Below are positions 1 through 64,000 of a DNA stretch of 64,000 nt, one piece after another. This DNA is from an uncultured Chloroflexia bacterium (GTDB lineage: Bacteria; Chloroflexota; Limnocylindria; Limnocylindrales; CSP1-4), in NCBI GenBank assembly GCA_963766685.1, contig CAVYBJ010000024.1, positions 101,844 through 165,843 on the forward strand, given 5' to 3'. A model generated the notes under the pieces. That model saw only the letters and a list, made by a program, of their open reading frames with translations. It did not search any database and was not told where the DNA came from. How positions within the stretch are numbered: the first letter of the stretch is position 1; every line of letters starts with the position of its first letter. Made by a program: the position numbers and the translations under genes.

Positions 1-4
1 CGAC

Positions 5-403
5 ATGCCGACCATCCGCATCAGCGCCGGTCCCGTCACGGTCTTCGCGAGCCTCGGCGACTCGCCGACCGCCAGGGCCGTGCTGGCCGCGCTGCCCATC
101 ACCGGCCGAGCCTCCACGTGGGGCGACGAGATCTACTTCGGCATCCCGGTCGATGCCGACGAGGAGCCCGGCGCATCAGCCGTCGTCGAGGTCGGCGACA
201 TCGCCTACTGGCCGCCCGGGTCAGCGCTCTGTCTCTTCTTCGGCCCGACACCTGCCTCGCGCGGCAACGAGATCCGAGCCGCCAGCGCCGTCAACACGGT
301 CGGCCGGATCGAGGGCGATGCGACCGTCCTGCGCCAGGTGCGCGATGGCACGCCGGTTCGCGTCGAGCTGGTCGGCCGGGAGGACCCGCAGACGTCGGCT
401 TGA
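5..403 (+). CDS. cyclophilin-like fold protein (DUF3830/TM1367-type)
   Basis: Intact 132-aa ORF starting at the ATG at 5. Contains GDIAYWPPGSALCLFFGPTP, which resembles cyclophilin-like fold proteins. Recognition is from memory only. Confidence 0.6.
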   Translation: MPTIRISAGPVTVFASLGDSPTARAVLAALPITGRASTWGDEIYFGIPVDADEEPGASAVVEVGDIAYWPPGSALCLFFGPTPASRGNEIRAASAVNTVGRIEGDATVLRQVRDGTPVRVELVGREDPQTSA

Positions 404-457
404 CCGGGTGCTCGCAAAGCCCAGTGGGCCGGCGGCGGCAGCCGTGGGCGGCGCCGC

Positions 458-2361
458 CTACCCGGCCTGGATGAGGAGGCTGGCCACTCCGGCCGGCGGC
501 AGTTCCAACCTGTCCCCGGCGCCCTCGGTGATGACCCAGCTGGCGCCGCCGACACCGTCAGCGATGAGCATCGCCACCTCGAAGGGGCGCGCCGGGTCCG
601 CCCCGACACGAACGGTGACCTGTCGGTTCTCCGCGCCGAGGTTGGCGACGAGCACCCTTGAGGCGCCGTGACTGTCCCGCACGGCCACGGCGTGGATGGG
701 CGGTGCGCTCTCCACGGCCAGCAGCGCCATCCCGGAGAGCTCCGCCAGGGCCGCCATCACGCGGCCGACGGGCAGGATGGTCCCAGGCGCAGCGGGCATC
801 TCCGGCAGGTCCTGGTGGCTGGCCGCCACGAGGCCGCCCCAGCCGGCCGCCTCGTGCAGGGTGAGGGCCGCGACGCCGGCCGAGGCGAAGGCGGCCACGC
901 TGCCCAGGGTCCAGGCCGCGGCGAACTCGCCCACCTGGCGCGGGTCGTAGCGCCAGGGCAGGCCGCCGGGGGGCGGGGGCGGCTCCGGCCCGACGAGGTC
1001 CGGATTGAAGAGCGGCCGCAGGCTGACCGGTCCCACCACGACCGGCTTGCCGCCAGCCAGTGCGGAAGCCGTGCGCACGCCCGCGTCGAGCGCCTCGATG
1101 GTCTCCGCCATGCTGGCCTCGTCGAAGGCGTGGACCTGTGGGTTGGTGGGGAAGCAGACAGCGTCCACGAGGTCCCCGGGGACGCCACGCGACACGAGCT
1201 GGTAGAGGTAGGCCCGCGAGCCGCCCACGAACGGGGCGTCCAGGCCAGCCGAGCGCATCGCGGCACGGACGCGCTCCGCCAGCGCCGCCGTGGTCGTGTT
1301 GCCGGCCGGGTCGACCGCCATGAGCCTGGCCACGGGCGTGCCGCTCCCGGCGATGCGCGCCACGAGGCCGTCGATGGCCGGGTCGCTCGCGGAGCCGACG
1401 AGGAGCACATCCAACGCCGCGCCGGCGTCGGCGGCCGCGGCGGCGGCACGGTCGATCGCGTCGAGTGGCACCGTCGGATGCCGCGTCGATGCTCGCTCGC
1501 AGGTGCGCGAGCCCGAAGCTCGCGGACCGCGTCTGCTACGCGCGGGTCGGGGGCCAAGTCGGCCGGCGGCTGGCAGCTGCCGATGGACGGGAAGGTGGTG
1601 CCAGTGGCCGCGCCCAGCTCGACGACGGAGGCCTGAACCTGGCCACCGATGCCACCTGTCACCGCGGCGACCCGCCCAGCGGCAAGCGGGTGGCGGACCG
1701 TGACGACCTGCCGGATGACCGTGCCGGCTTCGACCTTGAAGGGGCGCGGCATCTCCAGTGGTCGGCTGAATGTCTTGTAGGACGCGTCCGTGAAGGCGCG
1801 CTGGTCCTCCGTCTCGAAGACATCGCCTTCGAAGCTGACGATGGTCTCGTGCGGGCTCCCGGCGTCATGGCGGATGGAGACCATGTTGCTGAAGGGCATG
1901 TACTGCGTGATGAGGTCCGGGAATCGGGCCTCCAGTGTCCCGAAGAGCGTCTCCACGGTGGTCGCCTGGCCAGCCAGGCGCGGCGGGTGCAGGACGCAGA
2001 GCCCGATGCGAGGCGTCATGAAGGCCGACCGGCAGAGGCCGTCGAACACGAAGCGGACCGTGCCGTCGCTGGCCCCGCTGATGGTCCCCTGCCAGGCCAC
2101 GTCGATGCCGCCGGCCTCCCGCACGCATTCCGCGCGGAAGCGGACCTCGAAGGCGTCAGCGCCGATGTCGCCCTCGTAGGTGGTGAAGACGGGCTGGATG
2201 GTGGCCCAGCTGGGGTCGCGCACGGCCGCGTAGATCCCCCGCACCGTCTCCACGCCGGCCGCCGAGATCCAGCGCACCGTGCCGTCGACGATGGTGAGGG
2301 CGGCGCCGCCCGCCGTGACGTGGACGGGCGTCTTGGGATCCAGCGTTCGATGGGTGGACAC
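458..2361 (-). pseudogene. conserved hypothetical protein, about 634 aa (one frame break near 1475-1490)
   Basis: The N-terminal part (VSTHRTLDPKTPVHVTAGG...) lies in the 757..3252 frame and the C-terminal part is ORF 458..1471. GTG start at 2361 is preceded by GGAGG (2367-2371). No family recognised. Confidence 0.55.
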
Positions 2362-2463
2362 CTTGACCTCCAAGTGGGCTACCGGTCGACCAGTCCATGA
2401 TAGCGACGACGACACGCGGCGGTTGGCACGCGCGCGCCGACTACCTGACGCTACGCTGTCGCG

Positions 2464-3950
2464 ATGGGGACTGACGCGCTGATCCTGGCCATCGACCAGG
2501 GCACCACCAACACCAAGGCCATCCTCGTCGACCGGCAGGGCGCCATCGTGAGCCAGGCAGCGCGGCCGATGGCCATCGAGTACCCGCAGCCGGGCTGGGT
2601 CCAGCAGGACGCGAGCGCGATCTGGCAGGCCGTCCGGGAGTGCGTCGACGAGTGCCTGACGGCTGCGGGCTCCCCTGCCCTGGCGGCCATCGGCATCTCC
2701 AACCAGCGTGAGACCGGCGTCGCCTGGGAGCGCGCCAGCGGCGCACCCATCGGCCCGGCGGTCACCTGGCAGTGCCGCCGCTCGGCAGAGCTCTGCGAGC
2801 GATTGCGCGCGGAGGGGCGGGCGCCGGAGATCACCGCCCGGACGGGCCTGCCCGTCGATCCCATGTTCACGGCCGGCAAGCTGCGCTGGCTGCTGGATGC
2901 GGCGCCGGACGGTCAGGCGCGGGCTGCCGCGGGCGAGCTCTGCGTCGGCACGGTGGACAGCTGGCTGCTGTGGAACCTCACGGGCGGCGCCAGGCATGGC
3001 ACGGACGTCAGCAACGCCTCGCGGACGCAGCTCATGGACATCGGCGCCGGCGCCTGGGACACCGGCCTGTGCGAGGCCTTCGGCGTGCCGCTGGCGGCCC
3101 TGCCGCGAGATCCTGCCCTCGCGCGCTGTCTTCGGCGAGTCCGTGGCCATCGGGGTGCTGCCGGCCGGTGTGCCCATCGGCGCGCTGGTCGGCGATTCGC
3201 ACGCGGCGCTCTTCGGCCAGGCCGGCTTCGAGCCCGGCTGCGTGAAGGCCACCTACGGCACGGGCAGCTCGCTGATGATGCCCACGCCGAGCGCGCCTGG
3301 AGGCGGCCGGCGGCCTTGCCTCGACCATCGCCTGGGGCCTCGATTCGATCGTCTACGCCCTCGAGGGCAACATCTACGTGACAGGGGCGGCCGTTCAGTG
3401 GGTGGCCGACTTCGCCGGCCTGGCCGGTCCTGGCGCCGTGGCCGAGCTGGCCGCCGGGTGCGAGACGACCGAGGGCGTCTATCTTGTGCCGGCCTTCGTG
3501 GGCCTGGGCGCGCCGCACTGGGACGACGCCGCGCGCGGGTTGGTGAGCGGCCTGACCCGGGGCTCCAGCCTGGCGCAGCTGTCGCGTGCGGCCGTCGAGT
3601 CGATCGCCTACCAGGTGCGCGACGTGTTCGACGTCATGCAGTCGGCCAGCGGCGGAGCCCTGCGGGTCCTGCTGGCCGATGGCGGCGTCACCCGCAACGC
3701 GCAACTCATGCAGTTCCAGGCGGACATCCTGGGCGTGCCCGTGCAGCGCAACAACACGCCGGAGCTCTCCGCCATGGGCGCCGCCTACCTGGCCGGCCTG
3801 GCCACCGGCGTGTGGTCCTCTACCGACGAGATCGCCGCCTTGCCGCGCTCCGTGGACCGCTTCGAGCCGCAGCTCCCGACCGCCGGGCGCGAGCGACTCT
3901 ACGGTGGCTGGCAGGAAGCACTCGCCCGAGCCACGCTGCGGCCGACCTGA
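2464..3950 (+). pseudogene. FGGY-family carbohydrate kinase, glycerol-kinase-like (frame breaks near 3105 and 3295)
   Basis: Three ORF pieces (2464.., 2708.. frame, 3378..3950) join into a 495-aa GlpK-like protein. Motifs: AIDQGTTNTKAIL, ISNQRETGVAWE, ATYGTGSS, ADGGVTRNAQLMQFQADILG, SAMGAAYLAGLA. Confidence 0.85.
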
Positions 3951-3972
3951 AGCTCTCGCGAGGACGCGCCCG

Positions 3973-5428
3973 TCAGCCCGCGACCAACTCATCCAGACCG
4001 ACGAGCCGGATGCTCGTGTCTCGCGCTGCGGCCAGGCGCAACCCGTCCGTGAACCCCGACCGACTCACGAGCATGACCTGGGGTCGCGCATCGACCGTGG
4101 TCACCCTGCGGAGGGCGGGCAGCTTGAAGCGCTCGAACTCGCCCAGCACGCTGACGTCCATGGGCTTGCTGCGCCAGCGGACCTCGCCGATCATGACGAC
4201 ACGGCCCCGAGCCGTGCCGACGACGTCGATCTCCTCGTTGGTTCGCTCGCCAGACGCACGGTGCTCATCGAGTGCCGGACCCCACCGCGAACCGACACGG
4301 GTCACCCCGGCGAACCCCGTCCTGCGGACCCATCCTCGCGCGACCTCCTCGATGGTCGGCGCCAGGTGATCGGCCAACCGAGGGAGGACCTCGGCGCCCA
4401 GCACAGCTTCCGGTGACAGGCCCGCTTCGAGATCGGCCTGGAACGGGAAGACGAAGCGGAACCAGAAGCGCAGGAAACCATCATCGATCTCGTCTCGGCG
4501 ATGGCGGCTGGAGCGGTCGGCGTAATGATCGGCATGCGAGCCTTGACGGGCCCGAGGTCTTCCAGCGTCCGGAGGTAACGTGCCAGGCGGGTTCGACGTC
4601 CACACCGGAGCGCGAGACGAGATCCCCCAGGGCCGAGGCCCGGACGAGAGCGCGGCGAGGATCGAGAAGTACGTGTGCGGCACCTCGAGCTCCTGGGCGA
4701 GGATGGTCTGGTTCGTCGAACAAGGGGCCGCGCGGGTCAAGACAGGCCGCCGCAAGGCGAGCCACGGGATCCTCCGGGGCCCGACACCACGTCGAGATAC
4801 CGGGGCAGGCCGCCGCGATGGCGTAGGCCGTCAGGCACTTGCGCCGGGGAGCGCGCTCCAGCAGTGCCTGGCTGGCGATAGGTGAGAGGCCGTGCCGGGA
4901 GCGGACGCAACCGATCGATGGAGGGGCTCCCGCTCGGCGAGCAGCCTCTGCATCATGCCGACGTGGCTGCCGGCGATGATGAGCTTGAGCTCGACGAGGC
5001 CGCTTCCTCCTCGATGACCTTGAAGATGACCGACGGCAGGACCCGGTCCGCGGTCCAGAGGAAGGGAAACTCATCGATGACGGCGAGGCGCAGGCAGTCG
5101 CGCGCACGGCGATACGACAGACGGCGGAACGCTTCGACGTCCGGCAACGCCAGCCGCTCCCCGTCTGGACATCGCCGCTCGGCGAACCCGATGAGTTGTC
5201 CACGTGCCCGCGGTGCTCGCTACGAAGATGTCGGCCTCCCGCCCGTGAGCGAACGCGCGAAACAGCCAGGAGTTGCCCACGACGTCGGCGACCGACCAGC
5301 ATCATGACGCGCCATTCGGAGTCATCCTCGAACCAGTCGGTGAGCGCCGCACGCTCCTCGGCCCGGTCGCGGAAGGCGCGGATGCTGGGGAACACATACG
5401 GCTCACTCACGGAGTCAGAATCTGACAT
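3973..5428 (-). pseudogene. AAA-type ATPase with C-terminal DUF234 domain (at least 5 frame breaks)
   Basis: The fragments PYVFPSIRAFRDRAEERAAL, GNSWLFRAFAHGREADIFVAS, LAVIDEFPFLW, LKLIIAGSHVGMMQRLL and FLRFWFRFVFPF are spread over three minus-strand frames. The intact C-terminal piece is ORF 3973..4755. Confidence 0.7.
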
Positions 5429-5626
5429 GAACCCAAGTATGCTACTGCCGCTCATGTTGGTCTTCGCCTTTGCTCTTCGCGGTCTGCTTGACGCCGGCCT
5501 CTGGGGCCGCTATCCTTGTAATGTCCATGCGATACTGAATAGACATGCGGAGCCAGGGTGCGACGGAGACCTCCAAAGGAGGACGGCGCTACTCGGCGCC
5601 ACCTGGAGAGGAGACAGCGCAGCAGG

Positions 5627-6540
5627 ATGCAAGGGGTCGGCCACGCGACAGGCCCTTGAGCTGCGAAGTCGCGCCACGGAGGCCCGCCTGCGCGACCTGC
5701 GCATGGTCAACGGGGCCGGGCTGGGCCACATCGGGGGCGAGTTCTCCGCCCTGGACATCCTCACCGTGCTGTACCACGCGGTCCTGCGCATCGACCCGCA
5801 GCGTCCGGACTGGCCGGAGCGCGACCGCTTCATCCTCAGCAAGGGCCACGCCGCAGCCGCGCTCTACGCCACGCTCGCGGGCGCCGGCTTCATCGACGTG
5901 GCGGAGCTGGACACCTGGCTGGCCCCGCTCTCCCGACTCAACGGTCACCCGGACCGCAAGAAGGTGCCGGGCGTGGAGACGAACACCGGCCCCCTGGGCC
6001 ACGGCTTCCCGGTGGCCGTCGGCACGGCCCTGGCCGGCCAGATGGACGGTTCGAGTCGACGCACCTTCGTGCTCTGCGGCGACGGCGAGCTGCAGGAGGG
6101 CTCCATGTGGGAGGCAGCCATGGCCGGCGCGCACTTCGGCCTGGAGCGACTCTGCCTCATCGTCGATCGCAACGGGCTGCAGCAGGGTGACACCACGGAG
6201 CGCACGATGCGCCTCGATCCCCTCGCGGACCGCTTCACGGCCTTCGGCTGGGCGGTTCGGGAGGTGGACGGCCACGACCACGCGGCGCTGCTGGAGGCCT
6301 TCACCGCCCTGCCCGTCGAGGCCGGCAAGCCCAGCTGCCTGATCGCACACACCCACAAGGGACACGGCATCTCCTTCGCCACCGACCAGGTCGCGTGGCA
6401 CCACCACGTGCCCACGCGCGGACGAGTACGAGCGCGCCCGGGCGGAGCTGGAGGCCCAGCTCGGATGCCGAGGCGCAGCTCGCGACGCTGGACGCCCAGC
6501 CGTCCGCGGCAGCGACCGGGCCCAGGCGGTGTCGGCATGA
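5627..6540 (+). pseudogene. transketolase, N-terminal (TPP-binding) subunit
   Basis: Motifs GHIGGEFSALDILTVLY, SKGHAAAALYA, GPLGHGFPVAVG and GDGELQEGSMWEA in the 5196..7217 frame. The start is uncertain: ATG 5627 is in another frame, so a shift near 5640 is needed. After a C-terminal shift the TGA overlaps the next ATG (ATGA at 6537-6540). Confidence 0.75.
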
Positions 6541-7519
6541 CCATGTTCGAGGGCGCGCCGCGCCACGACTGCCGCGATGCCTTCGTGGACGCGCTGCTCG
6601 ACCTTGCCCGCGACGACCCCCGTGTGGTGGCCGTCGTCAACGATTCGCTCGGCTCCACGAAGGTCACCAAGGTCGCCAAGGCCTTCCCGGAGCGCGTCAT
6701 CAACGTCGGCATCGCCGAGCAGGACCTGGTCGGCGTCGGTGCCGGCCTGGCCAACGGCGGCAAGATCCCCTTCGTCTGTGCCGCCTCGCCCTTCCTGACG
6801 GGCCGGGCCCTCGAACAGATCAAGGTCGACGCCGCCTACAGCGGCGCCAACGTCAAGCTCGTGGGCGTCAGCAGCGGCGTGGCCTACGGGGAACTGGGGC
6901 CGACCCACCACTCCATCGAGGACGTGGCCTGGACGCGTGCCATCGACGGCCTGGTCGTCATCGTGCCGGCCGACCCGCTCGAGACGAGCCAGGCCATCCG
7001 GGCCGCCCATGCGCTATCAGGGCCCGGTCTTCGTGCGCACCAGCCGCATGCCCGTGCCGGACGTCCACCCGGCCGACTACGAGTTCCGCATCGGCCGGGC
7101 CGCCCTGCTGCGCGAGGGTGGCGACGTGACCCTCATCGCCAACGGCGTCATGGTCAGCCGTGCGCTGGAGGCGGCCAGCGCTGCTGGCCGCGGAGGGCAT
7201 CGAGGCGCGCGTCCTGAACATGGCCACGGTCAGCCCCATCGACCGCGAGGCCATCGCGGCGGCCGCGCGCGAGACCCGCGGCATCGTGACGGCAGAGGAG
7301 CACATCGTCCGCGGCGGCCTCGGCGGGGCGGTGGCGGAGGTCGTCGTCACGGAGCACCCCGTGCCCATGCGCCTGCTGGGCTTCCCCGGCTTCGCCCCGA
7401 CCGGCTCCATCGACTTCCTGCTCGAGTGGGCCGGCCTGACCGTCGATGGCATCGCCCGCGCCGCGCGCGAGATGCTGGAGCGCCTGACGTGGCCCGCATC
7501 GACGAGCTCCGCCTCATGA
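6537..7519 (+). pseudogene. transketolase, C-terminal (pyrimidine-binding) subunit (breaks near 7010 and 7180)
   Basis: Sequence MTMFEGAPRHDCRDAF..INVGIAEQDLVGVGAGLA..GPTHHSIEDVAW..PVFVRTSR..EEHIVRGGLG, spread across three frames. Confidence 0.85.
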
Positions 7520-8543
7520 CCCGCGTGGCTCGGCTCTACTACGACGACGGCGTCCGCCAGCCGGAGATCGCGCGGCGGCTGCGGCTCTCGCAGCCCAAGG
7601 TCTCGCGACTGCTCAAGCAGGCCCACGAGGAGGGCATCGTGCGCATCTCGGTGCGCGCCGCCGAGCGGCACCAACCCGGAGCTCGAGCGGGCCCTGGAGC
7701 GCGCTACGGCCTGCACCAGGTGGAGGTCGTGGACGTCTCCCGCGACGACGACGAGGCCGCATCGTCCGCGAGCTCGGCGCCGCCGCCGCCTACCACCTGG
7801 AGACGACGGTGCGCAGCGGGGACGTCATCGGCGTCTCGTCCTGGAGCGCCACGCTGCTGGCCATGGTGGACGCCATGCACCCGGTGGCCGGCGTGAGGGG
7901 CACGCAGGTGGTCCAGATCCTGGGCGGCGGCGGTGACCCGGCGGCCGAAGGCCATGCCACCCACCTCGTGCGTCGCATGGCGCACCTGCTCCACGGCGAG
8001 GGCACCTTCCTGCCCGCGCCCAGCAGCGTCGGCTCGCAAGGCGTCGCGGGACGTGCTCCTGGAGGATCCCTTCGTGCGGCGCGCCATGGCGCTCTTCGAC
8101 GACCTCGACGTGGCCCTCGTGGGCATCGGCGGCCAGGAGCCCTCCGGCCTCCTCGCCAGCAGCGGCAACGTCTTCTCGCGCGAGGAGCTGCAGACCGTTC
8201 GCGCCGCCGGCGGCATCGGCGACATCGGCCTGCGCTTCCTGCGCGCGGACGGCGGACCGGTGCGCTCATCCCTGGACGAGCGCGTCATCGGCATCGAGCT
8301 CGCGCAGCTCAAGCGCGTGCCGCGCGCCATCGGCGTGGCCGGCGGGCCCGGCAAGACGACGGCCATCCGGGCGGCCCTGCTGGGTGGCTGGATCAACTGC
8401 CTCATCACGGACCGGTTCACCGGCGAGCGCCTGCTCGAGCTGAGCCCCCAGGCCGCCTCGTCCGCCCGGCTGACCGGCGCGGACAGCCAGTCCAGCCAGT
8501 CGCAAGGAGCGTCACCAACTCGCAGGAGCGGATCGTGGCATGA
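7489..8543 (+). pseudogene. SorC-family sugar-binding transcriptional regulator (at least 4-5 frame breaks)
   Basis: N-terminal HTH VARIDELRLMTRVARLYYDDGVRQPEIARRLRLSQPKVSRLLKQA. The sugar-binding domain pieces VIGVSSWSATLLAMV, VQILGG, DVALVGIG and GVAGGPGKTTAIRAALLGG lie in alternating frames. The inferred stop overlaps the next ATG (8540-8543). Confidence 0.8.
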
Positions 8544-9234
8544 AGCGCAAGTTCAGTCCCGGTGTGGCCGTCGCCATCGGCGCCGTGGCCGTCTTCGTGG
8601 TCCTCGCCGTGCTCTTCGGCTTCACGGCCGTCTCCACCGAGAAGCAAGCCAGCCTCAACGTCCAGTTCGACCCGGTGACCTTCGTGGCCGAGTCCTGGGA
8701 CGAGGTCCAGACCGTCATCACGGACGAGGCCGTGCCCCTGGCCGACGTGCTCAACCGCATCACGCCCGATGCCAACGGCAAGGCCACGACCGAAGCCCTG
8801 ATCCCGGTGGCCGAGGAGCTGGGGCGCATCACGACCGGCAATGCCCACGTCTACCGCGTCAACGCCACGGGCACCGTGACCGACGTGGACACCGAGACCA
8901 GCAAGGGCACCCTGGGCCTGACCGTGGACGGCTACGACGGGCCCATCAAGGTGCGCGTCTACGTGGGCTCGCGCATCCCCAGCGACGAGTCGTCCATCCG
9001 CGACGCCACCGGCTTCATCGAGTTCGGCGACTTCCGCGAGCAGACCGAGTACGGCAAGGTCGCCGCGGAGATCAACAAGCAGGTCGTCGAGAACCTCGAG
9101 GCGCGTCGGACGTCGAGTCGCTGGTGGGCAAGCCCGTCTCCGTCACCGGCGCCTTCACGCTGCGCACCCAGAACCAGCCGTCGGTCGACGTCAGCCAGGT
9201 GTCCATCGTGCCCATCGAGATCGCGGCCCAATGA
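8540..9234 (+). pseudogene. DUF2291-family lipoprotein associated with sugar ABC transporters (one break near 9095)
   Basis: ATG at 8540 followed by a signal/TM segment (VAVAIGAVAVFVVLAVLFG). The tail VSVTGAFTLRTQNQ..IEIAAQ is in the 7933..9234 frame. Its position between a SorC regulator and CUT2 ABC genes is typical for this family. Confidence 0.65.
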
Positions 9235-10847
9235 CGGCGGCCGTGGAGACCCCGCCCCTCGCCGAGGCGCCGGCGGCCGCCGACGTGCCCATGCGCGCCG
9301 AGCACGTCACGAAGGTCTTCCCGGGCACGACGGCCCTCGACGACGTCACCTTCGACGTCCACGCCGGGCAGGTCAACGTGCTCGTGGGCGAGAACGGCGC
9401 CGGCAAGTCGACGCTCATGAAGATCCTGGCGGGCGTGGAGCAGCCGACCTCCGGCCGCGTGCTGATGGACGGCCAGCCGGTGGAGCTGCCCAGCGTCACC
9501 GCGGCCGCCAAGCACGGCGTGGGCATCATCTTCCAGGAGCTCAACCTCTGCGCCAACCTGTCGGTCCTGGACAACCTCTTCCTGGCCCAGGAGCTCGTGC
9601 GCGGCGGCGCCATCGACCGCAAGGCCGAGCGCCAGAAGGCCCGGGAGCTGCTGGCGCGCCTGGAGCAGGACATCGACCCGGACGAGCTGGTCAGCAACCT
9701 GCGCATCGGCCAGCAGCAGATCGTCGAGATCGCCAAGGCGCTCACCCACGACGTGCGTGTCCTCATCATGGACGAGCCCACCTCGGCCCTCTCGCAGGCG
9801 GAGGTGCAGGGGCTCTTCCGCATCATCCGCGACCTCAAGTCGCGAGGCGTGTCGATCGTCTACATCTCGCACAAGCTCGAGGAGCTGCTCCAGGTCGGCG
9901 ACCGCATCACGGTCCTGCGCGACGGGCGCATCGTGGCCCACGCGGAGGCCGCCGACGTCGACGTGCCCTGGATCATCGAGCAGATGGTGGGCCGCTCCGC
10001 GGCCTCGCTCTTCACGCGCACCGAGCGACCAGCCGGGCGAGACCCTGCTGCGCGTCGTAGGACGTGACCCTGCCGCGCCTGGGCGGCGGCTTCCTGCTCG
10101 ACCACGTCTCGCTGCGAGCTGCACGCGGGCGAGATCCTGGGGCTCTACGGCCTCATGGGCGCCGGCCGCACGGAGCTCATGGAGGTGCTGGCGGGCGTCC
10201 GCCCGGAGGCCAGCGGCGAGGTCTGGCTGGGCGAGCGTCGCCTGGACGACGCCAGCGTCGCCGACCGCATCGAGGCCGGCATCGTGCTCGTGCCGGAGGA
10301 CCGCAAGACGGACGGCCTGGTGCCCACGCTCTCGGTGGCCCACAACATGGTGCTGGCCAGCCTGCGGCGCTACCTCAACCGCTTCTTCCTGTCGCGCAGC
10401 CAGGAGCGCACGGCGGTCGACGCAGATGATCGACGACCTCTCGGTCCGGGTCGCCAGCCCCGAGCGCCAACATCGGCTCGCTGTCCGGCGGCAACCAGCA
10501 GAAGGTCGTGGTGGCCAAGGGCCTCCTGACCGCCCCCAGGGTGCTGCTGCTCGACGAGCCGACGCGGGGCATCGACGTGGGCGCCAAGTCGGAGATCTTC
10601 CAGATCATGAACCGCCTCGCCGGCGAGGGCTACGCGATCCTCTTCGTCTCCTCGGAGCTCAAGGAGGTGATGGCCATGGCCGATCGCATCCTGGTGCTCT
10701 CGAAGGGCACCGTGGTGGCCGAGTTCGAGGGTGACCGGGCGACCGAGAAGGAGCTCGTGGATGCATCGGCCGTGGGGCACGGACCGGCTGGACCGTGGAC
10801 CCCGCCACCGACAGCAGGGAGCAGCGACGACCGAGGTGAACCAGTGA
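9231..10847 (+). pseudogene. sugar ABC transporter ATP-binding protein, two nucleotide-binding domains (about 6 frame breaks)
   Basis: First domain: [38 protein letters not shown]. Second domain: GLMGAGRTEL, LSGGNQQKVVVAKGL, LLLDEPTRGID. The start overlaps the upstream stop, and the inferred TGA (10845-10847) overlaps the permease GTG. Confidence 0.85.
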
Positions 10848-11961
10848 CAGCCAGCGCCCAGACCACCAGGACCCGCGGCATGACCCGGACCGAGGCGGCC
10901 CAGTTCCTGCTGCGGGGCCGTGCCCTCATCGCCCTCATCGTCCTGGTCGTCTTCTTCACGCTCGTCGAGAGCGCCTTCCTGACCGGCGCCAACATCGAGA
11001 TCCTCATCAAGCAGACGGCCCTCAACGCGATCCTCGCCATCGGCATGACCTTCGTCATCCTGACCGGCGGCATCGACCTCTCCGTGGGCTCGATCGTGGG
11101 CCTCACCGCGCATCATCGCGGGGCTGCTCATCAACCAGGGCCTGGAGATCGGCGTCCTGGGCGTCGTCATCTACCCGCACACCTGGATGGTGATCGTCAT
11201 CGCCCTGGCGGCGGCCACGCTCATGGGCGCCATCAACGGCTTCATCATCACCCGCTTCAACGTGGCGCCCTTCATCGCCACGCTGGGCATGCTGCTCGTG
11301 GCCCGCGGGCTGGCCGGGCTGCTCAACGGCGGCAAGACCTTCCCCAACCTGGTGGGCAAGGAGGAGCTGGGCAACACCGGCTTCCGCGAGCTGGGCACCG
11401 GCAAGCTCGCTGGGCATCGTGCCCTGGGCCATCGTCATCATGGTCATCTTCGCCGTGGTCGCCTGGTTCGTCACCACCCGGACGCCCTTCGGGCGGGCCG
11501 TCTACGCGGTGGGCGGCAACGAGCGCTCCGCGGAGCTCTCCGGCGTGCGCGTCAAGCGCACCAAGATGATCGTCTACATGATCAGCGCCTTCTGCGCCGG
11601 GACGGTGGGCCTCATCATCGCCTCGCAGCTGGTGGCCGCCCACCCCGCCACCGGCCAGTACTTCGAGCTCTACGCCATCGCGGCCGTGGTCCTGGGCGGC
11701 ACCTCGCTGTCCGGCGGCCGCGGCACCATCGTGGGCACGGTCATCGGCGCCTTCGTCATCGGCGTCCTGACCGTACGGGCCTCGACCCTGATGGGCGTCT
11801 CCTCCTTCCTGGAGCTGATCATCACGGGCATCGTCATCGTGCTGGCGCTCATCATCGACCAGCTCCAGCAACGCGCCGACCGGCGGCTGGCCCTGCAGCA
11901 GCAGGCCGCCCAGGTCGGCGCCACCGGCGACTCTTCCACCTCGACATCCCGCGGCAGCTGA
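10844..11961 (+). pseudogene. sugar ABC transporter permease (RbsC/AraH family; breaks near 11108 and 11410)
   Basis: Hydrophobic protein carrying TGGIDLSVGSIVGL, AVGGNERSAELSGVRV and VVLGGTSLSGGRGTIVGT, spread across three frames. Confidence 0.85.
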
Positions 11962-13062
<1,101 letters not shown>

Positions 13063-13235
13063 GCAGCCGAGCCTCGAACGATGGAGGGCGGAGGCCAGCG
13101 GCCGGCAACCCGGTAGCTGACTCGACACGCCGCGCACGGGCCGCGTGCGCCGACCCGACAGGGTCGGCCGCGCGGCCTTCGCGTGTCCCCGAGCCCCGCC
13201 TCGATCGGGTCCGCTGCCGCGCGCCGGTGATGCGC

Positions 13236-13311
13236 TGGTAGGGGAGCCTGGATTCGAACCAGGAACCAGTCGGATATAAGCCGACCGCTCTGACCGTTGA
13301 GCTACTCCCCC
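13236..13311 (-). tRNA. tRNA-Ile, anticodon TAT (UAU), encoded CCA
   Basis: Hand-folded 76-nt cloverleaf. Acceptor GGGGGAG/CTCCCCT with G1:U72. D arm GCTC-AACGGTCA-GAGC. Anticodon arm GTCGG-CTTATAT-CCGAC. T arm CCTGG-TTCGAAT-CCAGG. Discriminator A73, then CCA. Confidence 0.8.
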
Positions 13312-13388
13312 GCCGGGAGCGGCCATCGCCGTGCGGCGATGCTAGCACTCGCCGTGCCCTCAGCCGGGCCCGGGACCGGACTCGAACG

Positions 13389-13811
13389 TCAGCCGAGCAG
13401 CGGGCGCAGCACCTGGAAGATGACGACCAGCGCCAGGTACACGATGGGGATGCTGGCGAAGAGGCCGAGCACCGCCGACCAGCCTGACCGTCGGCGCTCC
13501 CCTGCCCTGCCGGTCGGCAGCTCCACCCACAGGTAGGTCAGGAGGCTGCCGCTGACGATGACGACGACCACGTAGATGACGGGGGCCACGGAGGCCCACT
13601 CGGCAGGCAGCACCCCTCGGGTAGCCAGCCAGTCCATGATGAGCAGCACGACGCCGCCGACGCCGGCCACGGCCACGTTGGCCAGCACGGCCCGCACCAC
13701 CGGCGGAGGGGCGTTGCGGGCCTGGCGCCAGCGGATCTCGAGCTCGGAGCGCTGCCTGGCCGGGGGCCGGGGTGGCAGGTCGGGCGTGCCGTCCGTGCCC
13801 GCATCGCTCAC
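13389..13811 (-). CDS. small membrane protein, hypothetical
   Basis: Intact 140-aa ORF with three or four hydrophobic segments. Its GTG start overlaps the upstream stop (GTGA at 13808-13811). Confidence 0.5.
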   Translation of the reverse strand: MSDAGTDGTPDLPPRPPARQRSELEIRWRQARNAPPPVVRAVLANVAVAGVGGVVLLIMDWLATRGVLPAEWASVAPVIYVVVVIVSGSLLTYLWVELPTGRAGERRRSGWSAVLGLFASIPIVYLALVVIFQVLRPLLG

Positions 13812-15052
13812 GCGTCGCCGTCCCGGGGGCCGTGCAGGACGGTCAGCGACGGCCGCCGCGGCAGGTCGGCGGGGGTGTGCGCGGCCAGCTCCGCGACCCG
13901 TGCCACGAAGCGATCGAGCTCGTCCTCGCGGTTCCAGGCCCCGACGCTGACGCGGATGAGGTCGGCCTCTTCGTCCACGTCGGCGATGACCGATGCGCTC
14001 CGCGAGAGCTCCTCGGCAGCCTGCTCAGCGTCCCAGCCGGCGATCCGGAACGCCATCAGGGCCGCGTGGACGGACCGGCCGTTCGCCAGCTCCACGCCGT
14101 GGATGCTCGCGAGGCTCTCGGAGAGGCGCCGCGCCAGGCGACCGGTACGCGCCACCACCCAGGGCAGCTCCACGTACATGAGCAGCCAGCCGACGCTTCG
14201 GGCGAGGGCGAGCAGTGAGCCACGCGCGAAGCCACCGCTGCTGGCTCGCAGGCGGGCCGGCGCGTCCTCGCCCAGTGCCGGCGAGAGCCAGGCCAGCGCC
14301 AGACCCTCCGGTCCCAGCAGCCAGTGCCGGACATCGGCCACCACCGCGTCGGCGGCCAGCTCGACGACGTCGAGCGGCAGGGCGCCGACGCTCAGGCTGG
14401 CGTCCACCACGAGGTGGGCGCCGGCGCGGTGGACCACGGCTGCCACGGCCGCCGGGTCCTGCAGCCCGCCCAGCGGATCGACGTGTGGCATGACCACGAG
14501 CGCCACGTCCGTCCCAAGGATCTGCGGGACGGACGGGAGCCGGTCGACCGCACCGCCGACGGCGCGTGCGACGGACTCCACGGCCGCCGCCACGGGTTCC
14601 GCAAGGCCATCGACCAGGATGACTCGGAGCGGAAGCGGCGGTCCCGGCGGCGGCAGCGGCGGCCGCGGCCCCGACGGCTGCAGCGGTCCCGACGGCTGCG
14701 GCCCGACCTCATCGCCTCGCTCATCGGCGGCCAGCCTCGCCAGGGACTCGAGCGCGATGCCGCGAGTGGCCTCCGCCGCGCCGTGGGCCAGCACGACCTG
14801 CTCGAAGGGCGCCCGGATGGTGGCAGCCACGGCAGCACGCGCCTCCCACTCGCGCTGCTCCAGGTCATCCGCCCGGTCGGGGCCGACGCGCCCGATCCGC
14901 AGCTCCATCTCGTCCGACTCGTGGACGGCGGCCAGCGTCTCCGCCGGCAGCGGCCCGGCCACGTGCGTGGCGAGGTAGATGCCGGCCCCGGTGGCGGTGA
15001 GGACCTGGCGCAGGGCGCGAACGCGTTCGGCGTCCGCCAGGCCGCTGCTCAC
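13808..15052 (-). CDS. class V aminotransferase-fold protein, PLP lysine apparently absent
   Basis: Intact 414-aa ORF with the fold signature HLVVDASLSVGALPLDV..ADAVVADVRHWLLGPEGLALAWL. The consensus xHKWLxGPxG reads RHW here. Confidence 0.7.
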   Translation of the reverse strand: MSSGLADAERVRALRQVLTATGAGIYLATHVAGPLPAETLAAVHESDEMELRIGRVGPDRADDLEQREWEARAAVAATIRAPFEQVVLAHGAAEATRGIALESLARLAADERGDEVGPQPSGPLQPSGPRPPLPPPGPPLPLRVILVDGLAEPVAAAVESVARAVGGAVDRLPSVPQILGTDVALVVMPHVDPLGGLQDPAAVAAVVHRAGAHLVVDASLSVGALPLDVVELAADAVVADVRHWLLGPEGLALAWLSPALGEDAPARLRASSGGFARGSLLALARSVGWLLMYVELPWVVARTGRLARRLSESLASIHGVELANGRSVHAALMAFRIAGWDAEQAAEELSRSASVIADVDEEADLIRVSVGAWNREDELDRFVARVAELAAHTPADLPRRPSLTVLHGPRDGDA

Positions 15053-15122
15053 GGACGGACCGGGCAGCGGATGGCCGACCCACCAGGGCGAACGATCAGG
15101 CGGGACATGACGTCATCATCTC

Positions 15123-16928
15123 TCATGGCTGCCGGGCATCGTGGGTCAGGACGCCCGCACGGCCAGCGACCTGGAGGCGCTCGTGGAGCGCCGCCACCGT
15201 GCTCAGCCGGTCGATCTGGCTGGCCGGCTTGTCGTCACGAAGGCGAACGATGCGCGGGAAGCGCAGCGCGTAGCCGGAGACATGGCGCGCCGAGCGGTGC
15301 ACGACATCGAAGGCGATCTCCACCACCACGGCCGGCTCGACCACGCGGTAGCGCCCGTGCCGGCTGATGGTGTGCCCCTCGAACCAGCGCGTCATCTTCG
15401 CGATCTCAGCGTCGGTGAGCCCCGAGTAGGCCTTGCCGACCGTCACCAGGGCGCCTTCCGCGGCGCCCGGTCGGTCGTCCAGGACAGCGAACGTGTAGTC
15501 GGAGAGCACGCCGTGGCGGCGCCCGTGACCGACCTCCACGCCGACGACGACGCAGTCGAGCGTCGTGAGCGGCTTCTTGAGCTTCAACCAGGCGTAGCCG
15601 CGTCGACCGGGCGCATAGGCCGACTCCGGATCCTTGACCATGAGGCCCTCGTTGCCACGAGCCTGCGCCTCGTCGAAGATGCGAGCCAGCCCAGCGGCGT
15701 CGGCGGCATCCACGAGAGCGGCCAGCCCGAAGCCGGGCGTGCGTTCCAGGCCCAGGGCCTCCAGGCGGGCGCGCCGCTGGCGCAGGGGCAGGAGCAGCAG
15801 CGGCTCGACCAGGCGCGGGAGGGGCATCGTCCGGACGGGCGCTGCTCCCGGGCACGGGCCGTCCGGTCGCCGGCGCCAGCGCCAGCGCATCGAAGGCCAC
15901 GTAGATGACCGGCACCTGCGCCAGGATGGCTGTCCGATGGCGCCTTGCGGCCCAGCCGGGCCTGCAGCTCCAGGAACGGCAGGGCCGCGCCGTCCTGCCA
16001 GGCCAGGATCTCGCCATCGAGGATGCCGTCCCAGGGCAGTGGCTCGGCCGCCCGCACCACCTCCGGGAACTGGCCGGTCACGTCGTTGAGATCGCGGCTG
16101 TAGAGCCGCACCTGCCGGCCCTCCTTGTGGAGCTGGGCGCGGATGCCGTCGTACTTGTCCTCCACCCAGACCGGTGGGCGCATCCGCCGCAGCGCCTCCG
16201 CCTCGTCGGCGACGGGCGAGGCCAGCATCGAGGTGAGGGGATGGAAGAGCGTCAGACGCGCGCTCGCGAGGGCGTCGTGGCGAGCCAGGACGGCGGTACG
16301 GCCGATGTCCCCCGTGAGCATGCCGGCCCAGCGCACCTCGGCCAGGTCGCGCTCGAAGGCGGCCGCGAGGGCCGACTCCAGGTGCCCCGCGCGCAGGCCG
16401 ATGCGCAGCTCGCCGCCCAGGATGGCCACCACGTAGCGCGCCGTCAGCGGGTCGCAGCGCCGCAGCAGCCTGGTCATGACCTCGCGCTTGGCGTCGTTGC
16501 CCCGAGCCGTCGCCACCGCCGCGTAGCCGTCCCGCACGTCCGCCAGGCGCAACGGCGGCGCGTCCTCCGGGGGCTCGTGTCCGGCCTCGGTGAAGACCTC
16601 GCCGACGGCCGTGCCCAGGTCGGAGGAGCGGTCGTAGGCCGCACGGAGCGCGCCCTCGCCCGCTCCGGCGACCTCCTGCACGATGGCCGTGATGGCCACC
16701 CAGCCCAGGCCGGTGGTGCGCTGCTGCCGCTCCGGGAAGGGTCGTCCGGAGAGGAAGACGGTGGCGGTGGCCAGGTCGGCGTCGTCCAGCGTACGCAGGT
16801 AGCCGGCGATCGATGGTCACCTTCTCCGAGGTCCTGGGCGTGGCGCGCACCCGCTCGGCGGTCTCCGCACAGCGCCGCATCGAGTCGGCGGCATCGATGG
16901 CTGCGAGGTCCGTGCCCATGCCGTCCAT
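15123..16928 (-). pseudogene. ATP-dependent DNA ligase (at least 3 frame breaks near 16810, 15935, 15870)
   Basis: Adenylation motif EDKYDGIRAQLH. Also LYSRDLNDVT, DGEILAW, EGLMVKD, WLKLK and an OB-fold tail (VVEIAFDVVHRSARH..RFPRIVRLRDDK), spread over three frames. Confidence 0.85.
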
Positions 16929-17191
16929 GCTGACGACAGCCAGCCTGCGCACGTGACCATGTCGACGCTCCTGGCTGCGCGCCGCACGCCCCGTGCCCCG
17001 AAGCGCACGCGCGCGCCGTAGCGACGTGAGCGTGGCGCGGCGACCGACAGCCACCCTGCGCGGGCACGACGGCCTCTCTGCACGGCGACGCGCGCACGGC
17101 AGCACGCCCGCGCTGAGGGTGTGGCGTGGAGTAGCATCGCTGGCCGATGCTGCTGGTCGACCGCTCGCGCGAATCCTGGCACCCGCCGACC

Positions 17192-17738
17192 ATGGACGGG
17201 CGCGCGCGTCACCCTCCGCCATCACCGGGTCGACGACCTGCCGCACGTCCGCCGCTGGTATCGCGACCAGGAGCTGGCCCGGCTCACGCGCTACTCCGTG
17301 CTGCCCATGACCGACGACGAGGTCGACCGCTTCTTCCACGCCCGTCTCATGTCTCCCGAATCTGTCGCCTACGCCATCGACCTGCGGGAGCCCAGCCGCC
17401 TCGTCGGCCTGACGACCTTCAGCAACCTCGACCCGGACAACGGCAGCGTGCTCTTCCACATCACCATCGGCGAGCCGGACGCCTGGGGCCAGGGCTACGG
17501 CACGGAAGCCACCGGCCTCATGCTGCAGCTGGCCTTCGAGCGCATCGGCCTGCACCGCGTGAGCCTGTCCGTGTTCAGCTTCAACGAGCGGGCCATCCGC
17601 AGCTACCAGAAGTCGGGCTTCCGGCTGGAAGGGCGCGCCCGGGAAGCCATCCTTCGAAACGGCGAGCGGTTCGACGAGCTCAGCATGGGCATCCTGGCGC
17701 AGGAGTGGCGGGCGCGGGCAGTGGACGTGACGCCGTGA
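17192..17738 (+). pseudogene. GNAT-family N-acetyltransferase (RimJ/RimL-like; break just after the start)
   Basis: ORF 17121..17738 carries WGQGYGTEA..FERIGLHRVSLSVFSFNERAIRSYQKSGF. The likely ATG at 17192 is in a neighbouring frame. Confidence 0.7.
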
Positions 17739-18435
17739 GCGGTCCCGCCAGCCGCCGCTTCGAGTACGCCCGGGACACGCTCGAGCTCAGCGACCTCGAT
17801 CCCGATCCTCTCCGGCAGTTCCACGACTGGCTCATGGACGCCGCCGAGGCCGGCCACCTGGAGCCCAACGCCATGACGCTGGCCACGGCCGCGGCCGATG
17901 GCACGCCCTCGGCACGGATCGTGCTGCTGCGCGGCGTGGACGAGCGGGGCTTCACCTGGTACACGAACCAGACGTCGCTGAAGGGCCGCGACCTGGCCGC
18001 GAACCCGCAGGCTGCCCTCGTCTTCCACTGGGAGCGGCTGGAGCGGCAGGTCCGGGTCAGCGGCACCGTCTCCATCGTCCCGGATGACGAGTCAGCCGCC
18101 TACTTCGCCAGCCGGCCGCGCAAGAGCCAGCTGGCGGCGTGGGCCTCGCCGCAGAGCCAGCCACTCGACAGCCGGGTGGAGCTCGTCTCGGCCACGGAGC
18201 ACTACGCCGTCCTCTATCCCGACGCGGTGCCCCGGCCGCCATTCTGGGGCGGCTACCGGTTGCGGCCGCAGTCGATCGAGTTCTGGCAGGGCCGACGCAG
18301 CCGCATGCACGACCGGTTCCTGTACGTGCCCGAGGAGCCGGCGCGGGGACGAGCAGGCGCGAGGCGTGAGCGTGAGCCGATGCGGCGGGCGACGCCGAGA
18401 GCGCTGGCTGGCGCATCGTCCGACTGGCGCCGTAG
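17735..18435 (+). pseudogene. pdxH: pyridoxamine 5'-phosphate oxidase
   Basis: The GTG start overlaps the GNAT stop. Motifs PNAMTLATAAADGTPSARIVLLRGVDERGF, FYTN-like WYTNQTSLKG and IEFWQGRRSRMHDRF. The canonical tail WRIVRLAP-stop is reached after one shift (18320-18376). Confidence 0.85.
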
Positions 18436-18628
18436 CTCGGGTGGCACCGCATGCGGACTGCGGCGGCCCGAGGGCGGGCTGGGGCTCGGATGGCGATACA
18501 TCGAGCGGCGGCCGGCGCTCGGGCGACGGCGACATGCATCGCAGTCGCCCGGCGCCGTGGGCCGGGCGGAATCATCGAGCGCCCGGCGGTGGGCCGGGCG
18601 CTCGATGTGCTTGGGCGACCGAGGGTCG

Positions 18629-19655
18629 TCAGGCGGTGGCGGTGAAGCTCGCCGGCGTGGTCCAGGAGTGCAGCGTCCGGATGTACTGGGCGCGCTCGAA
18701 GGCGCCCGGGTCACCCACCTTGCCCTGGCTGGCGCTGCCGCGCAGCTGGCCGACCGATTGGTACTCGTTCTCGACCATCCAGGCGCGCATCTCCGCTTCG
18801 ACGTCGGCGATCTTGCCGGGTCCGTCCCGCAGGAGCGCGGAGGCCATGGCCACCACGTCCGCCCCGACCATGAGGGCCTTGATGGCGTCCTGGCCGCTGT
18901 GGATGCCGGAGGTGGCGGCGAGGCCGACCTCCGGGCCCAGCTGCGGGCGGAGGATGGCCGTCCAGCGCATGGGCAGGCGCAGCTCCGTGGGGTGGCTGAG
19001 GCTCACCCGCGGCACCACGGCCAGCTCGTCGAGGTCGATGTCCGGCTGGTAGAAGCGGTTGAAGAGCACGAGGCCGTTGGCACCCGCCTCCACGGCCTTG
19101 CCGGCGAAGTTCGCCAGCGCCGTGTAGAAGGGGCTGAGCTTCACGGCCAGGGGCAGGTTGACGGCCGCGCGCACGGCCGCGATGAGCTCGAGGTCTTCCT
19201 CCTCGATGTCCACCGACGTGCGCGTGCGGTCGACGCTGATGCGGTAGAGGTTGAGCTCCAGGGCGTCCGCGCCGGCGTCGGCCATGAGCCGCGCGTAGCG
19301 CACCCAGCCGCCCACCGAGTTGGCATTGAGGCTGGCGATGACCGGGATCTGCGCCTTGCGCCTTGATGCGCTCGAGGGTGCGCAGGTAGCGGTCGCCTTC
19401 GCCGATGAAGGTCTCCACCTCCGGGAAGTAGTCGAGCGCCTCGGCGAAGCCCTCGGACCCCGCCTCGAGGGAGTTCGACAGCTCGATCTCCTCGTTCTCG
19501 ATCTCCTCCTCGAAGAGCGAGGGCATGACGATGGCACCGGCCCCGGCGGCCTCGATGCGTGGCCGCCATGTCCGGGTCGCGGGTGAGCGGCGAGGCGGCC
19601 GCGATGACGGGCGATCGCAGTGGCAGCCCCAGGTATCGGGTGCTCAGATCGACGG

Positions 19656-19659
<4 letters not shown>
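18629..19659 (-). pseudogene. dihydroorotate dehydrogenase-like flavoprotein (breaks near 19565 and 19350)
   Basis: Contains YLGLPLRSPVIAAASPLT, PVIASLN, ALELNLY, LPLAVKLSP, NGLVLFNR and GLAATSGIHSGQDAIKALMVGADVV. The GTG start overlaps the nifJ stop. Confidence 0.8.
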
Positions 19660-23299
<3,640 letters not shown>

Positions 23300-23543
23300 G
23301 TGCCGGGCCTCCTTGCAGTGCTTGCCTTGCGTCACCCGGTCTCATGGGTGGAGTCGGGTCAGGGTGGATCCCGCGGCCAAGGGGGCGGCCGCGGGGCTCC
23401 CACAGTGTGCGCAGCGGCTGGACCGGCCGTCAGGGCCATCAGGCCCCCCGTGGGGCGGGTGAGCAGTCACGTCGTGGAGGGCCGCGGCGCGCTAGGCTTG
23501 CGGCATACGAACCGCGGATGCGCGGCGGATGAGGAGGACAGGC

Positions 23544-24666
23544 ATGCCACGTTCGATCCTGCGCGCACTGCTTCTGGCGTGCGCCACGCTCCTGCTCGGC
23601 GCCCTGCCGGCGCTGGCCCAGTCCGAGGAGCAGACGCTCCCCGGCCCGCGCGACGGCAGCGTCATGGTGGGCATCCAGAACGACGTGGCGCTGGCCGCCG
23701 GCGAGGAGACCGACGCCGTCTTCGTCGTGCAGGGCACGGCGCGCATCGAGGGCGCCGCGAAGGCCCTGGTGGCCGTCGATTCGGACGTCACCATCAGCGG
23801 TGCCGGCGCGTCCGTGGACAGCGTCCTCGTCATCGGCGGCACGCTGGACCTGGCCGACGGAGCGACGGTCAAGGACCTCGCCTACGCGGGCACCACGCCG
23901 ACGATCGCACCGACGGCGACCGTCACGGGCAAGATCACGAACATCGAGTCGGACTTCGCTGACTTCGCCGCCTTCCTCGCTCGCGGCGCTGGCGGTCATC
24001 GCCTTCTTCGTCTTCATCGGCTGGCTGCTGGCGGTGCTCATCTCAGCCCTGCTGCTGGTCGCCTTCGGGACGGACCAGGCACGGCGGGCGGCCGCCAACA
24101 TCGGCGGAGACGTGCTCAAGACCCTGGTCGTCGGCCTGCTCATGCTCATCGTGCCCTGGATCGTCATCGGCCTCCTGGCCGTCACCATCGTGGGCATCCC
24201 GCTGGCCATCGGCCTGGCCTTCATGTGGGGCTTCATCGCCTTCCTGGGCTACCTCGTGGTGGGCCTCTGGATCGGCGAGCGGATCCTGTCGCGCAGCCGC
24301 ACGGGCAGCGCGACCCTACGGCGCCGCCGTCCTGGGCGTGCTCATCCTGATGCTCGTGAGCTGGATCCCGTTCGTCTCGACGATCGCCGCTGTGGTTCGG
24401 CCTGGGAGCGGTCACGCTGGCCGGCTGGCGCACGCTGCGTGCCGGCGGCACGCCACCCCAGGCAGACGGATGGGGCGGCCCCGCCGGACAGACCTGGCCG
24501 GTGCCTCCACCCTACGGACAGCCCGTCTACGGCCAGCCGCCGTACGGCCAGCCGGGCTATGGCCAGCCGGGCTATGGCCAGCCGCCGCTACGCACCGCCC
24601 CCGCCGCCGCAGGGCTACTGGCCGCCCCAGCAGGGTGGCCCGCCGGCCGGCTGGCCACAGGGCTGA
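23544..24666 (+). pseudogene. exported beta-helix (bactofilin-like) domain plus multi-TM region plus C-terminal YGQP repeat protein (at least 3 breaks)
   Basis: GAGGAGGA lies 5-6 nt before ATG 23544. Signal peptide ..ALPALA. The degenerate repeat stretch VVQGTARIEG..VTISGAGASVDSVLVIGGTLDLADGATV is followed by four hydrophobic segments and then PPYGQPVYGQPPYGQPGYGQPGYGQP. Confidence 0.5.
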
Positions 24667-24705
24667 CGAGCCCGGCCTCCTGGGCTGACGAGGCGGGCTC
24701 GGCCG

Positions 24706-25633
24706 TCAGCCGACCCGCCTCCCGAGGCCCGCGGCGTCCACGATGATGGGCCGCAGGCCCTGCCGCAGGAACCAGGTCTCGCGACCCAGGAGCCGCTCCA
24801 GGTCGAGCAGCCGCAGCGTCGTCGTGGGCGCCTCGAGCAGCGCCTGGCGTGAGGCCAGGTCGACCTGGACGAGGGCCGTCAGGACGTAGGAGAGCGCCGT
24901 CGGGTCGTCGGTGGCCAGGAGGCGTCGTGCCGCCGCCATGAGCAGCTCGCGTCGCTGCTCCGGCGTCAGGTCGGCGGCGTCCCCTGCCGCGAGGAGCGGC
25001 TCGTCGAGGTCGAAGGGCAGCGACCCGTCCGCTCGGGCCAGGGCCTCGCCAGCGCCGCCCTGACCTCCGACGTCCGCGGCCCATGCGTCGTGCGACCGGT
25101 CGGGCGGGGCGGCCGTCGGCGTTGCCGGTCCCGGCATCGGGGTCGTCCACCTCGATCTCGAACTCGATCTCGATCTCCGGCCCCTCGTCATCGCCAAGCG
25201 GCTGGAGCAGGCGGAGGTACTCCAGGAACCGCTGGCCCACCCGCTCGGCGTGGCGCTGCGCCACGTCCGGGGAGCCCACGGGCTCATCGAGGATGCTGAC
25301 CCGTCCCACGAGGTAGGGCTCGGAGACGGTGTCGACGGCCTCCAGCTGGAAGCGCTGCTGGCCGACCGTGAGGATGTCGAAGCGACCGTCCGGGTAGCGG
25401 CCGGCGCGACGGATGGCCGCCGTGGTGCCGACCTGCGCGATGGCACCACTCAACGGGCCGACCTCGCGCCCGCTCCGGAGCAGCACCACCCCGAAGGGCT
25501 CGCCGCGCGCGAGGCAGCGATCGACCATGCGGCGATAGCGCTCCTCGAAGATGTGGAGCGGCAGCGCCACGCCCGGGCAGAGCACGGAGCGCAGGGGGAA
25601 GAGCGGGATCCTCGTCACGCCACCATCATCCAC
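24706..25633 (-). pseudogene. LON N-terminal (substrate-binding) domain protein (break near 25110)
   Basis: Contains IPLFPLRSVLCPGVALPLHIFEERYRRMV..GVVLL..VGTTAAI..DGRFDILTVGQQRF, with the C-terminal half in ORF 24706..25449. Confidence 0.7.
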
Positions 25634-25727
25634 CCCGGCGATCAGCCTCGCACCCGGCCGGCGGGCTCCCCGTGCACGGGCGCGCCCGACCGCGGCGATC
25701 CGCGTCAGCCGGGAGGACGCCCCGGCG

Positions 25728-26150
25728 TCAGTGCCCGCAGGCGCCGGGCGAGCCGGCCGACTCGGCGGTGCGGAAGCTGCTGCCGCAGCCGCAGCCGGCC
25801 ACGGCGTTGGGGTTGTTGACCGTGAAGCCAGCGCCCATGAGCGTGTCCACGTAGTCGATCTGCGAGCCCTGCAGCAGGGCCGTGGACTGCGGGTCCACGT
25901 AGACGTTGATGCCGGAGGACCGGACCTTCACGTCCTCCGCCGTCGGCTGGTCCTCGAGCATCATGCCGTAGCGATACCCGCTGCAGCCGCCGCTGTAGAC
26001 GTAGACGCGCAGGCCGATGTTGGGGTCCGCCTCCGCGCGGGTCAGCTCGGTGAGCTTGGCGACCGCGGCATCGGTCAGCGTCACGAGTGGCGTGGCCTCC
26101 GGCTCGAGCGTCGGGATGGGCTGGACGGCTGACTGCTGCGGCTCGATCAT
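25728..26150 (-). CDS. erpA: iron-sulfur cluster insertion protein, HesB/IscA/ErpA family
   Basis: Intact 140-aa ORF with LRVYVYSGGCSGYRYGM and a C-terminal CGCGSSF. GGAGG lies 9 nt upstream of the ATG. Confidence 0.85.
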   Translation of the reverse strand: MIEPQQSAVQPIPTLEPEATPLVTLTDAAVAKLTELTRAEADPNIGLRVYVYSGGCSGYRYGMMLEDQPTAEDVKVRSSGINVYVDPQSTALLQGSQIDYVDTLMGAGFTVNNPNAVAGCGCGSSFRTAESAGSPGACGH

Positions 26151-26210
26151 CGAGTCGGGACCTCCGGAGTCGACTGGGTGGCTGCCGGCGCGAGGAGCGC
26201 CGCGACCTAA

Positions 26211-26239
26211 ATCCTACGTCCGCGCTAAGGATTAGGCAA
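26211..26239 (-). promoter_or_regulatory. candidate sigma-70-type promoter for erpA, embedded in an AT-richer bulged inverted repeat
   Basis: Minus strand reads TTGCCT-17 nt-TAGGAT, about 60 nt upstream of the erpA ATG. It overlaps the inverted repeat CCTAAATCCT..AAGGATTAGG. Confidence 0.3.
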
Positions 26240-26304
26240 GGGCGCCAGGACGGCGCGCTCCGCCGGTCAGGCCCGAGCGCATCTCCCGCAGGTCCCCCTG
26301 GCAG

Positions 26305-26483
26305 CCCGACGCGTTCCTCCAGCGGGAACGCCAGCGGCCTGACGGGGCGCGCCAGCCACTCCCCGGAACTCTTGACGTCCGACGCGTTCCTCCAGCGGGA
26401 ACGCCAGCGGCCTGACGGGGCGCGCCAGCCACTCCCCGGCGCGTCCGCGGCCATTCGTACCCCTTGCGGGAACGCCAGCGGCA
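26305..26483. repeat. tandem direct repeat: two identical ~62-bp units (period 73 bp) plus a third partial core
   Basis: CCGACGCGTTCCTCCAGCGGGAACGCCAGCGGCCTGACGGGGCGCGCCAGCCACTCCCCGG occurs at 26306-26366 and again at 26379-26439. The core GCGGGAACGCCAGCGGC recurs at 26466-26482. Confidence 0.85.
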
Positions 26484-26570
26484 CGAAGCGCGGCGAAGCA
26501 CGCAGCGCACGGGACGCAGGGTGGCTCGCCCAGACGCCGAGGCACCGCGCGCGGATGGATCGACCGCGCT

Positions 26571-26629
26571 GCGCACCGGGAGTTCGACGGCCCGCGCCGC
26601 GCACCGGGACGATTGGGACGGCCCGCGCC
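26571..26629. repeat. imperfect tandem repeat (28 and 31 bp) upstream of the CAP-domain gene
   Basis: GCGCACCGGGA-(4 or 7 nt)-GACGGCCCGCGCC occurs twice, back to back. Confidence 0.6.
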
Positions 26630-26670
26630 GTACCCCGGGGTGATGGGTCGGCGCGTCCGGGAGGACCAAT

Positions 26671-27328
26671 GTGCGGCGCATGTCGAGCGTCGCGGCGCGT
26701 CGCACCATCCTGCCAGGCCTGCTGGCGGTGGTCATCTGCCTCGTGAGCGCGGGCCAGGTCGCCTTCGCCGGGAGTCCCGTCGAGGGGCCGCGGCTCCGCA
26801 CCGCCGGTGACGGGGTGCCGACCGACCAGGGTCCAGAGATGCTCCTGCCGCAGCGCGACACGGACGCTGAGCTGCTCGCCCTGCGACTGCTCAACTGCAC
26901 GCGCACGGGCGGCTGGGTGCGCGTCGACGGCACCTGCAAGGGACGCGCCACGGGCACCTACTCGCCGTTCCTGCCGCCGCTCCGCCTGCACGACGGCATC
27001 AGCAGCCTGGTGTCGTTCGGCTGGGCCAGCGAGCTGCTGAAGGCCAAGGTCTGCGGCCACGTCATCCCGGGCCAGCCGGTCCTCCAGGTGCGCCTCGCGA
27101 CCGCCGGCTTCCTGGACGCCTCCTTCGGCGAGAACGTGGGCTGCTGGTGGAGCGACATGCCGGCGCGCCAGGTCGTCATCACGGTCCATCGCCTCATGCA
27201 GGCCGAGAAGCCCTACGACGGCGGGCACTGGCAGCAACATGAAGAACCCCGGGTACCGCAGCGTGGGCATCGGCGTCGCCACGGTGGCGGGCCGGACCAC
27301 CGTCGTCTTCGACTTCTACGGCGGCTGA
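26671..27328 (+). pseudogene. secreted CAP/SCP-domain protein (break near 27235)
   Basis: GGGAGGA lies 5 nt before the GTG at 26671. Signal peptide ..AGQVAFA. The C-terminal GHWQ..MKNPGYRSVGIGVA..VVFDFYGG is restored after one shift. Confidence 0.6.
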
Positions 27329-27351
27329 CGGGTCGCCCGGTCGCCGCTGGG

Positions 27352-28600
<1,249 letters not shown>

Positions 28601-28699
28601 GCGCCCGATGCTAGCGCGCACGGGACGGCCCGCGGCGGCGGGACGCGGGACGGCGCCGCGGCGGCGGGACGCGGCACGGCGCCGCGGAGGCGGCCGCGG

Positions 28700-29372
28700 T
28701 CAGACGGTGGCCATCTGCCAGAGGAGGGTCGCCACGAGGTACTGGTCGCCCGTGGACGTGGCGGTCTCCTCGTGCAGGCTCCGGAGTCGCCGCGATGACG
28801 GCGCGCAGGCCGATCCGGTCGACCAGCTGGAAGGGCCCCAGCGGGAAGCCAGCCACGGCCCGCATGACCTCGTCGATGGCCGGCGGGGCGCCCAGCCCAT
28901 CGGCCACGGCGCGGTAGGCCTCGTTGACGACGGCCAGCTCGATGCGCTCCACGATGTGCTCCGGCGCCAGCGGCGCGGCCAGCGGTCGCGCGACGTCCGG
29001 GACAGCCCGCCCGTCCGGGCCGTAGCGGTAGAAGCCGCGGCCCGTGGCACGACCCAGGCGCCCGGCGGCCACCAGCTCCCGCTGCAGCCGTGGCGAGGCG
29101 AAGCGCTCCTCGCCCCAGGTCTCGACGAGCGCGTCGCCGATGGCCAGGTCCACGTCCAGGCCGACCTCGTCGAGGGTTCGGAGCGGCCCGCGAGCGTAGC
29201 CGGCTGACTCGAGCGCCCCGTCGACGTCCGCCACGCTGGCCTGCCCCGCCTCCAGCATGCGCACGGCCTCGACGAAGAACGGACGGCCGACCCGCCGCGC
29301 GACGAGGGCCGCTGCGTCGAGTGGCTCGGCCGCACCGGCCGCGTCGGGCGCCGCTGCGCATGCGCGGCCGTC
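28700..29372 (-). pseudogene. 3-hydroxyacyl-CoA dehydrogenase remnant: two C-terminal domains, no NAD-binding domain
   Basis: The reading frame opens immediately after the hydrolase stop codon and begins at the ..RRVGRPFFVEAVRMLEAG.. segment. It continues with GPLRTLDEVGLDV and a second repeat NEAYRAVADG..GFPLGPFQLVDRIGL. One shift occurs near 28800. Confidence 0.6.
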
Positions 29373-30141
29373 TCAGCCACGTACGGCCTCCGAGGCGCGC
29401 AGGAACTGCAGCATGGCCTGGTTGAACAGCGAGGGACGCTCGGCGGTCAGCGACATGGCCGACGCCCGGCGCCACGAAGAGGCTGGCCTCCGGCAGCTGG
29501 CGATGCAGGCGCACGGCCTGCTCCAGGGGCACCCACGGGTCGCGATCGCCGCAGGCGAGCAGGATCGGCAGCCGGGCCGCAGCAGCTCCTCCGGCCGCGG
29601 GTGGCGCTGCGCGAGGATGTCGTCGCGGACCGCCACGAGCAGCTTCCGCCAGGCGCCGTGGCCCTGGGTCGGGTCGTGGCGGCGCGCCAGCCTCGCGGCC
29701 CAGGCCGGGTCGTCTCGCTCCAGCCGCTCGGGGTCCATGAGGCGGCGGGCGACGCTGTTGCGCGGCTCGGGCTCCACGCCGACGGCTGCCAGCACGGCCG
29801 ACCGGAGGCGCTCCGGGTGCAGGATGGCGAAGGCCAGCGCCGTGCCCGGCGCCCATCGAGAGGCCGGCCACGTGGAAGCGCTGCAGGCCCAGCCCGTCCG
29901 CGAAGGCCAGCAGGTCGTCGACGAGCATCGCGTGGCTCCAGCCCTGGTCGGTGTCCCAGCGCGTCCCGGCATGGCCGCGGGCGTCGGGCAGGTAGAGGGT
30001 GAAGTGCTGGCGCAGCAGGGGCCGCTGGGCGGCCCAGTCCTCCATCGCCGAGGAGGTCGCGGCATGCAGCAGGACGAGGGGCGGCCCCTGGCCCTCGGTC
30101 CGGTAGGCGATGCGCAGGCCGTTGGCCTCCAGCTCAGGCAC
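29373..30141 (-). pseudogene. alpha/beta-fold hydrolase (at least 3 frame breaks)
   Basis: Contains GLRIAYRTEGQGPPLVLLHA and the nucleophile elbow HVAGLSMGAG, then ILLACGDRDPWVP and a catalytic-His region (GVGHV..). The start is a GTG at 30141. Confidence 0.75.
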
Positions 30142-30254
30142 GCGAACGTCGCCCGGGTGCGGGACGGGCGGTGGGGCGGGTGCGCGTCGAGGTCGAGGTG
30201 GCTGGCATGCGTGGCCCCGATGGTCGCACGTCCGAGGCGCTACCCTCACGACCC

Positions 30255-30929
30255 ATGAGCAGCCAGCCTCCCGAGCTCCCCCAGCCACCGCACGAGGAGC
30301 TGCGCATCCGGCGCAGCGCGAAGCGGGCGCGCTACGACCGCCAGACCATCGAGGCCATCGTGGACGCCGCGCTCATCGCCCACGTGGGCACCGTGCGGGA
30401 CGGTGCGCCCCTGGTCATCCCGATGCTCTGCCTTCGCGACGGCGACTGGCTGCTGCTCCACGGCTCACCGGCCGCCGGCACCTTCGTGCGCGGCCGCGAC
30501 CAGGAGGTCTGCGTGACGCTGACCGTCCTCGACGGCCTGGTGCTGGCTCGCTCCGCCTTCCACCACTCGCTCAACTACCGCTCCGTCGTGGTCATCGGCA
30601 GGGCGGAGGTCGTGCGCGACGAGGATGAGCGGCGCCGTGCCCTGGAGGCGCTCATGGAACGGCTCGTGCCCGGGCGGCAGGCCACGCTCCGCCCGACCAC
30701 CGATGCCGAGGTGCGCCAGACGGCGGTCCTGCGCGTCTCCCTGGAGAAGGCCTCCGCCAAGATGCGCAGCGGGCCTCCGGCAGATGACGAGGCCGACTAC
30801 GACCTGCCCATCTGGGCCGGCCTGCTGCCGGTGACCACGACGTTCGGCACCCCGGAGCCGGACCCGCGCCTGGCGGCTGGCATCGAGGTCCCCGAGCACG
30901 TCCGGCGGCTGGCTGGCCGGCGACCCTGA
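30255..30929 (+). CDS. pyridoxamine 5'-phosphate oxidase-family (FMN-binding split-barrel) protein
   Basis: Intact within ORF 30171..30929, with ATG at 30255. Contains RRSAKRARYDRQTIEAIVDAALIAHVG..PMLCLRDGDWLLLHGS..SLNYRSVVVIGRAE. Confidence 0.7.
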   Translation: MSSQPPELPQPPHEELRIRRSAKRARYDRQTIEAIVDAALIAHVGTVRDGAPLVIPMLCLRDGDWLLLHGSPAAGTFVRGRDQEVCVTLTVLDGLVLARSAFHHSLNYRSVVVIGRAEVVRDEDERRRALEALMERLVPGRQATLRPTTDAEVRQTAVLRVSLEKASAKMRSGPPADDEADYDLPIWAGLLPVTTTFGTPEPDPRLAAGIEVPEHVRRLAGRRP

Positions 30930-30937
30930 ACGAAGGC

Positions 30938-31348
30938 TCAGGCGGGCTTCGGCGCCTCGCCCGAGGGATCGGGCTCGGGCTCGGGGAGCGGGTGCGAGAG
31001 GACGTCCTGCTGGTCGGGGTGCCGTTCCAGCCAGCGGATCACGAATGGGCAGCGCGGGATGACGGCCAGGCCGCGCGCGCGGGCGTCGCCGATGACCCAG
31101 GCCACCAGCTGGCTGGAAACGCCCTGTCCCTCGAAGCCCTCCTGGACTTCGGTGTGCAGGAGCGCGACCCACGTCGCCGAGCGCTCGTAGCTCACGATGG
31201 CCGCCAGCGCGCCCCCCTGGCCGACGCGAGCCTCGTACCGCTGACGCGGCTCGACGTCCGCGAAGTCGAGGTTGGGTCGCTGCACCGGGATGTGGTCGGG
31301 TTCGCGCTTCGGTCGCGGGTCGCTCGCGGGCCCATCCTGGTCGTTCAT
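30938..31348 (-). CDS. GNAT-family N-acetyltransferase (small YjdJ-like type)
   Basis: Intact 136-aa ORF containing FEGQGVSSQLVAWVIGDARARGLAVIPRCPFV. Its start overlaps the alpha-galactosidase stop. Confidence 0.65.
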   Translation of the reverse strand: MNDQDGPASDPRPKREPDHIPVQRPNLDFADVEPRQRYEARVGQGGALAAIVSYERSATWVALLHTEVQEGFEGQGVSSQLVAWVIGDARARGLAVIPRCPFVIRWLERHPDQQDVLSHPLPEPEPDPSGEAPKPA

Positions 31349-33582
31349 CGGTCGGCCTCCGCCACAGCCTCGAGCTCGAAGAGGCGGGCCTGGAAGTCGC
31401 CGCGGGCCTGCGCTTCCCAGGCGCGGTCGTCCAGGAAGAGGCCGACGCGCATGAGCTCGTCGCCGCCACGCTCCAGCTCGTTGGCGCGGGCCAGGGCGTC
31501 GTCAGACCCAGGCCAGACCGTCACCCGGTAGCGCGCCGCGGCGTCCAGGCCACGCAGTCGCAGCCGGCCCGGACCGGGCACCGTGTGGGACAGCACGCGG
31601 TACCAGCCCACGATGGCCCGCCGGCCATCGTCCGAGACGACCATCCAGGCCGTCTCGTTGCCATCGCCCTCGAAGGGGCTGACGAGGCGCAGGAAGCGGC
31701 CGCCGTGCAGGAGCTCGCGACGCTCGCGGTACCAGTCCACCTGTTCCCGGACCCGGGCGCGCTCGTCCTCCGTGAGGCGGCGCGGGTCGAGCTCGTAGCC
31801 CAGGTTGCCGAAGAAGGCCACCGCGGCCCGCATGTCGAGCGAGGTCAGGCGACCGACCTGGTGGTTGGGCACGGCCGAGACGTGGGCGCCCATCGCGCTC
31901 GTCGGATAGACCAGCGAGGTGCCGTACTGGATGCGCAAGCGCTCGACCGCGTCGGTGTCGTCGCTCGTCCAGGCCTGCGGCGCGAAGGCCAGCAGGCCCG
32001 GGTCGAAGCGCCCGCCGCCGCTCGCGCAGGATTCGAAGAGGATGTCCGGGAAGCGCCGCGTCAGGCGGTCGTAGAGGTCGTAGACGCCCAGCACGTAGCG
32101 GTGGAAGAACTCACCCTGCTGCCCGGGCGGCAAGCTGGCGCCGTAGGGCTCCGTGATGATGCGGTTCATGTCCCACTTCACGTAGGCGATGGGGGCGCTG
32201 GCGAGGATCTGCCCGATGGCCTGTTCGAGGTGGTCGACGACCTGCGGGTTCGAGAGGTCCAGCACGAGCTGGTTGCGCAGCTCGGAGCGGGTCCGTCCCG
32301 GGATGCCCACCGCCCACTCGGGATGCGCTTCGAACAGCTGGCTGCGGGGATTGACCATCTCCGGCTCGATCCAGATGCCGAAGGCCAGGCCGAGATCGTT
32401 GACACGCTGCACGAGGGCAGGCAGCCCGGAGGGCAGCTTGCGGGCGTCGACCGTCCAGTCGCCCAGCGACGAGGTGTCGTCGTCGCGCCGGCCGAACCAG
32501 CCGTCGTCGAGGACGAAGAGCTCGACGCCCAGGTCCGCCGCAGCGGCGGCCATCTCCACGATGCGGTCCTCGTCGAAGTCGAAGTAGACGCCTTCCCAGC
32601 TGTTGAGGAGGACCGGGCGTGGGCGATCCCGCCAGTGGCCGCGCACGAGGCGCTCCCGGTAGAGCCGGTGGTACGTCTCCGACACCCCGCCCACGCCCGA
32701 ATCGCTCCAGGCCAGCACGGCCTCCGGCGCCTGGAAGGACGAGCCGGGCAGGAGCTGCCAGCGGAGCGTCTCCGGGTCCAGGCCGAGGCGCGCGCGAGCG
32801 GTGCCGAAGGGGTCGACCTCCACCTCGGCCAGGAAGTTCCCCGAGTAGACCAGCGAGATGCCGATGGCCTCCCCGCTGGCCTCCGTCGTGGCCGGGCGTC
32901 GCAGCAGGAGGAAGGGGTTCTGGTAGTGGCTCGAGGTCCCATGCCGGCTGGCCAGGGCCCGTCGTCCGCGGATGAGCGGGGCCTCAGTGACGTGGCACTC
33001 GCGGCCCCAGGCGCCGGTGAGCTGGGCGAGGTGCCAGTCTGCGTCGGGCAGGTCCAGGCTGGCGCTCATGGCCGTCGTGAGTTCCACCGCCTGTTGGCCC
33101 TCGTTCATGACGCGCAGGCTGCGTACGATGAGCGGGCGATCGCGGTAGATGGTCAGGAGCAGGCGCACCACGAGTCCGGACGGTGTGTCCTCGAGGACGA
33201 CCTCGACGCTGTCCGCCTCCGCGTCGTCCTCCACGTAGGTCGCCGGCAGCCCCTGCAGGGCTGGCTTGCCGGGCAGCAGACGGTGCTCGCGGTAGACGAG
33301 GTCGAGGATGTCACTGCCATCCGCGTGGCGGACCGCCAGTCCGGGGGCCCGGAGGTCGCCGCGACCGTTCGTGGGCACTTCCGTGCCGACCGGGTCGAGC
33401 ACCTGGTTCTGCTGCGCGACGAAGGCACGGCGGATGAGGTGCCGGTAGTCCGTGCCGGCAGCCAGCGGCGCGCCGAAGTGGAGGTGGGCCAGCGTGCCCG
33501 TCTCGAGCACAGCCATCACGTGGCTGATGGCCGGGTTGTAGAGGTGCAGCTGGCGCCCCTCCGGGCGCCACTCGATGGGCAT
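31345..33582 (-). CDS. alpha-galactosidase, GH36 family
   Basis: Intact 745-aa ORF with NSWEGVYFDFDE, ELFVLDDGWFGRRDDD, GIWIEPEMVN, YVKWDMNR and CASGGGRFD. Confidence 0.9.
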   Translation of the reverse strand: MPIEWRPEGRQLHLYNPAISHVMAVLETGTLAHLHFGAPLAAGTDYRHLIRRAFVAQQNQVLDPVGTEVPTNGRGDLRAPGLAVRHADGSDILDLVYREHRLLPGKPALQGLPATYVEDDAEADSVEVVLEDTPSGLVVRLLLTIYRDRPLIVRSLRVMNEGQQAVELTTAMSASLDLPDADWHLAQLTGAWGRECHVTEAPLIRGRRALASRHGTSSHYQNPFLLLRRPATTEASGEAIGISLVYSGNFLAEVEVDPFGTARARLGLDPETLRWQLLPGSSFQAPEAVLAWSDSGVGGVSETYHRLYRERLVRGHWRDRPRPVLLNSWEGVYFDFDEDRIVEMAAAAADLGVELFVLDDGWFGRRDDDTSSLGDWTVDARKLPSGLPALVQRVNDLGLAFGIWIEPEMVNPRSQLFEAHPEWAVGIPGRTRSELRNQLVLDLSNPQVVDHLEQAIGQILASAPIAYVKWDMNRIITEPYGASLPPGQQGEFFHRYVLGVYDLYDRLTRRFPDILFESCASGGGRFDPGLLAFAPQAWTSDDTDAVERLRIQYGTSLVYPTSAMGAHVSAVPNHQVGRLTSLDMRAAVAFFGNLGYELDPRRLTEDERARVREQVDWYRERRELLHGGRFLRLVSPFEGDGNETAWMVVSDDGRRAIVGWYRVLSHTVPGPGRLRLRGLDAAARYRVTVWPGSDDALARANELERGGDELMRVGLFLDDRAWEAQARGDFQARLFELEAVAEADR

Positions 33583-33761
33583 GGCCAGCGATCTCCTTGT
33601 GCGATGTGCGACGACCAGTTACGGTATGGGCGGTTCGGCCGGTCGAGCGCACGCGCCCCGATGGTACGACGTCCTCTTGGCGGCGCATCCACACACAAGT
33701 GCGGTCTCGATTACGATACGTGCCGTTTGGCATAGGCCGTGAAACACAAGGGGAACGATCC

Positions 33762-34016
33762 GTGAAGAAGACCATCGTGGCTGGCGCGCTTGTCCTGAGC
33801 CTCTTCGTCGTCGGCTGCAACAACGACAAGGCCACGCCCGCTCCCACCACCGAGGCCCAGGCCGTGGAGTCCATGGCAGCTGAGGCGCAGGGTGCGGCCG
33901 AGTCCCTCGCGGCCGAGGTCGAGGGTGCCGCGGAGTCCGCGGCTGCCGACGCCCAGGAAGCCGTCGAGTCCATGGCAGCTGAGGTCGTGGACGCCGTCGC
34001 GTCGCCGGCGGCCTGA
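33762..34016 (+). CDS. small lipoprotein with alanine/glutamate-rich internal repeats
   Basis: GTG at 33762 preceded by AAGGGGA. Lipobox LFVVGC. Repeated E(S)xAAE units follow (VESMAAEAQGAAESLAAEVEGAAESAAADAQEAVESMAAEV). Confidence 0.5.
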   Translation: MKKTIVAGALVLSLFVVGCNNDKATPAPTTEAQAVESMAAEAQGAAESLAAEVEGAAESAAADAQEAVESMAAEVVDAVASPAA

Positions 34017-34091
34017 CGCCCGGCGAGCAACGCTCGAACGGAAGGCCGCCTGGGTGACCGGGCGGCCTTCGCGATTCCCGGGGGCGGCTGC

Positions 34092-34509
34092 CTAGATGGC
34101 GCGCATGCGGTTGCCGCGCTTCTCGTGGGTCAGCTCCGCCAGGCCGAGCGCCTCCAGCAGCGGCGGCAGGTACATGCCGAAGCGCCCGCGGTAGCCCTTG
34201 CGCAGCCCGTACCAGCCGCCGACCGGGTTGTCCGCGGCGCGCCCCCATGCCTCGACGCTGCCCGGCGGGCGGCTCCTTGCCCTCGTCTGTGGCACCCAGG
34301 TCCATCCAGTCACCGTGGGCCACGAGCATGGCGTGCAGGTCCTCGATGCAGCGCGCCTGGTAGGTGAGCCGGGTCGAGCCGACCTGACAGACGAGCACAG
34401 CTGGCTCCACCGTGTCGTCGCGAAACATCGTGTAGGTGGAGGATCCCGGTGCCGTCACCAGGGTCCAGGGATCATCGTGGGTGCCGCTGCCGGTCTTCGT
34501 CATGGCCAT
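34092..34509 (-). pseudogene. conserved hypothetical protein (one break near 34290)
   Basis: MTKTGSGTHDDPWTLVTAPGSSTYTMFRDD..LVCQVGSTRLTY joins to ..VEAWGRAADNPVGGWYGLRKGYRGRFGMYLPPLLEALGLAELTH. It resembles a widespread uncharacterised family, from memory. Confidence 0.5.
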
Positions 34510-34583
34510 CGTCCTCCTGATGCGGGGGTGGCCGACAGCCTAGCTCCGGACGGCCCGCCCGTGAAGTGTCCCGCAGGGTGGGC

Positions 34584-35762
34584 TCAGCGCCAGTCGGGCT
34601 CGTAGGGGAAGCGGGCCAGCACCCAGTAGCCGCGGCCCGTCGCCGGGACCGGCATCCAGCGTGCCGCCCAGCGCCGCGACCTCGTCGCGCGCGGCCAGCA
34701 GTCCCGCCGTCGCCTGCATCGCGTCCCCGTCCTCGGTTCCCACGCCGTCATCGACGACCTCCACCTGGAGCTCGTCTGGCAGGTACCGCACGACGACATC
34801 CGACCGCTCGGCCTGGCTGTGATGGAGCGTGCTCATGAGCGCCTCGTGGACGACCCGGTAGGCCACCGCGTCGAGGTCCGGTGTGAGAGGCGCGGGCTCG
34901 CCCTCGACGCGGACGGCCACGCGCAGGCCGGCCTCGGTGACCGAGACGGCGAGGTAGTCCAGGTCGTCGAGGCCCGGACGCGGCTCGGGCAGCGGGCGTG
35001 CCATCAGGGGAGAGCAGCAACCCGGTCAAGCGCTGGGTCTCCTCCAGTGCCTCGGTCCCGGCGGCTTCGATGATGGCCAGTGACCGGCGCGCCTGCTCCG
35101 GCTCGGCCGTGAGCAGCCGTCGGGCGGTGCGCGACTGGAGCACGACGGCGCTCATGGAGCGCTCGATGACGTCGCGCAGCTCGCGGACGGTGTCGTCCCG
35201 GCCGACCGAATCGGGGACGCCGGCAGCCGGCCTCCCAGTCCAGCTGACCGACGAGGCGGTCGTCACCGCGCCCCACCCGCACGCTGCGCACGGCGAGGCC
35301 CAGCAGCCAGGCGCCGGCGAGGACGAACACCGGCCACGCCACGTCGCGCGCCTCGAGGCCCGGTCCGGGCGTGCGCACCACCGCCAGGCCCGCCAGGGCG
35401 CCGACACCCAGCGCGCCGACCTGCCCGGCGCGGCCGCCCGCCCAGGCGCCCGTCGAGTACACGGCCAGGACGACGCCGGCCAGGAGGCTCCAGGACGACG
35501 TCAGCGACAGTCGACCGGCCAGCCCGAGCGCCACGAAGGCGAGGCCCAGCGGCAGCAGCGGCAGGCGCCTGCGCAGCGCCAGCGAGAGCAGGAAGAGCAC
35601 CCCGGTCCCGAGCACCACGCCCTCGTCCACGCGCAGGCCAGTGACGACCGGCTCGCCCGAGACGGGCTCAGCCGCGATGGCCGCCTCGATGAGGTACGCC
35701 ATCGCGAGCAGGACCGCGATGACCGCGTCGAGGTGGGCCCGGAGACCACGGATCACGACCAC
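34584..35762 (-). pseudogene. membrane sensor histidine-kinase-like protein (HisKA_3/DesK type) with degenerate H and N boxes (at least 3 breaks)
   Basis: Five or six N-terminal TM segments. The dimerisation helix reads TVRELRDVIERSMSAVVLQSRTARRLL. The ATPase-like part reads YRVVHEALMSTLHHS..VEVVDDGVG..ALGGTLDAGP. No response regulator gene is adjacent. Confidence 0.65.
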
Positions 35763-35880
35763 GCCCGCAGGCTACCCCACGGGCGAACCGTCATGAGCGC
35801 CGTGATGCGAGGCCGCCGTGTCACGGCGACACCGGCGCCGACGGTCGGGCGCCGCGCTGGCACCGGCAGCGGCGGAGCAG

Positions 35881-37774
35881 TCAGACGCGAGCGCTGCCGT
35901 CCCAGTAGCGGTTGGCCAGCTGCCAGGCGTCCTTGCCGCACTGCGAGCCCATGAGCCTGCCGCGGAAGTCGTCAGCGGCGATGTGGATGCCGCCGTAGAT
36001 GCGTGACAGGCCGGCCTGGTCGGCGGCGTCGTAGTAGGTCGCCCACTGGAGCTGCACGTCCTGGCTGGGCCCGGCCTCGAACTCCAGGTCGCCGGCCGGG
36101 ATGGTCCAGGTGCCGAGGCCGCCGGGGAAGTACTCCGAGCCGGTCATGCGCCGTGAGCACCTCGGCCGCGGCGCGGCTGAAGGTGGAGTGGCCAGAGACG
36201 TAGGCGGGGAAGGCGGGCGTCACGAAGGTCGGCAGCTGGTAGGGCACCCACTCCACGGCCCGGATCCAGTCGACGCCGCCGATGCCGTTCTCGGGATCCT
36301 CCGGGTTGCCGGTCCAGGTGCGGATGGCGATCTCGCCGACGTGGTCGGCGAGCTGCTCGTGGCGCTGCCCGGGCGCGGAGGACTCCGCGGTGATGACCTC
36401 CACCAGGCCGTCCTCGAGGGGCAGGCCCTGCGGGATGGTAGGACGGGGCCGGCCGGGTCGCTCGACTGGCCCAGGCCGCCCATGTAGCGGATCATCGAGA
36501 TGGGCCGCACGGTGTCGTAGTGGCCCTTGCAGCCCCAGGCCGCCACGGCCGCGTCGTGGACGGCACCGTTCAGGGCCAGGTACATCTTGACGTCCCACTC
36601 GAGCGGGTCCAGGGCCTCGCCCTGGCCGCCCAGCCGACGCTCGAAGCCGGGCGCGTCGGTGACGGCGTTGGCGATGGTGTTCCAGTGGCCGGGCGGGGTC
36701 TCGCTGTTCGGACCATCGGCCCAGAACTCCGCGAGGACCCTCGCGAAGTCGGCGCGGGGCACGACATCAGCCGCGTAGGGCTGGCCGGTGGCCGGGTTGA
36801 GGGCATGGCCGGAGCCGTCGTTGGTGCCCAGCGGGTTGGCACCCATGCACCGCCGGCGAGATGTCCACCATCTCCCCGTCACGCGGATCGAGCATGCTGC
36901 TGTCGCGGATGACACCGAGGGCGCCCTCCTTGTAGTCCGTGTCGCCGACCGGGTCGCCCAGCAAGGGCGGCGCGCCCGGGTCGATGGGCAGGCCGGGCTC
37001 ACCGGACGGTGGCAGGGCGAACGCGGTCACGTTGCCCCAGTGCGTGGTCACGGCCTGCTGCGGCCCCACGGGCTGCGGGATGCCGTTCTGCGTGTAGGAG
37101 ACCTCCAGGGCCAGCGGCTGCCAGCGGTTGGGGTCGTTCATGACCGTGCCCGGCAGCTCCACGATGAGCGGGTCGTTGACCGGCTCGATAGTTCGACTTG
37201 TAGTCCTTTCGCTCGAGGGAGCCGTCCTTGAGCGTGGTGCGGATGATCGTGTCGGCGATGCGGTTCCCGAGCGCCGCCGGCGAGGCGCCCCTCGTGCTGG
37301 CACGGGCGACGGGGTAGCACAGCGCGGTCATGAGACGGTCGAACTCGCGCGAGGCTCTGCTTGCCACCGGCGGCCCCCGCGTAGCGGTGGCTGAGGACCC
37401 GGTAGGCCGCGTAGCTGATGGTCTCGTCGCGGGCAGCCTGTACGGCGGCGGGGTCCTCCAGGACCACCTTCTCATCGACGAAGACGCCGTCCGCGAGCGG
37501 GTCGTAGGCCGCCCAGGCGTCCCACATCGCTGCGGAGGTGTGATAGAGGTTGCGCGCGTGGACCGTGGGGCGCGGCGTGTCGCGACGGATGGCGTCCAGC
37601 AGGGCCTCGTCCCAGAGGCGCGCCACGGAATGGCTGCGGTCGGCGGTGGGGATGCAGGCCGCCTTCGCTGGAGCGGCGCTCGCGGAGGCGGGCGAGGCCA
37701 CGAGGCTGGCGGTCAGCGCGAGGGCGGCAAGGAGCCGCGCCCCCCAAGTGGTACCTGTCGGTGGCCTTGAACAT
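35881..37774 (-). pseudogene. secreted PAP2-superfamily / vanadium-dependent haloperoxidase-like protein (at least 5 breaks)
   Basis: A signal peptide is recovered after a shift inside a G6 run near 37745. Signature motifs are FPAYVSGHSTFSRAAAEVL and LSRIYGGIHIAADDF. Pieces lie in ORFs 37138..37701, 36767..37303, 36220..37002, 35972..36598 and 35881..36147. Confidence 0.75.
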
Positions 37775-37867
37775 GCATCACTCCTGCGTCACCCACGGTC
37801 ACGAGAGGACCCGATGCTACTCCGGCCGGCGCCGCGGGGCGAGTGCGCCGGCTAGACTGGGCCGGTC

Positions 37868-39525
37868 ATGAAGCGAACCGTGCAGGCGAGTCCTGGTGAC
37901 CATCGTGGCTGCCCTGCTGCTCCTGCCGACGACAGCCTTGGCCGCCAAGCCATCCAGGGGCCAGCCCAGAGTCCCGACGTTCGTGGACGAGACCGCCAGC
38001 GCCGGCCTCGACCACCGCTACGACGGCGAGTACCAGTTCTTCACGGGCGGCGGCGTGGCCGTCCTCGATTGTGATGACGACGGCCTGCCGGACCTCTTCT
38101 TGGCCGGCGGAGCGGAACCGGCCGGCCTCTTCCGCAACGAGAGCCAGGTCGGCGGCGACCTCGCCTTCAGCCAGGTGCCCAGCGAGACGACCGACCTGAC
38201 CGAGGTCACGGGCGCCTACCCGATCGACATCGACAGCGACGGCATCGGGGACCTGGTCGTCCTGCGACGCGGCGAGAACGTGCTGCTGCGTGGCGTCGGC
38301 GACTGCGCCTTCGAGCGCGCCAACGAGGCCCTGGGCTTCGACGGTGGAGACGGCTGGACGGTCTCCTTCAGCGCCAAGTGGGATCCCGGCGCCACGCTGC
38401 CGACGCTGGCCCTGGGCGACTACCTCGACCATCGTCGAGTACCCGAAGGTGCCCGACTGCGCCGGCGTGGCCGTGCACCGGCCGGCCGCCGACGGCCAGG
38501 GCTACGCGGCGCCCGAACCGCTCCTGCCGGCGTGGTGCCCGCTGTCGATCCTCTTCAGCGACTGGGACCGCTCGGGGCGGCGGGACCTGCGCGTCAGCAA
38601 CGACCGCCAGTACTACCCGCGCCAGGAGGGCGAGGAGCAGCTCTGGCGGGTCGAGCCGGGCCAGGCGCCCGCCGCCTGGACGCGGGAGGAGGGCTGGCAG
38701 CGGGTCCAGCTGGAGGGCATGAGCATCGCCAGTGATGACGTCACCGGTGACGGCTTTCCCGAGTACTACCTCTCCAGCATGGCCGACAACAAGCTCATGA
38801 CCCTGGTCGACGGGCCCGACCGCCCGGACTTCAGCAACATCGCGCTCGACCGCGGCGTGACCGTCGCGCAGCCCGTTCGCCGGGGGCGAGCGCCTCCCTT
38901 CGACCTCCTGGCATGCCGAGTTCGACGACGTCAACAACGACGGCCTCCTCGACCTGTACGTGGCCAAGGGCAACGTGGAGGCCATGCCCGACCACGCCAT
39001 GAAGGACCCCAGCGAGCTCTTCCTGGGTCGGGCAGACGGCACCTTCGAGCGGGCCGCGAAGGCCGCCGGCATCCTGCACTTCGACCGCACGCGGGGTGCC
39101 GCCCTCACCGACCTCAACCTGGACGGCCTGCTCGACCTGGTGGAGGTCAACCGGCGGGAGCCGGTGCGCCTCTGGCGCAACGTCGGCGCCGGGACGGCCG
39201 AGAAGCCCAGGGCCATGGGGCACTGGCTATCGGTGGAGCTGGAGCAGCCGGCACCCAACCGGGACGCCATCGGCGCCTGGATCGAGGTCGAGCACGACGG
39301 GCAGACGTCCGACGCGCGAGGTGACCATCGGTGGCGGGCACGCTGGCGGCCAACTGGGCCCTGTCCACTTCGGCCTGGGCGCGTCGGACACGGCTCGCCT
39401 GCGCGTCACCTGGCCGGACGGCGAGGTGGGGGCCTGGATGGACGTGGCGGCCGACCAGCGGCTGCGCATCGAGCGGGGCAGCGACCAGCCGGTCGATGCT
39501 GCCCGACCCGGAGGGACGACCATGA
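37868..39525 (+). pseudogene. FG-GAP repeat / ASPIC-UnbV (CRTAC1-family) secreted protein (about 5 breaks; end uncertain)
   Basis: Signal peptide, then repeated Ca-binding FG-GAP motifs (DCDDDGLPDLFLAGG, DIDSDGIGDLVV, DVTGDGFPEY, DVNNDGLLDLYV, DLNLDGLLDLVEV). The UnbV tail reads NRDAIGAWIEVE..GGGHAGGQLGPVHFGLG. The putative TGA overlaps the next ATG. Confidence 0.75.
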
Positions 39526-40918
39526 CCACGGCGCGCCTGGAGACCGTCGAGCTGCCCGACTTCGGCATGCCCAGCGCATGCCGCTGCTGCCGGATGGGCT
39601 CTACGCGTCACGCACGGAGCGAGCGCGGGCACGCGCCGCCGAACGCGGCTACGACAGCCTCGTCGTCTACGCCGACCGCGAGCACAGCGCCAACCTGAGC
39701 CACCTGACCGGCTTCGACCCGCGCTTCGAGGAGGCTCTCTTCATCCTGGCCGCGGCGCGTGACGAAGACCCGCTCATCCTCGTCGGCAACGAGTGCCTGG
39801 GGCTGGCGCGGAATGCCGCTCTGCCCATGCGGGTGGAGCTCTTCCAGGACCTCAGCCTGCCCGGCCAGCCCCGCGACCGCTCACGGACGCTGGCCGAGAT
39901 CCTCGGCCTCGGAGGGCATCGGTCCGCGGGCTCGCGTCGGCGTCGCCGGCTGGAAGCCGTTCGCCGATCGGAGCCTGCTTGAAGTGCCCGCCTACCTGGT
40001 TGACGCGCTGCGGGCGGCCGTGGGCCCGGGCGGCCTCGTGGAGAACGCCAACGATCTCTTCGTCGACGCGGCGGACGGTCTCCGGGCCGTCAACGAGGTC
40101 GAGCAGCTGGCTGCCTTCGAGTGGGCGGCCTGCCAGACCTCGGAGGGTGTCAAGCGCATCCTGTACGGCCTGCGGCCGGGCATGACCGAGCACGAGGCCG
40201 CCCGCCTCGCCGGCTGGAGCGGCGATCCCCTCTCCTGCCACTTCATGCTGTCGGCAGGTCCGCGCGCGTCGCTGGGCATGCTCAGCCCGACGCGACCGCG
40301 TCATCGAGCGGGGCGACCGCTTCACGACCGCCTTCGGCATCTGGGGCGCGCTGGACTGCCGCGCCGGCTTCGTCGTGGAGGAGGCCGCGGAGCTGCCGGC
40401 CGGCATCGCCGACTACGTGGAGCGGCTCGTGGCGCCCTACTTCCTGGCCGTCGCTGAGTGGCTGGAGGCCCTCCACGTGGGCCAGACCGGCGGCGCCCTG
40501 GCGGACATCATCGACCGCCACCTGGGCGACCCCTTCTTCGGCATCTTCCTCAACCCGGGGCACCTGCTGGGGCTCGACGAGTGGGTGAACTCGCCGGTGG
40601 CGCGCGGCTCCACGATCGAGCTGCGCTCGGGCATGGCGCTCCAGGTGGACGTCATCCCGGCCACCGGCACGGACTACTTCACCTCCAACATCGAGGGTGG
40701 CCTGGCCGTCGCGGATGAGGCCCTGCGGGCCGAGCTTCGCGGCGCGATACCCGGAGGCCTGGGGGCGCATCGAGGCCCGGCGCGGCTTCATGCGCGAGGC
40801 CCTCGGCATCGACCTGCACCCGGACGTGCTGCCCTTCTCCAACCTGCCCGCCTCCCTGCCGCCGTTCCTGCTGCGGCCGGACCGGGTGCTCGTGCGGAAA
40901 GTATCTAGACCCGTCTAG
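39522..40918 (+). pseudogene. M24-family metallopeptidase-fold protein (creatinase/Xaa-Pro peptidase-like; 4 breaks)
   Basis: The N-terminal creatinase-like domain contains YDSLVVYADREHSANLSHLTGFDP. The pita-bread part contains MTEHEAARLAG, IERGDRFTTAFG, LNPGHLLGLDEW and GMALQVDVIP. Confidence 0.65.
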
Positions 40919-40926
40919 CACATTCC

Positions 40927-40956
40927 TTGACAACGCCCTGCTCAGGGTGCGGTAAT
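40927..40956 (+). promoter_or_regulatory. candidate promoter of the xylF-type operon
   Basis: TTGACA (40927-40932), 18 nt, GGTAAT (40951-40956), about 95 nt upstream of ATG 41053. That ATG has a strong AAGGAGGAGG ribosome-binding site. Confidence 0.3.
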
Positions 40957-41052
40957 CTCGCCTCGGAGGACAGAGGCGCCCCGGCCCCGGGGTGAGGTGT
41001 CCCCATGGAGGTGGGAGCGTTTCCCCATCCCACACAAGGAGGAGGACCGCGG

Positions 41053-42121
41053 ATGCGGAATCTCAAGAAGGGCACGACTGCCCTGCTGACGCTGACCGTC
41101 GTTGGCGCAGGCGTGCTGGCCAACGCGGGCTTCGTCGCCGCCCAGGATGACGAGCTCATCGTGGGTGTCTCCTGGAACAACTTCCAGGAAGAGCGCTGGG
41201 CGCGAGACGACGAGCCGGCGATCAAGGCGGCGCTCGAGGCGGCAGGTGCCTCGTACATCAGCACCGACGCGGCTTCCGATGCGGCGCAGCAGCTGGCTGA
41301 CGTCGAGCAGCTCATCACGCAGGGCGCCGATGCGCTCATCATCCTCGCCCAGGACGGCACCGCCATCCTGCCGGCGGTCCAGTCGGCGCTCGACCAGGGC
41401 ATCCCGGTCATCGCCTATGACCGCCTCATCGAGGACCCGGGCGCCCTCTACCTGACCTTCGACAACATCGGCGTCGGGCGCATCATGGCTGAGATCATCT
41501 ACGGCCTCGTCCCGTCCGGCAACTACGCCATCATCAAGGGCAACCAGGCCGACGCCAACGCGGACTTCCTGCGCGCCGGCATGGAAGAGGTCATCGGCGA
41601 GGCCGTCGCCGCGGGTGACATCGTCATCCAGTGCGAGACCTACACCGACAACTGGGATGCCGGCCAACGCCCAGTCCAACATGGAGCAGTGCCTGACCTC
41701 GACCAACAACGAGATCGACGCGGTCCTCTCCGAGAACGACGGCATGGCCGGCGGCGTCGTCGCGGCGCTCGATGCCCAGGGCATGGCTGGCACCATCCCG
41801 GTGTCCGGGCAGGACGGCGACAAGGCCGCTCTGAACCGCGTCGCCCTCGGCACGCAGACCGTCTCCGTCTGGAAGGACTCCCGCAACCTGGGCAAGGCAG
41901 CCGGTGAGGCGGCCGTGGCCCTGGCGAGCGGCACCGCCCTCGCGGACATCCCGGGCGTCGTGCAGTTCACGAGCCCCGGCGGCAACGACATGACCTCCAT
42001 CTTCCTGGATCCCACGCCGGTGACCCAGGAGAACCTGCAGGTCGTGATCGACGGCAACGTCATCAGCCAGGAAGAGCTCTGCCAGGGCGTCGAGGCCGGC
42101 GCTGTGGCAGCCTGCCCGTAG
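41053..42121 (+). pseudogene. xylF: D-xylose-type ABC transporter substrate-binding protein (break near 41650)
   Basis: Signal peptide, then a close XylF-like pattern: VGVSWNNFQEERW, GADALIILAQDG, IPVIAYDRLI, YLTFDNIGVGR, GNYAIIKG, IDAVLSENDGMAGG and VSGQDGDKAALNR. Confidence 0.8.
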
Positions 42122-42131
42122 GCGACCCAGA

Positions 42132-42189
42132 CACGTCACTGACGTGAACCCTGCGCCCCGTGTCGCGGTCCAGCCGCGGCACGGGGCGC
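42132..42189 (+). promoter_or_regulatory. two intercistronic stem-loops between the binding-protein and permease genes
   Basis: Palindrome CACGTCA-C-TGACGTG (42132-42146), followed by a long GC hairpin GCGCCCCGTGTCGCGG-TCCAG-CCGCGGCACGGGGCGC (42153-42189). No T tract follows. Confidence 0.4.
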
Positions 42190-42223
42190 TGACACATCCG
42201 GCTCCAGCCAGGAGTCCCCGACG

Positions 42224-43541
42224 ATGAGCGAACCCGCAGCCGCCGCCAACAGCCCGGCCACCACCAGTCGCCGTGGCGTGACCGGGTTGCTGCGTACCCT
42301 GGAGATCGACACCCGACTGCTGGGCATGATCATCGCCCTCGCGGTCATCTGGATCGGCTTCGACCTGGCCTCGGGCGGCCTGTTCCTGAGCTCGCGCAAC
42401 CTCTGGAACCTGTCCGTCCAGACATCCGCCGTGGCCGTCATGGCCACCGGCATGGTGCTCATCATCGTCTCGCGGAACATCGACCTCTCGGTCGGCTCGG
42501 TGGCGGGCGTGGTGGGCATGTCCATCGCGCTCTTCCAGGTGCGCCTCATCCCGGACGCGCTCGGCCTCGGCCTCGAGCAGCCCTACACCTGGATCCTGAC
42601 CGTGGTCTTCGGGCTGCTGCTGGGCGGGGCCATCGGGGCGCTGCAGGGCGGGCTCGTGGCCTACGTGGGCATCCCCTCCTTCATCGTCACGCTCGGCGGC
42701 CTGCTCGTCTGGCGCAGCGTGACGTTCCAACTGGCTGCCGGGCAGACGATCGCTCCGCTGGACACCACCTTCCAGCTCCTCGGTGGCGGGCCCCAGGGTT
42801 CGGTCGGCGAGATGGCCAGCTGGGTCATCGGCCTCATCGCCTGCATCGGCATCGTCTACGCCATGATCACGGGCCGTCGACGGCGGCAGCGCTACGGATT
42901 CCCGGTCCGCCCCACGTGGGCCGCTGTCGGTCTCATCATCGTGGGCTGCGTCGCCATCCTGGGAGCCGTGGCCATCGCCAACAGCTATCCCTGGCCGGAG
43001 CGGCTCGGCAGCGCAGTACGCGGCCGCGCACGACATCCCCATCCCCGAGGGCGGGCTGTTCATCCCGACGGGCATCGCCAACCCGGCGCTCATCATGGTC
43101 GGGGTGGCCATCCTCATGACCGTCCTGGCCAACCGTCGGCGCTTCGGGCGATACGTGTACGCCATCGGCGGCAACCCGGAGGCGGCAGAGCTGTCCGGCA
43201 TCAACACGCGCCGCACCATCATGTGGACCTTCGTCATCATGGGTGTGCTGGCCGCCGTGAGCGCCATCATCCTGACGGCACGCCAGAACTCCGCCACCAA
43301 CGGTTTGGGCACCGGCGCGGAGCTCCAGGTCATCGCGGCAGCCGTCATCGGAGGCACCTCGTTCGCCGGCGGCATCGGCACCATCGCGGGCGCGGTGCTG
43401 GGCGCCCTGGTCATGCAGTCCCTGGTGTCAGGCATGCAGCTGCTGCGCTACTCGAACGCCGAGGTCGACATCGTCGTCGGCATCGTGCTGGTCATCGCGG
43501 TCGGCATCGACACCATCGTGCGGAGGCGGTCCCATGGCTGA
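42224..43541 (+). pseudogene. xylH: xylose-type ABC transporter permease (break near 43010)
   Basis: Contains FLSSRNLWNLSVQTS, IDLSVGSVAGVVG, IPSFIVTLGGLLVWR, AIGGNPEAAELSGIN and [13 protein letters not shown]. Confidence 0.8.
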
Positions 43542-44373
43542 GGCACCCAAGACGATCGCGCCGCCGATGGCAGAGGCTGCGGCAGCCTCGCTGGACCGGT
43601 CGACCGTGCCGCTGGTCGAGATGCGCGACATCCGCGTCTCCTTCGGCGGCGTCCACGCCGTGGACCATGTCACGGTGGACCTCTTCGCGGGCGAGGTGGT
43701 CGGGCTGGTGGGCGGCAACGGCGCCGGCAAGTCCACGCTCATGAAGGCGCTCTCGGGAGCGCATCCCCAGGACGGCGGTGAGATCTACGTCAACGGGGAG
43801 CTGGCCCACATCGGCAACCCCCGGGACGCCAAGACCTACGGCATCGAGACCATCTACCAGACCCTGGCCCTGGCCGACAACGTGGATGCGGCCGCCAACA
43901 TCTTCCTGGGCCGGGAGCTCGTGACGCGCTTCGGCTCCCTGAACGACGCCGCCATGGAGTCGGCGACCCGCGAGGTGATGGGGCGGCTCAATCCGCGCTT
44001 CAAGAACCTCAAGTCCCCGGTGAAGTCGCTCTCCGGCGGCCAGCGTCAGTCGGTGGCCATCGCCCGCGCCGTCCACTTCAACGCCAAGATCCTCATCATG
44101 GACGAGCCGACCGCGGCCCTGGGCCCGGCGGAGACGGCGCAGGTCCGTGACCTCGTCGTCCAGCTGAAGAGCGAGGGCATCGGCATCTTCCTCATCAGCC
44201 ACGACATCCACGACGTCTTCGACCTCTCGGACCGCATCAGCGTCATGCTCCAGGGCAAGCTCGTGGGGACCGTCAACAAGGACGACGTGACCAAGGACGA
44301 CGTGCTGGGCATGATCATCCTGGGCAAGACCCCCGAGAGCCTGGCCGAGCGGGAGCGCGCCGCGCTGCACTGA
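43534..44373 (+). CDS. sugar ABC transporter ATP-binding protein, single nucleotide-binding domain
   Basis: Intact 279-aa ORF overlapping the permease end. Contains [26 protein letters not shown] and [11 protein letters not shown]. Confidence 0.85.
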
Positions 44374-44436
44374 CCTCCGAAGGACGACAGGCCGCGCGCG
44401 AGGGGCGCGGTCGGGACTCCGTGCGTCCGGTGGCCG

Positions 44437-45417
44437 TCAGCCCTCCCGGCGGGAGGCGATCCAGGCGCCGGCCAGGACGAGGACCACGCCCGCCAAGGCG
44501 ATGGGCGCCACGGTCTCGCCCAGCACGACGATGCCGAGCGCGACCGCCACGAGCGGCAGGAAGTAGATGGCGATCGAGGCCCGCGTGGCACCCACGCGCC
44601 CGGCCAGCGTGGCCATGAGCACGATGGCGGCACCGGTGCCCAGGGCTCCCAGCGGGACCATCGCCAGCGCGGCCTCCCAGGACCACGTCGAGTCGCCCAG
44701 CTCCCAGAGGCCCAGCGGCAGCACCAGCAGCAGGGCCACCAGCTGCGCCCGCAGCACCACCGGGGGTGAGCCGTACTTCTGCTGGAGCGGAACGGCCAGG
44801 TTCGTGGCCAGGCCGTAGAAGGTGACCGCGAAGAGGGCCACGAGAGCGCCGATGGCCGTGTCCGCGCTGGCCTGCAGCTCCGGCAGGAAGACCAGCACGA
44901 TGCCGGCGAAGCCGATGGCGATGCCCAGCATCTGGCGCCAGCCGGGCAGGCGGCGCAGCAGGTAGGCGGCCCAGGCTGCAGCGAAGATGGGCATGGCCCC
45001 GTTGATCATGCCGGCCACGCTGGAGGCGATCCACTGCTGGGCGATCGGGAAGAGCGTCAGCGGGATGGCCATCCAGACCGTGCCCAGGAGGGCGATGCGG
45101 CCCCAGTCCTCGCGGTCCACCGGCTGGCGTGCCTGCCGAAAGAGCGCCAGCGTCGCCGTGCCCAGGCCGATGCGCGCCAGGGTCACGACGCCCGGCGCGA
45201 ACGAGCGCAGGCCGATCTCCATGAACAGGAAGGACGAGCCCCAGATGACGGCGATGACGGCGAGGATGCCCCAGTCCTCCAGCGTGTAGGCGTGCACGCT
45301 GGTGCCATGCGCGGTGGCAGGCAGGCTGGAACGCGTCCGCGTCATCGGGGAGACCATCGGGGCATCGTAGCGGGTAGGCTGGATGAGCGGGCGGCTCTGT
45401 CCGCTGCATCGCACCAC
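44437..45417 (-). CDS. EamA/DMT-family transporter
   Basis: Intact ORF with ten hydrophobic segments and a duplicated EamA pattern ([12 protein letters not shown]..; ..[12 protein letters not shown]). The true start may be an internal Met. Confidence 0.75.
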
Positions 45418-45440
45418 GGTCGCTCACGCCGGGAGACGCC

Positions 45441-46236
45441 ATGGACACCTGGACGTTCTACGCCATCACGCACGCTGACCACGTCGTCCTCAACCCGACG
45501 TCCGTGGCCCGGCTCGACGAGCTCGTCGGCCTGCTGGACCTGCCGCCTGCGCCACGCGTGCTGGATATCGGCTGTGGGACCGGCGAGCTGCTCGTGAGGC
45601 TTGCCGAGGCGTGCGGCGCCGCCGCCGGGCAGGTGGCCAGGGGCACCGGGTTCCGGGGCGTCGGTGTGGACGCCTCGCCGCAGTTCATGGCCCGCTGCCG
45701 CGACTCCGCGGAGCGCCGCGTCCCTGGAGCTGCGCTCGAGCTGCTCCTGATGGACGGAGCCGACTACGAGGCCGAGCCCGGGTCCTTCGACCTGGCCTGC
45801 TGCCTGGGCGCGAGCTGGGTCTTCGGCGGTCACCGCGGGACGCTCCGGGCCCTGGCCCGCGCCACGCGACCCGGCGGCCAGGTCCTGGTCGGCGAGCCCT
45901 TCTGGCGGGCCGAGCCAGCCGCGGAGTACCTGGCCTGGTCGGGCATGGGGGCCGAGCGATTTCGCCAGCCACGCGGGGAACGTCGCCATCGGCGAGTCGG
46001 AGGGGCTGGTGCCACTGCTGGCGTGGGTCAGCAGCGCCGAGGAGTGGGATCGCTACGAGACCCTGCAGTGGCGCGCCGCGGCCCGGTACGCGGTGGCATC
46101 CCCGGACGACCCGGACGTGCCGGAGCTGCTCGAGCGCATGGCGCGGGCGCGTCACGAGTACCTGACCTGGGGGCGGGACACGCTGGGCTGGGCGCTGTAC
46201 CTCTTCCGCCGACCGGCGGAGGCGCCGGGAGCCTGA
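45441..46236 (+). pseudogene. class I SAM-dependent methyltransferase (break near 45960)
   Basis: Motif I VLDIGCGTGELL, then VGVDASPQF and PGGQVLVGEPFW. The tail lies in ORF 46009..46236. Confidence 0.75.
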
Positions 46237-46240
46237 CGCC

Positions 46241-48016
46241 TCAGGCAGCGCCCGTGACTGTGGACGACCCTGGTCCCGAGGCTTCGACCGCGGACGTGTG
46301 CTCGGTGGCCTGCAGCCGCCAGAGGTGAGCGTAGAGGCCGTCGAGCCCGAGCAGCTCCTCGTGGCTGCCCAGCTCCAGGAGCCAGCCGTCGTCCAGCACG
46401 GCGATGCGGTCGGCGCGGCGGATGGTCGACAGTCGGTGTGCCACGACGATCGTGGTGCGACCCACCATGAGCCGTGCCAGGGCCTCCTGGACGAGTCGTT
46501 CCGACTCGTTGTCCAGCGAGCTCGTGGCCTCGTCGAGGATGAGGATCGGCGCGTCCTTGAGGATGGCCCGGGCGATGGCCACCCGCTGACGCTGGCCGCC
46601 GGAGAGGCGCGTGCCGCGGTCGCCCAGGACGGTGTCGTAGCCATCGGGCAGGGCCTCGATGAAGTCGTGGGCGTTGGCCGCGCGGGCGGCCGCCACCATC
46701 TCCTCCTGCGTGGCCTCCAGGCGCCCGTAGCGGATGTTCTCGGCCACGCTGCCGCCGAAGACGGTGGCCTCCTGGGGCACCAGGGAGATGGACGCGCGCA
46801 GGCTGTGCAGGCCGACCTCGCGCACGTCGTGACCGTCGACCAGGAGCCGCCCCTCGGTGACGTCCCAGAGCCGCGGGATGAGATTGCAGAGGCTCGTCTT
46901 GCCCGCGCCGGAGGGGCCGACCACGGCCAGCACCTCGCCGGGGGCGATGTCCAGGTCGATGTCACGGAGCACGGCCTGCTCTGCACCGTAGCCGAAGCTG
47001 ACACGCTCGAAGGTGAGGTGGCCGGCCACGGGATGCAGGTCGGGCGCACCGGGCACCTCGCGGATGGTGGGCCGCTCGTCGATGATCTCGAAGACGCGGG
47101 CCACGGCCCCGGCGCCCTCCTGGAACTGGCCGTAGATACCGGCGATGGAGCTGAGGCTGGTGCCGATGGCGATGCCGTAGAGCAGGAAGGCGGTCAGCGA
47201 GCCGAGCGTCAGGCTGCCCTCGATGACCAGCCGGCCCGTGTACCAGAGGATGACGATGAGCGTCCCGAAGCCGAGCACCGTCATCATCGCGGCGAAGAGC
47301 CCGCGAGCCGTGACGAGCCGCGTGGCGGTGCCCACCACGCCGCGCAGCTCCTGGTCGTAGCGGTGCCGCTCCCAGCGCTCGCGGCCGAAGGACTTCACGA
47401 CGCGGATGCCGCTGAGGGCCTCCTCCGCGGTGGTCGTGCTGGCCGCGATGGCGTCCTGGACCTGGGTGCTGAGACGGCGCAGCGGCCGGGCGAAGACCAT
47501 GGCCACGATGACGAGGGCCGGCGCCAGCGCCAGGATGACGAGCAGGAGCGTCGGGCTGAGCAGGAAGAGGATGACGATGGCGCCCACGAGGCTGAGCAGG
47601 GATGAGAGCAGCGAGGTGAGGGTCTGGGTGAGCATCGTGCGCACCTGCGTGACGTCGCTGGAGAGGCGCGAGATGAGCTCCCCGACGCGGCGGCGCACGT
47701 AGAAGTCGAGCTCCAGCGAGACGAGCCGGTCGAAGACCTGGGCGCGCAGGCGGGCCACGATGCGCTCGCCCATGACCCCCAGGGCCCAGGTCTGCGTGAA
47801 GGTGGTGGCCGCCAGCACGAGCGTCAGTGCTGCGAGGACAAGGACCAGCTGGTCGAGGCCGCCGGCATCACCGGCGCTCACGACCTCGCCCACGAAGCCA
47901 CCGATGACGAGCGGCAGCAGCAGCCCCGCGACCGTGCCGATGACGAGGGCCACGACGGCGATGGCGAACAGGCCAAGGTGCGGGCGCAGGTAGCCGAAGA
48001 GGCGGCGCCAGGGCAC
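46241..48016 (-). CDS. ABC exporter, fused permease/ATPase (MsbA/MdlB-like)
   Basis: Intact 591-aa ORF with six TM helices. Contains GPSGAGKTSL, LSGGQRQRVAIARA and ILILDEATSSLD. Confidence 0.9.
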   Translation of the reverse strand: MPWRRLFGYLRPHLGLFAIAVVALVIGTVAGLLLPLVIGGFVGEVVSAGDAGGLDQLVLVLAALTLVLAATTFTQTWALGVMGERIVARLRAQVFDRLVSLELDFYVRRRVGELISRLSSDVTQVRTMLTQTLTSLLSSLLSLVGAIVILFLLSPTLLLVILALAPALVIVAMVFARPLRRLSTQVQDAIAASTTTAEEALSGIRVVKSFGRERWERHRYDQELRGVVGTATRLVTARGLFAAMMTVLGFGTLIVILWYTGRLVIEGSLTLGSLTAFLLYGIAIGTSLSSIAGIYGQFQEGAGAVARVFEIIDERPTIREVPGAPDLHPVAGHLTFERVSFGYGAEQAVLRDIDLDIAPGEVLAVVGPSGAGKTSLCNLIPRLWDVTEGRLLVDGHDVREVGLHSLRASISLVPQEATVFGGSVAENIRYGRLEATQEEMVAAARAANAHDFIEALPDGYDTVLGDRGTRLSGGQRQRVAIARAILKDAPILILDEATSSLDNESERLVQEALARLMVGRTTIVVAHRLSTIRRADRIAVLDDGWLLELGSHEELLGLDGLYAHLWRLQATEHTSAVEASGPGSSTVTGAA

Positions 48017-48142
48017 GCCGGTCAGCCTGACCGGGCGGTCCTCGGCCGGGGGCGCCGTCGGGCGCTACTCGTCGGCGGCGCGCCATCGGTCGGCCGTCGT
48101 CGTCCTCCCCGGCGCGCCGACCGCCCGAACGGGGAGTGCTGG

Positions 48143-50411
48143 CTAAGGCTCAGGGGGCGGCTCCAGGCCGGGGTCACAGAACGCTTCCGAGCCACCGATG
48201 AAGCCGCCCACGGGCACCTTCTTCGTCTCCTCGGCCTGGTTGAAGGCCGTCACGGCGTACTCCCAGCGGACCATGGTGCCAGGCACCCCCTTGATCACCG
48301 GGACGTCGATGGAGCGCGTCACCTTGGTGTGCTGCGGCCGGTAGGTCTTGGTGTCGGGCGGCAGCTCCTTCACGAGCTCCCAGGGTCCGTTGGTGATGGT
48401 GCAGTCGACCTCGAACCAGCTGCGCCGGGCGTAGACGCGGAAGCCGTCCTCGTTGTCCGAGCGGTCCTTCCAGACGATGGCGCCATCGAGCGGGTCTGGA
48501 GCGTAGACGGGCGGCCAGCCGCGGTCGACGACCTCACCCTTGGGGGCCGGGGGCTCCGGCGGCTGGAGCGGGTCAAGGTAGAGGACGCGCGCATTCCGGG
48601 CGCGGTCTACCGAGCGCTCATCGCACTCGGCCGGCACGGGCAGGCGGCCCACCTGCGACGCCACGTGGCCGGCAGAGTCCACGACCTCGATGGCCAGCGA
48701 GACGGGCACACACTCGGTGGCGTCCCTCGTGATGGCCTGCCGTGCGCGAGGCAGCCAGGGGGCGTTGACGGCCGGTGGCGCCGTCGTGGGATCCCAGGTG
48801 AAGGAGACGGAGGCATCGCGGCTGCTGCCGATCCAGCGGCAGGGGGTGCCTGGAACCTTGCCGAGGTTGGCACCCTGCGGCGGGCTGCACAGGGCCAGCT
48901 GTCGCCAGGTCGACCGCGGGCGGAACGACGTCAAGTCGGCGCTCGAGATCGGACGCGGCCAGGCCGGGTAGTAGGCGCGAAAGCGCACCTGGGTGACCTC
49001 GGCGGCATCGCGCACGCGGGCCACGAGCGTGATGGGTCGGCCGTAGGCCACGTGGGAGGCGTGTTCCGGGGTCTTGCCCCTCCAGGACGCACGCGGCCGG
49101 CCAGCGTCCTCGCTGATCTCGGTGGATGTCAGCGGGCCAGTCCACCAGTCGAAGCCCTCGTAGGCGAGGGCGCCGACGAGCGGCTCGGGCGAGACGGGCG
49201 TGCCACCCAGGATCTCGCCGGTGGGCGTCACCGTCGCGTCCCGCAGGATCATGGCGAAGAGGTCCCGCTCTGTCGGGTCTGCCTCCGGGCAGGCAGGTCC
49301 TTCCCCGGGCGCAAGGGTGGTGCCGTAGCGTCCCAGGTACTCGTTGGGCCCCACCGCGTACTGCTCCAGTTCGGGGTCCACGTCCAGGAGCGATGGCTCG
49401 ACCTCCGAGAGATGCCCCAACACGGCCGTGTACTCGCCGTCGCCGCGGGCCAGGCGGACGGCCACCATGCCGCCCAGCGAGGCCGAGGCCCCGGTCGCGC
49501 AGCCGGCGAAGACGAGCTCGCCGCCGAAGAGCGGCCGGACGATGGTGCCTGGGTCGCTGGCGGCCTCGGCCTCTGGCGCCGCTGCTGCGTCGGGTGCCGC
49601 CGCGGCGTCGAGTGCCTGCGTCACCACGAGCGGCGCGAACTCGAGCCCGTAGCCGTCCGGCGAATCGGCCTCGTAGGCGGCCGTGATGGCGCGATCGGCA
49701 TCGATCTGGAAGGGCACGGTCGCGGGCAGGTCCACGGGCCGTCGCTCGAAGCGGAAGGCGGGTCGGAGCGGACCGGGGTTGGCAGAGGTGACGAGGCTGC
49801 CGGTGAGGGGCACACCGGCGTCCGCGAAGGAGACGGGCTGGGACTCCGTCAGGAACCAGCCGCCCCTCCCCTGCTCGTTCCAGGCGGGCGTGCGCTGCAC
49901 CTGGAACCGCGAGGCCGACGCGGTCGGTCCAGCCGCTGTTGCCGGCCGTGCCGAGCGGCTGGCCGGTGCTGACGACGTCGCCCGCTCGCACCGGCAGGCG
50001 CCCCGGCGAGAGGTGCAGGTAGAGCCCGGAGGTGCCGTCGCCGTGGTCGATGAGCACGAAGTCGACCTCGCGCCAGCAGTCCGGGCGCGGTCCGTCGCCG
50101 GGTTCCTGGCAGCGGCCGCCCCGCACGCCGCCTCGCGTGGCGATGACGGTCCCGCCGCGTGAAGCCACGACCGGGAAGGGCGCGCTGCCATCCGCCGCCG
50201 TGAAGTGGAAGGCGTACTGCTCATCAGGGCCTCGGAAGGCGCCATCGCCATTGCCCTGGGCCACGAGCAGCGATGTGCCGGCCGGCGCGGGCAGGTAATA
50301 GGTGGGCGCTTCGTCGGCCCATGCGGCTGAGGCGGCTGCCCCGGCGAGCCCGGCCGCAGCGATGAGGGCCGAGAGGATGACCACGATCGGCCTGGGCGCA
50401 TGCCTGTCCAT
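48143..50411 (-). pseudogene. large secreted protein with N-terminal M23 (LytM)-like domain (break near 49930)
   Basis: AGGAGG precedes the ATG. Signal peptide ..AAASAAWA. Contains VLIDHGDGTSGLYLHLSPGRLPVRAGDVVSTGQPLGTAGNSGW, followed by about 550 aa of unrecognised beta-rich sequence. Confidence 0.7.
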
Positions 50412-50603
50412 CACTGACCTCCTGTCATGTGGCTACACGGTAGCGCGCTTCCCCTCCGGCGGCCCGGAGGCGAGCTGCCGCAGTCCTGCTGACCCTCGCT
50501 GCCGCCCCTTCCGTCGTCCCGGCTCGATCGTCCGGCGTGATCGTCCCGCCCCCGATGCCCAACGACCGACGGGGAGATCCTGGGACCGCGCGCGCTCCGG
50601 GGT

Positions 50604-53310
50604 TCAGGTCGACGGGTCGCTGCCTGACCCCGCAAGGTGCCGCAGGCGGGGCACCGCGGCGCGGGCGGCCGCCGAATCGCGCATCGGCAGGCTGGTGCGG
50701 CGGATGCCGTCGTAGGCATAGAGCGCCCCGGCCACGGCCGATGCGGTGGGCACCAGCACGGCCTCGCCCATGCCCTTGGCGCCGTAGGGCCCTTCCGGCT
50801 GGGGCTCCTCCACGAGGATGACCTCCACGGGCGGCATGCCGGCCGCAGGGATGATGCCCAGCGACTTGAGGGTGTCCGTCTCCAGTCGGGCGTCCTTCGT
50901 GACGAAGGCCTCCGAGAGCGTGTGGCCGAGGCCCATGTGCACGCCGCCCACGACCTGGCCTTCCAGCATGAGCGGGTCGAGCGCCTTGCCCACGTCGTGG
51001 GCAGCGATGACCTTCTCGATGCGGCCCTCGTCGTCCAGGATGACGACCTGCGTCGCCCAGCCATAGCCGAAGTGCGTGATGGGTTCCTCCACGTCTGCTC
51101 CGAGCTTCGTCGTCCAGTCGATGACGATGTCGGCGCGGAACTCCTGGCCGGCCAGCTCGTCCAGGGCGCAGCCGCGCGTGGCGAGCTCGTCCCGAAGCGC
51201 CGCGCAGGCCTTCAGGACCGCCTGGCCGCCCAGCATGGTGGCCCGTGACGCCGTCGTGATGCCCGTGTCCAGCTCGTGGCTGGTGTCCACGGTGACCGTG
51301 ATGCGCTCCGGGTCCAGGCCCAGCTCCGCCGCCGCCATCTGGCGGAAGACCGTGTGGGTGCCCTGCCCCATCTCCGTCCAGGAGTGGAAGAGCGTCAGGC
51401 GCCCCTGCCCCTCCGGCCGAAGCACGGCTCGGCCGTACTCCTTGAGGCCGTTGCCGATGCCGGTGTTCTTGGCCCCGCAGGCGATGCCGGCATAGCGCGC
51501 CGCGCGGTACTGGTCGCGAACGGCCAGCAGCGTGTCCTTCAGGCCCACGCCCGGGCCGAGCTTCTGCCCGGTCCCGAAGCGATCGCCCTCCGCGAGCGCG
51601 TTGCGCCAGCGGATCTCCCAGCCATCGATGCCCACCCGCTCCGCGAGGCGGTCGAGGAGCGATTCCATGGCGAAGTTGGCCTGGTTGGCGCCGAAGCCGC
51701 GCATGGCCCCGGAGGGCGGGTTGTTGGTGTAGACGGCGCGCGCCTCGACGTCCACGTTGGGCACGGCGTAGGCGCTGCAGGCGTGGCCGGCGGCGCGCTC
51801 CAGCACCTTGCCGCCGACGCTGGCGTAGGCGCCGTTGTCGCCGACCATGCGCGCCTTGACGGCCACCAGGCGCCCGTCGGCGTCGGAGGCGACCGTGTAG
51901 TCCATCCAGAAGGCGTGGCGCTTCACGGAGAAGCGCAGCGACTCCGCCCGCGAGAGCGCCAGCAGGACCGGACGGCCCGTCCGCAGCGCCAGCAGCGCGG
52001 CGTGCCCCTGGACGTTGAGGTCCTCCTTGCCGCCGAAGGCGCCGCCCGTGGCCACCTGGGTGACCAGCACCTCCTGCGGCGCCAGGCCCAGGAAGGAGGC
52101 GATCTGGCGCCGGTCCTCCCAGGCGCCCTGGCCCTGCGAGAGGACGTGCAGCCGCAGGCCGCCCGACGCCGCGCCCGGGGCCGTGCCACGGGGGGCTTCG
52201 AGACCGCCGGCCACCGCGCCCGATGACGCGCCGGGGGCGGCGCCGTCCTGCGGCACGGCCAGGCTCGACTCCGGCTCCAGGTAGGCGTGCTCGATGGAAG
52301 CCGTGGTGAAGGTGTCCGAGACGACGTGGGCCGCGCCCGCGATGGCCGCCTCCACGTCCCCACGCCTGAGCACCGACAGCGAGAGGACGTTGCCGCCCTC
52401 GTGGAGAGCCGGCGCCCCGTCGGCCATGGCCGCGAAGGGGTCGGTCAGCGGCTCCTGGACCTCGTACTCCACCTCGATGAGCGCCGCGGCCGCCCGGGCC
52501 TGGCGCCGCGTCTCGGCGGCCACGGCGGCCAGCACGTCGCCCACGTAGCGCGTCGTCTCGCCCACCGCGACGAGCTGGTTCCAATCGTCGTGGAGGAGGC
52601 CCTGGTTGCGCTTGCCGGGCACGTCGGCGGCCGTCAGCGACGGCCACCACGCCGGGCGCCGCGAGGGCGCGCGAGATGTCGATACGCGTGACGAGGGCGC
52701 GCGGGTGGTCGGAGAAGCGCAGCGCGCCGTGGAGCATGCCGGGCACCACGTGGTCGGCCACGTACTCCTGGAGCCCGAGCACCTGCTCACGCCCGCGGTA
52801 CCTGGGGGCGCGAGCGCCGATGCGGTCGCCGGCCTCCAGCACCGGCCGGGGGCCACCCTGGCGGGCAGCCGCGACCTGCTCGATGGCGTCCACGATGGAG
52901 AGGTAGCCCGTGCAGCGGCAGAGGTTGCCGGCCAGCGCCTTCGTGATGGCCTCACGCTCGGGGTGCGCCTCCTTGCGCAGCAGGGCCTCTGACTTCATGA
53001 CGATGCCCGGCGTGCAGTAGCCGCATTGGGACGCCCCGGTGGCCGTGAAGGCATCCGCCCACAGGTCGCGGATGTCCGCGTCCAGCCCCTCCAGCGTCTC
53101 CACCTGTCGGCCGGCGACGCGCTCGGCCGGCTGGGCGCAGGAGACCACGGCCCGGCCATCGACGATGACGGTGCAGGCGCCGCAGGACCCTTCCGGGGCG
53201 CAGCCGTCCTTCATGGAGCGGAGACCGAGCTGGTCGCGCAGCAGCTCGAGCAGGGACGTGCCCGGCTCGATGGTCACGGAGCGCGTGACGCCGTTGAGGT
53301 CGAAGTCCAC
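50604..53310 (-). pseudogene. molybdopterin-dependent hydroxylase with fused N-terminal 2x[2Fe-2S] domain (MOP/XdhD-type; break near 52640)
   Basis: Contains [13 protein letters not shown] and [14 protein letters not shown]. The aldehyde oxidase/xanthine dehydrogenase domains contain GGAFGGKE, GAMRGFGANQ, TASRATM and YGAKGMGE. About 900 aa. No FAD-subunit gene is nearby. Confidence 0.85.
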
Positions 53311-53517
53311 CTGTCCTGCCTATTCGTTCGTGATGCGGGGCCATCTGGCCCTAGCAAGACTCTATCCTCAAGTCACAGCGTAGGAATCGCTGATCCGACG
53401 GGATCGTGCCGCTCGAACCGTTCGGCACGGACCCTTCGGACCCGTCCCGACCCGGCTCGATCCGCCGGGCCGTCGCGATGGGAGCCTGGACGAACCCTTG
53501 GAGCTTCGGAGGATGTG

Positions 53518-55001
<1,484 letters not shown>

Positions 55002-55005
<4 letters not shown>

Positions 55006-56441
55006 CCCTGGCCGGGCCGGCCAGCCAGCCGGCGAGCCGGCTGGTCTGCGGGGGCTGCGGCGCGGAGGCGGCTGGGCAGCCCTTCGCGGCACGCTGCCCG
55101 GCAGCTGCCGAGGGCGATGACACCGACCACGTCCTGCGACGCGTCCTGGACCCGGGAGCCATCGACCGGCACCCGGACCCGGACCCCAACCCCTTCGTGC
55201 GCTACCGCACGCGTCTCCACTCCTGGCACGTGGCACGCGCGGCCGGCTGGAGCGACGAGCGCTTCGTGGCGCTCGTGCGCGAGCTCGACGAGGCCGTCGC
55301 AGCCGTGGACGGCCACGGCTTCCGGGCCACGCCCGTGGTGCGCTCTCCCAGCCTGGACCGGCAGCTCGGCTTCAGCCCGCAGGGCGGCCTGTGGGTCAAG
55401 GACGAGACCGGCAACGTCTCCGGCTCGCACAAGGCGCGGCACCTGATGGGGGTCATGCTCGGCCTTCGCGTGGCTGAGGACCTCGGCCTGGCGGACCCCG
55501 CCGCCCCGCTGGCCATCGCCAGCTGCGGCAACGCGGCCCTGGCGGCGGCCGTCGTGGCCCGCGCGGCCCGGCGTCGCCTGCTCGTCTTCGTGCCGCCGAG
55601 CGCTGAGGCCCCGGTCGTGGAGCGCCTCCGCAGCCTGGGCGCGGAGATCGAGGTCTGCGAGCGCCAGCCGGGACAGGCCGGCGACCCCACCTACCACCGG
55701 CTCCTGGCGGCCATCGCGGCCGGCGCCGTGCCCTTCACCGTCCAGGGCAACCTCAACGGCCACACCATCGAGGGTGGCGCCACCCTCGGCTGGGAGCTCA
55801 TCGACCAGCTGCCGGACCGCGCCTCCGGCCTCGACCGACTCATCGTCCACGTCGGCGGGGGCGCCTTCGCCGCCGCACAGGCGCTGGCCTTCGAGGACGC
55901 CCACTCGGCCGGGCTCATCGACCGCCTGCCGCGAATGGACACCGTCCAGACCCAGGGCGGCTTCCCGCTGGCACGGGCCCATGCCCTCGTGCTCGACCGC
56001 CTGGGCGTGGCGGCCGGGGAGGTCGTCCCGGCCGATGCGGTGGAGGCCGGCCTGCGCGATATCGCGGCCCACCGCTCCGACTACATGTGGCCGTGGGAGA
56101 CCGAGCCCCACAGCCTCGCGCATGGCATCCTCGATGACGAGACGTACGACTGGCTGGCCGTCGTGCGTGCCATGCTGCTGACCGGCGGTCGCTGCGTCGT
56201 GGTGGACGAAGCCACGATCGAGTCCGCCAACCAGCTGGCGCGCCCGGACCTCGGCATCGATGCCGACCACACGGGCACGGCCGGCCTGGCCGGCCTCATG
56301 TCGCTCACTCGCGACGGCCTCGTCGAAGCCGATGAGACCGTGGCCGTGATCTTCAGCGGCGTCCGACGCTCGTCGGGCGCCGGCAGCACCGCCGCCGGCG
56401 ACACCGATGCCGGCGCACCAGCCCCCCACAGGGAGGAGTAA
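55002..56441 (+). CDS. fold-type-II PLP-dependent enzyme, threonine-synthase-like
   Basis: Intact. The GTG overlaps the upstream stop (GTGA 55002-55005). Contains [18 protein letters not shown] (Lys), [22 protein letters not shown] and HTGTAGLAG. Confidence 0.7.
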
Positions 56442-56448
56442 GGACCCC

Positions 56449-57405
56449 GTGAGAAGCTTCAAGGGCCGCGACATCCTGTCGCTGCGCGACATGACGCGTG
56501 ACGAGTACTTCCGCATCTTCCAGGTCGCCGACGACCTGGCGCCCATCGCGCGGGACCGACGCAACACGGACCTGCTGGCCAACAAGACGCTGCTGACGGC
56601 CTTCTACCAGCCCAGCACGCGCACGCGCCTCTCCACGGAAGCCGCCATGCATCGCCTGGGCGGCCACGTGCTGGGCTTCTCCGACGCCAAGATGACCCGC
56701 GCCGGCGACTTCTACATGGAGTCCCTCAAGGACACCTTCCACATGCTGGAGTACTACGGCGACGTCATCGCCATCCGGCACTACCAGCAGGGTGCGCCGG
56801 CAGAGGCCGCCCAGTGGTCGTCGGTGCCCGTCATCAACTGCGGTGACGGCTGGGGCGAGCATCCCACCCAGGTGCTCACGGACCTCTACACCATCTGGAA
56901 GGAGAAGGGCACGCTGGACGGCCTGACGCTCCTCCTCGTGGGCGACATGCGCATGCGCACGATGCACTCGCTGCTCTACGCCATGAGCCAGTTCGACATG
57001 AAGGCCCTCCTGGTGGGCCCCAAGGACATGGGCCTGCTGCCGGAGTTCAAGGCGGAGCTGGACGCCCGGGCCACCTTCTACGAGGAGGTCAAGGACGTCC
57101 GCGATGTCATCGACCAGGCTGACGTCATCTACATGGAGCCCGTCGTCCAGGCCGACTACACGCAGTCGCGCGTGGACTCCAAGGACGCCGAGAAGGGCCT
57201 CACGCCCAAGCAGTACGTGGTGAACCTGAAGCTCCTGGCGGAGAAGGCCAAGCGCGATGCCTTCGTGCTCCACAGCCTGCCGCGCATGGACGAGCTGACG
57301 CCCGACGTGGACGAGTCCCGCTGGGGCCGCTACTGGATCGAGGCCTTCAACGGCGTGGTCATGCGCATGAGCCTGCTCTCGCTCATCCTCGGCGCGGCCG
57401 AGTAA
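56449..57405 (+). CDS. aspartate-carbamoyltransferase-like transcarbamylase paralogue, second-substrate site altered
   Basis: Intact. The carbamoyl-phosphate motifs FYQPSTRTRLS, GEHPTQ, GDMRMRTMHS and LHSLPR are present. The ATCase TRVQ segment reads EPVVQ. Confidence 0.8.
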   Translation: MRSFKGRDILSLRDMTRDEYFRIFQVADDLAPIARDRRNTDLLANKTLLTAFYQPSTRTRLSTEAAMHRLGGHVLGFSDAKMTRAGDFYMESLKDTFHMLEYYGDVIAIRHYQQGAPAEAAQWSSVPVINCGDGWGEHPTQVLTDLYTIWKEKGTLDGLTLLLVGDMRMRTMHSLLYAMSQFDMKALLVGPKDMGLLPEFKAELDARATFYEEVKDVRDVIDQADVIYMEPVVQADYTQSRVDSKDAEKGLTPKQYVVNLKLLAEKAKRDAFVLHSLPRMDELTPDVDESRWGRYWIEAFNGVVMRMSLLSLILGAAE

Positions 57406-57424
57406 CCCCCGCCCGTCGCGCGCT

Positions 57425-57489
57425 GCTGGCGCCAGCCACGTGTGCTGGCGCCAGCACCAGCGCCGGCGCCATCGGTGCGCGCCGGCGCC
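57425..57489 (+). promoter_or_regulatory. pair of strong palindromic hairpins in the spacer between the two transcarbamylase genes
   Basis: GCTGGCGCCAGC-CACGTGT-GCTGGCGCCAGC (57425-57455), then GCGCCGGCGCC-ATCGGTGC-GCGCCGGCGCC (57460-57489). Confidence 0.5.
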
Positions 57490-57518
57490 CGACCGTTCCA
57501 CACGAGGAGGATACCCCG

Positions 57519-58496
57519 ATGCAGACCGGACTCCGCGGTCGAGACCTCATCGACCTGTCGGATTGGACCAACGAGGAGATCGAGACCGCGCTGGACGTGG
57601 CCTTCGACCTGAAGCGCAAGCGGGCCCTGGGCGAGGCCCACCCCTACCTGCGCGACCGCGTCCTCTCCATGCTCTTCTTCTTCTCCAGCACCCGCACGCG
57701 CGCCTCGTTCGAGGCCGGCATGGCCCAGCTGGGCGGGCACGCCATGTTCATCGAGAGCCGCACCACGCAGATCGCGCACGGTGACACGGCCACCGAGATC
57801 GGCGAGATCCTGGGTCGCTACAGCGACGGCCTCGCCATCCGCCACGTCACCTTCGGCGAGGGCAACCAGTACATCCGCGACGTGGCCGCCGCCAGCCGGG
57901 TGCCCGTGCTGAACATGCAGTGCGAGGTCTACCACCCCTTCCAGACGCTGGCCGACCTGATGACCATCATCGAGAAGAAGGGCAAGCTGCGCGGCCAGTC
58001 GATCACGGTCAGCTGGGCCTACGCGGCCAGCTACCAGAAGCCCATCAGCGTGCCGCAGTCGCTCATCCTGGCGGCCACCCGCTTCGGCATGAACGTCAAG
58101 CTCGTGCACCCGCCGGAGTTCCAGCTCATGCCGGAGATCGTGGCCCAGGCAGAGGCCAATGCCGCGCGGTCCGGCGGCTCGCTGGAGAAGCTGGACGACT
58201 TCGACGCCGGCTTCGAGGAGGCCGACGTCGTCTACGCCAAGTCCTGGGGCGCGCCGCTGCTGGGCGTCTCGGACGAGGAAGGCGCCAAGATCGCGAAGCA
58301 GTACACCGACTGGATCTCCGACGAGCGGCGCATGGCGCTCACCCGCGACGACGCCATCTGGATGCACCCGCTGCCGGCGGACCGCAACGTGGAGGTCGCG
58401 GACGCGGTCATCGACGGCCCCAAGTCGGCGGCCTTCGACGAGGCCGAGAACCGGCTCCACGCCCAGAAGGCGGTCATGGCCCTGACGATGGGCTGA
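57519..58496 (+). CDS. N-acyl-ornithine-type (AOTCase/SOTCase/YgeW-clade) carbamoyltransferase-like protein
   Basis: Intact 325 aa. GAGGAGG lies 8 nt before the ATG. Contains FFSSTRTRASFE and VYHPFQTLADL. VVYAKSWGA stands in place of DxxxSMG, and HPLPADRNVEV in place of HCLP. The tail DEAENRLHAQKAVMA matches my memory of Xanthomonas N-acetylornithine transcarbamylase. Confidence 0.75.
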   Translation: MQTGLRGRDLIDLSDWTNEEIETALDVAFDLKRKRALGEAHPYLRDRVLSMLFFFSSTRTRASFEAGMAQLGGHAMFIESRTTQIAHGDTATEIGEILGRYSDGLAIRHVTFGEGNQYIRDVAAASRVPVLNMQCEVYHPFQTLADLMTIIEKKGKLRGQSITVSWAYAASYQKPISVPQSLILAATRFGMNVKLVHPPEFQLMPEIVAQAEANAARSGGSLEKLDDFDAGFEEADVVYAKSWGAPLLGVSDEEGAKIAKQYTDWISDERRMALTRDDAIWMHPLPADRNVEVADAVIDGPKSAAFDEAENRLHAQKAVMALTMG

Positions 58497-58532
58497 ACGG
58501 TCCAGGGCGCAAAGGCGTGTCGAAGCGCAGGG

Positions 58533-58798
58533 TCAGACGGAGAGGATGGCGACGAGACGCCGACCGCCTCCAGCCTCGACCAGCACCGTCAGCTCGTCGG
58601 CATCGCCCGTCAGGATCGCCGCGGGGGTCCCGGACAGGGCCTCCGCGGCGACGATGGCATCGATCGCGTCCGCAAAGCCGGTCCGGCCGAGTCGCTCGCC
58701 CGCTTGGCGTGCGACGTCCGTCGTCGTCGGGGTGTACTGCTCGATCCAGCGCAGGGCGCGGTCCGTTCCGGAGAGCCCTGGCGCTCCGGACTGCTCAT
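58533..58798 (-). pseudogene. possible PIN-domain (VapC-like) gene fragment
   Basis: A minus-strand frame reads ..RALRWIEQYTPTTTDVARQAGERLGRTGFADAIDAIVAAEALSGTPAAILTGDADELTVLVEAGGGRRLVAILSV-stop. Only about 85 codons are present, with no clear start, and it abuts the pyrF stop. Confidence 0.3.
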
Positions 58799-59633
58799 GC
58801 CGAGCCCCCGCGCGCGGCCGTCACGGCGGCGGCCGACCGGCGGATGTCGTCCCGCAGGCTCCGGGCAGCCGCGGCCGGGTCCTCCGAGCCGAGGATGGAG
58901 CGGGAGGCATTGATGAGCAGGCCCCGCCCGCGGGCGTCGAGGCCCGCGGACACGACCGACGCCACGTCCCCGCCCTGGGCACCGACGCCCGGCACGAGGA
59001 ACGGCATGTCCGGGCAGAGCTCGCGGGCCCGGCGCAGCTCCGCGGGGTACGTGGCGCCCATGACGAGCATGCAGTTGCCGGCCTGCGTTCCAGGCGTCGC
59101 GGACGCGCGGTCGCCACGACCTCCCAGAGCGGGACGCCGTCCACGCGAGGTCCTGAAGCTCACCCGGCGCCGGGGTTGCTCGTGCGGCAGAGCACGATGG
59201 CCGCCTTGTCCGCGCGCTCCAGGAACGGCCGCAGCGCCTCCGCCCCGAGGTACGGATGCAGGGTCACGGCGTCGAACCCGAGCCCGTCGAGCAGGCCGGT
59301 CACGTAGCCGGCATTGGTGGAGTCGATGTCCGCCCGCTTGGCGTCGGCGATGGTGAAGATCGCCGGGTCCACCTCGCGCAGGTAGGCCAGCGTCTCTGCC
59401 AGCTCATCCCAGCCGGCCGCCCCGCGTGCCTCGTAGAAGGCCAGGTTGGGCTTGTAGGCCGCCACCCACGGGTGTGTCTGGTCGATGATCCAGCGACCAA
59501 AGGCCAGCTGCGGGCGGGGCTCACCCCGGAAGCGCGGAGGCAGCCGGTCGATCGCGCAGTCGAGCCCGACGCAGAGGAGCGAGTCGGTCGCCGCCATGCG
59601 AGCCTCCAGGCGCTGCAGCGCTGCGCCCCTCAC
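58795..59633 (-). pseudogene. pyrF: orotidine 5'-phosphate decarboxylase, type 2 (two breaks near 59160 and 59090)
   Basis: Contains LCVGLDC, YKPNLAFYEA, IADAKRADI, DAVTLHPYLG and VPGVGAQGG. The GTG start overlaps the pyrE stop. Confidence 0.85.
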
Positions 59634-60281
59634 GGCGTCCAGCCATGAGGATCGGCCATCCAGGTCCGCACGATCGCCGCGCCGCGGTCATCCAGGCGTC
59701 CCGACGAGACGGCCTCGCCGAGGACGGTCTCGAAGGTGGTGAGGACCACGAGCTCGACCGAGGCGTCCGCGAACGCCTGCAGCGCCTCCGGGAAGCCGTA
59801 GGTGATGATGGCCAGGCACGCGGGCACGCTGGCCCCGGCCTCGCGCAGTGCCTCGACCGCCGCAAGGCTGGAGCCGCCCGTGGTGACCATGTCCTCCACG
59901 AGCGCCACCCGGCGTCCGGCGACCTCGCCACCCTCGATGCGGCGGCCGAGCCCGTGGTCCTTGGCGGCCTTGCGCACGAAGACCGACGGCCGGCCCGGTG
60001 GCGAAGGCCAGCGCGCTGCTGTGGGGGATACCGGCGCTCTCCACTCCGGCGATCACGAGGTCGCCGTCGGCGTCCTGCCCGGGATCGGCGTGCAGCTCCG
60101 CCTCGAAGGCCTCGATGACCACCCGCCAGGGCGTGGGCTGCGAGATGAGCCGACGGTTGTCCACGTAGACCGGCGAGCGCAGCCCCGACTTGAACGTGAC
60201 CGGCGCGACGGGGGTGAGCGTGATGGTGCCGGCCTCGAGCAGCGCGCGGGCCACCTGGGCAGCACGCTGGCTCACCCGCAT
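59630..60281 (-). pseudogene. pyrE: orotate phosphoribosyltransferase (break near 59985)
   Basis: Contains FKSGLRSPVYVDNR and GVESAGIPH, plus the PRPP motif VALVEDMVTTGGS. Confidence 0.9.
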
Positions 60282-60299
60282 GGCGGGACCGTCCTGGAG

Positions 60300-61422
60300 T
60301 CACGTCACTCGCCCCTTCCGAGCCTCGCGCAGGATGAGCGCGCCGGCCAGCGGGCCCCGGAACACGAGCGCCGAATAGATCATGGCCGCCCGTGCACCGG
60401 CGTGCTGGAAGGCCAGCAGGTCCCTGCCGTCGAGGATGCCACCGCAGGCCACGATATCGAGGTCGACCCGGGCGTCTGCGACGATCGCCGAGATGCGCCG
60501 CACGGTGTCGAGCGCGAGCGGTCGGAGGCCGGCTCCGGAGAGGCCCGCGCTACCGCCATCCGTGGGCGCGGGGCGGGCCCACGTGTTGGTGGCCACGATG
60601 GCACGCACCCCGGCCGCGAGCATGCCCTGATCAGCGTCTGCAGTTGCTCATCGGAGAGGTCAGGCCCGACCTTGACCCAGAGCGGCAGGCGCGTCACCGT
60701 GGCGAGGGCGCCGCAGAGCCGCTCGGCCAGCTCGCCCGACTGCGTGCCCGCGCGGGTCGTCCTCCGTGTTGGGGCAGGAGAGGTTCAGCGTCAGCCACGC
60801 CGGACCGGCCGCAGTGTCTCGGAAGGCCTCCGCGAAGAACGCCCGCGGCCTCGCGGATCTCGCGCTCGCTCTCGGCGAGGTCAGTGAGGCCGGGGCTGAC
60901 GGCGAGGTTCACGCCCCAGGTCGGCGGCAGGGCGTCCGCGTGCGTTCGCAGATGCGCGGCCGCAGCACGTGCGCCAGGGTTGCGCAGCCCGATGCGGTTC
61001 TGCATGGACGCGCGCGGCGGGGTCCCTCCAGACCACGCGGCCCGGGTTGCCGGGCCGCGCGTGCCGCGTGTAGGAGCCGAACTCCACGGCGCCCACGAGC
61101 GCCGGCAGGACGTGCCAGCCGGCGACCACGTTGCGCCGCCGCGTCGACAGCTGCCAGCGCAGCGTCCTCGCTGGCGAAACCCTCGCCCTTGACGAGACCG
61201 GCGGCGATGACGATGGGGTGCGGCAGTCGACACCCCGCCGACATCCGTGGGCTGGTCCGGGAAGGCTGCCCGGTTGGCCAGTCTCGCCAGCGGCCCGATG
61301 AAGGCGAGGTCGTCGGCACGCCGCAGCAGGGCCAGCGTTCGATCGTGCGCGACCTGCGCGTCGCTGCGACGGATCATCGCCGCGGCAGGCCGCCAGGCGA
61401 GCTCGTAGAGGGTCAGGACCAT
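60300..61422 (-). pseudogene. pyrD: dihydroorotate dehydrogenase (class 2-like; at least 4 breaks)
   Basis: The fragments PHPIVIAAGLVKGEG, GNPGRVVWR.., NRIGLRNPG, WGVNLAVSPG, NLSCPN, LWVKVGPDL, AIVATNT and IVACGGI are spread over three frames. The ATG at 61422 overlaps the pyrC end. Confidence 0.8.
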
Positions 61423-62496
61423 CGCAGGACGTGTCCCGCGCCCTGCTGGGCGTGCACGCTCTCGCCGTCGAAGGCGACGGTCGCCGCGGATGCGCACCTC
61501 GCGCACTCGGCCTCGCACGCGCATGCCTGCGAACGGCGACCAGCCCGGGCTCGTCAGCAGGGCGCTCGTCCTCGATGACCCAGGAGGCGGCGGTGTCGAT
61601 GAGCGGTGAACGTCTCGGCCGGGGCCCGCAGGCCGAAGATGCGCTGCGGAGCGGTGGCCACCAGCTCCACGAGGCGCTCCTCCGACAGGCGACCCTCGTG
61701 CGCCGCCAACACCAGCAGGGGCAGCGTCGTCTCGAGGCCGGGCAGGCCGTAGGGCGGCGAGGCGCCCTCCTTCTCGGCCCGCGTGTGCGGCGCGTGGTCG
61801 CTCTCCACGACGTCCACGGTGCCGTCCGCGACGGCCTCCCAGAGGGCTGCCACGTCCGCGTCCGTCTTGAGCGCCGGTTTGACGAGGCCGTAGGGGCCCA
61901 GGCGCGCGGCGTCCGCTCGCCGTCAGGTAGAGGTGGTGCGGGGTCACGCCCACGCTGATGGGCAGGCCATCGCGCTTGGCCTCGCGCAGCATGGCCATCT
62001 CCGGCGCGCTGCTGACGTGGCAGAAGTGGACGCGCACGCGCAGCTCCCGCACCAGGGCCAGCAGCGCCTCCAGCGTGGCACCCTCAGCGTGGACGGCGAC
62101 GGGCCTCGCGCTGGCTGCCTGCCAGGCGACCAGGTGGCGCCTCCGCTCGGCCTGCTCGGCCAGGAGCAGGTCGCCGGTGGTCTGGTCGCAGTACATCTTG
62201 AGGCCCACGGCGCCCGGCCGCGGCGCCCGCGTACTCGCTCCCGTCGGCCTGCTGGTCGGCGCCCACGTAGAGGCCGACGTCGCAGCGCGCCCGCGCCGTG
62301 ACGCGATCCGGCCTTGGCCGCCAGCCGCGCCGCGGTGGTCGTGGTCGGCGGCGTGTTGGGCATGTCCAGCACGGCCCAGTAGCCGCCCGCCAGGGCCGCC
62401 GCCGTCTCTCGCTCGACGGTCGCCTTGTGCGACCAGTCGAGATCGCGAAGGTGCACGTGCGGATCGAGCGCGCCCGGGGATCCGCAGCAGGGTCAC
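61413..62496 (-). pseudogene. pyrC: dihydroorotase (at least 5 breaks)
   Basis: The GTG overlaps the pyrB stop. Contains [42 protein letters not shown] and VESDHAPH. Confidence 0.8.
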
Positions 62497-63550
62497 CCCG
62501 CGGCGCCCAGGACCGCGGCCAGCAGGGCCATGCGCACGTACATGCCGTTCTGCATCTGGTGGAAGTAGACGCTGCGGGGGTCGTCGTCGAGGATGGCGTG
62601 GTCGGCCTCCGTGCCCATCTCGTGCTTGCGCGGCAGCGGGTGCATGAGGATGGCGTCGTCGGGCGCGGCGGCCAGGACCTCCAGGGGTCATGATGAAGCG
62701 CGAGGCGATGGCCTCGTACTCGTCCGGGTCGGTGAAGCGCTCCTGCTGGACCCGCGTCCAGTAGATGACGTCGCTGCGGCCGATGACCTCGTCAAGCGAG
62801 TCGTGCTCGTTGACCTCGACGCCGCGCGAGCGGGCGAACTCGATGACCGAGGCCGGCGCGCGCAGGATGGTCGGGCGACACGAGTTCGAGGCGAAGGTCG
62901 GCTGCCCCGTAGATGGCCAGGAGCTTGGACAGCGAATGGACAGTGCGGCCGTTGACCAGGTCGCCCACCAGGGTGACCGTCAGACCGTCGGCGCGGCGCT
63001 TGAAGTCCATGATGGTGAAGAGGTCCAGGAGGGCCTGGGTGGGGTGCTCACCGATGCCGTCACCGCCGCTGATGACGACGGGGTGCGTGCCGAGGCGCGT
63101 GGCCAGCTGGTCGAGCGCCCGGGCAGCCTCGTAGGAGGAGCGCACCTCGGGATGGCGCAGGACCACGACATCCGCGTAGGCGCCCACCGCGCGGACGGTG
63201 TCGGCCAGGTTCTCACCCTTGTAGACGGAGGAGAAGTGCACGCCTCCGCTGGTGGCGATGACCTCGCCGCCGAGGCGCTGCATGGCCGCCTGGAAGGACA
63301 TGTCCGTCCGGGTGCTGGCCTCGTAGAAGAGCGTGGCCATGATCTTGCGCTGGCAGAGCGCCAGGACGGACTTGTCACCATCTCGGACGCGCGAGCGGAG
63401 CGAGGCCGCCAGGTCGAAGAGGCGGTCGAGATCGGGCCGAGCGAACTGCTCGACCGACACGATGTGCCGGCCCGTGAAGTCACCGCCGATGGGCCGGGGG
63501 ACGTAGTCCCGGGCTGCGGCAGGCACGGGGACATCCGGGTCGCTGGACAT
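62493..63550 (-). pseudogene. pyrB: aspartate carbamoyltransferase catalytic chain (two breaks near 62870 and 62680)
   Basis: Contains FYEASTRTDMSF, GEHPTQALLDL, GDLVNGRTVHS, VIYWTRVQQERF and LMHPLPR. It is the first gene of the pyrBCDEF string. Confidence 0.9.
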
Positions 63551-63633
63551 GACGCTCCTCCCGAGGGCACGGACGGGTGGGTTGTGGACGGCCAGGGCGA
63601 GTGTAGCCCGTGGTGACAGGACGCACCACCCGT

Positions 63634-63714
63634 GCGGCGGATCCGCGATGTCCGGGTGGCCGCGGCGGATCCGCGATGTCCTTGTGGCGGCGGCGGACTC
63701 GCGACTCCGAGTGG
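63634..63714. repeat. three tandem ~28-bp repeats, each centred on a GCGGATCCGC-type palindrome, upstream of pyrB
   Basis: GCGGCGGATCCGCGATGTCC(GG/TT)GTGGC occurs twice, followed by a degenerate third copy GCGGCGGACTCGCGACTCCGAGTGGC. Confidence 0.65.
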
Positions 63715-63754
63715 CGGATCGGAGCGTGGCGCGCCCGACCCACGGGCGGACGTC

Positions 63755-64000
63755 AGACGCGCATGATCCGTGCCAGCTCCGGGTAGAGGGTGGCCGAGGT
63801 GGCCACGATGGGGCCGCCCGTCCAGAGCGCGTCGCCGGCCAGGAAGTCGTTGACACGCCCGCCGGCTGCCTCCACGAGCGCCACGCCGGCCAGGCCGTCC
63901 CACGAGTTGAGGTGCGCCTCCAGGTAGCCGATGAGACGACCGGCGGCGACATAGGCCAGCGAAAGGGCGCCCGACCCCTCGCGGTAGTAGACGACGCCCC
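63755..64000 (-). CDS. inositol monophosphatase-family protein, C-terminal part (gene continues beyond the window)
   Basis: The minus frame reads ..LSLAYVAAGRLIGYLEAHLNSWDGLAGVALVEAAGGRVNDFLAGDALWTGGPIVATSATLYPELARIMRV-stop. The WDxxAG..EAGG signature is present. Confidence 0.7.

Follow-up and report, generated by a model that had tools for sequence, protein, structure and literature searches.

A pseudo-ATCase with a replaced aspartate motif in a predicted variant of the reductive uricolytic gene cluster

Introduction

Experiments in E. coli and C. sporogenes have demonstrated the 2,8-dioxopurine pathway of reductive uric acid breakdown, together with the roles of YgeW and YgeY in it. The E. 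coli enzymes treat the two ureido groups of 2,3-diureidopropionate differently, YgeW removing one by phosphorolysis and the M20 peptidase YgeY removing the other by hydrolysis. Which group YgeW attacks is disputed, the 3-ureido group being assigned to it by Liu et al. and the 2-ureido group by Li et al., and a variant of the pathway with an F420-type reductase has already been described in Chloroflexota and Actinomycetota (Li et al.). Phosphorolysis of an analogous diureido acid, allantoate, has a precedent in the UGTCase of Rubrobacter, itself a pseudo-ATCase. A further group of this kind, pseudo-ATCase subgroup 2, was described by Barba et al. 2013 (PMC4016543) from one organism as having lost RxQ and as carrying HSLP, and was left with no function assigned. 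Here we describe a member of this group from an uncultured Chloroflexia bacterium, and we compare its active site, relatives and gene neighbourhood with those of the known enzymes.

Results

The gene under study, referred to below as the target, occupies positions 56449-57405 on the plus strand of the window, by which we mean the whole 64,000-nucleotide stretch of DNA analysed, and is an intact, genuine reading frame for 318 amino acids. Its true start is the GTG at 56449, because a Shine-Dalgarno-like GGGAGGAG (56431-56438, plus strand), read directly from the sequence, lies 10 nt 5' of this codon and the homologues begin with MRSF.GRD; the PLP gene upstream ends in a stop codon (56439-56441) that falls between the two. 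A scan of 53-59 kb of the window for promoters and terminators found none. The protein, labelled 'aspartate carbamoyltransferase' in databases, contains OTCace_N (PF02729, E=7e-45) and OTCace (PF00185, E=2e-22), the two Pfam domains that define the transcarbamylase superfamily along with the motifs SxRT, HPxQ and HxLP (Shi et al. 2015), which read STRT, HPTQ and HSLP in the target. It scored 242.7 bits with TIGR00670 (cutoff 236.95), 220.7 bits with NF002032 (cutoff 263), far under the cutoffs of the other ATCase models, and 39 bits with the YgeW model, for which the cutoff is 453. AF2 gave an unusable model from a 9-sequence alignment of close homologues (pLDDT 59.8), and an alignment of 48 diverse sequences was used instead, which yielded a pLDDT of 93. 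The best Foldseek match to the latter model was the PALA-bound ATCase of P. abyssi (1ml4), with a TM score of 0.89, so that the predicted structure, which the first-pass annotation had named as a check, is that of an ATCase fold.

That annotation had read a replacement of Arg by Pro and of Gln by Val at the aspartate site, and it had seen STRTR, HPTQ, the arginine of RTMHS and (H)xLPR as retained. Both readings held up on alignment. In three independent alignments (HMMER against P. abyssi ATCase 1ml4, MAFFT with E. coli PyrB and others, and the 48-sequence alignment) MEPVVQ of the target aligned every time opposite (V/M)TR(I/V)QK, giving R229P and Q231V, and no Arg/Gln pair was recovered at the aspartate site; judged from these alignments, the loss is no artefact. 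Preserved are S52, T53, R54, T55, R105, H134, Q137, L267 and R269 of the carbamoyl phosphate site as well as R167. On the plus strand, STRTR is encoded at 56614-56628 and HPTQ at 56860-56871; the second Arg of an RMR segment (56950-56958) is R167 of E. coli, the first one standing for Y165 next to a one-residue deletion; and HSLPR (57271-57285) is found instead of HPLPR. The change goes further than the annotation stated, since E50Q, S80R, K83F, K84Y, Y165R, T228E, K232Q, E233A, R234D and P266S had gone unmentioned. The entire RxQxER motif is replaced, TRVQKER having become EPVVQAD (T228E, R229P, Q231V, K232Q, E233A, R234D) within DVIYMEPVVQADY (57121-57159, plus strand), after which the 240s loop holds a low-confidence insertion of about six residues. 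Likewise, the 80s loop is remodelled to KMTRAGDFY (56689-56715, plus strand) by S80R, K83F, K84Y and a two-residue insertion. The charge of the pocket is thereby inverted, with R229, K84 and R234 gone and Glu228 and Asp234 acquired, and the ligands of the aspartate beta-carboxylate, R229, Q231 and K84, are absent from every family member. Genuine ATCases (PyrB), in contrast, carry RxQxER in the 240s loop, where R229 and Q231 bind aspartate, as well as Lys84, HP(L/G)P and a pyr-operon context, whereas the target has EPVVQAD, Phe and Tyr in place of K83 and K84, and HSLP.

The altered motifs are widely shared. D[VI]IYMEPVVQ[AP] and KMTRAGDFY were each found in 75 of 80 related loci and HSLPR in all 80, the remaining five being truncated or frame-broken, and because the motifs recur in this way they are, on the sequence record, neither chance nor sequencing error. 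The family is present in at least 583 species genomes, mainly of Chloroflexota and Actinomycetota, and its cultured carriers include Nocardioides sp. JS614 and Fodinibacter luteus JCM 17809; identity within it is at least 71%, and the carbamoyl phosphate ligands, R167 and the new pocket residues are invariant across phyla. The target is 72% identical to A1SH59 of Nocardioides sp. JS614, groups with it in an NJ tree and has in common with it IYMEPVVQADYT, GDGWGEHPTQVLTDLYTIW, HSLPRMDEL and KMTRAG.FY, in addition to the same STRTR, HPTQ, HSLP and MEPVVQADY, leaving no structural difference between the two. Both genes also adjoin a ygeW homologue and xdh genes, which in the window are a YgeW-like gene 114 bp downstream of the target and a divergent XdhD-like gene 3 kb upstream. 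Phylogeny, another check named in the first-pass annotation, placed the family in a tight clade of its own, separate from the canonical ATCases. By these sequence comparisons the target is a member of pseudo-ATCase subgroup 2, the prototype of which is A1SH59. The motif 'GX[SC]' given for subgroup 2 in Table 1 of Barba et al. disagrees with the target, but A1SH59 carries exactly the target's motifs in their supplementary alignment, and the rows of the table are mismatched to the sequences. This kind of protein is already known, the same sequence observation having appeared in print in 2013 with the orthologue from Nocardioides (PMC4016543); what is new relative to that work is the reductive uricolytic gene context and the breadth of the family. 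The 48-sequence alignment and tree also brought further ATCase-like paralogues to the surface, a larger and unexplored set in which the aspartate pocket has been rebuilt.

Two ATCase-type proteins had been counted in the window by the first-pass annotation; we find three genes of the transcarbamylase superfamily. The third, TC2 (57519-58496, plus strand), encodes a compact YgeW-type carbamoyltransferase of 325 aa that shows 35% identity with YgeW of E. coli across residues 13-361, lies under all NCBIfam cutoffs and retains the YTCase residues Q98, Q160, S200, K203 and K270. The features of the knotted YTCases, namely the proline-rich loop, the extended 120s loop and the substrate residues, are carried by TC2 and not by the target, and because TC2 keeps the proposed substrate residues of YgeW, the YgeW role appears to be already taken in the cluster. 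The 'pyr-operon copy', a canonical pyrB with TRVQQER in DVIYWTRVQQERF (62734-62772, minus strand), is split across three reading frames in the assembly, and the pyr cluster of the window, at 58.8-63.6 kb, is frame-broken, as either assembly errors or decay into pseudogenes would leave it. Upstream of the target lie, on the plus strand, PLPb (55023-56441), a divergent fold-type II PLP enzyme with a distant resemblance to threonine synthase or racemase and an uncertain start (the ORF opens at 54960), and PLPa (53524-55005), a divergent CysK-like fold-type II PLP enzyme of about 493 aa. On the minus strand, an XdhD-like fused 2Fe-2S and molybdopterin hydroxylase (50425-53310) shifts frame near 52640 in the assembly and scores 670.9 bits with TIGR03311, below the cutoff. 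At a distance, tblastn located a PFOR-like oxidoreductase (19737-23290, minus strand; 62-65% identity) and a DHO_dh-family dehydrogenase of the UacX or 'X2' type (18641-19647, minus strand; 56% identity), a candidate ring reductase; homologues of both sit within the cluster at the related locus L001. When the window was searched by tblastn for carbamate kinase, SsnA, HyuA, YgeY, YgeX and luciferase-like genes, only a pyrC-like DHOase was returned, and the reductive-pathway genes of the window are the XdhD-like and YgeW-like genes and the distant DHO_dh and PFOR pair only. Translations outside 50-64 kb of the window were read by eye.

Gene context was counted, in a view of 10 kb to either side, at the 52 related loci in which the gene is flanked by 6 kb or more on either side. 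A YgeW-like gene was present at 50 of these loci, PLPa at 47, an XdhD-like gene at 46, PLPb at 43, an SsnA-like gene at 40 and carbamate kinase at 39, while YgeY and YgeX, the diaminopropionate ammonia-lyase of the E. coli pathway, were nearly missing (2/52 each) and HyuA was present at 10 loci. Precomputed Pfam contexts of four assemblies displayed the same core, with DHO_dh, Bac_luciferase or Pyr_redox_2/Fer4_20 as the varying cluster reductase; Peptidase_M20 was absent from these four, and they contained no uricase, HIU hydrolase or allantoinase. The target stands between the PLP enzymes and the YgeW-like gene, and the related loci, in which XdhD, a reductase, SsnA, a YgeW-type enzyme and carbamate kinase come together as in a reductive uricolytic cluster, are purine-catabolic and not pyrimidine loci. 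Judged by gene content, the cluster is a variant of the reductive uricolytic (2,8-dioxopurine) cluster and not the E. coli form, because YgeY, YgeX and HyuA are mostly not found in it. Most clusters show one amidohydrolase only, whereas the E. coli route requires both SsnA and HyuA, so the pathway in these organisms may differ in further ways.

Discussion

The proposal of the first-pass annotation, a carbamoyl phosphate-dependent enzyme with a second substrate other than aspartate, gains support from the fold, the carbamoyl phosphate ligands, the lost aspartate ligands, the separate clade and the gene context, and on this evidence the family members almost certainly do not use aspartate. We estimate a probability of roughly 0.55 that the target is an ATCase-fold, carbamoyl phosphate-binding carbamoyltransferase with a rebuilt pocket, which phosphorolyses the ureido group otherwise handled by YgeY in a variant of the reductive urate pathway. 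Such a variant would consist of an XdhD-like Mo enzyme, an SsnA-like amidohydrolase, a YgeW-type enzyme, the target, carbamate kinase and two PLP enzymes, and its ring reductase would be interchangeable (YgfK-like, DHO_dh-type or F420 luciferase-like). In place of the missing YgeY, the target would take off the second ureido group by phosphorolysis, and both ureido groups would be converted to carbamoyl phosphate and, through carbamate kinase, to ATP. We infer catalytic competence, direction and substrate from the conserved residues and the context: the physiological direction is probably phosphorolysis yielding carbamoyl phosphate, and our best guess at the most likely reaction is that 3-amino-2-ureidopropanoate and Pi would give 2,3-diaminopropionate and carbamoyl phosphate. 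This alpha-N-decarbamoylation would amount to an ATCase-like reaction in reverse, with a beta-ammonium in the place of the aspartate beta-carboxylate, a swap matched by the inverted charge of the pocket. That the family represents a new activity, a catabolic 2,3-diaminopropionate N-alpha-carbamoyltransferase that replaces YgeY, keeps both ureido groups as carbamoyl phosphate and yields two ATP per urate, is a more tentative suggestion, to which we would give less than even odds. Several observations count against our preferred reading. Carbamate kinase and SsnA are missing from the window itself; two related loci hold both a gene of the target family and a YgeY-like gene, so exclusion is not strict; and the intermediates reported for E. 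coli have the (R), D configuration, in contrast to the L-aspartate of ATCase. The dispute over which group YgeW attacks and the single amidohydrolase of most clusters weigh on the same side.

The strongest competitor, which we regard as unlikely but by no means far-fetched, keeps the pathway and the chemistry and changes the substrate: the target would act on the 3-ureido group of albizziin (2-amino-3-ureidopropionate), or on 2,3-diureidopropionate first, with the YgeW-like neighbour performing the other step. [quoted passage not shown] The 3-ureido group would, however, be a poorer fit to an ATCase-type alpha-N site. ATCase and the related UGTCase work on alpha-N-carbamoyl groups, and in the target the alpha-carboxylate ligand R167 is kept while the beta-carboxylate ligands have become acidic or neutral, a pattern that would accommodate a beta-ammonium better than a beta-ureido group.

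The remaining explanations place the protein elsewhere altogether. A UGTCase-type enzyme, comparable to Rxyl_2847 of Rubrobacter xylanophilus and acting on allantoate by phosphorolysis in the oxidative route of purine catabolism, would account for the H(S/T)LP motif, named by Shi et al. as characteristic of UGTCase, and for the purine-related context with carbamate kinase as a neighbour at many loci. We reject this membership as improbable: the target shares just 34% identity with Q1AS69 and branches elsewhere in the tree, UGTCase has K84 and G-C-S at the RxQ site where the family has Y84 and P-V-V, and the partners in the Pfam contexts are those of the reductive route (XdhD, SsnA, YgeW-type) and not oxidative enzymes. 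Inactive paralogues act as scaffolds in pyrimidine metabolism, the PyrC' of Pseudomonas being an example, and the target does lack residues without which ATCase cannot act on aspartate; nevertheless, a non-catalytic pseudoenzyme acting as a structural or regulatory partner to the carbamoyltransferase or PLP enzymes encoded next to it seems more improbable still. The universal transcarbamylase residues (STRT, R105, H134, Q137 and L267 of HxLP) are invariant, and the invariance of the replaced pocket residues across phyla points to an active site that was re-specified, not decayed. Very little speaks for an anabolic role, in which the target would supply a natural product pathway with a ureido amino acid, as do the DPTCase of viomycin/zwittermicin and the DBTCase of padanamide. 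Known non-canonical transcarbamylases do carbamoylate 2,3-diaminopropionate or 2,4-diaminobutyrate, and the adjoining CysK/ThrC-type PLP enzymes could in principle produce diaminopropionate, but DPTCase and DBTCase are of the OTCase branch with an HDLP motif, NRPS/PKS genes are absent from the annotated contexts, and across at least 583 species the context is constantly catabolic (XdhD, SsnA, carbamate kinase, purine transporters), on which grounds this candidate was rejected. We consider it least probable that the target is a true ATCase isozyme serving pyrimidine synthesis, and motifs, phylogeny and gene context led us to reject this: the database name and a TIGR00670 score 6 bits above the cutoff are outweighed by the missing RxQxER, K84 and HPLP, by the failure to reach the cutoff of NF002032 or those of the other ATCase models, by the separate clade and by the canonical pyrB in the same window.

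Hundreds of genomes from Chloroflexota and Actinomycetota contain genes under the label 'aspartate carbamoyltransferase', with a margin of only 6 bits above the TIGR00670 cutoff; the label is almost certainly misleading. Our preferred reading provides a concrete candidate function, within the recently solved reductive uric acid pathway, for a group left unassigned since 2013, and it suggests an energy-thriftier version of that pathway. If the more tentative suggestion of a new activity is true as well, a widespread version in soil bacteria would gain two ATP from each urate where the E. coli form gains one, the alpha-N specificity of an ATCase-type enzyme would help to decide in which order the ureido groups are cleaved, a disputed point, and the two PLP enzymes together with the missing HyuA would point to a downstream route that differs in part. 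The clusters may be viewed as a natural experiment that pairs each ureido group with the type of enzyme removing it.

Set against known enzymes, the target has the fold of ATCase PyrB (P. abyssi 1ml4, E. coli) at 36-42% identity, and its carbamoyl phosphate-binding residues, R167 and L267 are identical to those of PyrB; it differs in having PVVQAD for RxQxER, F/Y and an insertion at K83/K84, Gln for E50 and HSLP for HPLP, and in lying outside the pyr operon in a catabolic context. With UGTCase it has in common that both are ATCase-branch paralogues without RxQ and with H(S/T)LP, associated with purine catabolism and a nearby carbamate kinase, although the context is oxidative (uricase/allantoinase) for UGTCase and reductive for the target family. 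With the YgeW/YqeA/YgeY system of E. coli and Clostridium the target would share the logic of ureido phosphorolysis on 2,3-diureidopropionate coupled to ATP formation by carbamate kinase, and the family has the same neighbours as the 2,8-dioxopurine pathway there, XdhD, SsnA, a YgeW-type enzyme and carbamate kinase. Unlike YgeW, a knotted YTCase, the target is of the ATCase branch and unknotted, the YgeW-type enzyme being its neighbour TC2. In comparison with E. coli, finally, YgeX is replaced by two different PLP enzymes, and the target is proposed to replace the unrelated hydrolase YgeY.

Gene start, database assignment and aspartate site

In a window with a G+C content of 72%, the ATCase-like gene forms an intact plus-strand reading frame ending at 57405, and we place its start at the GTG at 56449 because homologues open with MRSF.GRDILSL and because a ribosome-binding site, GGGAGGAG (56431-56438, +), lies 5' of this codon; the upstream gene has its stop codon between the two. 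The coordinates proposed by the first-pass annotation, 56449-57405 (+, 318 amino acids), were thus right, and, judging from the sequence, translation probably does not begin at the ATG at 56407. The protein contains both transcarbamylase Pfam domains, exceeds the TIGR00670 'aspartate carbamoyltransferase' cutoff by just 6 bits (242.7 versus 236.95) and fails other ATCase models, e.g. NF002032 (220.7 versus 263). It is because of this narrowly exceeded cutoff that its relatives are named ATCase in databases.

The motifs sit at the positions where they had first been read. HMMER alignment against the P. abyssi ATCase 1ml4 set DVIYMEPVVQ opposite DVLYVTRIQK, and MAFFT alignment with E. coli PyrB, the window's own pyrB and 40 more distant relatives gave an identical register; since the two agree, the reported loss of the aspartate-site Arg to Pro and Gln to Val (R229P and Q231V in E. 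coli PyrB numbering) is not an alignment artefact. Likewise, the motifs described as retained are conserved (S52, T53, R54, T55, R56, H134, Q137, R167, L267, P268 and R269), as are R105 and T168. The extent of the change had been understated: besides R229P and Q231V, the protein carries T228E, K232Q, E233A and R234D in the aspartate motif, S80R, K83F and K84Y with a two-residue insertion in the 80s loop (KMTRAGDFY), E50Q, Y165R with a one-residue deletion, P266S, and an insertion of about six residues after the 240s motif. The AlphaFold2 prediction from a 48-sequence alignment was confident (pLDDT 93, pTM 0.92), with uncertainty limited to residues 236-248, the inserted loop; a model built first from nine close homologues was of low quality and not used further. 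The best structural matches were all ATCase catalytic chains, the first being PALA-bound 1ml4 (TM 0.89), and we found no pseudo-ATCase structure in the PDB.

A family distinct from canonical ATCases

Over 100 proteins in the databases, 317-318 amino acids long and 75-98% identical to the paralogue, keep IYMEPVVQADYT and HSLPR, and scanning a single genome for each GTDB species turned up at least 583 loci with the family. Among the best 80 of these, HSLPR was present in all 80, and MEPVVQ[AP] and KMTRAGDFY were each present in 75, the other five being frame-broken or truncated copies; at the level of sequence, the pocket changes are a fixed trait of the family. Carriers among the loci listed are Chloroflexia/Limnocylindrales, Acidimicrobiales, Gaiellales, Thermoleophilia and Actinomycetes (the cultured Fodinibacter luteus included), with a few Phycisphaerae, Myxococcota and Verrucomicrobiota as minor carriers. 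Clustering of a library at 50% identity left two full-length representatives of the family, beyond which scores dropped from about 530 to 296 bits. The next relatives (38-49% identity) are varied ATCase-like proteins that lack K84 and RxQ and have an xxR[AS]G[DG] 80s loop in common, and canonical ATCases (TR[IV]Q.ER, K84, HPLP) group apart from both. These next relatives (P0128-P0198) are a large and diverse set of paralogues with many different aspartate-site residues, outrank canonical ATCases in a search with our protein, and included no characterised member that we could find.

Barba et al. 2013 (PMC4016543) described as 'pseudo-ATCases' proteins with an ATCase annotation in which STRT and HPTQ are conserved but H265-P268 and R230-Q232 differ, and defined three subgroups. 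Subgroup 2 consisted of one protein from Nocardioides sp. JS614, its function left unknown, whose gene adjoined a ygeW homologue, xdhABC and hyuA, and which their supplementary alignment identifies as A1SH59. Since A1SH59 has the signatures of the paralogue (…KMTRAGFYQES…GDGWGEHPTQVLTDLYTIW…DVIYMEPVVQADYT…VLHSLPRMDEL…) and is 72% identical to it, the two belong to one family. The motif rows for groups 1-3 in Table 1 of that paper disagree with the sequences and tree labels of its own supplement (Additional files 5-6), where A1SH59 reads HSLP/PVV, Q1AS69 HTLP/GCS and Q7UHC6 HPLA/SIA, so that the table could mislead classification of pseudo-ATCases. Subgroup 1 alone is characterised, through Rubrobacter Rxyl_2847, a ureidoglycine carbamoyltransferase (UGTCase) acting on allantoate by phosphorolysis; Shi et al. 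2015 restate this finding and give RxQxER as the ATCase-defining motif. A full-text literature search for 'pseudo-ATCase' matched solely the 2013 paper.

A conserved, probably uricolytic gene cluster

An XdhD-like fused Fe-S/Mo enzyme gene (50425-53310, -, with one frame change near 52640) is divergent from two fold-type II PLP enzyme genes, PLPa (53524-55005, +) and PLPb (~55023-56441, +), which precede the paralogue, and TC2 (57519-58496, +), encoding a compact YgeW-type carbamoyltransferase of 325 amino acids, directly follows it; the window thus holds three transcarbamylase-type genes and not the two counted at first. A tblastn survey of 80 related loci, using genes from the well-assembled relative L001 and the E. 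coli ygeW-xdhD region, revealed strong conservation of the cluster. Over the 52 loci flanked on each side by 6 kb or more (from the best 80 of at least 583), we found YgeW-like genes in 50, PLPa and PLPb upstream in 47 and 43, XdhD-like genes in 46, an SsnA-like amidohydrolase in 40, carbamate kinase in 39, and luciferase-like, YgfK-like and HyuA-like genes in 19, 13 and 10, while YgeY and YgeX occurred in 2 each. Where TC2 lies downstream, it starts within 300 bp of the end of the paralogue in 58 of 67 loci.

In four independent assemblies (L001 and L090-L092), the precomputed Pfam annotation around the gene showed an identical cluster core and no Peptidase_M20. The ring-reductase slot varies with lineage among three mutually unrelated types (DHO_dh with Fe-S or PFOR, F420-type Bac_luciferase, or YgfK-like Pyr_redox_2/Fer4_20), the rest of the cluster being constant. 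Most clusters, in these assemblies and in the 52-locus survey, hold a single Amidohydro_1 gene, which is SsnA-like; the E. coli route uses two ring-opening amidohydrolases. Neither carbamate kinase nor SsnA was found within the 64-kb window. A PFOR-like (~1200 amino acids) and DHO_dh-family gene pair (18641-23290, -) lies 33 kb from the remaining cluster genes and, because its homologues sit inside the L001 cluster, is a candidate ferredoxin-linked, UacX-like ring reductase; it corresponds to the pair of dehydrogenase X2 and an adjacent pyruvate-ferredoxin oxidoreductase described by Barba et al. 2013 (PMC4016543).

The pyrF-pyrE-pyrD-pyrC-pyrB cluster (58795-63600, -) shows about a dozen reading-frame changes. 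Its pyrB, the copy used for the first-pass comparison, spans three reading frames; two of the junctions inside it are single-base insertions, and it has STRTD in place of STRTR. In the closest relative, L008, the pyr region is also fragmented, with a gap content of about 4% versus 1.2% for the uricolytic neighbours and 0.3% for TC2. Either this is a second pyr operon in decay, or its frames were broken by errors of long-read assembly. Neighbouring coding pieces on one strand change frame about 63 times over the 64 kb, in some cases at gene boundaries. As its closest relatives are Chloroflexia MAGs from the long-read Microflora Danica set, the window itself probably comes from a long-read assembly prone to indels.

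A putative replacement for YgeY

Two 2025 studies (Li et al., Liu et al.) established the reductive uricolytic (2,8-dioxopurine) pathway, in which XdhD reduces urate to 2,8-dioxopurine, YgfK or the DHO_dh-family UacX dearomatises it, and SsnA and HyuA open the rings to 2,3-diureidopropionate; YgeW then phosphorolyses one ureido group, with carbamate kinase YqeA yielding ATP, the M20 peptidase YgeY hydrolyses the other, and YgeX converts 2,3-diaminopropionate to pyruvate and ammonia. Our cluster is the Chloroflexota/Actinomycetota variant with an F420-type reductase noted by Li et al., who took every protein with PF00185 for YgeW and made no mention of a second carbamoyltransferase. We put the probability that the paralogue belongs to this pathway at about 0.8.

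TC2, which shares 35% identity with E. coli YgeW almost throughout its length, retains the proposed second-substrate residues Q98, Q160, S200, K203 and K270 and the proline-rich loop, and on these grounds the YgeW role appears already taken: TC2 is probably the functional YgeW of the variant, although it lacks all YgeW insertions and falls short of each NCBIfam cutoff (AOTCase 257/288, OTCase 253/306, YgeW 188/453). In gene content, YgeX is replaced by the two divergent PLP enzymes, PLPa being distantly CysK-like (E=2e-15 versus solved structures) and PLPb distantly threonine-synthase/racemase-like (E=1e-14). Because YgeY is rare, a second carbamoyltransferase nearly universal and carbamate kinase a regular neighbour, we slightly favour the paralogue as an active catabolic carbamoyltransferase in YgeY's place. 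On this simplest view, the ureido group hydrolysed by YgeY in E. coli would here be removed through phosphorolysis, and both ureido groups would yield carbamoyl phosphate.

Liu et al. have YgeW act on the 3-ureido group and YgeY on the 2-ureido group of 3-amino-2-ureidopropanoate, the compound that we tentatively propose as the substrate; an ATCase-derived enzyme would suit such an alpha-N-carbamoyl amino acid. According to Li et al., it is the 2-ureido group that YgeW removes, in which case the substrate would be albizziin. Also at odds with the proposal are the 2 of 52 loci that hold the paralogue together with a YgeY-like gene, the reported (R) configuration of the E. coli intermediates, which contrasts with the L-aspartate used by ATCase, the lack of carbamate kinase and SsnA in the window, and the single amidohydrolase of most clusters.

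3-Amino-2-ureidopropanoate differs from carbamoyl-aspartate solely in having -CH2-NH3+ for -CH2-COO-. The pocket changes agree with such an inversion of charge: the positively charged residues that bind the beta-carboxylate (R229 and K84, with R234 nearby) are lost, acidic residues are gained at 228 and 234, and R167, which holds the alpha-carboxylate, stays in place, a pattern that would fit a beta-carboxylate to beta-ammonium swap. The original prediction of a carbamoyl phosphate-binding enzyme whose second substrate is not aspartate is supported by motifs, separate grouping and cluster context. The sequence observation is not new, having been known since 2013 for the A1SH59 orthologue; new are how widely the family occurs, a more complete list of its pocket changes and its tie to the 2025 reductive uricolytic pathway as a likely YgeY replacement. 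For such a role UGTCase, an ATCase-branch paralogue able to phosphorolyse a diureido acid, offers a precedent.
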